A DNA stretch of 64,000 bases from Trichosphaerium sp. ATCC 40318 (taxonomy: Eukaryota; Protista; Tubulinea). A program made the position numbers and the translations under genes. The first letter of the stretch is position 1. Every line of letters begins with the position of its first letter. This document shows positions 1 through 64,000 of this stretch, in pieces. The stretch covers positions 1 through 64,000 of the forward strand of contig JALMLS010000342.1 in the NCBI GenBank assembly GCA_038496445.1, written 5' to 3'. The notes below the pieces were generated by a model. The model saw only the letters and a list, made by a program, of their open reading frames with translations. It was not told the DNA's origin and searched no databases.

Positions 1-2045
1 TTCTATATAACTGTAAGCACTTGGTAGCATAAACAAAGGGTAGGAGGTACCTGTTGTAGATATATCTAATGTATTTTGCTGGAGAAGAAGTCTTTGCTCC
101 TTCTTTACCAAGCAAGTGAAGGATTTTAGATGAGAGGTAAGGATACTCGCAATCCTCAATAAATTCGCACAAATGAGATAATCCTAGATGAGTATAAGTA
201 CTATCTTCACTGTAACGAGCGTACCAGTTTCTTTAGAGTCTGGAATTTCGGCAATTATAATAAGTATTGTGTCAACTATAGCTCTCTTGTATGTGAAACC
301 GCCCTGAGTGTGTCAGTAGTTGAGATCAATGATTTCATGTACCTCATCACGTAGCATATTTGCTAAGAAAGCCATTATACTATAATGCCGTTGTTTGAAT
401 TTAAGAGCCAACGTTCTGATGGCATCAACAACTACAATCTTAAATTCATCTGAAATTTCATTAATAAATGTTGCAATTTGTTTAAGGAGTCTGTCAATGC
501 TACTTTCAGCTTCGACCTGTTAATGGTTGTAAGTATAAGGTTTATACTTTCGATATATAAGAAATTTACTCACCTTTAAGAGTGTTGTAATAGCAAGGGT
601 TGCGATAGATCTGTTTACATCAGAAATAAGATTTTCCATTTCAAAGCTGCATTGTCTATAGTGAATTATTAGCAAGTGAATGAGAGGATTATCACAGTAC
701 CTAGCAACCAAGTGTGGATGAGTTGTGGCGACAGTGTTGAGAGTTCTAACTGCAGCGAATCGTATTGTCGTTTTAGGAGAGCTCAAAAATAACTATAACG
801 TACTTAACAAGAGGTGTACAAATGAATTCAAGAGCACATCATACCTGCAAAACGGTAACAGCTGGAGATAAGTTCCTGACTTCAATGTCTTTTAAGTTGC
901 AAATAGCTCGTGCTGCTTCATACACTACAATCTCACTCTTGTGTCGTAGACAGCTTTCCAAATATTCGTATAATTGAGCGACATGTGGTCTAAACAAAGT
1001 AATTAGCAAAGACCATTCATGAAAACGAACTGCACTTACCCTTGGGTTGAGCTCTCGATAACCTGTACAACAAATCTGATCAATAAGCAGTTGGCAAATT
1101 GCGATCGAATAGAGGTTCCACTATAGATAGTATGAGCAAATAATAACGCTGTGTAATGTTTTTTTCATTCAACCAAAAAAAAAACCAAATAAGTAACAAC
1201 AGCCAAGTACCGAGTTAAAGATGCTACCAATTTTACAATAGCGTGTTTATCTTTTCTGCGTATTCTATGTAGTAATCCCAACGCATGATATTGAACCATT
1301 ACAGATCTATGGGTGAATAAATTAATAAAAAATGTTTCTAATGTGATCACCAACCTAGAGTTCATGGCTTCTTGTACTTCACCAATCCACCGTCTCACCA
1401 CATCACCGCTTGAGCCTAAACATGTCAACAAAGCGCACATACTACCTAGTGTAAGGGGTTGCGAACGCACTCATTAAATGAAAACCAGATACTAAAGCAG
1501 CGCTAGATACGTATGGATCCTTGTCAACTATTGCTTGTTTTAAATACCGCTCAATTTGACCGAGCATGGTAGGCTACGTGAGTGTGAGTGGATAATAAAA
1601 TGAAATGTTGAACTGACGTCAATTATTCTGCTTATGACTCGGATGGCATTTGCCTTGTAGGAATCGACCTTGGAGTTTATATCCTTACAAAGTGACGCGG
1701 TAGCCATGATGGTGTCTTCAGCTATACCCGTCAACTCTTTAAGGACCATGTATACCATCCTGCGAAGTTGTACCTTACTATAGTAAGTAAAACGCGTACT
1801 TTGAAGCGTCGGCGTACATCTTTCGCTTGAAATAGCTTTGTAACGGCGAAAAACACATCTGTGGCTTCCTTGGTAGTGAGAATATTACCTTGGACAATCA
1901 AATACAGTATTTTGGTCAACAGGTGGTAAGATCTCTTGGTTTTTGGTGCATGGCTAAATATCTTCGTTTCTTGCAATACTTGGCCCTTGTCAATGTCTTG
2001 GAGAGGCAAATATTCATTCTCCTCTTGTTTCTTATGGTCGTCCAT
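1..2045 (-). CDS. COPG: Coatomer subunit gamma (5' part; runs off window), multi-exon
   Basis: Spliced translation gives [12 protein letters not shown]|[70 protein letters not shown] and [19 protein letters not shown], all diagnostic of gamma-COP. Confidence 0.95.
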
Positions 2046-2238
2046 GTCTCACGAAATTACAACGTTGCAAATATTAAATTACTAGCCGTGCGTTACACTG
2101 TATTCCAGACACCGAATAATATGGTCGACGTCAGCAAAAAAAACTTGGTAAGTTACACTTAAACGTCAAAAAAAATCTCGTATTAAAACAGTGACAGCAG
2201 TGTACGTCCACGATATATTCCAAGTTAATGGCGGTAGT

Positions 2239-2854
2239 ATGAGCGAAAAATATGCGACTTTAGTTGGTCAAAAAGGCACGTACACTTTAAAAGTGGGTGC
2301 AGAGCATACTGCAAAGCACATGGGGAGTGGTTCTGTTGAAGTAAGCCACTAAAACGCGTTTGACTGTTAAATTATAGCAGGTATTCGCAACACCTATGAT
2401 GGTCTGTGTAATGGAAGGTAATAAGTGCCAAACAATGATTGTAGACTAAAAAAATTTTGAGCTGCCGCTGTTGATTGCCTGTCAAAACATTTAACTGCGG
2501 AAGAAACATCAGTAGGGACAAGTGTCAACACGAAACATTGGGCACCTACACCAGTTGGTTTAACTGTCACCGCCACAGCTACTGTAACAGCTGTAAATGG
2601 TACGTTGTTATTTTTATACGCGTTGCAAAATAAAATCAAAAAAATTATTGTTATTTTGACAACTTATTCAGGACGTAAAATTAGCTTCGACGTTGAGGCT
2701 CATGACGACAAGGAAAAGATCGGTGAAGGTATGTATTGTCGTAATATAAGTTACGCAAAGTGTACTAACATAAGAAAAAACAATAAAAGGCAAGCATGAC
2801 CGTGTAGTACTCGATGAAAAGCGTTTTATGACAAAAGCTAGCCAAAAGAAGTAA
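2239..2854 (+). CDS. Fluoroacetyl-CoA thioesterase (FlK)-like hotdog thioesterase, 4 introns
   Basis: MSEKYATLVGQKGTYTLKVGAEHTAKHMGSGSVE|VFATPMMVCVME|AAAVDCL...SVGTSVNTKHWAPTPVG...DDKEKIGE|GKHDRVVLDEKRF; the FlK Thr/Glu/His triad motifs are present. Confidence 0.88.
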
Positions 2855-2998
2855 AGCGTATTGCTGGTGACACAAAATAAAAAAATTCCTAAAGAGAAGC
2901 TTAAAGACTTTAGTCTAGTTTTAATTAAAAGTGGTCTGTGCGTACACCCCATACATAGTAGTAGCTGAAAACGTTGAAGCGCCAAATTAAGACTAACA

Positions 2999-5900
2999 AT
3001 GTCGAAAGAGTTTTTACTGTACGTTTGTGGTTTTGCGTCTTGAATAGCGCCAATACAATCGCGTTGCGCAAAAGGAAAAGTGTAATTGGTTTTTTTAGTG
3101 CTGGCGTTGCAGGTTTGCAAGGAAGGCGTAAATCGATGGAAGATGCCCACGCTTTGCACCCATCTCTGGTGGAACACTTTAAAGACGGTCATCCCCTGCA
3201 CAAGAAAAGGACCGCTTTCTTTGCAGTATTCGATGGCCACACAGGAGATCGCGCGGCACTGTGCGTTTGTTGTATTATCAAGCTACCTGAAAACAATATT
3301 TGGCGATGTTGTGCTTTGCTATAGCACCCACGCTTTGTAACGTGTCGATTGTTCGAGCCCTCTGATAAATTTAGGTTTGCTGAGAAGCGCTTGATCCAAA
3401 ATATTGTCAAAATGGTGCGATGACATATACACTCGCACCTTTACGCGAACTAATCGTGTATAGGACGATTTGGAAGTAAACACATCTCGAAAGTTGCGTG
3501 ACGCATTAGTTGCCACTGATCAGCAATTCCTCTCCTCATTTCGAGACGAAGAAGAGGTAGAAGATGGCTGTACAGCGATTTCTGTATTCATGATAGGTGC
3601 GTCACCACTGTAACTTATCATTCCTAGCGTTACTAACACTTCACTAGATAATGTACTATATACCATCAATTTAGGAGATTCTCGAGCGATTTTATCTCGT
3701 AACGGTGAGGCAATAGACCTTAGTGTAGACCAGAAACCAAGTGCAGAGTTTGAATCAAAGCGAATCATAAAAGAAGGTTTGTATTGTTATAGCACACCGT
3801 TAATAGGTAATGAATGCTTAATTGCGGCGTAGGTGGTTTTGTTACCAAAAGTGGAAGAGTTTTGGGATTACTGGGCGTTTCTCGTTCCTTGGGCGACGCA
3901 TTTTTCAAGAACAAAGATTTAAATAAGTAAGTAGCTTTACTCGTTACAAGCTGTGGTAATAATGGCGTAGAGCATCAAACTGTCTTGTTAGCAGCGAACC
4001 TGTAGTTCAAAGGCGTTATTTATCGAACAAGTACGTTATATTTAGTTTATACTTGTTCTAATCGCCCTGTGCGTAGGGATGAATTTATATTGCTTGCATG
4101 TGATGGCGTTTGGGATGTTTTATCAAGTCAGCAAGCAAGGGATTTTGTTGCTAAGAAATTGCCAAAATTGGCTTCAGGATCAACGCTTGATGACATTGCA
4201 ATGGTTAGAGTTTTTGCAGTTCTTTACGTGTATTTGTTTATATTAAACTATGTTTGCAGGAACTAGCTGATCATGCTATTAATGAAGGTAGTACCGACAA
4301 CGTCAGTGCAATTATAGGTATGCTTGTCTATTTAATACAACAAATTGTTGCAATTGCTTACAAGTTTATTAGTACTGTTTAATGGCAAGATAAATCCTGG
4401 TGGCGATGCAGGTGTAGATATTGAGGTACAATAGAGAGTATTAGTGTAATAATACTTGCTGACACAGTGGCATTAGAATGTTGTTAACGAAGATTACGCT
4501 GTGTTATTGGAAAAAAAAGAAGAAGAAGAGGCACAATTAAACTCAGTCGAAACTATTATTTTTAACATCTACTGTAGCCAGTCGCGCCAGAACCGAAACC
4601 TGCAAAACGGCGACGAAACAGGAAATTTGAACAATCGAGTTCGTCAGAAGAAAATCGTAGCACTTCAAAGCGCAACAATGGCAGTACGCCTCGTAATAAA
4701 GTCAGGGTATGAAGATAATATTTGTTTAATGGTGATACTTAATATCTTTTGTGTAGGATGCTACATCCCCAAGAAGTAGTCGTACCAAAGCGAGACATGC
4801 ATCTAGTAGATCAGTATCCAAATCTTCAACAAAGTCGAGCAGTGGGTTGTATACAAAGCTGAGCTCTAATAGTTCAGCAGCATCTACTGATAGACGTGAT
4901 GAACCTCTTGGTAATGATTACACTGTGACTATGCTCACGAAAAAGTTATTAAGCACTGGTGGAAGTGGTGAGTTTGTGAACGTTTCTTTTTTTTCTATTT
5001 GTTTGTTGTGGCTAATTTTATTCACTTACAGGCGGCTCTTTTGAAAAGGGTTTTCTGCTGACATACAAGTATTTTATGACGAAGCAAACACTGTTTCGTG
5101 AAGTTCGTGAACAACTTCTAGAGGATGCAGAAAGACCGAATAAGAAAAGGTTGCAGTCTATATTGCAATCCTGGGTGAGATATCGTGCTCACGATGTTGT
5201 ACTTGATGATGAGTTTGTTGTTCTTTGGAGAGATTTATTGGAGGACTTAGATAATGGTGGACGTTCACGTATTTCAAAGTGGACAAAGCTTATGAAAGAA
5301 AAAATTGACACATTCGTACGTTGTATTTGCATGCCTAGCAAAAGTAAATTAATGACATTTTCTTTTCTAGTCTGAAAAGCTCACAAAAGCCTTGGTACAA
5401 GGTGGAACGAACTCTAAATTATTTAAGTTCTATAGAGTCGAGTTTAATTTTGCAACTGTTAACCTACTTGATATGGCCTGTACGCTTCCTGTTTTTTTAT
5501 GAAATTTATTTTTATTGTTTTTATTTATCTGTTTTGTTATTGTACTTAATTTTTTATAGCTCAAATGACGTTAATTGATATGTATTTATTACGGAGAACA
5601 CCTCTAATACAATTTTCTACTGAAATATCAAAAGGAAGTGACAGACTTAAAAAATTGCGTGCTCGGTTTGGTCAGGTGAGTGTTTCCTTAATATATATTT
5701 TATAGTGTTAAAAAGGTACTAATTCAACGCTGCAGGTCAGTGGTTGGGTGACAAGTGAAGTTCTCAAGCAAGACAAACCTAAAGTTCAATGTCAACGGAT
5801 AACAAGTTTCATTCACTTAATGCAGGTACGACGATTTTGCTAAATTTGTCAATGGTTTAATTTAAATGTAGGCTCTGCGTAGACAGAATAATTTTGAAGG

Positions 5901-7154
5901 TTTAACGCAGGTTCAGCATGGTTTACAACATCCAAGTGTATTGGATTTGAAGAAAGCCTGGAAGGTATGTTTCGAAACATTTTATCTTTTACTTGGGTTT
6001 TTATGTCTGATTGTACTAATCTTTTTCAAGGGTGTTGACGCTCATTTTAAGCAACTATGGACTGAAATGTCAACGTTGACTGGTGCTCTTGGACTATTTG
6101 TGAATTACACAAATGGATCATTGTTTGAGCGAGGTGTTGTTTATATTCCGTACCATGGTAAGCCCCTTAAAAAAAATACCACGAAATCATTTATTAATGT
6201 TTTTTTTCCCTTTTGTTTAGAAGCGCTTATTTCAGAAATTGATATCATCGAAAAGAAATCACAAACTATTGTGATAAAAGACGAAATGTGTATAAATTGG
6301 ACAAAAATGGAGGAACTTTCTGAAATATATAGTCAGATATCTACTTTGCAGCGTGTTTCACTAGATGTCCAAGCTGATCCTAGCTTATTATTGTTCCTAT
6401 TGAACATGCCAAGTAATCCAAATATCGCAAAGGCTGCACGTGGTAAAATGCCGGTACGAAACAAATTTTTTTTTCTGAAAGATTCGAATTATTATTTTTG
6501 TTTTTTCTTGAACATGTTCTTGTTTTTTGTAATTTGGCGCAAACTTGATTTTATTGCACACATACAAAACAATGATAGAAAACATGGTTTAAGACCTGTG
6601 TTGTCGTTAAATTTTTCTTGTTTTATTGTGAAACGAGTTTGAGGATTTATGGGTTCTATTTGTAGGGATCTGATTCTAGTGTTACACTTCCAAAGGCTAA
6701 AAAGAAGAAATCATCAAAATTCAAGAGTGATTCTCCTCGTAAAGAAAAGAAAAAAGATAATTCACCAAAGTTTGATGATATTAAGACATCAGAAGGTGTT
6801 TTCTTGAAGTTTAAACAATTTTTGACAAAGATTAATAAGGAGGAACAGTTAATGTTTTATTCAAGCATTATAACTTATCAACAAATGGATTTTGCACAAC
6901 AAGATAGAGTAAAGAAAAAAGGATTGAAAATTTTTCAGAGATATATTGATCATTTGGATGACTCTGATAATGAAGATGATGGATTCTTTCAATTTGATAC
7001 AAGCGCTAAGATGCCTATTACAGATTCTACTCTTCAAAAGCTCAAGAAAGAAGTTTCTGCTGAAAATTTTTCTCGAAATTTATTTTCAAAAGCAGAGCTT
7101 GAAATGGAGGCTTCTCTTAGAGTGTCGTTCAAAGATTTCTTGAAAAAGAAATAG
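2999..7154 (+). CDS. PP2C phosphatase - RasGEF(N + CDC25) - RGS multidomain protein
   Basis: PP2C motifs QGRRKSMEDAH, AVFDGHTG, NLGDSRA, LGVSRSLGD, LACDGVWDV and GSTDNVS; low-complexity Ser/Arg linker joined in frame; RasGEF motifs QMTLID, VSGWVTSEV, RQNNFEGL and LKKAWK; C-terminal RGS-like FKQFLTKINKEEQLMFY...KIFQRYI...SFKDFLK. Confidence 0.8.
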
Positions 7155-7576
7155 ATGAAAAAAGCAAGAAAAAAAAGATGAAAAAAAAAGAACAAAGGAA
7201 GCCGTAGGTTTTTTAACGGGATTGTACAATAAAAATTATACCAACATATATTTTTTTTCTGTATTTTTTACCTTTGTAGTCTGTAGCAGAGAGACAATGG
7301 TGTCCGCGATGAGTACACCTACGCAAAGTTGAGAGGTATCCGTTGTATGGGAGCACGAAAACATGAGTGCATGCCCTCCAGCAGAAGAAAGACCTTATCT
7401 ACGTTCGAATCCGTTAAGTACGAAAACTTGATTCTTTTTTTACCATACAGAACTCCGCTAGTTCAATACCAAAAAACAAATACTTGCGCCTTGCTGTACA
7501 TCAACTTGTTCGTAGACTATTTTCAAATGATTTTTACTTTTACATCACGTGTTGAGCACGTGGGACAACATTAAAT

Positions 7577-8667
7577 TTACCAACCGTATTTTCCCCAGCT
7601 AATTATAGTTATTAGAAAAAATACCGAGTACCTATAACACTTGACGCACGTTTGTCTCTTTGTTTGGATACCACTTGCTCTTCGTTGGTCGAGTTCTGGT
7701 TGTCTTGCTCTTGCATCTGCAGCAAGAGCTGTAAGTGAACCATAACGCTTTATCATTTTGTTTTTCTGACTGCCAACTGCAAATACGCCCTGATTGGATT
7801 TGTTAATTTTATTTGCTTAAATTACTTTAGTTAGTTTAGTTGGTTTAGTACCTTTGGGACATAACTTCCTTTGTTATCCATGTTATTGATACGCCAATTT
7901 GGATCTAATCTACTGTTGGCGTCAACTGTTTGCAACATTGAGTCGTCAATGCCCATAAATTCTCTAGGCGGAAGCTATAACAGTTAAAATAAAGTTACAA
8001 AAAAATGAAACACGTGTACATTGCCGTTACTGGCTTGGACAGCCCTTTGCCTTTGTGCCTCGTACTGAGCATATTGTGCATATTGATCATATTGTGCTTG
8101 GTTATAAGAAGGTTGTGCACCAGTTAGATGAGGTGGTTTAGAAGGGCCAACAGAGGCACCAGAGTTAAGATGTGGTGGTTTAGCAGGACCAACAGAAGCC
8201 TGAGCTGCCAAATGAGGGGGTTTAGCAGGGCCTACAGAAGCCCCAGAGGCGGCTGGGCCAACGTCTGTTCCGAGTTCAGGTCCGAGATTTGGTTTGCGAA
8301 GACCTGTCGGTTTACTTGGTTGTTGTACTTCGTCTGGAATGGATGTAGTCGCGTTGGCCTCATCCTCGTCTTCTTTGGAGTAAAACTTGCTTTCTTTCTT
8401 CTTTGATGGGTTTTTAGGCGCAGGGAGCATAGAGAGGAGAGATGTCTTTGCTTTTTTTGATGGGCGTTTCGCTACTTCAGTATGGAATTCGTCAGAGGCT
8501 TCATGAAGTGCCTTTCTATTGCGTATAGGCACTTGGAAGGTAACTTTTTGCTTTGTATCGCTAATTTCATCTATTTTCCGCTTCGACTTCGGTTTGGCGG
8601 TTTTTGGCTCCGGTGGTGCGACTGTTATTTCTTCCTCTTCTTCAGATGAATAATTAGCCACCAACAT
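7577..8667 (-). CDS. PRCC-like proline-rich protein (splicing/mitotic checkpoint associated)
   Basis: N-terminal MLVANYSSEEE, SLLSMLPAPK, Pro-rich repeats (ASVGPAKPPHL x3) and C-terminal GSLTALAADA...KRQT|WGKYGW*, resembling the PRCC C-terminal KYGF motif. Confidence 0.75.
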
Positions 8668-8868
8668 TACAAATTTAACTAATTAGACCCTAATTGCGCT
8701 TTTTTTTTTATGATTTCCTATTTGTGACAGCTGCGAAGAGCTGTTGCTGTATTTTTTGCTTACAATTCAGTGACTAAGTTAAGCCGCGCTCCGCAAAAAA
8801 CTCAAGGCGCCAATTCTGTACCACCAGTTTGACACTCTAAACATCGCCTCTAATCCACATTACGCGCA

Positions 8869-10570
8869 ATGCCTCCAAAGCGAAAGCGAAAGCCTGATTC
8901 ACCCACTGCTGCTAAACCTCCTTCCAAGAAGGCGAAGCCAAGTCCACCACAATACGAAAGCAGTGACAGCAGCGATGATGAGAGTGGTTCTATCATAGAT
9001 AGTTCTGACTCAGAGAAAGAAGTGTGCCAATACGACGCTAAATGTTACAGGTGGGTTTAATACACTATTGACAACACTTAACTGACAATACAGTCTTGTG
9101 GCTTTTACAAGTTAAAAAAAAACGTTAAACTCTATGTAGGAAAAACCCACAGCACTACGCACTCCTTAGACATCCACAAAAGAAAAGACAAGAGTATTTG
9201 GCAATAAAACGAGGCGAGCTAGAACCCTCTAAGGCTTTCTTTGCGCGAAACAGAGACGTAACACCAGGAAAAGTAAGCCCAAAAGCCAAGAAAAAGAAAT
9301 CAAAAGCAAAAACAAAAAAAACGAAAAAAATTGTTGTCAAGAAAAAGAAAAAGCCACCATTGTTGAGAAGAGCCTCGTCAAGTAGTATACGTAACACCAT
9401 GTCATCAGATGACCTACATCAGGTGACACTATAATTCGACTTGATGATTGATTACTTACTGGTGACCCTTAGAAAACGCGTCCAGAGTTAGGAACGTATA
9501 AAACAATGCTGCAGTTCTGTTTGCATGGCAACAAACTAGCTGCAACAGACAAACGTAAACTGCGTATTTTTAGAAGAGAAAACGAAGTCACAGACGCAGA
9601 ACACGAGCAATTACTCGGTCAGTTTGGCTGGACACCTGATGAGTTTGCGGATGGTGAGAAACAAGAGATAGAGTGTGATTTAGATGAAGAAAGAGAGGTT
9701 TTAAATGATCCTAATGGTTTCAGAGTTATTACAATAAAAAAGGTAAGTGCTACTCTTTATATCCATTGTACAACGCCCTTACCTTGTTATTTAAGAGTCA
9801 AAATATGTCAAACGAGGAAGAGACTGTATGGAGTAGAGCTAGTGCTAAATTTTATCAGACAATGTCTAAAGCACAAGGAAACTATGAACTTACAGAACTT
9901 GGTGTTATTGTAAACACCAGATTAAAAGCTCAATATGATGCTCTTTTACAAAAATATAGTGCAAACGGAGGTGATGAGAGAACACAAGAGCAATGGGGAT
10001 TCCATGGATCATCTCCAGGTATAGTATTAACCCTTTTTTTCGGTTAATATTAACTACTTTGTTTTATCAAGATTGTATACTAAGTATTGCTAAAACTGGG
10101 TTTCTTCACCCTGATAAGCTAAAGAAAAAAAAGTCAAAGGTTGAGCAGCTCGATGATGGATACTTTGGCAAGGGTATTTATTTTTCTGTACGTTGTTTTG
10201 CTTGTGTACAATAGTGTCATGTCAAACGAAGTACTAACTTTTTTGTTGTTTATAGTTGTATTCTGATTACGCCATGTGGTACAGTGAAGAGCGTGAAAGC
10301 GACCAGATTCTATTGAGTAAACTGGCAGCTGGTAAAACGTTTCAGTGTACTGGGCGGATGGATGGACAAGATAAACAACCTGGTTTTGATTCACATTACA
10401 GTCCAAGTGCGTTTTCCAAATACCGTTATTTTTTTTGTTTACCAAAGTAATTCTAATATGGTTGTGTAGAGGGCAATGAAATTATTCTATTCGAGACTGA
10501 ACAGATTTTGCCTCGATTTATACTTACTTTCAGGGAGAGAGAAGCTAAAGAACGTGAACAGGAAGATTAG
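8869..10570 (+). CDS. PBZ zinc-finger + PARP-like ADP-ribosyltransferase catalytic domain protein
   Basis: PBZ CQYDAKCYR|KNPQHYALLRH; catalytic motifs WGFHGS, GYFGKGIYFS, LLSKLAAG and GFDSHYSP|KGNEIILFETEQILPRFIL. Confidence 0.85.
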
Positions 10571-10670
10571 CATCCTGATATAAGCAAGAAACTAGATGTA
10601 CAAAACTTAAAAACAAAAGTCAAGTAAAAGGATTGTCTTTTATTGCTCACAAATCACATCACTTTTTTAA

Positions 10671-11549
10671 TCATTTTTTAAGAGCTTCTAGGATCAATTG
10701 CTTCGTCAGTGACTTTGTTAGACCAGTCACAGTCGATTGTTCTCCTTCCAGTTTGCTAGTAGAGCAAAATCAGTACAACTTTTTAGCTATCAAATACGTG
10801 TTATTGAAATTGAAATGAGACTCACCCAAGGCATTCTGGCATGTGTTCGATACAGAAACTTCCACAACATGTCATTATGTCTCCTTGTTTAATGAGGTAG
10901 TCTATTTTCTCTTCTGGTATATTAGAAAAGTGTTGTGTTGCCGTTGCGAAGCCATCAACTCTCTTTCCTTTGTTAAGATTATTAGTTAAAAGTAGACGAT
11001 ATATTTTGTGCCTGTGGTAAGATTGACAACGGCTATGCCCACTACACATACTGCTGGGTGCTCTCTGTACGAGCGTAGAAATTCTCTGGCTTGTGCGGCA
11101 TCCACTGGTTTCTCTAAGATTGAGATTTAGATAGTATTCATTGTGTGTCCGTTTCGTACCCCGTATTGTATCTTTGAAGGCAATCACCTAAACAACGTAA
11201 GAAACACAAACTCGCAGCTTTTTGAAGTGCCTGATCGGAGCAAATCAGGATGGTTTCTTTCTCAGGGTCCGCTTTGAGCTAGTTCAATAGTGAGATGTAT
11301 AATACAGTGTTTTTGGTACCTGCTTGACTAATTCGTCTGCTTTTGCATTAGCGATCATAACAGTCAGCACTTTAGCATCAGGGTGCCTAATACCTGCGCT
11401 AGATAAGTATTGCTACGCAAACTGCACAAAACGACAGTACTTTTTTCATCAATATCAGGTGATTCTTGAGTGAATGTGATGCCCATCTCGGTGAGTACGT
11501 TGGCGCGCCATTTTGAACCGCTTCCTAAGATTATTTTTGCTTTGTCCAT
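10671..11549 (-). CDS. Maf-family nucleoside triphosphate pyrophosphatase
   Basis: IILGSGSKWRANVL, PDIDEK, IANAKA, LICSDQ|V, IR|EKP, CCGSFCIE and EGEQSTVTGL. Confidence 0.92.
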
Positions 11550-12512
11550 GTTACAAGTTTGTCAGAATGTTGAAAAGTCATTTAAGTTTCTTGTGTACGG
11601 TCCGGTCCATTGAAAAAGCGAAACTGAAGCCGGTACACAAAGGTGTTTCTATTATTTGAACGTTTTGTTCTGGGCAGAGCCCAATATAGGTTGAAGCGGG
11701 GAAGGTAGAGATTTGTGGCTTCCAACACGAGATATGGATACTGAGGACATGCTTCGCTCAAAAGCTTCAAAACAATCTCACCTAATAACAAACACAGCGA
11801 AGTGTCATGGATTTCAGATTACCCAAGAACCGGCGGAAACTCACTCCTTGTGGGTACAAGGGTTTAATATCACGTGATGGTCTCAAAGTCTTTCAAATCG
11901 ACTAACAGGACGTCAAATCCTCTCAAACAACCACATTCATACTAACTTTTTCAGGCCAACTCAAACTCAAACAAACGCCGCACTACGAGCACACCTATGG
12001 TAACAGCTGATGCAACTGCATTCATCACAGCGTGTCATCGACAGTATCTCATACTAACGACAAAAACTGTTGTTGGAACTCTACTTGGATTTTTGAAACT
12101 GCTTTTACCACAAACTCTTTTGAGCCTTCCTTTTTTTTTCAGACGACGATTTTGTTTCACCTACGTTTGTCCTGGTGAGGGAGTATCTGTCAGGCTCTGT
12201 ACATGCCTTAAGTGTAAATGCTAAGTTAGCATAATAAACAGTTTCCAACTAAATCCTACTTTGTACCCTCATATAAAGTCGGAATCTTGTCCCTTAGCGA
12301 AGTGATGTACCCGATAGAAAGCGAACAGGGCTTTCCACTTGCGTTTTCGAGCCTACTTACGAGCTGCACGTGACGAAAAAGAGCCAGGATTTTTGTTATG
12401 TTAGATCACTAGGAGCCGTGACTACATTCTTGTAGTACGTCATAGCCATGTTTGCGTTTGACTGCGACTGGTGTTGACGTAGGTTTTTTATCGGCTATAT
12501 GCAGTTCGCAAG

Positions 12513-14845
12513 ATGAGAAAAGTTAAAAAATTACGCTGGGAAGCTCATGGTAACCAATCACGTGAAATAAACCACAGAGTTGAGGTAATCTTTTTCATAA
12601 CAAACAAAAAATACGTTTTACTGATGTACAGTGACTTACTGTTTTATACAGCCGCTTTTTGCGAAGGATGGTGCTAGTAAGGAAGCACAACATGATCGGC
12701 GTTTAAAGCCACCAAAGTTTAAATTTAAAAGTGGTGGAGGTGCGTTAACTACGCGACCACAGTGTAAATCTAATGTGTTTAAGTTATTTTAAAATTATTA
12801 TCACCAAAAGACGAAATCACGTGCTTCGCTTATGGTACAGATACAACGGGTGTTGATCTCACTGTTGTTGGCACTCAGGATGGTAAAATAATCTGGCACG
12901 ATAAGGTGAACGATTCTCATGAAGGCGCTGTTATTGATGTTGTCATAACAGATAATTGCGGTGAGATTCTAAATAACTGAATACATACGCTTATTTTGCC
13001 TTTTTGTGTTGCACATTTTGACATGGTTCTAGAGTTCTTTGCGTCATGTGGTAGGGATGCTAGGGTAATATTGTACAATAAAATGACAGGTAGTAAATTT
13101 AATTGTATTAATGACGTCATGACATTTTCAAAGGTGAGAAGCGTCAATATGATGGGTTTCCTTCTCCTGTTACTTGTATATCACTTAGTCCAAACTTTAA
13201 AGACCTCAATGGATCTTTCGCTTGCGGGTAAGACGCTGTAATCCCATATAATCTTACAAAAAATAGTATGGCTAATGGAAAGATTGTTATGGCCAGAGGA
13301 GGGTGGCGAGGGCACGTTTTCATTTTTTTAGTTTGTATTTTGACATTTTAAAATCAGACGAAGTTATATTGTTGTTGCTTCAACGAAGGAGTTTGTTACA
13401 AAGCTCAATTGGAGCAAAAATGGATATTTAACATATGTCACAAGCAGCGGTGTAACTCTACTTGAGGGTTTGACGTATAAGCAAGTTGGATTTTTGAAAC
13501 GACCACGTATTGTAGCGGACTCACGATGTTATTTGTATTGGCACAATGAAAAAGACTTGGTACCCAAAAAAAAAAGTATCTCATTTTTCTTAGTTTTTTC
13601 TTAGGTTGTAGGATGGGGCACGTGATTATTTTAGATGGTTTTAACAAGAAGTTTGTTAATTGGTTTGTAGGTAAGGATATCGCAATTGTTCAACTCCGTG
13701 AGAAGAGAAGTCTTTTGAAACAAAAGAAAACAGATATGATTTTCAAAGTAAGATATAAAACAGAGTTTACTATTTGTGGAATTGGACCTTTTTTGGTCCC
13801 GGGTACAGACTCAAGACAACTAATGGTTCTACAACTAATGGACGTACGTGTTGCCAACATCTAGTCAATACTTATTTGACTTAAAATTTAGGAATTCAAA
13901 CCACATGCACGTGTGAAACTAGTTGTTTTAACAACGGATCCAAACCTGTCACATAAGAAAGAGTATTATAATTCACAACTTGAACTCGAATGTACTGGTA
14001 GAGTTGTGCCATACCAAGTTATTCTTAGTCATAGTATAAATGGTCGGTATTATATTTTAGCACCAACAGAGGTTATTATATTTGAAGACTTGAATACACA
14101 AGATAAAGTGGCATGGTTCTTAGAGCGCAATAGGTGAATATTTGTTCTTAAGTTGTTTTTGCTGAGTTCTTTTGTCAAGGCATTTTGAAGCACTTGCTCT
14201 TTTGGATAAATCAGGAGGTAATAGTAGCTACTCACAATGATAGCTTCTTGATTGACCATTGTTAGGAGAACCAGAACAAATGCAAATCATAAGACAATCA
14301 TATGTAGACTTGTTGTTTGAAAAAGGTGAGAAACACGAAGCTATCAAGGATATTAGACAACTAATTTGTTTTTGATTCAAGGCATGTACAAGGAGCTCCT
14401 TGACTTGATAATATCAAACCTTGTATTCGCTCCACATGTAGAATTACTTGCTTCAAATATCAGAAGAGTACTAGATTCAGATTATGATGCTACAGATGGA
14501 ACATTAGTTTCTTTATACGTTAAAATTCTAATGAACAAAGGAGATGATAAAGTAGAAGAGTCGCTTTATTTTTTTATTTCACAGAACTTAGCTATGAAGA
14601 ACGAGCTTAATAAGCTTACACCACGTGATAAAGAAGATTGTAGTGATGAAAAAGAAACTAGTGATCCTATACCAATGTTTCCAAAGACTAATGAAAGTAA
14701 TATAAATGGTGTTGATGTACAACTTGACGATGATGATATGCAATTTCCTATTGAACCTACTGATTTATCTGAATTTATTGCTACTACTCCAGAAGAAAAA
14801 CAAGTACAGTACATACAACAGTTTATAGATAAACAATTTCTGTAA
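12513..14845 (+). CDS. VPS41-like protein (WD40 beta-propeller plus short helical region; C-terminally short)
   Basis: KPPKFKF, VVGTQDGKI, SHEGAVIDV, FASCGRDA, LVVGW|GK, YKTEFTICGIGPF and YYILAPTEVIIF..DKVAWFLERNR match VPS41 in order; start codon uncertain. Confidence 0.7.
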
Positions 14846-14940
14846 TAGTTGCGGTTATGTGAGGTAGCACGTATTACATAGCATTCAAACAGCCAAAAAG
14901 TATTGTTTTTTTTTATGACAAAACTATTATCATGTCATAG

Positions 14941-15090
14941 AGACATGATATCCAGGCGCCATTTCTAAGCCACCCTTTCTACAATAACATTGATACAATT
15001 GCAATTTAGGGTCAATTGGCCATTCGCATACCACTCCTTACACTCCCTCAATGAAACATCACTTTCCATCAACTTTAGATAGCGCTTTGA
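14941..15090 (-). pseudogene. Degenerate MORN2/YwqK-like repeat fragment
   Basis: The minus frame reads RECKEWYANGQLTLNCNCINVIVERVA*KW, resembling the MORN-variant repeat (KEWYENGQL...NG..EG...KW), with an internal stop. Confidence 0.35.
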
Positions 15091-15223
15091 ATTGTTATAG
15101 TTTTATTAGCTTGTATTGGCTTGTTTAATTTTTGTTTATTTATTTAAATGCCGAAAACAATTCCTTGGTAACTTGTAGTGCTGGTGATGGGTAACCGACT
15201 CGAAGACTCTTGTAGTGCATACT

Positions 15224-17235
15224 TCAGGTGCGCTTTGTAAATTTAACTTTCACACCATAGAGAGACTTTAGAATAAGTCTGAAAACAGGGATAACTTTAT
15301 GTTCCGGATCCAACTCAATGTTATAAACGCGAAGTATCATTGCAAGGACAACTATCATTTCGTGCATAGCAAAGTTCTGTCCAATACAGTTTCGAGGACC
15401 TAGTATATACTTCAGCACAAATACATAGGAACTTATTCTAGAACACGTGCCGGCACTGAATGGAATATATGTAAATGGTTTAGGTGACTCTAAAAATCTT
15501 TCTGGCATAAATTTTTCTGGTTCTGGCCAGACAGTAGGGTTTCTATGCAATGCGTATGCTGACACTTGAATCATCGAGCCTGGTGCCATTACTGTATTTT
15601 TCAACGTTAAAGGTTCTTTGAGGTCACGCATGATAAAGGGTACTGTGAATACTTGTCAGATAGAGATGCTTGAAGGTAAGGAAATGAGTACCTGCTGGGT
15701 ATAACCTCATTGTTTCTTTTATGCAAAGAGTCAAGTACTTGAACGACACTAGGTCCTCATATTCAGGAAATTTCTTATCACCTAGGATTTTGTCTACTTC
15801 TTCTTGAGCTTTGCGTTGGGCTTCTGGATTGTTAGCCAAACAATACAATGCCCAGCTAAGAGAGTGACCTGTCGTATCATGACCTAAGGAAGTGTAAGAA
15901 AATAATTGTAAACTCAGTGATTAGTTCGGTGGTGCCTTCAAATAAGAATGTATCAACTTCTTCATGGATTGATAAGAAGTCTAGAGGTTTACCATCTTCA
16001 TTACGACACTCAAGAAGAATATCAAGAAAATCTAGCTTCTTTGTATTGGAAACAGTGCTTTCCTTGAGCTCTCTCATACGATTTTTTATGATGTTTGAGG
16101 TGTGTGCATGCATCTTGTCCATTGCCTTAAAGTATCGCGATCCGGTAGACGTGAGTTTAAACAGACTGTGGTTTTGGAGAAAGGGGAGATTGCGGATCCA
16201 TAGTTCGGCCATTGACGAGATCTCCTCAACAGCCTTGACATACTCTTCACCTTTTTAGGCACGTCTAATGTCATATTGCGTACCAGATTGACCACTTGTA
16301 GCGTTAAAATCAGAATTAAAAGCACAAAGACCTTGAATACACGATAAACAAGAAGTCAAGAATGATTTTTTGTTTTTGTACCGACAATATCCAAGCTGAG
16401 ATGTGTCATTTCTTTTTGTACCTCAATGTATTGTCCAAGATGTTTAGAGGCTCTATTGTCGTTGAGTTAGATATAATACAATGTCTACAACGTACACAAT
16501 ATCTGCAAACTCCTTCGCTTTGTTTGCAGCTAATCGAACATACCCCTTTTAAAAAACAATCAAAATCTATTGTGTTTTCTCCACGAACCTTCAAGATATT
16601 GTAGTGGAAGCCTGGTGTAAGCAATCGCCTTCGTGTTTTCCACTTTGACCCTGAGCTACCAAACCGTCAATAGGTATGTTTGTGTGTTCAAGTATAACCT
16701 GAGAAGTAGGCCATCTCGAAGCCATGGACGAATAATAAAGTATCCCATGCCTTTTTCAACGTTCACGGACGATTTCATTAGCGGCTTGATGTACTTAGGA
16801 TCGCTTATACAGGCTTTCACGAGAGGTTAGAAACTGATGTCAGAAGATAATTTATCACGTGCCCAAAACTAGGCTTGGACCTAACCACTGCCGAAAAACG
16901 TAATCATACTGGATGTTCCGCTGTACGTGATTCTAGGATTACATATTTGCGGTTAAACGTTGACCCGTCTTTGTATACATCAACTACGTACCTCCATTAC
17001 TTTCTCTAATGGTATACCATGTGATGTACCGAACAATATGTGCCTAGGTGGGCCAGGCAGCTAAAGATGGTAAACAAGCTAACACGAGCCTAAAACACAC
17101 CTTGGTTGCGCCACTATACTGAATGTATGGCCAAATGAATATCTAAAGAGGTATTGGTTAATTTCAAACTGCAGTGGCTTGTACCCTCCCAACTATAGCA
17201 AGCACAAGCACCACAACGACAAGCAACAGATACAT
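15224..17235 (-). CDS. Cytochrome P450 (CYP4-clan-like)
   Basis: N-terminal TM anchor, LPGPP, WKTRRRLLTPGFH, EEVDTFLFE|GHDTT, IKETMRLYP, PEKFMPERF and heme motif FSA|GPRNCIG. Confidence 0.96.
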
Positions 17236-17452
17236 TACGAAAAAGCACTTTCACGTGTCAAGACGCTAATTGGGTTGACTTTTTTATTGGCACAAAATAG
17301 TCCCACTTGAGCAGGAAATTGTGCAAAGCAGCTTCTAACATTCGCGGTGACTATTAAACTTTGTACAATTTCGATAGCCGAAAACAGTCAAATCGCTTAT
17401 TTTGTTAAGTGATGTGATGTCATTCCGTTGCAAAGATCTTTTTTACGGAACA

Positions 17453-19552
17453 ATGACACACACGTTGGTTGTATTGCTCGCTGTTTTTGCTACTATTGTT
17501 TCAGCAGGTATGATTGTGTGCGCCAAAAAGTGATAGTAACAAAAAACAGCGGTGAACGTTGATTCGACGTCTCAATGCACATCTAGCTGCGGTTCTGCGT
17601 CCTCTCCGCACAGTAATCTCGCTGGTAAGTACAATTATTTGCTAGTACAACAACGCTAACACGCAAAAGACGCGCTAGGTGATATACCGAATGGTGGCGA
17701 ACTACTTCTGGCTCCAGGGACATACACAGTACGTTTCCTTTCCATTTCAGAATTTAACAGAGATAAAGGGAACAAACAATATCAACGTAGTCTTACAGTC
17801 AGGTCAATACATCATAAGGTATGTGAGAGAGTCGCCACAAAACGCCGTTATTTTTTTTTTACTGACAGTAAAAAGTGGAACGGATAGCGATGATGTGTCA
17901 GTCATAGACTGCGAAACTAACGGCTTTGGCTTTGAATTGAACAGCGGTACATTTACTCTTGTACGTACACACTTTGAATAGGAGTTCGTTGGTGCTTACC
18001 TTTTGTAAAGCGCAATCTTAAACTGGTCAACTGTCGCAGATCAGAAGGTGCTGGAGTGCGTGTTACAAACTCATACGCTGAGTTACATAACGTACATTTT
18101 GATGGCAATGAGGCATCAACAGATGGAGGTAAACATATCTGATAACTTGCTTTCAACTTTGAAAGTTCCAACTCCTTTTTTTTTTTTTTTCAAAGTTTGT
18201 AATTAATGTTGAAAATAATTTATTGTATTAGGCGGCCTCTATGTTTCTAGTGGCACAGTCAAGATTTTCGGTGGTTCATTTAAAAACTCAAATGCGGCTC
18301 GGGGCGGAGCCATCGTTGTTGAATCTGCATATCTTGCTTTCTATGCACCTTTCTCGTTCGAAGATAATGACTCGCCAAACGTTAGCGTTACACCTTTGTG
18401 TTCTGTTGATTGAATACTAACTTGAATGCTTCAGGGTAAAGACTTAAGATGCAGAGATGCCACTATCGAGCTCTTTGATGATGATAGTAATAGCTTACCA
18501 TCTGACAATACTTGTCCTGCCTGCGAGATTATTTTCAAGAAAGGTAACAACGAAAGTCATTTTACTTTTAGTTTTATGTCGTTCTGTATTTGGTCTAACA
18601 CTTTTTATTATTAGCAAACAACTCAGAGTCTACGCGTATATGCGGATCAGGTAGAGGCCAGGACAATACAAATCCATGCAACTTTGCGTATGTTAACACT
18701 ACCAAACAGTTCTTTATTAATGTACCATTAGGGAAGCACAACAGTGCAATAACAAATTGCTAAACTGCGTTTTCATTGCTGCTACACAAGCCAACCAAAG
18801 GAATAGCTCAGGAAATGGACAATCTGACCTTGTACGTATCACTTAGAGCTATAATATCCCTCTAATCAACATATAGCAATGCGGTTGCTACGGAGCTTAT
18901 GGAGTATGTGTTGGAGATAGTAAGTGTGCCGACGGACTTCTATATGATCTATACAAAGATTCATGTGAAGCAAACTGTGACCCAGCGCAGTGCTCTGTAT
19001 CAGGCGTAGATACACCAACTATACCTTGTACGGAACCCAAAGAAAAATTGTTACAAGTTCTTGCTTATTATGTACATAGACACGAAGCTACTTGTACTTA
19101 GACTGATAGCTTGTAATTTCCTCGAAGAAATTGTAGTTCAATTGGAAGAACTATTCAGTATAACGTTAGGTAGAGCAGTAGTCGTAAAGGTACGAAACGG
19201 CACAATTAATCTGTCTGATTCTAATCGTAACCAAAATAGGTAAAAAGTATATTGGGATGTAGCGAGTTTGATACTTCCAAGAGAGCCACAGGTGGATCTA
19301 CAATTGAACTTTATGTTGAAGGTAGTGAAGGTGCGAATCAACGGCTTTGGGCCAGATTATGATTAACGCATACTAGCTGAGCAAGCTGATTTAATGGCAA
19401 CAGCAGCGTCAGCAGTACAAGCAGGACAATTCCAAAATGTTGGAGTTGAAAGTGCCACTGTACTTGGCTCTTCTTCCGATAGTAAAATATCGGCTACTTT
19501 CAACCTCTTACTTCTTGCATTTGTTGCATTTGTCTTCACGCTTACAGCATAG
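17453..19552 (+). CDS. Secreted/surface protein: pectin-lyase-like beta-helix N-terminus, Cys-rich region, C-terminal hydrophobic (GPI-like) tail
   Basis: Signal peptide MTHTLVVLLAVFATIVSA; CGSASSPHSNLADAL..LLLAPGTYTGTNN cap; GNEASTDGGGLY and NAARGGAI repeats; ends LLLLAFVAFVFTLTA*. Confidence 0.7.
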
Positions 19553-19750
19553 GAGTATTATATCACAATACAAATAAACATTACATTTAACTTAGAAATA
19601 TGAACAACTTTTCTCTCGCAAGATTGTATCAAGGCCTTGTTCTTTTTATTTTTCATCACTTAAGGGTGTGGAGCGCCGAACGAAATACCTGTTTCGTCAG
19701 ATTTGTGTAACGAAGATTGCATTTTGCGTTTTTGTTTTCATAACACCAGT

Positions 19751-20586
19751 TTATTGTTGCTTGTTTTCTACTATTTCTCGTACTTTTTTTTCAAGCTCAA
19801 AAACGTGTGCGTCCTCTACGCCCATTGCGCGTAGACTTATTGCAAGCTGAAACAAGTATTCTCTATTAGTACCACTTGGTCCTAAAAGAAGTATTAGGCC
19901 TGATTGGTTCACAAAAAAAATAAACAATCACGTGCCAACACTTCTTGCAATTTGCTGAGCGAGATCATTAACAGGTCCTGGACCAAGGAAACTTGGATTG
20001 TCTTCCGTAGCAGTATAAATAGAAACGCCTTTGATAACATCCTCTCCTCCATCCTTCGGACAATGAATATCAACAATGTGCCTAGTGTAACCCTGTATCT
20101 CGCGATTATCCTGCAGTAAACTGTTAACCCGAGGCTTTGATAAACGCTCCAGAACGTACCAAATAGTCAATGACTTGCTCTTTTTTGTCCGCTGGAATAC
20201 TATACACAACGCCCCAAGTGGTTTCCTTGGCGTCACATGTCAGTACTATTATTTGTAGGTGCTACTTACTTTTTCATCTGGAATGAGGGTGACTACTCTC
20301 CCAGGGCTTCCCTTGTTGCTTCTATTAGTTGAATGTCAAAGCTTTTATAACGTACAGGCACACCACGATGATCTGTAGAACCCTATGTATTGTGTTGAGA
20401 ATTCGAAGCGTCAATTGCACAAACTTACTTGCCAGAACCTGCGTTTGTATCCTTTAATGTATCCATTGCGCCTAGGGTGTTAGTTACGCTTATTTATTGC
20501 CTTATGTCGTACTTTTCATCAAATGGCATGTCAGCGCTCGGGCGCCACACCAAAGAGCCATAACCGAATATCCAAAGGCGGGACAT
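19751..20586 (-). CDS. CHAC: ChaC glutathione-specific gamma-glutamylcyclotransferase
   Basis: LWIFGYGSLVWRP, GYKRRFWQ|GSTDHRGVP, PGRVVTL, LDNREIQGY, QIARSV|GPSGTNREYLFQL. Confidence 0.95.
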
Positions 20587-20981
20587 TATCTCTCGAAAGA
20601 ATACTCCACTTTACTCTCAAATGTACTCTATAATACAACCCTGGCAAACCAATAATACTTCCTAGCGAAGAAAATCAAAAAGAGTGGGTTTCAAGCGAAT
20701 AACTTGTTTGTGTTAGTACAACAGTGACATTTCTTGACTTATTATGTCATTTAAATGTCTCAGCAACGTGCTATTTCAGCGTAAATTGCAGTCGCTCCAA
20801 ATAGGTGAATAACGTTACATAACAATAGAGCTAGCTTTAAACAAACGTGAATGATTCTTCGAAATAAATATATCAACTTTATGATGTGATTATGAGAATA
20901 CAACTTAAGTCTCAAGGTAGCTGAACAACATAAATCAACAACCGCAACAACCAGCTACAACAACAACAACCAACAAAAAAA

Positions 20982-21248
20982 ATGAACAGACCAGGCCAAA
21001 GAGAAGAGAGAATGTTACTCGAAAACGCTGAAATGTTTTTGCAAATGGGCCAAAGCAAAACGCGAAGAAGCCAACGCAACTGCGCCAACACCTCTAGAAT
21101 GAGCGCCAACAATAGCAGAATGGCACGTCGTTACAACAGAAGCAGAAATAACAACACCAATTCGCGCAAACCGGCCCTCTCGCGTATGAACACCTTTGAT
21201 GAAGCGCAGTACTTTGTAAACACTTGGGGAAACGCTTCAAATTGTTAA
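20982..21248 (+). CDS. Small intronless Arg/Asn-rich hypothetical protein (88 aa)
   Basis: Clean ORF with an AAAAATG start context and a CAA-rich leader like that of the cofilin gene; no recognised domain. Confidence 0.5.
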   Translation: MNRPGQREERMLLENAEMFLQMGQSKTRRSQRNCANTSRMSANNSRMARRYNRSRNNNTNSRKPALSRMNTFDEAQYFVNTWGNASNC

Positions 21249-21973
21249 AACAACAAATTCAGCTTTTCTCGGAACGATGGATCTTAAAATGTAAAACTTG
21301 TACATAAACACTTCACTACATTTTATGTCTTTTGTTTGCTGCGATGACGTAGCTCCCTGTGCATTCCTTAGACATTTGATAGGATAAAAGCGAAAAAGTA
21401 CGCTGCCTTGTAAATAAAACTGTCAATCTCAACCCTATTCGCCAATTGCTTTTTGCTATTTCCACACCAACCGAATAAACTTGTATCGGTCCGTAACGTC
21501 ATTGCCAAGAAAACAAGTACCTTAATACGATTAAGTCGGTTTCAAAGCGATTTCATTGAGAAAGTATTGTGATAATGCACTGCTGGATAACGCCAGTTTA
21601 GGCTTGCGTTTGCGCATAGAAGTATTGACGTGGGTATTAACGTTTTACGACATTCGATGTCTTATCTTTGGGATCCCACAAAAAAAGTTGGTCATTTTCT
21701 AATGTACAACTCTGTTTCTCATCTATTTAATCAACCTCTTCTCGGCCTTTTGGCTAAGATCAAGTGTAGTATCTGTTCTCAGCAGTTTAAACGCTGTTGG
21801 TGTTATTCCTACGGGAAGCACGAAACCGTTTATGCTAATTTTTTATTTTGGGCTTCTTGGACCGTTGCAGGCTTGCCTGTTTAACAAATCCTCGTTGCAA
21901 CGATCTACATGGTGTTGCACTACCCGCCATTCGAGGTCAACCATATCCTTTAATACAAAGAAAAAAAAACCAA

Positions 21974-23897
21974 TTAAACAAAATTCAATGAAGCCAGCTT
22001 CAGTTGTTGCACTATTTCTGTTTGCTCAGTTGCTTGCGTAGAGTCTTTGGGCATTTTTTCACCATTTCCCAAGTATCTTCCTATCACATTATGTTGCCTG
22101 GTGTCTAGCATTCCCTTATCTAGTACAATAAGTTTTGAAACTAACAGAACAACTTTACCCAAACAGAAAGGACATGTTCCTTTTTTCCGTTTCTTCTTTT
22201 TAACAGCCTTTCGTTTCATGCAATTCTTACATGAATTAGATTTTAAGCTATATAACATACGCAATTGTATATCTTGAGGATCAAATATGGATAAATCAAT
22301 AAGTTCTAAACCAAAGAACTTAACACATAACAAAACTTAAAAGAAAAAAAAAAGTTGTGCGTCACGTACCTTCCCACTTGTTATGATCAAGAAATTCTTT
22401 GATTCCAGACGACAGCTCTTCTAAATCTTGCATGTGTTTCAGAAGTTTTGATAGAAATTCTTGGTGCTGATCACGTGTAACAAGAATATCATGCCAAATA
22501 AAGTGATATCCGTATTTCCAAATTACTTGAGGATTACCTATCGCCTTAAAATGGCTATCTGTTCCAGTAACGATAAACTCACAACTTTCCTCAGGAAACA
22601 TCAATGAAACAAACTTGGCAAAGGTATCAAGAAAAAGACCAAGAACTTGATCATTACTCCAATCATTGCTCGCTGACTTGATATCCAAATCAACATGTAA
22701 CTTATACTTTGTGTCTGCAATCTCAACTATTTTCAAGGGAATCTGATCCATAACTGCTTTCGCACAAACTACATACAAATTCTCATATTCGCTTTGAGGT
22801 ATACTGAAAGTCTCTTTTGTGCTCACTTCCCACCACATGTGCGTTGGTAATCCACCTTCAACATCATGATCGACTAACCAATCCTGTACAAAGTTTTTAC
22901 CTCTAACTCTACGTACACGTTTCTTGTTTGTTGGAGCTTTCTTCTTGGTATTCGTATTAAGCAGTGGCACTTGTATAAAATCCTGCCCTTTAGCTGCGAT
23001 AATAACAAGCTGCTTTTCAGATAGTTGTGTAATCTCTGTAACAACAACGCCATACTCAGTGTAACATACAGTCTTTGCATTGCTACGGAAACGCAGCTTA
23101 CTGCAAGCTTGTTTCACAAAATCTTTAAATGCTGTAGTATGTGTAACTACAAGTGGTTTTGTTGGTGTACGCTGACCATTGTTATTAGTAACCTCAACAA
23201 GCCAACGAGTTTTTTTTTCAGTTGTAGTAGCAGAGGTCTCAAGTTTATGTACTTTTGTGGGACCACCTCCTTTTCGCTTAGATCTCTGCCTTACGTCCCT
23301 TTTTAGTTTCTCACGAGCCTTATTAACATCTTCTATCGTTGGTTCTTGAAGGGTGTACTCACCATCGTTATCTCCAATAACTGCTTTTATGGTAGTGGCT
23401 AGTGAAATTGTAGGGTCTTTTAAAATAGAGAGAACTGTGTTGTGGTACCTTTGTAGTCAGCATTGAGGATTTTTAAGCGTTAGTACATACCGTTCTTGCA
23501 TTGTAAAGCTGCTAGTGATGAAAACTATTGAGCCTCCATAAGTTTTAGGTGGGTATCGCGTGACATCAAGCCAGTCAGTATCTAGAGTTAATAAAATGCG
23601 TTCTGGGTCATTTTTAAGAGTTTCATAAATGTCATCGTCCAGTTTTCCTCTACTATTGCCCTCAATTAACGCAATGTCGAAATTCATGCGCTGCAGCATC
23701 GCTTGTTGAGTCAATTACAACAATGCACTTGTAAATTATAGAAATAGGCTATTACCGCTATACACATACCTCTTAATGCTTTAGAAGTACAATTTTCATC
23801 CAAAAACACTAGTAAACGTAAACAGTGTTTGGCAGCTACGGAGCGCCTCACCTTTGCAACACTTAAACGCCGTTGAACCACAATTCGGTTCTGCCAT
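21974..23897 (-). CDS. DUF5615 PIN nuclease - DCX/ubiquitin-like - AEP primase/polymerase (Zn-ribbon) fusion, 5 introns
   Basis: K|VFLDENC..GKLDDDIY..RILLTLDTDWLDVTRYPPKTYGGSIVF (PIN); FKDFVKQACSKL..YTEYG..LVIIAAKGQDF (DCX-like); LHVDLDIK, GYHFIWHDI, LIDLSIF..LRMLYSLK, CKNC..CPFC (AEP). Confidence 0.8.
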
Positions 23898-24273
23898 TGT
23901 TATTGATAATGTATTCGTTGCCAAAGTTGTTTTTTTTGTGTTTTTGGTTTTCGCTGTGATCAGTGAATATTACTACAAGATACTACACAACAAGCGGTTA
24001 AGAAAGAGTCAGCAAATAATCTCAAAATCCCTCTCAAAACATGACACCCAGAGCTCCAACGGTAGTTTTTTGAATAGTTGAATTTTCTGTTTAGACTTGT
24101 TCTTAGAATGGACGTGGTGCTGTTTATGATGAATAACAAACTACACGAGGTTGCACAAACGTGCAATGCAACACGTGATCAGATGAAAGCCATGTACACA
24201 TTTAGTATTTTAGCAGCCTGGTGCTTTGAAGAGTTTGAGTTGCGGGGACTTAACATTTACTTGGCATTTTTTT

Positions 24274-26026
24274 TTATTGTTCTTTTTGTTTTGTAACATT
24301 ATAATTCCATAAACCCACCAACAATGTTGTATGACAAGCGAAAAGTGCTAAAGATGTCATAGCAGTAGAAGGATAGATAGCCCAAACAATCTCCATAATA
24401 ACGAATAAGCCAAGCCTAAAGGAGAATTACGATATTAAAAGTATTGACAGATATTGTACTTGACGAGCGTCGGAATATTTGTAGCCCATAGAAGTAGAGG
24501 TATGCTGTGGAAGAACCATACGTAAAATTGGTAGTGCAATGTACGTGCAAAGTAAATACCAATAAAATTAGACGTAAATAAAATAACTGCTATTTCTTTG
24601 TATCGTTAAGGGCGTTGGTCTGTCGTAAGTAAACTAAAGAACAAGAGAATGTTGTAGGATACGCTTTGGTGTTAGTGGCTTGGCTTTACTTGTTTTACTC
24701 GAACATAGGAGCGAAAAAAAGCCGCTAAGATGAGTAAGTTTACAACGCCATTAAAGGAATCTTGAATTGATTTTATACATACCTCTTTACCCAATTGAAA
24801 TTGCAAAACAAGAACCATAAGCTTATATTACAAAATAGTAAAAACAAACCCCAATAAAGATTTGTAAATAGTTCCTCTGGAAGGAATCTCCAATTAACAG
24901 TCCACTTGTACATGAACTGACGGCCAAGGTTAAATGCACATGCTATGTATCCAATAGCGTTCTCTTTCAAGAATGGCAAAGCAAGTACAAGCTATGAAAA
25001 GGGAGGTATTTAGAATCTGTAAAAAGACAATGACACAAACGCACTTGTAGGATTGCACAAATAGATATATTCTTTACAGCACCTACGAAACCAGTTTCTC
25101 GTAGAAATATCACGAGCAGACCAAATGAATAAAGCAACACATTCATCTTTATAGACACAGCAAAGCTTTAAAAAAGCAAGCACTTAGAGTAACAAAAAAA
25201 GAATATTTTGCGCACCTGAAAAACAAACTACCTATACTCCATCGCTTGTATAAGAACAACAATACAGCCACGTGCAAGAAAAAAGTTGCAAACGTGTCAT
25301 TAAATAAGCGTAACACGTAAATTGAATGTATGCGTTTTGACACGCTAAGCAACACCAATGCCCATAAAGGAACCTAAAAACCGATGAATAAATTGTCACG
25401 TGTTGCATTAATGTTGTAGCGAGAATAACATACTGTTTTTACGCGTTTGTATATCAAGTACACTACAGCCAAGTTGGCCACATAGAGAGCAGCGAAAATA
25501 TATTGTGCCAGTAGAATATTCGTGCCACTGTCTACAATGGCGTCACTCTTGGCCCACTGTGAAGTGTTACGCACCAGTGATCCAGTAAAGAGGTAGGAAT
25601 ACGTACACAAAGCCTGCAGGATATACGAGGGGTCCAGTACCTCCCTTGAGCTCTGTGTAATCGTATCTAATGCATTTATCAACAAAATAAGCTAGTTAAT
25701 TTCAAAAACCGTACTGGCCCTGGTCTACTCCTTCTACTTCTTCCATGTACGCTCTCCAATCAATCTCTGTGTCTTTTGTAACATTAGAGTGACAATTCTC
25801 ATCAAACTACTAGTACAAGTTTCCAGTACGTACAAGGGACCTTAGTTATGATTAAAAGAGAGAATGCTAGCTCGGCTAGTAAAAGCAATACAAGCGCATA
25901 AACTGGGTAATCTGTTGCTGTCAGCCATTTGTACAAACTAGTGGGTGTAAGTGTCACCAAATAAAACCGCTCTAACGTCGATAATGGTCCATTTGACGTT
26001 TCTTTAGTACTTGGTTCCTTTTGCAT
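24274..26026 (-). CDS. ALG3: Dol-P-Man:Man5GlcNAc2-PP-Dol alpha-1,3-mannosyltransferase
   Basis: [65 protein letters not shown] and [11 protein letters not shown]. Confidence 0.96.
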
Positions 26027-26112
26027 GGCTGCTCAAAAGCGAGCGTGCGTTCTAACGACTACTCACTTAATACTGTTCACCTAAACGCAAGTTTGTGTCT
26101 GTGTAATCCAAA

Positions 26113-26848
26113 ATGGCAGCAACCAACAATATAACATCAGCGGCTTCTAATCCAGGCGTAATAATCAAATTTACATTAATTCGCAAATTGATTTGTTTAG
26201 ACATTTGAGGCGCTGACGTGGCGAGAAGCACTATGGCTAAGTACACCGCCTGTCATATTATACATAATTGAACGAATTGTTTTGCGTTCTGTAATATCGT
26301 GGCTACACCGTGGCATTGCATCTAAAGTAGTTTCTTGGTGGAATAACTTATTACCACGAGCAAGAATAACGGCTGTACTGGTAAAGTTTCAAACTCTCTA
26401 AAACTAGCACTAACATATGTTTAAGGCGACGATCGTAGCAATCATTGCATTTGTTATCCTTTTTGCGGAGCATGACTCACTTGCACCCTATTTTGTTAAA
26501 TTTGTTGCTGGCGCGTCTATCTTGTCAAGGCACGGTGAAATGCTCGTAGTACCTTTGTACGCGGCCTTTATGGTGCTTGGCCAAAATAGAGTTGTGATGC
26601 TTGGCGTTTTTTACGCATGCATAGCAGCGTTTCTCTACTTCATAGCGAAGCGCACTAACGAGGAGGGTGACTGGAGTATACGCGATCCAGCCGCTCCGCG
26701 CACCGTCACGCTGCTACGTACGAAGTATAAGACACGCGAGCCTGTGCTTGAGTGGCCTACCAATGAACAAGGACATCAACAAATAAAACAAACAAAACTG
26801 CGCAAATGGCTCAACAAAATACTACCAAACGGTAATGTAAAGCAATAA
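26113..26848 (+). CDS. Hypothetical multi-pass membrane protein, 2 introns
   Basis: The ATG at 26113 splices in frame via two GT-AG introns into the hydrophobic 26417 ORF; several TM-like stretches. Confidence 0.55.
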
Positions 26849-27276
26849 ATAGATGTTTGGAAAAGCGCACGTGATTCGTTTTGTTTTTATCGTGCAGTAA
26901 ACGTCAAAAGGCAAATTGTGACATCTCATACGCCTGTCTACGCGCAAAGCTACCACGGGCACTAACTTCTGAAGTAACGGGTGATAAAACTTAGACTTTT
27001 TATGCGATTAAGTAGGAAATGAGCGTCTTCGCGTTATCTACAGGCTGATAGAGCGTACGCACTATTTAGTAATCACAATGGTAACTATAAATATTGTCCG
27101 CTCAAAAAACGTGGTCCCCTCGCTTTATTTAGTGACTATAACCGTTCACCGCGCTGTACGTTTGTTTTAAAGCTTGCAAAGTAGCCAGGTTTTTCTAGTA
27201 CACAACCTGTGTGATCCATTTGTACATCCGTCAAGGCACAACACAGCGGTAACAACACCTAAAACAACAACTCAAG

Positions 27277-28060
27277 ATGGTACGCCTTTATTAACAACTA
27301 AAAAGAACATAGCGCTCTGTGGGTTACCAGTTTTTGCCTCCTCTGCCCCTTTTTACTATTGCTTCGCTAAGTATGGGTTTTATTGCCTCTAACATCCCTT
27401 CTTTCTCTAGGCTAACTCTGCTTCCGGTATTCAAATCACTACTGATGTTATCAACCAACACAACAGTTTCCGTCAGCGTAACACCAACCAAAACCGCTAC
27501 ATCATGTACAAATTGAGCGACGACTTCACCGAGGTAGTTGTAGCTGAGAAGGGACCAACTTCTCACAACTGGAGCGACTTCGTCTCCGCACTCCCAAAAG
27601 ACCACTGCCGCTACGCTACTGTACTCTACGAGTACCAAAAGGGTAACGATGGTGAAAGAGCAAAGATCGTTTTTGTTCTATGGCACGTGACGCGTTTTTC
27701 CTTTTTCTTTTTTACATATTCGCTTTCCCACATCCTTAAATATCCATCCATTAACCTTTTTGATAAATACACTTGTGATTTATCCCACATTTTGTCCCTC
27801 ACTAAAAAGAGACTAATGCTAATAATTTTTCGCTTTAGGACTCCTGATAACGCTCCAAGCAAAGAGAAAATGCTTTTCGCTTCAACCAAGAACACCGTCA
27901 AGCAAAACTTGCAGGGTATCAACATCGCTATCCAGGTACTTTTTTTCTACTTACGTATACCGTATTTTTGACATCTCTAACACGTGTAAACCAGGCCACT
28001 GATATTGATGAAGCTGAAGAAGACATCGTTAAAGAGAAATGCAACAAATTCTCCAGATAA
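27277..28060 (+). CDS. ADF/cofilin (actophorin-like)
   Basis: M|ANSASGIQIT..RYIMYKLSDD..LPKDHCRYA..KIVFVLW|TPDNAPSKEKMLFASTK..IQ|ATD; first coding exon is ATG only; intron 2 has a GC donor. Confidence 0.96.
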
Positions 28061-28214
28061 ATCACACGAATTGAGATCTTGGGATCCCAAACGTTCGAAC
28101 CTAATAAAGCTGCCCTTTAGTTTAATCTTTATTTTATTTATTACTGATTCGCATTTTTACACGTTTTCTTTTCTGTTTTTTTTTTTTTTTTTTCCATTTG
28201 GAGCATCGCCTGAG

Positions 28215-31093
28215 TCAAGAGTATCGCCTTAAAGCAGCTATCGTTATCACGCCAATCACCGTTACTACGAGATAAAAGTTAGAGGTTTGTTTAACAGTTC
28301 ACAAATGAGTAATACGCACAAACAACTACAACTCCTGCGATAATGCTGAAAGTCAGAGTTAGGATTCTTCGGGGTTGGTATCCAAGTGCTGTGAGAGGGT
28401 AGTCTATAGGATCATTGATTATTTCATCACACTTTCCACCAGGGCAAGGAATACACATATTTTTCTAAAACCAAAACGTCAACTTTTTTTCTTAACCTAA
28501 ATGATCATTACGTACTTCGCATTTGTTGTCTGGCGGACAAGCACATGTTTTGCCACAATCTGTTGTCCCACAATATCCTTCAGTACATTCACATGGTTCA
28601 TCAGTGGTACACTCCATACCACTACATAAACCACCACAGCCATCATCGCCACACGTTTTTCCCTTGTCGGTGTTAATCGTGTTTGATACAATAAAATCAT
28701 TTTTACCTCACACGTAGGCTGGCATTTACAGCGATGATTTAGACAGTGTTCTCCGGCGGCACAATCACCGCAAGTACCATTACATCCGTTATATCTTTAG
28801 CACATAAGCGAATGTTTGGTAAAGAAAAATTTGTGTACCCGCATTCATGGTCTGTGCAGTCGGGTAGACAACCACATCTACCGTCAGGAGTGCATGTCAT
28901 ATCGGCGTGGGCACACTCGCCACAATCACCGCCACATCCATCTGGACCACAGTGTCTACCCTTTTGATAAAGAATCAGCATAATACTTCGTAAAGATTAC
29001 ATACTCCACAGTTTGGTTTACAAACGCAAACTCCGTGGCTGCACACATCTTGGCCTGTACAATCACCGCAAGTGCCTCCGCAACCGTCATGACCACACAC
29101 TGAGTTGGTGCAATTTGGCTGACATGTTTTTGGTACGCATTTACTGTCAATACAAGATTCTGCCCAAGGTTTCGGACACTGGCAAGTACCACCACATCCA
29201 TCATCCAGGCCACATGTCAATGAGCAACGCGGTACGCAAGTACATATGCCTTCTTCGCTGCACTCATTTGGAGAGTTACAAGTACCGCATACACCACCAC
29301 AGCTAATTAGTTTAGTACTTGTCATCAGTTATTCTAACAAACTTACCCGTCGTCACCGCATGTTTTACCAGCACATTGAGGTGAGCAAATACACCTTCGC
29401 TTGTTTAATACATTGTGAAAATATATACTCTTACCTGCTACCATTACAATGGAAGTTATCAGGGCAAACGCCACAAGTGCTACCACAGCTGAATTTACGT
29501 TAGTTTTTATTTTATCAAAAAGAGTCTTACCCATCGTGACCACAAACCTTGCCTACACAATGAGATTGACATGTTTGATTGTTTGGTTGCTCTAGAGTAT
29601 ATTTAGGATTTTTTTACACGGCTATCTGACGTACCAGTTTCGCAAGTTTCACCAGACCATCCACTGTCACATACACAAGAGTGGCCAAAGTTACATAATC
29701 CGTGAACACATGGATTCTTGCATGTAATATTAACGATTTTTATGTTATTGTCATAAGTAATCTCTTTTAGCACGTGATTAGGATTTACAATAATTTCTAA
29801 TTGGTAATCTCCAAGCGGCATATCAGTTACATCAATCCACTGACAATCAAGAAAATATGGATACCTAAATCACTTTAGAGTGACTCAAAAAAAAAAAAAA
29901 TAGAAAACAGGATGAAGGCTTACCAATCTATCCAACCAACTTGTAGACCTTGGACCTTTTCGTTGAACTTCCTGTGTCGGTTTCTAACACCTCGATTCGG
30001 CATAGAGTCCAAAACACTTGATCCGGACTTTGCACCTACAAGCACGAACGATGGATCATCCTATTAATTTGAATAAGTCCAAACTTTATAAGGAATACAA
30101 CTTACAATCCTGCGCAGGCGATAGTCTATCCAGTGTTCAAAATGTTGATGCTCCTACTAGATTGTCAAAATGGAAAAAAAAATTGCTTAACGCACGTGAC
30201 AAGCATGATATTTCCATAAAGGATATCCCTCTACTTCATTCCAATCAGCGGGGTTACCAACAAACAAGTCAGCAGTCCCTGAGTTAAGTACTTCAGTTGT
30301 AAATCTTAGGAGTTTTCGTTGTCCAACTTTAGCACAAGGAACTCGGCTTAAAACGTATTAGCATACTTCTACAAGGTGGATACGTACGCATCGACAGCAC
30401 AACTGCAATTTTGAAACCGCCTAAATTCTAGGAGCGGCCTAACAGCGGTAGGAATTACCTCAAAGTCAGGTAATTCTTAACCAAGTTAGCAGACATCGCC
30501 ATGTGATGATCGTACCTCCGCCTGTGCACTGCGTTCCTATAGCATCACAAGTACAGTATCCAAAGGGCGTACAAACAGGACCTGAAAGGATTAGAGAAAG
30601 GGGCGCTGTAATACATTATAGCGCACGTGTGAACGGAGATACACCAAGCAACACATCGCACCTTGTGGTAAATCGTCAAAAAAACATCGAAAATTTTTGT
30701 AGTACCTATCACCTGCCCATCCAGTGTGGCAAATACAAGCACTGCCTAGCATTTTTTTAGTCTTAGCAGTCACAATCTCGGACTAACCATTATAATAGCC
30801 AAATAGGCATGTGTCTATGCTGACCTCTTTTGTTTGGCATGCAGTGCCTTAATGTGAGTATTAGCAACGTTGAGTGATAGTGGTATTTATTTACCGTTCC
30901 ACCCTGTTGTACAAACGCAATGGTGATCTACGCAAGTTCCACGCCAGAAGCATTCGTCTGCACACTCTATATTTGTGTTTCAACGTGATATTACGATAAA
31001 TTAAATACCTTTCATGCAATTTCCTTCTCTAGGCGCCTGACTGGCGTACGCTACCATAAATAACGCCACCACAATAAAGAGACGCCCGCTCAT
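28215..31093 (-). CDS. Type I membrane protein: signal peptide, EGF-like repeats, lysyl oxidase domain, CGxDGCGGxCG repeats, TM
   Basis: LOX motifs LPDF, RKLLRF, NSGTAD, YHACH|EHQH, GAKSG, QGLQVGWIDW|YPYFLDCQWIDVTD and VNPNHVLKEITYDNN; about 7 Cys-rich repeats; TM ILTLTFSIIAGVVVVLTVIGVITIAAL. Confidence 0.88.
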
Positions 31094-31206
31094 CAATGCA
31101 AATTAAGGGCAACTGTCAAAAATAACCATCTTGACTTTTTGCAGCTTAACCTGTCAGGTTCTTCGTAGAAGTCTTTTAACAGCTTATTTACAGTAATTTT
31201 CGTGCT

Positions 31207-34075
31207 ATGACAGAGACTAAGCTTTTACCACAACGGTGGTTGTGCCGGGTACGAACTATTGATTATTATTCGCTGATACGTTAACAATGATGTTAGTTAT
31301 TTTCAACAATTGATGTTTGGGCATTATGTAAAGTACAACACGTTTGTAAAAGATGGAGCAATTTAATAATGGATTTATCTACCTGGGAGCGGTCTTTGCG
31401 CACATATATTACCAAAGCGACCATTAATTGCTGCAAAATACAACGATTAATTCAAGCATTAAAAAAGCTTCGTGCATACCCTTCAGCGTCCCAACAACAC
31501 GCAAACGACGTAAAAAAGAGACGCATGTTAAAGGACAAGAGTATTGAAAACACAGAGTATGCTGCGGAAGACACACGACTCGATTACGTAAAGCGCACGG
31601 TGGTACGTTTGTAATTTGGTTGGGCTTATTCAGTGACAATGTTTTAACGTCAAACCAAAAGGAACTCATTACAAAGTACCTTCAACGCGATCTCTCTAGA
31701 TTCGCACGCAAGGAATACTGCGTGCTGTTGGCACTACTGAATGAACGTTTGGCAGAGACTTACACGTACTTGGAAGGTGTACAACATGGATTGTGTCATC
31801 TCACTATAAATTTTGATGTTTATGAGCTTGTTTTACGACGGTATGTGCTCTGAGAACGAAAGTGTCACAACTGACTGCTTGTTATTTTAGGTATTTTTCT
31901 CAACTCACAGAGATGTTTCCACTTCGGGAATCCTCACGTAGACCAAGTGTGTCTCAAAATCCTTCTTTAATTATAGCAGATCAACAAGTACAATTGTTTG
32001 AAAAACTAGAATAATTACAATAACATTTATTTAGGCTCGTTCCATGTGGATTGCTATTGCTGGACAGAACGCTTATTTTTGTAGCTTTGAGGTATTTTTC
32101 GATATCTATTATGTGTACAACACGTGCTAATTCTCCTTTTTTGCAGCGTTTTTATTCTCAAGTGATAGACAGGCGTACAAACGAAGTACATAAAAATCAT
32201 GAAGCCAAGCAATACTTTAGTTATTTCTTAAATTTTCCTGAAGATGGCATTGTAACAACATACAAGTGAGTGCTCACAATGTCCCAATATTAGCCATATT
32301 TATTTCGCGTAGATGGCATATTCTTGTAGCCCTCTTTGGTCCTTACGATCAATTTTTTGCTAACTTTAAAAAGTATATTCTTGGCCAAGGGTTCCTTGGT
32401 CTTGTGAACCGCCTCCACGCCGAGGTATACATTACCCTTGTAAGCACATATTGACACCTTTTCTAGGAACTACTTAAAGACAAACCGAAGCGGTGTTTGA
32501 TGCGGTTTAGTCGAACTAATCCTACCTGTATGGTACGCAACTATTATGTAATGATAACAGGCACTTATGAACAAAAAGGCATTCAGTTACAATACAAAAG
32601 GATATGTTGCACATATTACAAATAACTCAAGGTTTGTCTTTGATTTACACGTGGCTATACACGTATTTACTTTGTTCCAGCTGGTGGGATCATTCACCGT
32701 TTAAATTAGCCAATATAGGCTCCTTTGACAAAAAGTCTAATGTGCCTATTGCGCACTTTATGGTAAGTATTTTTTCATCCAAGGAAAACGAATTTTTTTC
32801 TAAAAGACTTCTAGTCAGAGATGTTCAGTAAACGGAATTATGAGCTCGTTCAGTTTAGAGTGAGCGCCTTTGATACAAATGAGACTGATCTGATGGCATA
32901 TGCTTCTAATGCTGTACGTACCATACATTTGTACTAAATTAACACCCGTTAAAGTCAGCATATTTATCTGAGCCGTTGAACTTCAGTACATTGTCCAGCG
33001 ATGAAGAAGAAGACAATCCACTTCTGTCAAATGTACATACTCTGCTTGATTCTTTATTGTCTAACACAGAGGTTGCAGGGTAATAACGATCCGGACGAGT
33101 ATCCGTACGCTTTTATGTACTCGCCTTCAAATAGCTCAGCTACTGTACGCCTATATATACATATTTAAGTCCTTTTTTAGTTACAGTATTCAGGACTCTC
33201 AATTGGGAAACTCTGGAGGAGTTCCGAAATGTACGGAAATTTCACAACAGAAACCAATGCCTGTAGTTCCTTCATTATATCCTACCTTTAACCAAACCAA
33301 TGACGATGATGCTGCGCTTGTATACACAGAAGCTGAACTACACTCTCCAAACGCCTCAATTAATTCGCCAATTGTACCTCCTGTACACAACGTTCCTCCG
33401 TTCTCTCGAGGAAACGCAACCCCACATTCAATGCAACCCCTATCAAACTCTGGATTGCCTAGTCCTACAAGTAACCGGACTAACCCGTTACTGTACAACG
33501 GATTTCAATCACCAGCTACGGTAGAGTATAGTGAACCTGGTGTACCTGTACGAACATCATGTACTAGTCAAGTTGATTAACTCTTGAGCTTTAGTCAAGC
33601 TATGATCATCTAACAGGCAATGATGCTATGGAATACACGGAAGAAGACTCAGTTATGGCAGGAGGGTTTACACCCATTTACACTAGAGAAACCAACCAAT
33701 ACGATGAAGACGATATAGCTTCAAATACTTCCCATCGTAACGAAAAAGGGGATAGTTTGCTAGTTTATGACATGGTAGGAAATACCACTGCCCCAATTTC
33801 AGGTATTTGTCAGTATAAGCTATGTGAGTTAACACGTGACTAGATGCTCATAAGGAATATGACAGTGACGAGAGTTTGGTTAAGTATGTTAAAAACTACC
33901 AATCACCTATTTCTAATTGTTATTATTAGTCAATCTTCACCGCTTATTGGGGATACAGGATCAAGCTCATCCTTCAATTTTGGAGATGACAACCACGGCT
34001 TCTCGTTTGTACGCTTTCCACCTAGTAATTTTTGACTTACAAACGTTCTTTAGTAGTGAGAAGTCAACTTTCTAA
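31207..34075 (+). CDS. F-box protein with Cbl/STAT-like EF-hand-SH2 module and disordered C-terminus
   Basis: F-box LLPQRWLCR|LFSTIDVWALCKVQHVCKRWSNLIMDLSTW; LVALFGPYDQFFANFKKYILGQGFLGLVNRLHAE|ELLKDKPKRCLMRFSRT (SH2-like FxxRFS); 3' end approximate. Confidence 0.7.
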
Positions 34076-34285
34076 ATTAGGTTTGATAGTGTACTAAAGA
34101 AATATATTATGTCATTATTGTTGTTACGTTACTTTCTTTTTCTTCGAGTGTAAATAACCACCATGTCAAATATTGCTTTGTCATAACAGTTGACTAAAAT
34201 TCAGAGAATTGGGCGTTTGCCCTGGTTAATTTTTTTGTTTTCACAATACTACCAAGGAAATGGTATACGCTCCCAATTGAAAACT

Positions 34286-37200
34286 ATGAGCGCACCTAAG
34301 CAGAGTAAAGAGCGTGTACGTTAGTTAGCCTAGAACACTTCATTTTTGATCCTCACTGCTGTGTAGGTGTTTAGAGCGTGGTGTAATAGCCGCCTAAGCG
34401 TCGAACATCAATTCGAGGCTGATCTGCTTACAGCTTTTGAAGATGGTGTTTTGTTGTGCCACTTGATAGAGAGTTTATCTAGCAAGCGTATTGGATCTTT
34501 TCACGCGAAACCAAAGATTCAAATGCACTGTGTGGAGAATAACAAAAAGGTGCATTAATACGATCATTATCACCGCAAAGCATAACCGATTATTTTATTG
34601 TAACGAAAGCAACGCACTAAAACGCGTGTAGGCGCTTGAATCAATGAGAAAAGAGGGTATGAAGCTTAGTAAAGTGAATCCAGGCGATATTGCGCATGAC
34701 ATTGTCAATAAGAACAAAAATGCTCTTTACGATGTTATTTGGGGCCTTATATGCCACTACGAAATTAAACTTAAAACACCTAAGAAAACAATTCGCCGGT
34801 ATGGTTTATTATCATCAAAATTGTCATGACCAGATGTAGTTGGATACGTGGTATGGAATTAGCGTGCAAAGACTTCTCAACGTGGTACGCTTTATCTACA
34901 AACGAAGCCTTTTTTACTCCCTTGGCCAAAAATACTTATACCCTTTGTAAGTTGGAAAGACGGCGCTCTTTTACACGAACTACTCAAGCTATTGGATCCT
35001 GAATGTAATCTAACTATGGAGGTACATGCCGCCTAGCGCTTCATTTTTCATTAACAACATGAAGGGAAATGCAGAAAAAGATGTTGCATCTGCTATGGCA
35101 TTTGCCAAGGATAAGTATGATATCCCAGGCATTATCATCCTATCTGATATAACGAATGGTCCACATGAACGCGTTATGCTTCTATATATCTCATACATGT
35201 ACAAGAGCGCCGATCATAGCGTACGATATATACGTTTGTACTTCAAAATATAATACTTAGATAGGAAGGAGAGATGGCAAAATTCACTGCATCTGTTTCG
35301 TCACGTAAACTTCTCGTTGAGAAGGTTACGAAGGAATCTAATACAGATGACCCATCTACACGACCAAAAGAAGAGCCGTGCGAAGAAGACATTCCAACTA
35401 TAGCAATACAAGAACCTTTGGCAGATAAAGAGAAAGTTGTAGTTAAACCCACGAGAACATCAGCAACAAAGAGTTCGTTGAGTTACAACGATACTGTTGC
35501 TCGTGTAGGCGTTAAGAGTTCTTTTGTGGTGACTGCAAGAGATGCATCAGGTAAGGTCTATCTATAATCTCTTCTATTACGCCTAACAAATGATCCTTAA
35601 GGAGAATACATTGCTGAGGGCGGTGATACTTTCGAAGTTGCTTGCCAACTTCCTGATGGCTCATATAAAAAGAACATTAGTGTTGTCGATAACGACGATG
35701 GCACCTATGCTATTGATTTTTCTCCAGCAGAGTATGGTGTACATTTTATGTTTGTAACTCTGCAAGGTGAAAATATTAGACAAGTCCCTCAAGAATTTAA
35801 GGTGTTACCTGGTACGTTTTAACAAACGGCTATCTTTTTATAGTATTAATCCTCTCACTAGCTGCTGGTATCAAAATCAAACTGCATGGAGACGGTGTCC
35901 TTACAGGACCAAGCGGTATGTATAAAGACATCGTAAAGGTCACGTGATTTTTGACATTTCTTTGTGCAGGTTCGCCAACGCAGTTTGAAGTTTTGGTATT
36001 AAGTACTAACAATCAAAGATTTGATCTAAAGAAACATGATATACATGTTATTATAACAAACCCACGGAACCAACAATCTCAGTCAAGTATAAGGCGTGTT
36101 AAGAAAGGAACTTTTGCTGTAGAATATACTCCTGAGTTTCAAGGAGCATACGCCATAGATATACGTATCTTTGAAAAATCTGTAATGACACAACCACTTG
36201 AAGTAATTCGAGTTCAAGAAAGGACTAGGCGTAGAATGCCAAGTATAATGATAAATGATACTATGCCAATGAAATTAGGTGGTGCAGGCATACATCCAAA
36301 GAAGATCAAGCTTGGCATTGTTAATGCATTTACTATAACCTTGAATGACCCAAGGCTATCTGTTGCAGATGTATCTGTAATTATTACTGGACCTGGCTCA
36401 CCTCCAAGTACGTTAATCAGTAATTTGTTCAACTTACTGTGAAGTCACCTAATTTTTATTTTCAGCGGATGTCTATCCTCTTGATGATAGGCGTGGCTCT
36501 CTTGGAGTTGAGTGGACCCCAAAGTTTCCTGGTAAATATATTGTTTGTATTATTGCGAAGGATAAGATGCTCCGAAAGGAGTTGATTATTGCTCAAGAAG
36601 AGACAAATGATAACTTGTCTCATCATCTTCACACATCAAAAGAGAAGCTAGAAGGAGAACTTCTTAAGCTTCAGGAAGAACTTCAAATTAAACCTGGCGT
36701 TGATAATTTCTCCCGTCAGTTGTCTACTAATACTCGAACTGCATTCCAAGAGTTGAGGTACAGGATTTGGAACTTTTTGTTGTTTCTCAGTGTCACTTAT
36801 TGTTAATCTCTAGCAAACAAGCCAAAACGTCTATAACCACACAAACTACAAGGTGTGTCTTTGGTCCTGGATCTAGAAATGCTACACTTGATAATTGTTG
36901 TCTTGATTTTGTGATATATTCACTTGATGGCATGCCTCTTTATATTAAGAAAGAGATTCTACGTATTGCTGTTTCTAATGTTGGTTCATCGTCCAATATA
37001 CAAATTGAAAACACAATAGCATTCGATGCCACTACGTCTACTTATACTATAACGTATGAAGCAAAGAGCCCTGGAACATATGATATTGACATACTAGGTA
37101 ACAAAGAGTACTTTACAAAGCTTTAGTGACAATTTTTTTAAGTCGATGATCGTTCAATTCTTGGCCACCCCTTTACGCAACGGGTAGTCAAGGACGCTGT

Positions 37201-38485
37201 AGATTCTGCATCTAGTACAGCGTTTGGTGAGGGTATTCTTTACGCCATTATTGGTAGAAGAATGACATTTACGATTACAGCAAGAGACAATTTAGGTGGT
37301 ATAAAGCCTATAGGAGGTGATGCATTTGTAGTTAATCTAGAAGGTGCTGTTTGGTTTTTGTTGGAATACTTCAACAGCCCTTGAATATGTTATTAACATG
37401 AGACATCAGGTATTCGAAACTGCTTTGCTGCTGTTATTGATAATGGAAACGGCACTTACGAAGTGAGTTATACAGTACAAAAGAGTGGACCTTTTGTAGT
37501 TTCACCTACATATCGTGGCTCACTTATAATGGATGCCCCGTTTGCTGTACAAGCCTATGACTGTATGTTATCTGTATAATATTTACAATTGTGACAATTG
37601 CATAGGTTCTGAGATAAAGGCCAGCGTTGAGAGTTTTCCTTCAACCCTGATACAAAATAAGACAGCCGAGTTCTTCATGACGCTGAAAGACAAGCACGGT
37701 CAACCAATGTATGTCTTATTCATCGTCACTAGTTAAACTTACTGTTCTGTAGCGCGGTTCTCGCTAGTCTGTTTGAAGTTGCTATTCAAGGAAGAGAATA
37801 CATAGAACCTGTACGAAATGAGCTCCATTAAATTGAATTGCTACTTATATTTTTTCTAGACAATAAAGCACATTTCAAATGGCAGGTACTCAGTTCATTG
37901 GGTACGTGATTAAACAACTTTTTTAAAATTGATCATTATTAGATACCCTCTGAATTGGGTGAATATCATATTTATGCATCATTCAATGGTAAGTTAGTGG
38001 ATGAAGAGGCGCTTGAATGTGGTAAAGGTTAGTGAACACAAAAAATAATCACGTACAAACTTGAATTAAAGTTTATTTTAGCGGCACTACCTCAATACTC
38101 ACTTGTGAGTGGAGAGCAAGTAGTATTCGGTTCTATTCACTTGCAAACATATACATCCAAATCAGATATAAACCGGTGTGGAGGAGACGATGTAGACTTT
38201 ACTGTTAAAGGGCCAACTGGTAACTATTTTCTTCTTTTTTTATTTTCAATATCTTTTGTTACCACGTGACTAACTGGGTAACTAGGTGATATTCCAGTTT
38301 TTGTTGTTGATAACCAGGATGGAACATACAGTGGTTCGTACCAAAGTGCAAAAAATGGAGCCTATGAGTACGTTGCAAACTTTCTTATTCATCATTTAAC
38401 TGTTCTATTTAGGGTATCAGCAAAGATTAGAGGAGAACATGTTGAAGGGAGCCCTTATACTCATGAAGTTGCTTTAACACCATAA
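34286..38485 (+). CDS. Filamin/gelation-factor-like protein (tandem CH domains + Ig filamin repeats)
   Basis: VFRAWCNSRL, DLLTAFEDGVLLCHLIESL and DFSTCWKDG (CH domains); repeated VTARD..G..GGD.F, DNxDGTY and GSPY filamin motifs. Confidence 0.9.
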
Positions 38486-38717
38486 GACAATGTATAAATA
38501 AACCAATAAGCAACTATATCTTTCTGTAAACGAACGGTTCACCCAATTAAATTATAATTTTAACAAGGTGTCAACCCTATTGTAACTTTCTAAATTGCAG
38601 TATATTGGTTGAATTCAGTACAACACATGAAAACTTCCAATATTGACGTGTAAAAACGGTCTCGTAAAGTCTGACGAAATCGCCTAACTTGCCTTTTTAG
38701 TAAGCAAACAAACTACA

Positions 38718-41380
38718 ATGGACGTTACTCTAGAAGGTTCAGGGCTTAATACTGCTATAGTAGGGGAAGTTGCTTTGTGTACCATTTCCCCTGCAAAAGT
38801 GAACGACAAAGCGAAATGGGACGTTAAGATCTCGGGGCCAGACCACACACTTGATTTTAATCCTAATGGGGATGGTACGACAATGTCAATGACAAAACGA
38901 GCAATTGAACAACACCACAAGCTCGCTTTATAGCTATTGCACACTTTAGAGCGTCCTAGCACAAGCGTTCAAAGTAACTCCTCTGTAGGTACTTGGGATA
39001 TTGAATGGACGCCAGAAAAGCGAGGTACACCATACAGCAACGTGTAAAACCAACTTTTGCAAGGGGAATACAAAATCTCGATTACTATTGATGGCAAACA
39101 CGTCAAGGGCAGTCCATACAAAGTATCTGCAGGTACAGCATTATTCTAACGTTTATTTTCTGTACAAACCAGTAAACTCGCAATAAAAATTATAAGTGTC
39201 GCTAATCGCACCTAATAGGAAGTGGTAATTTGCAGGCTAAAGCCGGTACGTTTTGAGAACCACAACCGCTTTTTTAATTTATTTATTTTCTCTTTCAGGT
39301 ATTGCTCTTTCATCAGCTACAATGGAAACCATCTATGGCCCAGGTCTATGGGGAACGCCTCTGGATCTCAACGCCACTAATACACTGACGATTCATCCAA
39401 AAGACGAAGATGGCACCAGCATCAGAACACAGAAAGTCAATATTCACCTTACATTGGTAATACCTCATTACCAACAACGTGGAATTAACTCTTCTTCATC
39501 AGACGCACAGCGATGGAAGTGCCATGCAACATGACATTTTTGAAAATGGTGATGGATCATATGACGTTGATTGGACTCCAACAAAGAGAGGAAAATACAC
39601 CGGAGTGATCACGTTTAACAAATCTCATCTCTTTCCACAGATAACTCTAAAATCATCAGGCATGTTACTTTATGTTGTCGAAATAACAGGCGAAGTTAAT
39701 TTTGACGAACTGAAACGGATAATACTAAATTGACTATCAGTTTAATCATCAATTAATGCGTTTGTAAAGGCCCAGTCTTCGTTGAAGGACCTGCAATTGA
39801 AGAAACTATTGAAGCCGGTGAAGAAACAGATTTTACAATATATTGTGATGAAGACACACGTGAGAACGATATTTCTGTTGTTATAACTGGGTATGCCTAT
39901 CACATGTTCGCTGCAATACCTTAACTTTATGCATAGACCCGAAACTCTCAAACCAGAAGTGCTCAACAACGATGACGGTTCATTTGATGTTGATTTTAAA
40001 GTTGACACTGACGGAGAGTATTTGCTTAAAATTTCGGTTTATGATGAACAAATTGATGGTAGCCCATTCCGTCTTACTACACGTATGTCATATTTTTTAT
40101 CTCTTCTTCAAAAAATAAAGTCTAACCTTCAATTAGAAGGAGAGCTTGACAGACTCGAAAGCCTTGGACAAGCAGAAAAAACTGCAAGGTAATTGTGTTA
40201 TTAACTCTACTGGTATTAACGTTGCTTTGTAGAGAAGACGAACGCAAGAAGCGTTTGCGAAAACTCAAGGAGGCAAAGGAGAGACCACAACAAGCACAAA
40301 AACACATCGAGTATGTTTACATTTTAATACTTATTGTCAAGTAATTTTCTGTTTACCTTCTTACATACAACTCCAGCGAACAAAAGGAGAGACGAGAAAA
40401 GCGTGGAGAAAAGAAACCTGTCGAGAAAAAACCAGTTCCTGCCCCAAAGGTTGAAGAACCTTCTAGTGAAGAGAGCTCTGGCGAAGGCGAGGATGTAAAT
40501 GAAGCATTGGAGGATGCTGTATCGCCTAGAACAAAACGAAGAAATCTGGCCATCAAGAACCTAGATGGTCAAGTATCTGAAGTAGAAGGTCCAGGTATAG
40601 ATGGTGAAGAAACTAACGATGTTGGCGAAGAGATACGTATAAAATTTACACCAAAGGACAAAACAGGAAATCTTGTAGACTTGGATGAAGGTACAACCAA
40701 GTGCTTTCCTTCCCTTTTTGTAGACTTGCTGACAATTTTTGTAGAAATAGTCGAAGTGATCGTAGAAGGTCCAGAGGGTGACATTAAGACAACTATTGAG
40801 AAGAAGGAAGATGGTACTTTTGAGATTGCTTGGAGTCCAGAAGAAAAGGGTGAATACACCATTAAAGTAAAAGCAGGCGATAAAGTTGCTGTAGATACCA
40901 AAGTAGTTGTTGGTATTAAGGGTACTCTAGAGCTTTTTTTTTCACCTCTGTGCACCGTTTATTAATGTATCTGGCAGCTGAAACTCAAGAACCAGATAAC
41001 AACAGAGAAAAAGAAAGTTTGCCTGTAGTATCAACAAGTAAGTTTGATGTTTGGGTTTGTATTTTTTTTGCTGTGTAGCGTTTCCCTCACTACGCGCTTT
41101 CTTTTATGGCTTCGTGAAGCTAATGGCTTTTTTTTTTGTAGAGGCCTCAACTTCAAAAAGCCGAAAAGCTGCACCTTCAGAGAAGAAAAAACAAAAGGAA
41201 GAGGTTGTTGAACCTATTGAAGAATCTGAAAGTGATAAAGGTGTTGATGAACAGGAAGGCGAAGTCGTTGTACCTATTACAACTGAAAAACCTAAAAAGA
41301 AGAAGAATATACTAAAGAAATTATTTTTCTGGAAAAAAAAGAAAAAAGGAGGAAAAAAATCTAAAAAGTCAAAGAAGTAG
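38718..41380 (+). CDS. Filamin-repeat protein without CH domain; acidic linker and polybasic C-terminus
   Basis: LEGSGL, NGDGT|WDIEWTP..G..HVKGSPY, NNDDGSFDVDF and KEDGTFEIAWSP; tail KKNILKKLFFWKKKKKGGKKSKKSKK. Confidence 0.82.
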
Positions 41381-41523
41381 TTTTGACAATACCCCACTCT
41401 ACACATCTTATAATATGTGCTAAGAATTACAAACCTAACAGAATTGTTTTGGTGTTATATTTATTAAAAAATACCACATACACATTGTGGGTCAATCCAG
41501 TCTTTAAAATTTTTTTCGAATGT

Positions 41524-43136
41524 TCATAGTTTGCTTGATGGTATCTGAGAAATAATACCCTCCTTCAGAAGTTGATCTATTCTTTGCTTTGAGAACTTTA
41601 ACTTCTCTAATACTTGTCTTGTATGTTGACCACATAGAGGCATGTTATCACCTGTACATCCAGGGGTACGAGATAACCTAGGTTGCGGTACAGGCACTCT
41701 AATAAAAAGACTGTAAGTTTTGTAACGTAAGAAAAAACTACGAACCCATTCTTCATCATGTTGGCTTCTTTCGTATGTGAGTGCGTAGCAAGTTCGTCTA
41801 ATGTTAGGGCTATGACACCATTAGATTAAATGAGGGAATACATGGTTTACCTGGTGCTACACAAGCGTCAATATGCTCAAAGATAGAGTCCCATTCCATC
41901 ATTGTCTTGGTAGAAAAAGCTTCTTGAAAAAGTTTTCGCATTTTTGCCACTGGTCTCTATCAAATTGTTGTGGGGGTTCTGGCATGCCTGCGTGTTCTTT
42001 CATTGCCTTAATAGATATTTAGTGACACCATTCTCATACGTTTAGCATACCGTAACAAAGTTGTTAAAAAAACGTGGTTCTAAAGCACCTAAAGAGATCC
42101 ATCTACCATCCTTGGTCTAACGTTCAACTTAGATTTAACCCACTAAAATAACTCTAGTAGTACCTTGTAACAATCATAAAAAGGGGCACCAGTATCAAGA
42201 AGATTGGTACCACTAACACAGAATATTTAGTTCAGTCGAAACATTGGTAAAACAGTACGGTGGTCCATTCCACAGGGGAGTCTTAATTGCTTTGCTTAGA
42301 TAGGTGCCTTGCCAAAGGTTAGTATAGTAGTGGAATTACTTGCACACATACCCAAATACAAAAGACCCTCAGCCATAGACGTATTGACAACTTGACCCTT
42401 TCCTGAGGACGCCCTTATTCGAGTTAATTAACTAAATATATCACGTGATACTAACCTTTCAAATAAAGCTAACACGATACCAAGGGCACACATAAGACCT
42501 CCACCAGCGAAATCACACAATATATTACCAGGCGTAGTAGGCACTCCATTAGCGCGCATCATTGTCTACATTGAAAAATTTTGGATTATTGGTTAGTTGG
42601 AAAAGTTTTTCTTTAGTACTGATAGCAGTCCGCTCATTGCAACAAAGTTTATATCGTGTCCTGCTCTTTTTGCATACGAACCTCATTATTATTTTAGTGA
42701 CATTTGGTGCAAAAACATTTACCTTTGTTACCAAAACCATTCAATCTAGCGTAAATTAGGCGTGGGTTTACTTTAAGTGCCTCTCGCGGGCCACAACCAA
42801 GTCTTTCCATGACACCTGGTCTAAACGGTTCTAGAAGGACATCTGCCTTCGAAATGGTTAAACAGAGCGATAAGTAAGCTGTCTACTTTAGAAATGAGGT
42901 CCATAATAGTTGCCACCCCTTTAGGTTGCTTCATATTGACAACAATTGATTGTTTCCCTTCTGATAGCGTATCTAATGTGGGTGCCAAGCTTCTATCAAC
43001 GCGAATTACCGTTGCGCCAAAATCTGCCAATATTTTACCACAAAAAGGCGCTACAGCATTGAGTACATACACAATAACCATGAATACCTGGCGCAAGCCC
43101 AGCCAACTCCAGTACAACGACACCGGATAAAGCCAT
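41524..43136 (-). CDS. AMACR: Alpha-methylacyl-CoA racemase (CoA-transferase III), peroxisomal
   Basis: VLELAGLAP|..[48 protein letters not shown] and GSLEPRFF; C-terminal -SKL* PTS1. Confidence 0.95.
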
Positions 43137-43280
43137 CACCAAATAAAAAGTCCAAAATAAACCAAAAACCAAGACTTAACCCCAGATAAATAGTCATACG
43201 CAACTCTAGTTTATTTCAATTGTCATTACATTATTACAAGTATGTAGCAAGCTTTTCTCTAAATAACTCTTTTTTTTTGC

Positions 43281-45298
43281 TTACTCGTCGGTGGTTACTT
43301 TCTTTTGATAAAGGTAACCGAAATCTTTTGCGCCAAGCGCGATCAAGTCTTGTTTTGGATGCCAGTCCACGTGTAGAACCTGAACAAGAGTCAAAAAATT
43401 GTTTTCAAAATTGTATGAGTATTTACCTTTTGAGTGGAGTCTAGTCTATCTCTGAACAAGTCGTTTGCTGGTTGGCCCGGTTTGGTAGCACTAAGGGCAC
43501 GTACACCCGCTAAAACCATTAGATGAAGAATTCTTCTTTTCTAGGGCGTACCTTGCTCTCCAAATACATCACAAATATAAAAATTGTTGTTGTAAGAACC
43601 AGTTAGAACGCGAGACGAATTTGGATTCCAGCAGCATTCGAATTTATCAAAAATACTATCATTCTCATAGAGGTCACATAATTTAGATATCAAGTGATCG
43701 TGAAATTTGATTGTCTTTACAGGTGCAGTTTCCATTCTGGAAGAAACAGAATAAGCAAAAAAAAAAAGCACAAAAATCTTCAGGGCGTACCTCAAATCCC
43801 AAACTTTTTGTGTTAGATAATCTCGCGATAGAATAAACCTGCCACAGCGACTGAATTTTACGTCGCTAATAGTAGTGACAAGTTCTTGAAAGAAACCGCC
43901 AATATCACTCTCTGGCTCTTCAAATACTACCGTTTGGTGAATACTTGTCATAACAACAATAACTCGCTACAAGTACCTTTAGAAAAGTTGTCGCACAAAG
44001 CGTGGTCACGCATATCGCCAAGACGAATTGCTCCTTTACTCGTAGCGTAAACCAAAACATTACACCTCAAAGGGTGGAACGCTGCAGAAGTGATAACTTC
44101 AGTCAAATCATCCATATTCTCGGGTTTAATATCCACAATACCTTAAGATAGCGTGAATAAAACAAATCAACATGAAATAAAAAAAAAAAGCCGAGCGTAC
44201 TGAAAGCTTCGTTTGCAATATTTACGTTCCATAAATTAATACGTAAATCGTCGGCCGAGATCCATGTCTCACCGTCAGAGTTGAAGGCAATTGAATTAAT
44301 GTTGTAAGTGTGCGCTCCTACACCGAGTGTCAAAAAGACAAAATACAAAAAAAAATTAAAATTAATGCGCTGTACCTTCAAAAGTTTGCTTATTAGTGAC
44401 TTGAACGTCTGGGTACGATTCTTCGCCCTCTCCTCCAGCACTACGACCTCGTTCTACCATCTTGAATAGTTTTATGGTCTTATCTGCGTCGAGTAAGATT
44501 TACACAGCCAAAATAAATAAAAATACAACGACAACGAACCATTGCAGGTCATCATGTAGTTGGCATGTCCAGAAAATGGATACCAGCGGATCATATTAAT
44601 TTTTTCTTCTATTTCCATTGACGTGAGGAAGTCAAATTCTGCATCGTGGCTCTTGAATTCCGTGTAGAGTTGGTAGGTGCTATCTTCTTCTTGCTTTAAA
44701 ACAACGACTTGGCCACAGTTGTAACCAACAGCAAGGTAATCACCGGTAGTGTCAAAGCATAGGGATGAGATCCAGTTGTCAGATGGACCTAATTTACCGT
44801 GTTAGCGAGGTGCGTGCTATTTTCGACTAAGATGAGTTCCTACATTTAGAAATAGGCTAAATGGCGCCGTAAAGGGTTGTAACAATACGAAATTAATTTA
44901 TATGCGTTGGTGGAGGCAGCGAAAAGGCAAAAAACGCCAAAGAAAAGGATTTCAGCGCAACTGTTGCAATTACCTTCTGGGTCGTCCTCTTCATCAGATT
45001 CTTCCTCTCCGAACATTTGGCTGAACTCCCACTGCGAGCCTTTGTCCGTGACCTGGTACTCGAAGAAATCTCGCCAACATAGGATGTATTCAGCTTCTTT
45101 GTCGCTTATAGGGGACAAATTGTGTTTTTTTGCTAATTCCGACTCGCTATAGAGCTTTCGCCAGATATCATTGTGTTTTCCGGCGTCGTTTAATCTTTGG
45201 CAAGTTTGAAGCAAATCGCAGACTTCATTGAGCGCTAGGAACCCAAATATGCGTGTTAGAACCCCTTTGGACAGCGAAGTAAGGTTTTTCTGTGACAT
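43281..45298 (-). CDS. F-box - PP2A B55 (PPP2R2-like) WD40 fusion
   Basis: F-box [42 protein letters not shown] in the same exon as the B55 start WEFSQMFG; then [77 protein letters not shown] and TGSYNN. Confidence 0.9.
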
Positions 45299-46100
45299 TG
45301 CCGTTTATATGATAATTCGAGTGTGCTTAGTGTACCATCACCAGTTAACCCGTGCCACAGTCAGTTTAAGAAAGATTCAATAAGTCACTGTCTCGACTAA
45401 AACAATAATTCTGCATCAGCTAAAAATGGTAGCGCGTAATTTAGCATAGTAGTCCGCTTAAAAAAGGTGTACACAGCTGTATGGGTTACTTTGTAGATTT
45501 CGTCCTCCTGTTTACTTAATGTTGCTGTACATTTCCCAGATAGCGTGTATGGCACAGCAGAACGCTTGGGACAAACAAAATGTGAGCGCTACATTCATTG
45601 AACTTGTGTAAGGTTGCAACCTGCTGATAGTATCACACCCAAACTGTGGGTACGACATCCGTTACAGGTGTATTCGGTGCAATAACACGGATAGATGTAA
45701 TTTGGGTCTCGTTATCAAAGCAAATCACTCCAAAAAGAAGTCACGTGTCTGTCGTTAGTATCGAACGTTTTAGATACTGCACTGCCTAGTTGTGTTGAGT
45801 TTGTTCGATTTCTTTGAAGCCACAGTGTAGGGCTTTTGGCTCGTGCTTATAACCCTGTAAAAGTCCTCGTCTAGCCGATTGCAGAGAATAGAAAGTTGCA
45901 CAGCAAAAAAGAGCTGCTTTTGAAGCATGGCGACACGTGATCAAGCCACAATACGTACCCACCTACTGTCCCAAGACACGTTGACAATACCAGGCATTTT
46001 TGTAAAGAACATCTTGATCTTATGGCTGTTTTTCAAATTTTTTGTAATTTCTTGTGGTAGAAAATATCTCTTAAGATGGCACTTTGTTTTTGAATCAGTA

Positions 46101-47111
46101 ATGGACAACGTGAGGATCGAGAGCTCTTTTTAGTTTTCTTTTAACAATTGTAGGTAAGCTCTCTAACTTTTCACGACCTCAACGACGAAAATTTATTGCT
46201 TGTATTCAGTTCAGTGCCAATTCGTACCCTTGGAGTAGTTTGTAGGGTATCTTTGCGGTTTAGCAATTTATCTGCGGATTATTCATTGTGGAAGACACAT
46301 TTACACGCCATACTACAGCTGTTGAGTGGCCATACAGAGTATAAGCCACTATACTTGCGTTTTCTCTCTATAAGGCAAGTTGTGTTAACGGTGACGCGTG
46401 TCAACTGTTTGTAGCGATAATAACGAGCACGTGGCGACAAAAAAGGAGTGTTTAAGGTATTTGCATGCGTTAACCAATATCACCATTGAGACTATCAACT
46501 TCAAACAATGGCGCAGTTTCGAGATTTTGGCAGAAAAGGTATGACATTTTTTTTAATTTCCACTTTGGTGTAAGTCCAAGGAATGAGTTGCTAAAAGTAT
46601 CTTGCAAAAAAAAGGGGGTATTCAGATACGTTTTACCTGATAAACATATGAAAATGTCTTGGGAAGGTGGTGATATTGGAGCACGAAGTGGTTTTGTAAA
46701 ATTAAACTCTAAGGCGAGCTCTATACGTCTCCTACAGCTGGGTAGGTGTCACTTTGATTTACAACACTGACATTCTTGTATTTAGCCGTTCTTAGAGGGC
46801 AACCTGTCCCTGTGAAAATATTAATAAGTCAAGGAGCAGACACTAAACACTCTTTTTGCTGGATGTTAGTGCAATACTATTTCATTTTTCTTTAATATAG
46901 CAAAAATGTTGCTAACAACTTTTTTGTAGATTCGGAGGTGTTCATCATTATGGGAACATTCGTGAGTTTGCAACGTAAGTTCTTAAATAATTGAAATATC
47001 TGACATTTCTGTTTTCCCTGATTATGCAAATTGTTTAGGTTCTTGTCTGCTCGTACACATGTTGGTGTAAGTGAAATACTCAAAATTTTAGAAGTGTCAA
47101 AAGGCTCCTAA
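46101..47111 (+). CDS. F-box protein with uncharacterised C-terminal domain
   Basis: MDN|VSSLTFHDLNDENLLLVFSSVPIRTLGVVCRVSLRFSNLSADYSLWK is an F-box; downstream exons join via GT-AG introns. Confidence 0.7.
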
Positions 47112-47346
47112 TACAATCCCCATAATCACAGAAAATGCATATTAAGAGCCGACATTTTATCAAACTTCGTTGGCAAAATAAAACTCCAAAGTCAGCCAGG
47201 CCTTACAGTTTCTGAATGTTTGAAAAAAAAAAGTAATAGACAACGCCTGTAAGTGACTTTCAGAGCAGATTTTGGGCCATTGTATGTTCACAACCAACTA
47301 AAAAAAAGACACTTTTTTTTGGAATAGTGTACAATTGTAGTTTTGT

Positions 47347-50300
47347 TTATTTTTTGTTTGTTGCAGTAGATGCTGGCGCTTCTTCTTGTTCTTTCTTGTC
47401 AGCTTGTTCGTCCTCCTTTTTAAATTTGTTGGAAGTTTGAAGAATTTCATCAAATAAATCACGGTCGTTATCTTCAAAAAGCGATTTTATACCCTTCTTC
47501 TTTCCCACTGCTTCTCCTGATTCAGTGACAAGTTCACTTTCACCACGTCCAAATACTTGCATTTCGTCAAGTATTTGACTAATATCATCATCTTGGTCGA
47601 ATACAGAAGGACTCTTTCCTTTACCAGCCAGAGGATTTTCTCTATCAAAGTCTCCTCCTTGTGTAGCGTGTTTTCCCGCTGCTGCCCAGTCTTTTTGATC
47701 CTAATAAAGAAGATTGTGTGAGTTCTCGTGGAATACAATAAAACAACAAAAAAAGAGAAAGGGGCAACACAAAAACAAGTTGCTGATGGAATACGCAAAA
47801 GTTTTTTTTTTTTTTTTGGTCTTACTTCTTCTTTGTCATTTCTTGAATTATCCCACACATTTTCTGATGCGTATTCTGGTTGTTCTCTAAAAGGTTTTTC
47901 TCCACGTATCAAGTCGTTAATTATAGAAGATTGTTGCCACACTTCCATAGGTATCTCGAATGGTACACCGTAAACTGCTTCATATCCTTCAGCAAATTTC
48001 TTACATTCCATCATTAGCTGTGCTGTAGTCCTTCGTGGTCTTCTAGGCATCTACAACAAAAAAAAAAGGTGTCAGCGCTTTATCTTTGAGAATCTTTACA
48101 TACATTTCCCCATAGAGGCTCAGGTTCTGAAAAGATTGCTTGTTCAAGCCATATACTAAACAACGTTAGACAAGTGTATTAAAACAAACACAAAAAAAAA
48201 ATTAACAGTGCCACTTACACTGGTCCCATAGTCGCAGTTCTTGTGAACCTCCAGTGTACTTCCATTTGGAAAGCATTAGTATGAAGTTCACTAGTGAAGC
48301 CAGCTTCCATGTCTGTATGTAAGGTAGCAACATAACGATCATCCAAAATGTGGTCTTGGCGGGCTTCCCAGTACTCATCCAGAGAAGTTTTCCTGTCACT
48401 GCGACGTGTAGCTTAAAAAAAAAAAGAATTAAATGAGAGCCTATTCCACGAGGTTCAAAGTGTATTTCATTTGTATACGTACTATCTAAGAGGTTTCCAA
48501 AGATACTGTAGTCTGCTAGATTAGGCCTGAATGATTCTGGATAATAAGGCTCCATTGGTGTATCTTTGACCCTTCTATCATGATTATAAGGTGATGTCGA
48601 CCACCAAGCTTTATCATAGAATTCAAGTCTTTTTGTTTGGTCTGGGTGGAATCTTACAGGATCAATTTCAGGCATATTCAAGGTAGGATCATGAAAGTTA
48701 TATCTGTCCTTTTCACGCTCTATAACGTAGAAAATGAGTACTATAACGGCTATATACAACAAAGATAGTACGTTGTCTCCATACAAACCGGATCCTACCA
48801 ACTGATTGCACTCTCATGATCAATTCACCATCTAAAAGAAAAAAATTGAGAAAAAAAAATAGCATAGAAAAATGCTTCGAGTCGCATTGTAACTTTTGAA
48901 AAAAAGAAAACCCACTTACCTGATGTAAAGTAATGTCCACAGACTTTGAATCTACGCAGTTTTTCAAGTTTTGTTACACGGAGAGTATTGTTAAGGTATC
49001 TCACAATACCAGCCTTAGCTATCATATACATAGACTAATACTGACATTAGTTGTGGGGTATGATGAAAATGTGTAACATACCGATGGAGGAAGATGCAAT
49101 GAAAGCTGTTCAATATGATATGGCGTATCATTAAATGCTAGCTTGGCAAGAGCGCCATAATGCCTCGTTATTTTTTTCTTAAAGTTAGGAGCGTCAAAGT
49201 TATCATAACTAGAATAAATCGGTGAGAAAGAAGAAAACTTATGGTGTCAAAAAAAAAACTACATTGAAAAAAAAAAAATTATGTCTGAAATGAACGTACT
49301 TATCCATAAGCCTTGCTACTTTTTTCTTATCTTTGCGTTTAAAGCCCAATTTTTCTGCTTCTTCGCTTGCTACTTTCATAACTGGCATCATACCAATCTG
49401 TTTATCCTTAACAGACTCCATAGTTATTTTAGCAACTGCTTTCTCGTCGATTCCCTCGCTAGCCATTACACCATCCATAGAATCCTCAGCGGTACCTACT
49501 ACTGACATGACATCACGAACAGCACCTGCTTTTTGTGATTTTTTCCATTCTTCAGGCATTTCAATACTGCCATCGCCTAGTGCCAAGGCTTTGTTGGGAT
49601 CATGATCGCCAACAATCGTTAAAGCGCCAGTTGGATCTGGATTAGCAGCTCCTCCAATAGCAAGAGGTTCTTGCTTTGGGCCACTAAGCGCTAGGGTTTC
49701 TTCAGAGGAGTCAGGGGCAGCTGAGCTGCTGGATTCTGATGGCCTGCTAGCAGCCCAACTGCTCTCTTCAGCTTCCTTTATTGCTCTATCTACTTCATCT
49801 TCCTGTGCGGAGAACGAGGATGAAACATCAACATCCTTCAATTCCTCAGCAGTGTATTGTTGAAGAGCTTTTAACATGATTGAAGGGAACTCACTCATTT
49901 CTAAGGTGTTTTTAGTTTCAACTTGTAGCTAAAGAAATTTTTTTTTTGTTGACATTTTAAGGCTTACTAGCGTCTGTTGTTGGTATTATATCTTGTGTTT
50001 TATGTACTATTGACTCAATAATAATTTCAAGTGAAGCTTTGATATCTTCTTCTGGTAGACTATTCACAACTAGAGTGCAATAATTTGTTAGTACAGTTGA
50101 AGCAAACAAAACTATTTCACGTACATGTTCGAATAGCTGTAGGGTATTCTATAACATCAATAATAGGTGAAGCACCGAGTTTTTTACGCTCTTCAAGTGC
50201 ACGTCTTAATACAGAAAGTGTTTCAGGTGAATACACAACAAGTGGCTCAATTATTTCCAAATCAATCTTAATTTCACGACGTTCAGAGAAGAGAGGTCCA

Positions 50301-53300
50301 ACAAAACGCTATAGAACATGTAAGACTAATGACAGTATTGACGGGATAAATTTTTTTTTTACCTCTAGGAACTTTATGAAGGGCGTTCGATTATCTGAGA
50401 GTGTTTCTTCTGTTATTTTTTCATCTTTAATGTCAAGTTCTTTTTGTGCTTCCTTTGCTGCTTGCTCTTCCAAGTATTTTTGTTCTTCCTCAAATATTTT
50501 ATTGGCGCTATCCTCACCAGTGTGCAGCTTTGCTAGTGATTCTAGCCTTTCTTGTCGCATAGCTTCATTCTTTTTAGCTTGTTCTTCTCGCTTCTGCTTC
50601 GCTATTTCCCTTCTTTGAGCTTCACGTACTTGTCTACGTTCTGTAATATATTTCTCAAGGTTCAAGAATTGTCCGTCCAATATTACGGCACCTAAAAGGG
50701 AGTGTTATGGAATTGAATCCTTTTTTTTGTAGTTGTCGTACGTGCTGTTCCAGCATAAATATCTTCCTCCTTTATACCAAAGTCTCTTAGCATGGGGTCG
50801 AGATCATCATCGTCTTCGATTACAGGTTTATCAGGCTCGCGCTCTTCTTCTGCTTCTTCTTCTTGTGCTTGTTCTTGTGCTCTTAGCTTCCTTTCTTCTT
50901 CTTCTGCTTCCATTCTTCGTTTGTCTGCTTTATTCATCAACCGGCCTTCTCTCTTTTCTTTCTTCGCTCTGCTCTTTGCAGTATTAAAACCTAATACTAA
51001 TTGCCTTTGAACTATATCTGGATCTATAGTTGCCAATACATATAGCAACTTTATTATGGGTTAACGTTTGAAATAGTACATTGTAGGGTGTCGTACAGAT
51101 AACATGTAACGCTCAGAAAGAGGAAGATCCTTGATTTGATCGTGGTGTCTTGCTAGCTGAGTAATGCGGTTGGTGATAAAATGCGTCAAAAAAAAGTTCA
51201 AAGTGAGCGTACTCGAGATTCTACATCTTGAGCATTATACTGGTCAAAGTGAAGCTTTTTCATGTAATCAACTTGTGTCTTTTGAGCCAACTTGTCTGCA
51301 TAACGATCCTATCATATGTTCAGTAAAAATGACTGGTATCAATTTACTTACGGTTATAGTATTGGCAAGCTGTTTAAGGTAATTCTCTTGTTCAAACTTA
51401 AATCTACTGAGCGGTCCTCCAACACGATACATATAGCTTTTTCTTAAGTACTCAGGCGTTGGAAACCATGCTCTTTCATTTTGCTCCGCTACAGTAAGCT
51501 TAGGTGGGAAGCGAGCTTCCATAAGCTTCAAGTAAAATCGATCTTTTTCACGCTAAATATTACTTAGACACCAATTAATAGATCTTGAAGAAATTACCTT
51601 TGGACTAGAACTACCAAACAAAGGTTCCAATGTAGACTCTGGTAGATGTGGGACAAGGCTTGGAAACCAGTGTACTATTAAATATCCAAGAGGGTGAGGG
51701 CGGTGGGAAGGTTCTTTCAGTGCGTTGTCTTTTTTGGCAGTACTAAGAGCCAGTTAGAAAAAAAATTAATAATAAAACTAGCCGTGTCATACAGTATCTC
51801 TATGTGAGCTTCCATTGGCACAAGCTTTTTATAAGCAGTAGATTCAAGAGCTCCAATATCATTTTTTATATACAATTCCTCTTCTGTAGCCTCCTTACCT
51901 TGTGTTTGCTCTTGGAGAGCTTTCAATTCTGTTTTCTTTGAGTAGATTTTACCCCTTCATTAAATTAGTTATGCTACAATACGAGACGAACACAATCTTA
52001 CCTTATGTCTCCATACTGGCTGATGAGTTGCACGCCATCTCTCACAGATTTAATTGTATCAAAAAGTTCCCATTGCTTTGCCAAAGGATTATTACCAACA
52101 ATATATACATGTGGTTTGAAATTGGCTTCATCCAAATCATCGCTAAACTTGTTGAACACTGGCTCTTGTTCTTCTGGTAATACACGCTTTAGTGCTTCGT
52201 TGAGCTGCAAGTATGTATTTACTGCTTTGTCAAAGACGGCTACATCAGCTTCTTTGATCACTTCAAGCCTATGAACAAGCTCTTCGGTGATTTCGTTTAA
52301 ATGCTGCATTTTAGCGATAACGTCAGCAGGATATTGCTTGACCTCAGCTCTCTTCATCATTGAATCAATATCTGTTAAAGCAGTTGTACGTATCAAGTTG
52401 ATACCACTTTCTCCACATGCCTGAAAACATAAGTATTTTGTAATTAACGTTCTACTTGTACGTACAGTCTCAACACTGTGCATCTTTGATAGAAATGTAT
52501 GATCCTCACTCATACCTTCTGGAAACTCAAGAAACTTTTTAGCTCTTCGATACCTCATCATTTCCAAAACTTCTAGAACTCGTGGTATAAACCTTTTAAT
52601 CTTTTTTTCTGGTTTATCTCCAGTAGAGAGCAATGGTCGTTCTAACAGTTTCTTCCTTTCGTATTCTGCATACTCTTGTGTATCTTTCTTAAGTTCTTGT
52701 ATTGCGGATCTAATCGCCCCAGGTTTGCCCTATAAACATAAGTTTTCTTGTCTTCTAGGTAGTAATCTACTCTTTCATACAATGTCGTTAAGTAGGTCTT
52801 TAATTGGTGCTTCCTTTCTCTCCCAGTTTTTCCTTTCCTTTTCTTCCAAAGACTGTTTGTCGTTCAAATAACATTCGGCGTCCTTTACAAACTTTGTTGC
52901 AAGTTGCTCATCAACGTCCTTATATTCTGCTTCGGCTATACCGTCCTTTACAGAGTTACTTTAACAGAAAGCCATTAAGGAACATACCGCTCTAGCAATA
53001 CCCCTGCCAAAAGAGTGGTCTTTATCGAAAGAGTATGGCGTGGGTCTTCCAAGCTCATCTGCTTCAGGTATTGGTGCAACGTAAGGTCGCAAACTGTGAT
53101 GAAATAAGACACAAGCTTAATAATGTAAAATTGTAGGTACCTTTTTCTTTTTTCTGCAACAGCACGTGCTCTATTTATGTACTCTTCAGTTTCTTCTGGA
53201 TTATCTAGAAAATTTCCAACGTTTGACGTGTTCAACTTCGAGACAGGCTCATAAACTTGGTCTTCTCCAGTTGGTTCCCTCTCGTACTCACGTTGCTTGT

Positions 53301-54273
53301 GTATAGGGTACTAACAGATGTGAGTAAACTTTAGCAATACTCGCTCAATAGGATGGTACCTTCCATTTGTGGTCAGTAGATCCAAGGTTCTCGTCTTCTT
53401 CATATAATTCCTTAACATCTGATAATCCTGGTATTATCTTTAGGGCGTTTTTAAGAACAGGATTCTCTTCGAACAATCTTTTAGTTTTGTTTGAATCCTA
53501 CCAAATTACAGTAAGTATATGGTAAATTGTAGCACGTGCAGTGCAATTTGTCAAACCTGGAACTCCAAATAAGATGTTGCCATCCTTAAATTCTTCTCTT
53601 TCTTTGCATCTTCGTTCTCCCTGTAGTCCAGGTACTTTTTACGAGATGCTGCACCATGCTTAAAAGGTGTGAGTAGTGGTTGTAGATAAACAAATCCAGA
53701 ACAAAAATATTGTGAGAATGGAACGTACAGTAAGCCACCATTGCTCAGGATGCCAATCAAGCATCTAGCAGTCTTGTAAGGAAATACCAATAAACGCTAT
53801 TTACCTGTTTCTCTTCGTATGGTATGGCAGCGTCGCCTGTTTCAATTCTTTCCTTCCAGTCAAGATACGCAATTTTACGGATACGCGCACGACGCATTGT
53901 AGTGTGCATATTCTCCATACTCCAGTGGGCGCTCTTTTTATCAGCACGCATTATAATTTTAGTGCGACCAGCAGCTCTTGGCGGGTTTCGCCTTTGTGTG
54001 TTAGCTTTGTAGAGTATAATTAGAGTGTATTGTACCATAGCGTCCTCTGTTCATACTCAGTAACGTAATTCTTCCACAAACTGCCTAGAACAGGAAAATT
54101 GAACTTAACAAAGGTCCTTGTGCTCGGGTTTGGCGTCGAGGTAATAACATGTGATGGAAGTGCGAGTTTTCTCGTGTGCTGGATATATTAGGCGATTGCG
54201 AGCGTTTAACGCAACGTACTCTTGTTTCTTTACGTATTCTCGAAATACGGCCACTTAAGCGAGCCAAACTCAT
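47347..54273 (-). CDS. Very large uncharacterised protein with a mitochondrial-presequence-like N-terminus
   Basis: Arg/Ser-rich, acid-poor N-terminus; a chain of minus-strand exons that join in frame at the junctions checked (48050-48480, 49880-49970); coiled-coil-like E/K/R tracts; could be more than one gene. Confidence 0.6.
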
Positions 54274-54424
54274 TTCTGATTACTCTATAGTGCTTACGAG
54301 CATACTACTGGTTAATGGCTGAGTTTATTTTGTAATACGGCCAGTAAAACGAAGTCAAAATCCTGTGAAGCAAATCTCTAGTGTAAAACATTTGAGCGTT
54401 AACACTAGGTGTCAAGAGTTGTAA

Positions 54425-57400
54425 ATGCTAAAACCGATCTTGCGCACCAGAGGGAACTCCTCTGGTAGTATAGGATTACCCAGTTTCGCAACAGCGAGGT
54501 CGCTAGTACCTGCTTTTAGGCCTGAGGATGGCGAAGACGACAAGGCTAGCTGGATTGCTATTAATCGCACAAGTAATGTTTCAGATGCACCAATTCCTTT
54601 GAAAAGCACCAGAGATTCTGTTACTAAGTTTCTATACGCCACAAACCTCGAGTGCGCAAATTCTACCAGTAATTCAACCAACAAGTTGTAGCATACTCCT
54701 GGAACTGAGCCAAGTGATCCTAAGCTTCATTTGGTGCGTTTTGTATGTTGTACAAACATACATTACCTCCAATATTGATGAGTCTCGGGAAATTGATTGC
54801 TCCCTCTATCTGACGCAAATGCTGGAAACAGTACAGGCCATTACCATTGCAAATCTTACAGCACCAAGCATAACTGCCAACACAGTTTGTGAGACCGGAA
54901 CCGAGCTACCTGCAAGCTTGCAGTCGCTAGTGCGTACACACCTTTTTATTTTTCTCGTCGTTTCGAATTTAACAAGAGTAACACGTGTCCAGGACTACTT
55001 TTTGGCAGCTGTTTTCACTGTTTATTTCGTGTTTTATTTTGTACTCGCTTCAAACCGCATGCAGTATTTGTACCAATTTTTCTCGTTAGGTACGCGTACA
55101 ATGACAACTTTTGTTCTATGTTAGTACTAACAACTTACCTTTTCTCACTTTTCGCTAGTTGATTATGTAACACTTGTACCAATTTACTTTCAATCACTTG
55201 GGATTACGCAACTCAGCTTTTTAAGATTCTTGCGTATCGCTAATATTTTACGTATATTTCGCGTTTCAAGGTACGCTAATCCTTGGAAAATTGTTGCACT
55301 CTTTTGCAAAACCTACTTGTTACAACTACCCACAACTACTTTCGAAAAATCAAAACAAAATTGATTGCATATTCTTACTCTTTTTGACAAATGCATGTAG
55401 AGTGCTATACTTTGGTAGAACTGGTACAACTAGGAGTCACGTGTCAACAAAGTCTCACTGTTTTTGATTAGATGTGCAACGTCAAGTCTTACGTATTTTA
55501 TTTACTGTGCTGGCTATAATTTTTGTGGCTGCTTGCTTAATGCTTCTTCTGGAACCAAAGACATTTCTTAACTTTCATACTTCTCTTTACTTTGTTATTG
55601 TCTCAATAACAACAGTTGGTTTTGGCGATATTGTGCCTAAGACCATTCCAGCAAGAGTTGCTATCATGCTTATCATCTTGACCGCATTCGTGTTTATTCC
55701 ACTACAGGTACGTGCTTTGGATTTATTTGGTTTTGTTGCACGTCATTAATTGGTTGCACTTCAGGGTTATTACCTTGGTCAGTTGCTTACATTCAGCAAA
55801 AATAAGATGGATGGAATTTACTTCCCGCGAAGCAGTAAAACCAGGTATGGTTTTGGCTTTCAGAATGATTTGTCGCTAGTTAACACTTGTTTAAAGACAC
55901 GTGTTGCTTACAGGAAATCTAACACTTCACAACATTGAAGCCTTTGTTCGCAATTTCTACAGTGATCCTTTGGTGCGTGGATACTTTAAAACACTATTGA
56001 AGTACTTAAGCTTTTGTAGAAAAGTGTATACAGTGTTGTTATCTTAGGGGAAGATAGTCCGTCAAGGCCAGTAGAGAAGTTTCTGAAAAACAGAGAGTAC
56101 ATGGATAGAGTAGAATATTTTCGTGGGTCATCAATGGTTTGTCAAGTGTTGTTTTTATCCTTCTCATACACAATTAGGATATGAAGGATTTATCACGTGT
56201 TCGCGCAGGTGGGATTTTGAGAATTAAAACCACCATAGCTCCTAACACAACTTCTAGCTGAGGCTGAAGCACACTTTGTATTTTGTGATGCAATTGCTGC
56301 TGATTATGTTCACGAGGATAAGATTACTATGATGAGGTGTTTAGCAATCCATAATATTGATGTCAATGCTGTTATCTTTGCACAAGTAATCACAAGCGAT
56401 GCTCGTACTGTTATTCTGAAGTCGTACCCTTTTATTACGCCGATATGTGTAAACGAACTTAAATTTGTACGCTATTTTGCTCTTGAGAAAATCAAAAGCT
56501 AACATGTCACACAAAAGGGCGTCATTGCTAGAACTGTTCTTCTCCCAGGATTCCAAACTCTTGCATGTAACTTGGTGAGACCAGAATCTTATATGGAATC
56601 GTATAGAAATACAGGAAACGAATACTGTACGTTTGATAACAATCCTTTTTTGCTTATTTGTAACCTAATGTTATTAGTTTGGAGTGTTAGTAATTCCATT
56701 TATTTGGTAAACTTCCTGAGAGCATGAAAGATCTCAGTTTCTCTGACGCAGCCTTGGTACGTTGACGTGCACAATACGAAGATGGAGTGTTTGTAACTCT
56801 TTGATTATAGATACTTTTCGAGCTGTTTAATGCTACGTTATTTGGTGTTCTTGTTGAGGATGTATCTGGAGATGAAGATCAAGAATATAATGTTACAAAG
56901 ATGTTCGAAAATAATGAGCCCTTTGACGAGCACCACTATATCTCTATAAACCCTGGTAGCAATGTATGTTAATCATGTTCTTTTGTTACTTCTATTCTAA
57001 GTGTTTTCTAGTTTAAATTCTCTGGGATGGAACAAGGTTATATCATTGCTACTGACGCCAGTGTTATTAGAAGTATTGAGCGCATAGAAGCACAGCACTT
57101 TCACAGATTTTGCGAACATTGAAGCCACAAGGGCTCAAACACTCTTCAGTCCTACCACAAAAATCACCTCTTACCCAAAGTTGTAAAGAGCAGTACGTGA
57201 TACGTTTGATTATTCCATGAAAAATTCCATAAGTATTAACACCTCCTAAGCGAAGCGTTGATCTCTGATTCACCGAGAAAGAGAAACTTTTATTGCAATG
57301 CAATTCGACCTCCATTATCTTCAGCAATTATTGCTGATGCCAGAGGTCTTAAACAGTTTAAGGATCACATCATTGTTGCAGGGCATCTAACACATGTCGC

Positions 57401-58823
57401 TAGTTTGTTAGGTACGTTAATCAGCTTTTTCGAAGTACCAAATACAAGGTTCATTCTCTTACTTATAATAGAACCTCTTCGATCTACATTCCTTTCAAAA
57501 TGTGTACCAGTAATTTTATTACACCCTGGGCACCCAAGTAAAGATTGGTGGCAAACTGTTTCAGATTATAAGGACGTTTATGTTGTTTTGGTTAGTACTT
57601 GTTAACAATCATTTTTCTATCTTATTTTTTTTTCAAAAACAGGGCAGTCCATTTGTTGCGAGTGACTTGAAGCTCACTGGTATAAGTAAAGCAAATTGTG
57701 TTATTATTCTATCAACTATGGCGGATAACTATCTCGGTACGGATAGATCATTAATCACGTTTTCTTCTAATAGATGACAGATGCCGATGCAATCTTGTGT
57801 TATAGAAATGTTTCCTCTACGTTAAAGGCTGAAAAAAACAAAAGCTGTAGAGTACTTATCGAGTTTGCATACCAAAGTAGTATTACTTTTTTAGATGAGT
57901 CAGGTAACAGATTTTATTTTTTTGTGCAATGCACTTTGATTCCTCCTTTTTTGTGCTTTCTAAAAATAATATCTCCGGCTGACCTGGTTTTACCATAGTT
58001 GCACAAGACAGCGAGTGTTATATGGCAGAAGAATATGTTAGTGGTAATGTATATTACACACCTTTTGTAGACACAATGACTGTTCAGGTATTATTTTTAT
58101 TCAGTGACAATTTCGTGATATGCAACTAATGTCCCATTAGACATTCCTAACTCCACATATTCTTGATATTATGAGAACTCTTTTTATGTGGAATACAGGT
58201 CACGTTGTTTCGAACTTATACATGGCACCAATTCCATTAGAATACATTGTACGCATACTACATTAATAGTTTGGTCTAATTTTTTGTGACAGGGCCAATC
58301 CTACTACGAATTATTTAAGTACCTCGTTCTCAGCTATCAAACACCTTTGGCTCTTGCACGTCGTACTAAAGCAAATAAAAGGATGCTTATTTTAACGAAT
58401 CCACCTGCTGGTATGCCTTACCTCTAATGATACTTGTATCTTGTAAAAACCTTTTGTTAGATACTGTCATAAAAGCGACTGATAAGGTTTATATCTTATC
58501 AACAAAAAATTTACTTCAACCTCCTAAACGTACGTCTAAATCTTTTTATTCAGGTCTTTTTTTTGCTGGGCCATTTTTCGCTTATTTTATACATCGTTGT
58601 TTACTCTATATTACAAAAAAAATCTTTTATTTACGTTTTAACTAAAACCTCGTCAATACAGACTAAATTTAGTATTAACTCTATTTTGATAGAAAGCCAT
58701 TCAGCACCTGAAATCAAAATAAATGGAAAAAGAAAGCCAAAAAATAAGAAACGTGTACGCATACAAAATGCTGAAGATTTAACTGGGAAAGAACTAAAGA
58801 CCAATGAAAAATCATCAGATTAG
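54425..58823 (+). CDS. BK/Slo-family Ca2+-activated K+ channel (6TM + two RCK domains)
   Basis: S4 FLRFLRIANILRIFR, pore YFVIVSITTVGFGDIVPKT, RCK motifs HVLLTG, YFRGSS..DLSRV, PIICVNELK, DHIIVAG, GSPF...DL and TDADAIL; two apparent 1-nt frameshifts. Confidence 0.9.
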
Positions 58824-59070
58824 TTTGCGTAACAACACCTGTACTATAGATATATCCTGTACAAAACGAAAGAAGGAAGCTTTATTATCAACACAATGCC
58901 TGTACTTTGTTAACTCTTACTTTAAAAATTCCACGTGTGACATGAGTTACAGGTGAACAAAGTATATGCTTTACTAACGCCATGCTATTCTCGAAAACCT
59001 CCTTTATGTTTTTCAATTCTATTTTACAAGTAGCTCCATAATTGAGACGAACCAAAAAAAACAATTACAG

Positions 59071-60465
59071 TTAATCATCTGTAATCTTTCCAAGCTCAGC
59101 TAACCAATCATCTAGTCCTTCACCTAGCCCATCTAGCCCTTCAACTTCTTCAAGGGTTTTCATTATTGCTTCCAGTGATATATCATCATCATCTGTCTCA
59201 TCAAGCCCATCTAATCCTTCTAGCCCATCCAATCCTTCTAGCCCTTCTCGTTCTTTAAGGCTTCCCATCATTGCTTCCAGTGATGCCATATTATCACTTG
59301 TCTCATTTGGCTTATTAAGGCCTTCCAGGTTTTCCATCATTGATTCTATCGAGACTTTAGTATCATCAAACATACCATAGAACAACGGATATATAGGATC
59401 CTTTTGTTTAATCATTCTAAAGTTCAAATAAGTAACGAATAAAACAAAGCGTTTTTGGGCCTGGCTGGTAGCCAAAAAAAAATCAAAGGAATCCAACTTA
59501 CGATGCTTTTAAAATGCACTCGCATAGTGTTGACATTACAGGTCTGCAACTTTCTAGGTTTCCATCATTTTCGTATAAACACTTATCCAACTTTGTAAGT
59601 TGATTTGGACATTTTGCACCAGCATGAATTATTTCATAAGTAAAAGCCTCATCATTGGGTGTCTCTGTATCGGAAGCAATATGTTCTTGTCCATAACGGC
59701 TTGCTAAAGTATCTAATGTAGCATCCACCTCCATTTCTTGCGGATGATCATTCTCGCTTAGAAGACCACGATCATTGAGTGCAACAATACGATCATACTT
59801 ATCTAATAATTCGTCTTCCATCTTCTCTTTAAAAATAGGCTTATCAAGGACACTCTCAATGCCAACTGATGCTTCAACTACTTCTTCTGCTAAATATTTT
59901 CTACGTTCAAATTCTTCTACAAGCTTATTTGTAGCAGCTACTAATTCGGCATTACCGTTTTCTTTCATTTTTCCAAATCCACGTGGTCCACCGTACTCCT
60001 GAAGCAACTGAATTAATATCTTGAGACTTCAATCATAGTAGCGTACCCTAATAGCTTCTCTGCTTATCCCCCAACGCCATTTACGCTTGAAGAAAGAAGT
60101 TAAGCTTAAACGTTATTGTTTCTGGATTTAGGCGTACGATAGCTTCTTTAGTATTCGTGGAATTACGAACGAACGTCTCATCGGCCAATTTGCGAGAGTA
60201 CCGTATGCGTTCAGTTGTACAATCGCTAGTGATAGCTCCAGGCGTTAATACAGTCCAAATACGCGTAGTACTCTTTCGGACACATCAAAGCAGAAATGCA
60301 TGATGTGTAACTGTATAAAGCAGCTCTTGTTGAGGGGTTTTGCTCTCCATACGCGTTTTCGCTCTCACGCATGAAAGTGTACTTAAAATTCAAGCAAGTA
60401 TCAAAATCGATGAGCATTTGCCTTACTTTATATTGTTTAATGTCTAAAACGCCAATTAGAGACAT
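59071..60465 (-). CDS. CHCH (CX9C) domain protein with acidic repeat tail
   Basis: CPKEYYAYLDC and twin CPNQLTKLDKC-X10-CRPVMSTLCEC motifs; C-terminal GLEGLDGL/SLEAxM repeats. Confidence 0.6.
59100..59340 (-). repeat. Coding tandem/near-tandem repeats (GLxGLDGL; SLEAxMxxL)
   Basis: Repeated (t)ccttctagccc(a) and cattattgcttccagtgat / catcattgcttccagtgat units. Confidence 0.6.
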
Positions 60466-60617
60466 TGTTTGTGTCAAAGTTATGTACATGCAAATACCCA
60501 GCCTGGAGGCGGATCTTCCATCGTAAAGCGTACTAATATCAAGGATGACTTCACTCTTTCCCACCTAAAATCAGCTACAATTTTTTGAATTTTCAACACT
60601 ATTCTTATCAGTTAAAG

Positions 60618-62890
60618 ATGGCGGATATTGAACGACAAGACCTCGAAGAGATATTGTATTGTACACACACATTATTGGAGGTACGTTATACCATTCTACG
60701 TTGAAACTGATTTTTGAAGGACGCTCTTAATGCCTACGCACCCTTGACGCCTCATAAAGGTCAACCAGAACCTTATAATCTTCGCCCAGATGTAGCACAT
60801 TTAAAATCGGTACTATCATAGACACTACGCATTACTAACGAAGCAGAGAGTGTTGGAGTACACCTCACTGAGGAACTTTCTCACAGCATTGAAGCAATTC
60901 AGGAAATTGGTTTGTGAGCACAAGGTACCACCCACAGGCTACACCTACTAGCCTACAACAAAATGTCACTAAATTGTAAAATACCAGCACATTCAATTAC
61001 TGGAACTTGCCAACACCGTCGCTCTTAAGGTACTTAATCCCTCCAACCTCTTACTGACAAGTACTAAGGCCGCATCAACACTCCAAAGTGGACGTATACG
61101 AATATTAAAACGCTTAACGGCAAAACAAGTTGCAACAGCTCGTAAACGCAAATGCACGCCACTTTTACTATGGCATTACTTCCTAACGGTACGCTAGGTT
61201 CATCTCCGTTACAAAGATCTCCAAAACGCCGTAAAGCAGTTGAACCGTCATCACCAACCAAATTATACCCAGTATTACAACAGCCTCTGAACCTTGTTCT
61301 TAATGGCATTCCAAGGAATAATAGCACTGATGATCTATTTGGAAGTACGCATTGCCACCCGTTTTGTAAACAAAAGCACGTGAATTTTATTGATTTTTTA
61401 GGCAATAGCCCTATGCGTGCTCCAGAACCTATTGAGGAATCTGCTGTGGAGAAAATGCCCGCTCCTCCTGCTCCAAACACTGTCATTCCTATTGAAACAA
61501 CAAAGAGACTGCAAAATCTAGCTGAAGATGAAAAAAAAGAGATGGAAGCCAAATTGACAAAATTACGAAACAGACATTTTATGCATGTACCAAGAGATGA
61601 GATTGAATTAGACTTTGACTTTAGTCTTGGAAGAGGTTAGTGTATTGATATTGTACTTATCAACGGAACCTTAAAAACTTTTACAGGAAGCTTTGCTTCT
61701 GTTTACAAAGGGAAATTGAGAGGTACGATAAATGGAGTTTATATCTAAAATATACACGTGCTTAGTCTTTTCTAGGGTGTCAAGGTAATTGTAGTCAAAG
61801 AGTGTGTTATACTAAATGCTAAACCAACGTAGTTGCTATTAAATTCTTTACAAGAAAAGTTAAAGATGACGAGTTCCAAGCCGAGATAGATAAATTAAGG
61901 TAAACCTTTTACCTTTTTTATTATTATTATCCTTCTTTGACATCTCACTAGTTTTCTTCGTCATCCTTCGATTGTTACATACATGGGTTACTGCAAAACA
62001 GAAAAAGAAAAGATGATCATCATGGAATTTATGGAACTTGGTAACACAAGGGTGGCACTCATTATGTAAATCTAACTTGGATGTTAAGGAAGTTTATTTG
62101 ATGTACTTCATAGTGGTAACGAAAACCACTATATCAGTGATTGGAGCAATAAGATTAAGATGGGAAAAGACACGGTACAAATAATGAGGTATGTGCTAAG
62201 TACCTAATCCTCTCCAAGGCATCTGCAATGGTATATCTCCATAGCTCCAACTTTAGGCAAGTAAAGATTTAGTACTGAATCAAATTGCGCTAAATGCTTA
62301 CAGACACATGGATTTGAACAGCAAAAACGTACTTGTTAGTAGGGAGCATAAAGTCAAAGTGGCGGATTTTGGTTTATCTCATGAACTTGAAGAAGACTAC
62401 GAAGCATCTCAAGCTGTTAGAAAAGTTGGGTATAGTGGTTATAACATTTCAATATATCTATGCATTATACTCAAGGATACATTTTTATAGAACACTGCGA
62501 TGGATGAGTCCAGAAATGTTAAGAAATAAATGTGATTCAATGCAAAAGAATGATGTATACTCTTTTGGTATTATTCTCTATGAACTAGCGTAAGTTTGTG
62601 CGGTAAAAGCGCCTTTAGTTCTAATATAAAATAGATCCTTAGCTATTCCTTACTATGACAAAGTTGACTCAGACGTCAAGTACGAAATATACAATACTGA
62701 GGATTTTTTGCTAAATTTTTTTGTTCACAAAAGATGGAGTATTCGCAATCATATTCCGCCAAAAGTCCCTGATACTTCGATATGGAGAGATAATAAACCT
62801 TATAAAAAGGTCATGGAACAGTGTTGGAAAAAAGATCCAAAGCAAAGGCCAACTTTTAAAGAGATATGCGTTCTTCTAGACGAATTGTAA
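60618..62890 (+). CDS. Tyrosine-kinase-like (TKL) protein kinase, non-RD
   Basis: LGR|GSFASVYKG, VAIKF, LRHPSIV, HMDLNSKNVLV, VADFGLS, GTLRWMSPE, DVYSFGIILYEL and CWKKDPKQRPTF. Confidence 0.93.
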
Positions 62891-62970
62891 AACAAAGTAC
62901 TTTGTAAAATAGAAAAATAAATGTAAAGTTTTGCTATGTATTCTTCTTTAGATCTTTTGAGGTCAACTCA

Positions 62971-64000
62971 TTAAGATGTTGGTTTTTTTGTAGATAGGAT
63001 TCGTTGAAAAAACCCTGGTTGTTCTTCGTTCTGTGCAGCAACAAGTTGAGCTGCAAGGTCATCTTTTGCCTTCTTTTCACGTTCGAGAGCAATCTCAAGC
63101 TGACGAATCTTGTCCTCCAAATCCTTTGTTGTAGCACCTGAAACTGGTTCTTTGTCCTATGGTTTTAAAAAGTTACTCAAAATGCTCAATGTATATGAGT
63201 TCATATAGCGTACATCTTTAGGTTTGAAGTACTCTTCCATACGAGCTATTACTAAGTCACGCATAAACATCATGTCTTCTTCAGCATATTTATGAACAAG
63301 ACCAATGGCTACAGGTCAAATTAACAACAGTATTAATCACGTGAGAAATTACCTGTATCATTCAACTCCAAGATATAAATTTTGCCATCCTTCTTACTGT
63401 GTAAGATATCTAAACCGAGTATATCTACGCCTCCGAAAAGTGCAGCACACTGTTCTTGATGTTAGGGTAATTTTATTCACAAATCTTGTACCTCATCAGC
63501 CCACAATTTAAATTCGTCACTCAACTCCTGATACTTAAGTTATTCAAAAGTCTCATTACAAATAAGTACCATATCCTCAATAACAGCCATGTTGCCTACA
63601 TTACCCTTCCAATTTGGTGATCTACGCCTGAAAACTCGATAGTGTGGTCTATAAGGGTGTGAATAGCATATACATTCGCACAAATAGTCTTACCCGATTT
63701 TTTGTATTCTACCATCCCAATCCCAATCAATAAACGGTTCAGCTGTAACCTAAAAGAAAGGTCACTCGACGCACGTGCCACAGAAACCGTACGTAATCGC
63801 CGTTTATTGCACAAACGCTCGCAAAATCTCTAAAGTCACCTTGGTTCGTTAGTCTCATCTTGCCATAACCAGAGTGGCAATGCCCAACCTGTGGTTGTCA
63901 ATGTTAATATTAAAGCATAAATAGGTAATATGTTACTTGCTTTACAAACAATAGGAAACTCTGGAGAGATGAGCATTTCCTTGTGAGACGGGTAATACGT
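62971..64000 (-). CDS. Synapsin-like ATP-grasp protein (3' part; runs off window)
   Basis: VGHCHSGYGKMRLTNQGDFRDFASV, VTAEPFID, RIQKIG, NWKGNVG, KLWADE, LFGGVDI and ILELND follow the synapsin C domain in order. Confidence 0.88.

Follow-up and report, generated by a model that had tools for sequence, protein, structure and literature searches.

PP2A-B55 and the SCF ubiquitin ligases are among the main machines of cell-cycle timing. To our knowledge, cross-talk between PP2A-B55 and SCF is known solely via separate proteins. In PP2A-B55, the beta-hairpin arm of the B55 subunit (strands 2C-2D) reaches the scaffold subunit of the phosphatase. In the SCF receptors of the FBXW type, the top face of the propeller binds short motifs of proteins and phosphoproteins. 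Links between SCF and PP2A include the degradation of the holoenzyme-free PP2A catalytic subunit by SCF-FBXO42 (PMC13233325) and the turnover of PR55alpha, which depends on FBXL20 (PMC8570931).

The gene described here was found in a stretch of Trichosphaerium DNA of 64 kb (hereafter the window). The encoded protein begins with an F-box, continues with a helical linker and ends in a full B55 propeller. It resembles the FBXO42 and FBXL20 links in that it would connect SCF with PP2A; those links, however, are made by separate proteins, whereas a single polypeptide holds both modules here. In comparison with human PPP2R2A and yeast Cdc55 (PDB 3DW8, 8TTB, 8SO0), homology covers the full length of the seven-bladed propeller at about 46-50% identity. 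Both the strand motif near the N-terminus of B55 and the docking residues of the top face are shared, and a hairpin arm is predicted between strands 2C and 2D. Unlike PP2A B55/PR55 subunits, the window protein has about 89 extra N-terminal residues (the F-box and the helical linker), an arm shorter than the human one, and replacements at several near-invariant positions.

The order of F-box, helical linker and WD40 propeller is also that of FBXW7/Cdc4, beta-TrCP/FBXW1 and FBXW11. The window propeller, however, is closest to B55 and not of FBXW descent, and the dimerisation (D) domain of the FBXW receptors was not seen in the window protein. The B55s of Tubulinea that lack an F-box, such as those of Nolandella (P0011) and Rhizamoeba (P0040), are 61-68% identical to the window protein and share with it WEFSQMFG, KTIKLFK, the acidic stretch and a short arm (17-27 aa). 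They differ from it in starting 13-28 residues ahead of the B55 motif, with no F-box.

No description of an F-box joined to B55/PR55 was found in full-text literature searches, in agreement with the initial annotation, which knew of none. PP2A subunits do not feature in the paper on the Skp1 interactome of Dictyostelium. We conclude that the F-box-B55 fusion is real, conserved and undescribed, and that both of its modules are of known kinds.

Gene structure and transcripts

The F-box-B55 gene lies on the minus strand. Its coding sequence (45298-43281; 1467 nt) is divided into nine exons and encodes 488 aa. All introns, with lengths of 185, 56, 58, 59, 50, 54, 42 and 47 nt, are of the GT-AG type. 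The 5' splice site reads GTAC, with C at +4, in five of the eight introns, and six of the eight are in phase 1. The GC content, the sizes of introns and exons and the marine origin of the matching transcriptome are in keeping with the description of Trichosphaerium sp. in PMC10521059. The transcript and the exons are located as follows.

43187..45367, minus strand: spliced mRNA, approximate extent (contigs of runs X1, X2, X15 and X18, in which 8/8 introns are skipped)
44974..45298, minus strand: exon 1, residues 1-108, running from the start codon through the F-box, the linker and the B55 N-terminal motif to the acidic stretch (the frame is open from the ATG at 45298)
44540..44788, minus strand: exon 2, propeller blades 1-2 (alone, E 1e-14 to B55alpha; joints in contigs)
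44376..44483, minus strand: exon 3, KTIKLFK followed by the beta-hairpin arm in its shortened form (alignment to human, contigs)
44201..44317, minus strand: exon 4, AHTYNINS; D251 corresponds to human D197 (model, contigs, alignment)
43977..44141, minus strand: exon 5, L279 and V282, corresponding to human L225 and V228 (model, contigs, alignment)
43791..43926, minus strand: exon 6, FEEPE...GGFFQE; F333 and F334 correspond to human F280 and F281 (model, contigs, alignment)
43552..43736, minus strand: exon 7, Y390, E391, D393, F396 and K398, corresponding to human Y337, E338, D340, F343 and K345 (model, contigs, alignment)
43427..43509, minus strand: exon 8, variable loop of blade 7 (model, contigs)
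43281..43379, minus strand: exon 9, final propeller strands and stop codon at 43281-43283 (model, contigs, alignment)

The four runs come from four studies. Each yielded one contig (1570-1651 nt) that lacks all eight introns and has its joints exactly as modelled, and the joint between exons 1 and 2 (about 44972/44786) is present in all four. Since public contigs without any intron represent spliced RNA, the F-box and the propeller are carried on one mRNA, with UTRs of about 70 nt (5') and about 95 nt (3'). A transcriptome ORF from an independent marine project (P0232, from contig L006, a transcript of 1634 nt) is the same as the gene model over 488/488 residues. Contig L006 has in-frame stops upstream of the ATG at 45298, which is therefore the true start. 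The initial annotation had placed the F-box and WEFSQMFG in a single exon, and exon 1 is indeed uninterrupted from 45298 to 44974. At the level of RNA, the junction between the two modules is confirmed by the intron-free contigs and by P0232, all of which span both modules.

One could suppose that an assembly chimera or an error in the gene model has joined separate F-box and B55 genes. No evidence in favour of such a join was found. Against it stand the presence of both modules in a single exon, their coverage by intron-free contigs in four studies, the identity of an independently obtained ORF to the model, and the occurrence of the same layout in at least eight other organisms. An artefact of this kind is extremely improbable, and the F-box-B55 gene is intact and expressed.

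Two neighbours were recognised in the window. A CoA-transferase family III gene at 42428-43172 (minus strand; PF02515, E 4e-9 on its first-exon ORF) begins at most about 100 nt away from where the B55 mRNA ends at its 3' side. The two genes share a strand, and their spacing is very tight. An ORF with a filamin/ABP280 repeat is found at 40507-40965 (plus strand; PF00630, E 3e-10).

The F-box, the linker and the propeller

The modules at the N-terminus of the protein are located as follows.

45143..45277, minus strand: F-box, about residues 8-52 (PF12937 match at residues 13-50)
45032..45142, minus strand: helical linker, residues 53-89 (alignment of 17 F-box-B55 proteins)
45008..45031, minus strand: B55 N-terminal strand motif WEFSQMFG, residues 90-97, corresponding to human B55alpha 12-19 (HMMER alignment to 3dw8_B)

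The Pfam F-box-like profile PF12937, the cut-off of which is 24.3 bits, gave 27.6 bits with exon 1 alone and 24.4 bits with the whole protein. As judged by this profile, the F-box of the window copy is above the cut-off but marginal on the whole protein. The orthologues scored 25-46 bits (P0031, 46; P0055, 38). The Leu-Pro with which most orthologues start the F-box is absent from the window protein, which has L-S instead. Many functional F-boxes lack the proline.

A family profile of 17 N-termini matched F-box proteins only in the PDB, at least 40 of them, with E-values of 4e-8 for FBXO3, 9e-8 for FBXL5, 4e-6 for FBXW7 and 1e-4 for Skp2. The AF2 model of residues 1-97 (pLDDT 79) showed a three-helix F-box fold, with helices predicted at residues 11-18, 23-32, 34-40 and 43-52. 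In a Foldseek search with this model, nearly all of the best 50 rows were F-box proteins, most of which had been solved with Skp1. The E-values were weak (0.014 at best), as the domain is so small. Against Skp2, the model gave an rmsd of about 1 Å over 42 residues. The Pfam score, the family profile and the fold matches agree with each other, and the assignment of the N-terminus as an F-box in the initial annotation holds on all three.

In the linker, helices were predicted at residues 54-58, 66-71 and 75-85, and a W-R-x-x-[YF] motif is conserved 12 residues ahead of the B55 motif. Purifying selection acts on the N-terminal region: between L001 and L005, the closest pair with DNA, dN was 0.014 and dS 0.175, a ratio of 0.08.

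The marginal Pfam score and the change of LP to LS would fit with the window protein being an ordinary PP2A B55, the F-box of which is vestigial in this species or serves only the turnover or localisation of the protein itself via Skp1, with no other substrates recruited. The hydrophobic pattern and the helices of the F-box, however, are retained in the alignment and in the models, and the module, which is under purifying selection, has persisted through very deep divergences.

The propeller was identified by comparisons of sequence and structure. In a phmmer search of the PDB, residues 88-484 of the window protein matched human B55alpha with an E-value of 1e-111. The full AlphaFold model (pLDDT 89, pTM 0.87), in which a strand is predicted at WEFSQMFG (residues 90-96), matched B55alpha chains in Foldseek with an E-value of 1e-51. 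The VIA-align comparison with B55alpha gave a Z-score of 56.5 and an rmsd of 2.4 Å over 386 residues, whereas other WD40 proteins had Z-scores of about 35. Chains of FBXW7, Cdc4 and beta-TrCP were absent from the 50 best structure rows for the propeller; the only matches to FBXW proteins were those of the F-box profile. A full B55 WD40 propeller, as originally proposed, is thus supported by both the E-value of 1e-111 and the Z-score of 56.5.

The acidic substrate-groove motifs that the initial annotation had described as retained are present, and the top-face docking residues are identical to the human ones. They include D116, Y178, D197, L225, V228, F280, F281, Y337, E338 and D340 (human numbering), and further F343, K345, E91, E93 and E94. 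The exceptions are K48 and H179, both of which are replaced by N, and E27, which falls in the gapped acidic stretch and is unplaceable. D116, D197, D340, F343, K345 and E91/E93/E94 have been reported to matter for the binding of Tau, E4orf4 and Eya3 (PMC3828177; bioRxiv 2025.02.04.636346).

To compare the constraint on the propellers, we used the 199 alignment columns that are conserved to at least 90% in canonical B55s. The F-box forms kept 74.2% (group 1) and 72.5% (group 2) of these columns, and their F-box-less relatives 72.6% (group 1) and 73.2% (group 2); the two groups are described below. Branch lengths in the tree were also similar for forms with and without the F-box. The equal conservation and the like branch lengths give no sign that the propellers of the F-box forms have escaped the ordinary constraint on B55. 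This absence of any difference from F-box-less relatives is a further point for the ordinary B55 with a vestigial or self-directed F-box.

All homologues of Tubulinea and Variosea, with or without an F-box, have replacements at human D47, G49, R51, Y86, K88 and H179. In the window protein, these near-invariant positions are residues 131, 133, 135, 162, 164 and 233. Since the replacements extend across both lineages, PP2A behaviour may differ there. The docking groove or the contact with the catalytic subunit in the B55s of Tubulinea and Variosea may not be the same as in the textbook enzyme.

The hairpin arm and the family in Amoebozoa

The arm between KTIKLFK and AHTY (44376-44460, residues 200-228) is 29 aa long, and a beta-hairpin is predicted there by AlphaFold with strands at residues 195-203 and 217-226. 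The arm of human B55alpha has 51 aa. In the alignment, 30 human residues (134-163) stand opposite eight residues of the window protein. The arm is therefore 22 aa shorter than the human one and LRVP is absent, close to the estimate of about 20 residues in the initial annotation. At the base of the arm, a P-R-[RK] motif, which is said to contact HEAT repeat 3 of the scaffold (this is attributed to Strack and co-workers in 2002), reads N-K-Q in the subclade of the window protein.

Arm lengths by group were taken from the sequence comparison, and the human figure was counted on the B55alpha alignment.

F-box forms of group 1: 26-29 aa
F-box-less forms of group 1: 17-27 aa
F-box forms of group 2: 23-50 aa, median 38
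Discosea: 34-68 aa
Fungi: 40-67 aa
Human: 51 aa

The F-box-less Tubulinea with arms of 17-27 aa are Nolandella, Rhizamoeba and about 30 others. Since the arm is short in F-box-less Tubulinea and normal in the F-box forms of Variosea, its length is a trait of Tubulinea that is independent of the F-box. From this comparison, we regard the short arm as a lineage trait of Tubulinea B55s and not as a mark of the fusion.

This result bears on the proposal that the phosphatase adaptor had been rewired into a ubiquitin-ligase receptor. The architecture is real, expressed and conserved, and the docking groove is kept. The departure from PP2A, however, had been deduced from the short arm, and ordinary amoebozoan B55s, namely the F-box-less forms of Tubulinea, have arms that are equally short or shorter. 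If the protein were purely an SCF substrate receptor, the propeller would be out of PP2A and proteins docking to B55 would be ubiquitinated instead of dephosphorylated. A real and conserved F-box, a preserved docking face, an arm shorter than in human and a weakened basic motif at the arm base in the subclade of the window protein would all be in accord with such a role. The short arm, however, is common to F-box-less Tubulinea B55s and the arms of Variosea F-box forms are normal; in addition, the F-box forms have suffered no extra loss at B55-conserved positions and have evolved no faster. We consider it unlikely that the propeller has left PP2A altogether.

Relatives of the window protein were first sought with exon 1. 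The search of the whole library gave six matches, three of which (P0001, P0002 and P0005) are first-exon ORFs of orthologues that run into the intron. On the contigs of these three ORFs and on two others from a scan of metagenomes, the F-box and WEFSQMFG are in one exon. This layout is seen in the genomic loci L001-L004. B55 exons then follow in L001, L003 and L004, and the contig of L002 ends before any could show. L005, an intron-free metatranscriptome contig, carries the whole fusion. Full-length F-box-B55 proteins are P0007, P0015, P0031, P0055, P0247 (Cavostelium), P0147 (Soliformovum) and others.

Two irregularities were seen in these contigs. L005, which belongs to a P0007-like orthologue, has a single frameshift midway through its B55 coding region (L005:1096-1162). 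As the intact protein P0007 is known from elsewhere, the probable cause is a mistake in sequencing or assembly. In L003, the F-box-B55 gene of a relative of 18% GC (L003:3357-3739), the halves of the F-box are in different frames, owing either to a very short intron or to an assembly frameshift.

With L005 as the query, about 40 F-box-less B55s of 410-430 aa were found that have WEFSQMFG, KTIKLFK and the short arm, together with a second set (group 2) that has WKLNQVFG and includes many F-box-bearing members. The lineage of each relative was assigned from its source name.

Group 1, F-box-less short-arm forms: Tubulinea (Nolandella, Rhizamoeba, Flabellula, Amoeba proteus)
Group 2, WKLNQVFG: Variosea/protostelids (with F-box, Cavostelium and Soliformovum; without, Planoprotostelium)
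Canonical B55s: Discosea (Acanthamoeba, Balamuthia and six others)

The transcripts L008, L010 and L011 contain in-frame stops upstream of the ATG, so that the F-box-less forms are genuine. In group 2, the ORF of Protostelium nocturnum begins at the B55 motif and may be truncated. Two further entries appear to be composite. P0150 (Planoprotostelium fungivorum PRP88053.1, 842 aa), named 'tubulin gamma chain', is a merged gene model, in which gamma-tubulin is followed by a complete group-2 B55 starting from its own Met just before WKLNQVFG. P0030, a 581-aa ORF from an Amoeba proteus transcriptome, has a C-terminal B55 half ahead of a full B55, and this doubling is probably an artefact of the transcriptome assembly.

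Among the matches listed, no canonical B55 came from a species of Tubulinea or Variosea, whereas eight species of Discosea were represented. This faintly hints that the short-arm clade provides the only B55 of Tubulinea and Variosea. If so, a purely SCF role of the propeller would leave those amoebae without a B55 subunit of PP2A, a further though weak point against that role. No second B55-like stretch was found within the window. P0232, P0248, P0012, P0031, P0044, P0038, P0054 and P0086 are all from different samples, and no sample among these held both an F-box form and an F-box-less B55.

In the tree calculated from the propeller only, groups 1 and 2 are sisters (100/99), separated by a long stem from canonical B55. 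Support was 100/100 for group 1 and 98/93 for group 2. P0015 and P0031 are the partners of the window protein in a clade (100/97) that arises from the polytomy at the base of group 1, as do P0007 and two clades of F-box-less forms. The F-box is present in most of group 2. In both groups, the F-box forms share one layout, with an F-box, a linker of about 40 aa and W-[RK]-x-x-[YF] exactly 12 residues before the B55 motif.

According to these trees and alignments, the fusion forms are an old amoebozoan family that is nested among the B55s of Tubulinea and Variosea. The simplest reading of the shared layout and the tree would be one ancient fusion followed by repeated loss of the F-box; the alternative is that the F-box was gained twice. 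Such repeated loss in related lineages is again what one might expect if the F-box were dispensable to an ordinary B55. Taking the points on both sides together, we regard an ordinary B55 with a vestigial or self-directed F-box as somewhat unlikely for the window protein.

An old, separate clade of F-box paralogues was also considered and was rejected, as the F-box forms of each lineage fall together with F-box-less B55s from that lineage. Dictyostelium phr2aB was dropped as a candidate F-box form: it was not among the group-2 matches listed, and the papers that mention phr2aB describe no F-box.

Possible functions of the fusion

We favour, with a probability of roughly 0.5, a dual role for the protein, in which it would be a B55 adaptor held on Skp1/SCF and would probably remain able to fit PP2A. 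The F-box at the N-terminus would bind Skp1, and the propeller would still dock B55 ligands and still fit the PP2A A/C core. One protein would thus couple the recognition by PP2A-B55 to ubiquitination by SCF. Ubiquitination could be directed at docked proteins, at the PP2A core or at the adaptor. The F-box-less B55s found beside the fusion forms look like these amoebae's normal B subunits of PP2A. For assembly with the A and C subunits, the one indirect sign is the conservation of the propeller, which is on a par with that of the F-box-less relatives. The dual role is weakened by the marginal F-box with LS, by N-K-Q at the base of the arm and by the replacement of residues across the whole clade.

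A more specific proposal is that the protein acts as a working SCF receptor with the B55 docking platform as its degron reader. ENSA/ARPP19-like inhibitors or mitotic substrates would then be degraded, or the PP2A A/C core would be ubiquitinated, in a manner comparable to SCF-FBXO42. We put this forward as a tentative possibility.

The hairpin arm of B55, which ranges from 17 to 68 aa, is far more variable than work on the human and yeast proteins suggests, and this bears on how the scaffold is held. The existence of a conserved, natural F-box-B55 fusion suggests a direct physical link between PP2A-B55 and SCF. In the amoebae that carry it, the docking surface by which proteins are chosen for dephosphorylation could serve to choose them, or PP2A itself, for ubiquitination as well.
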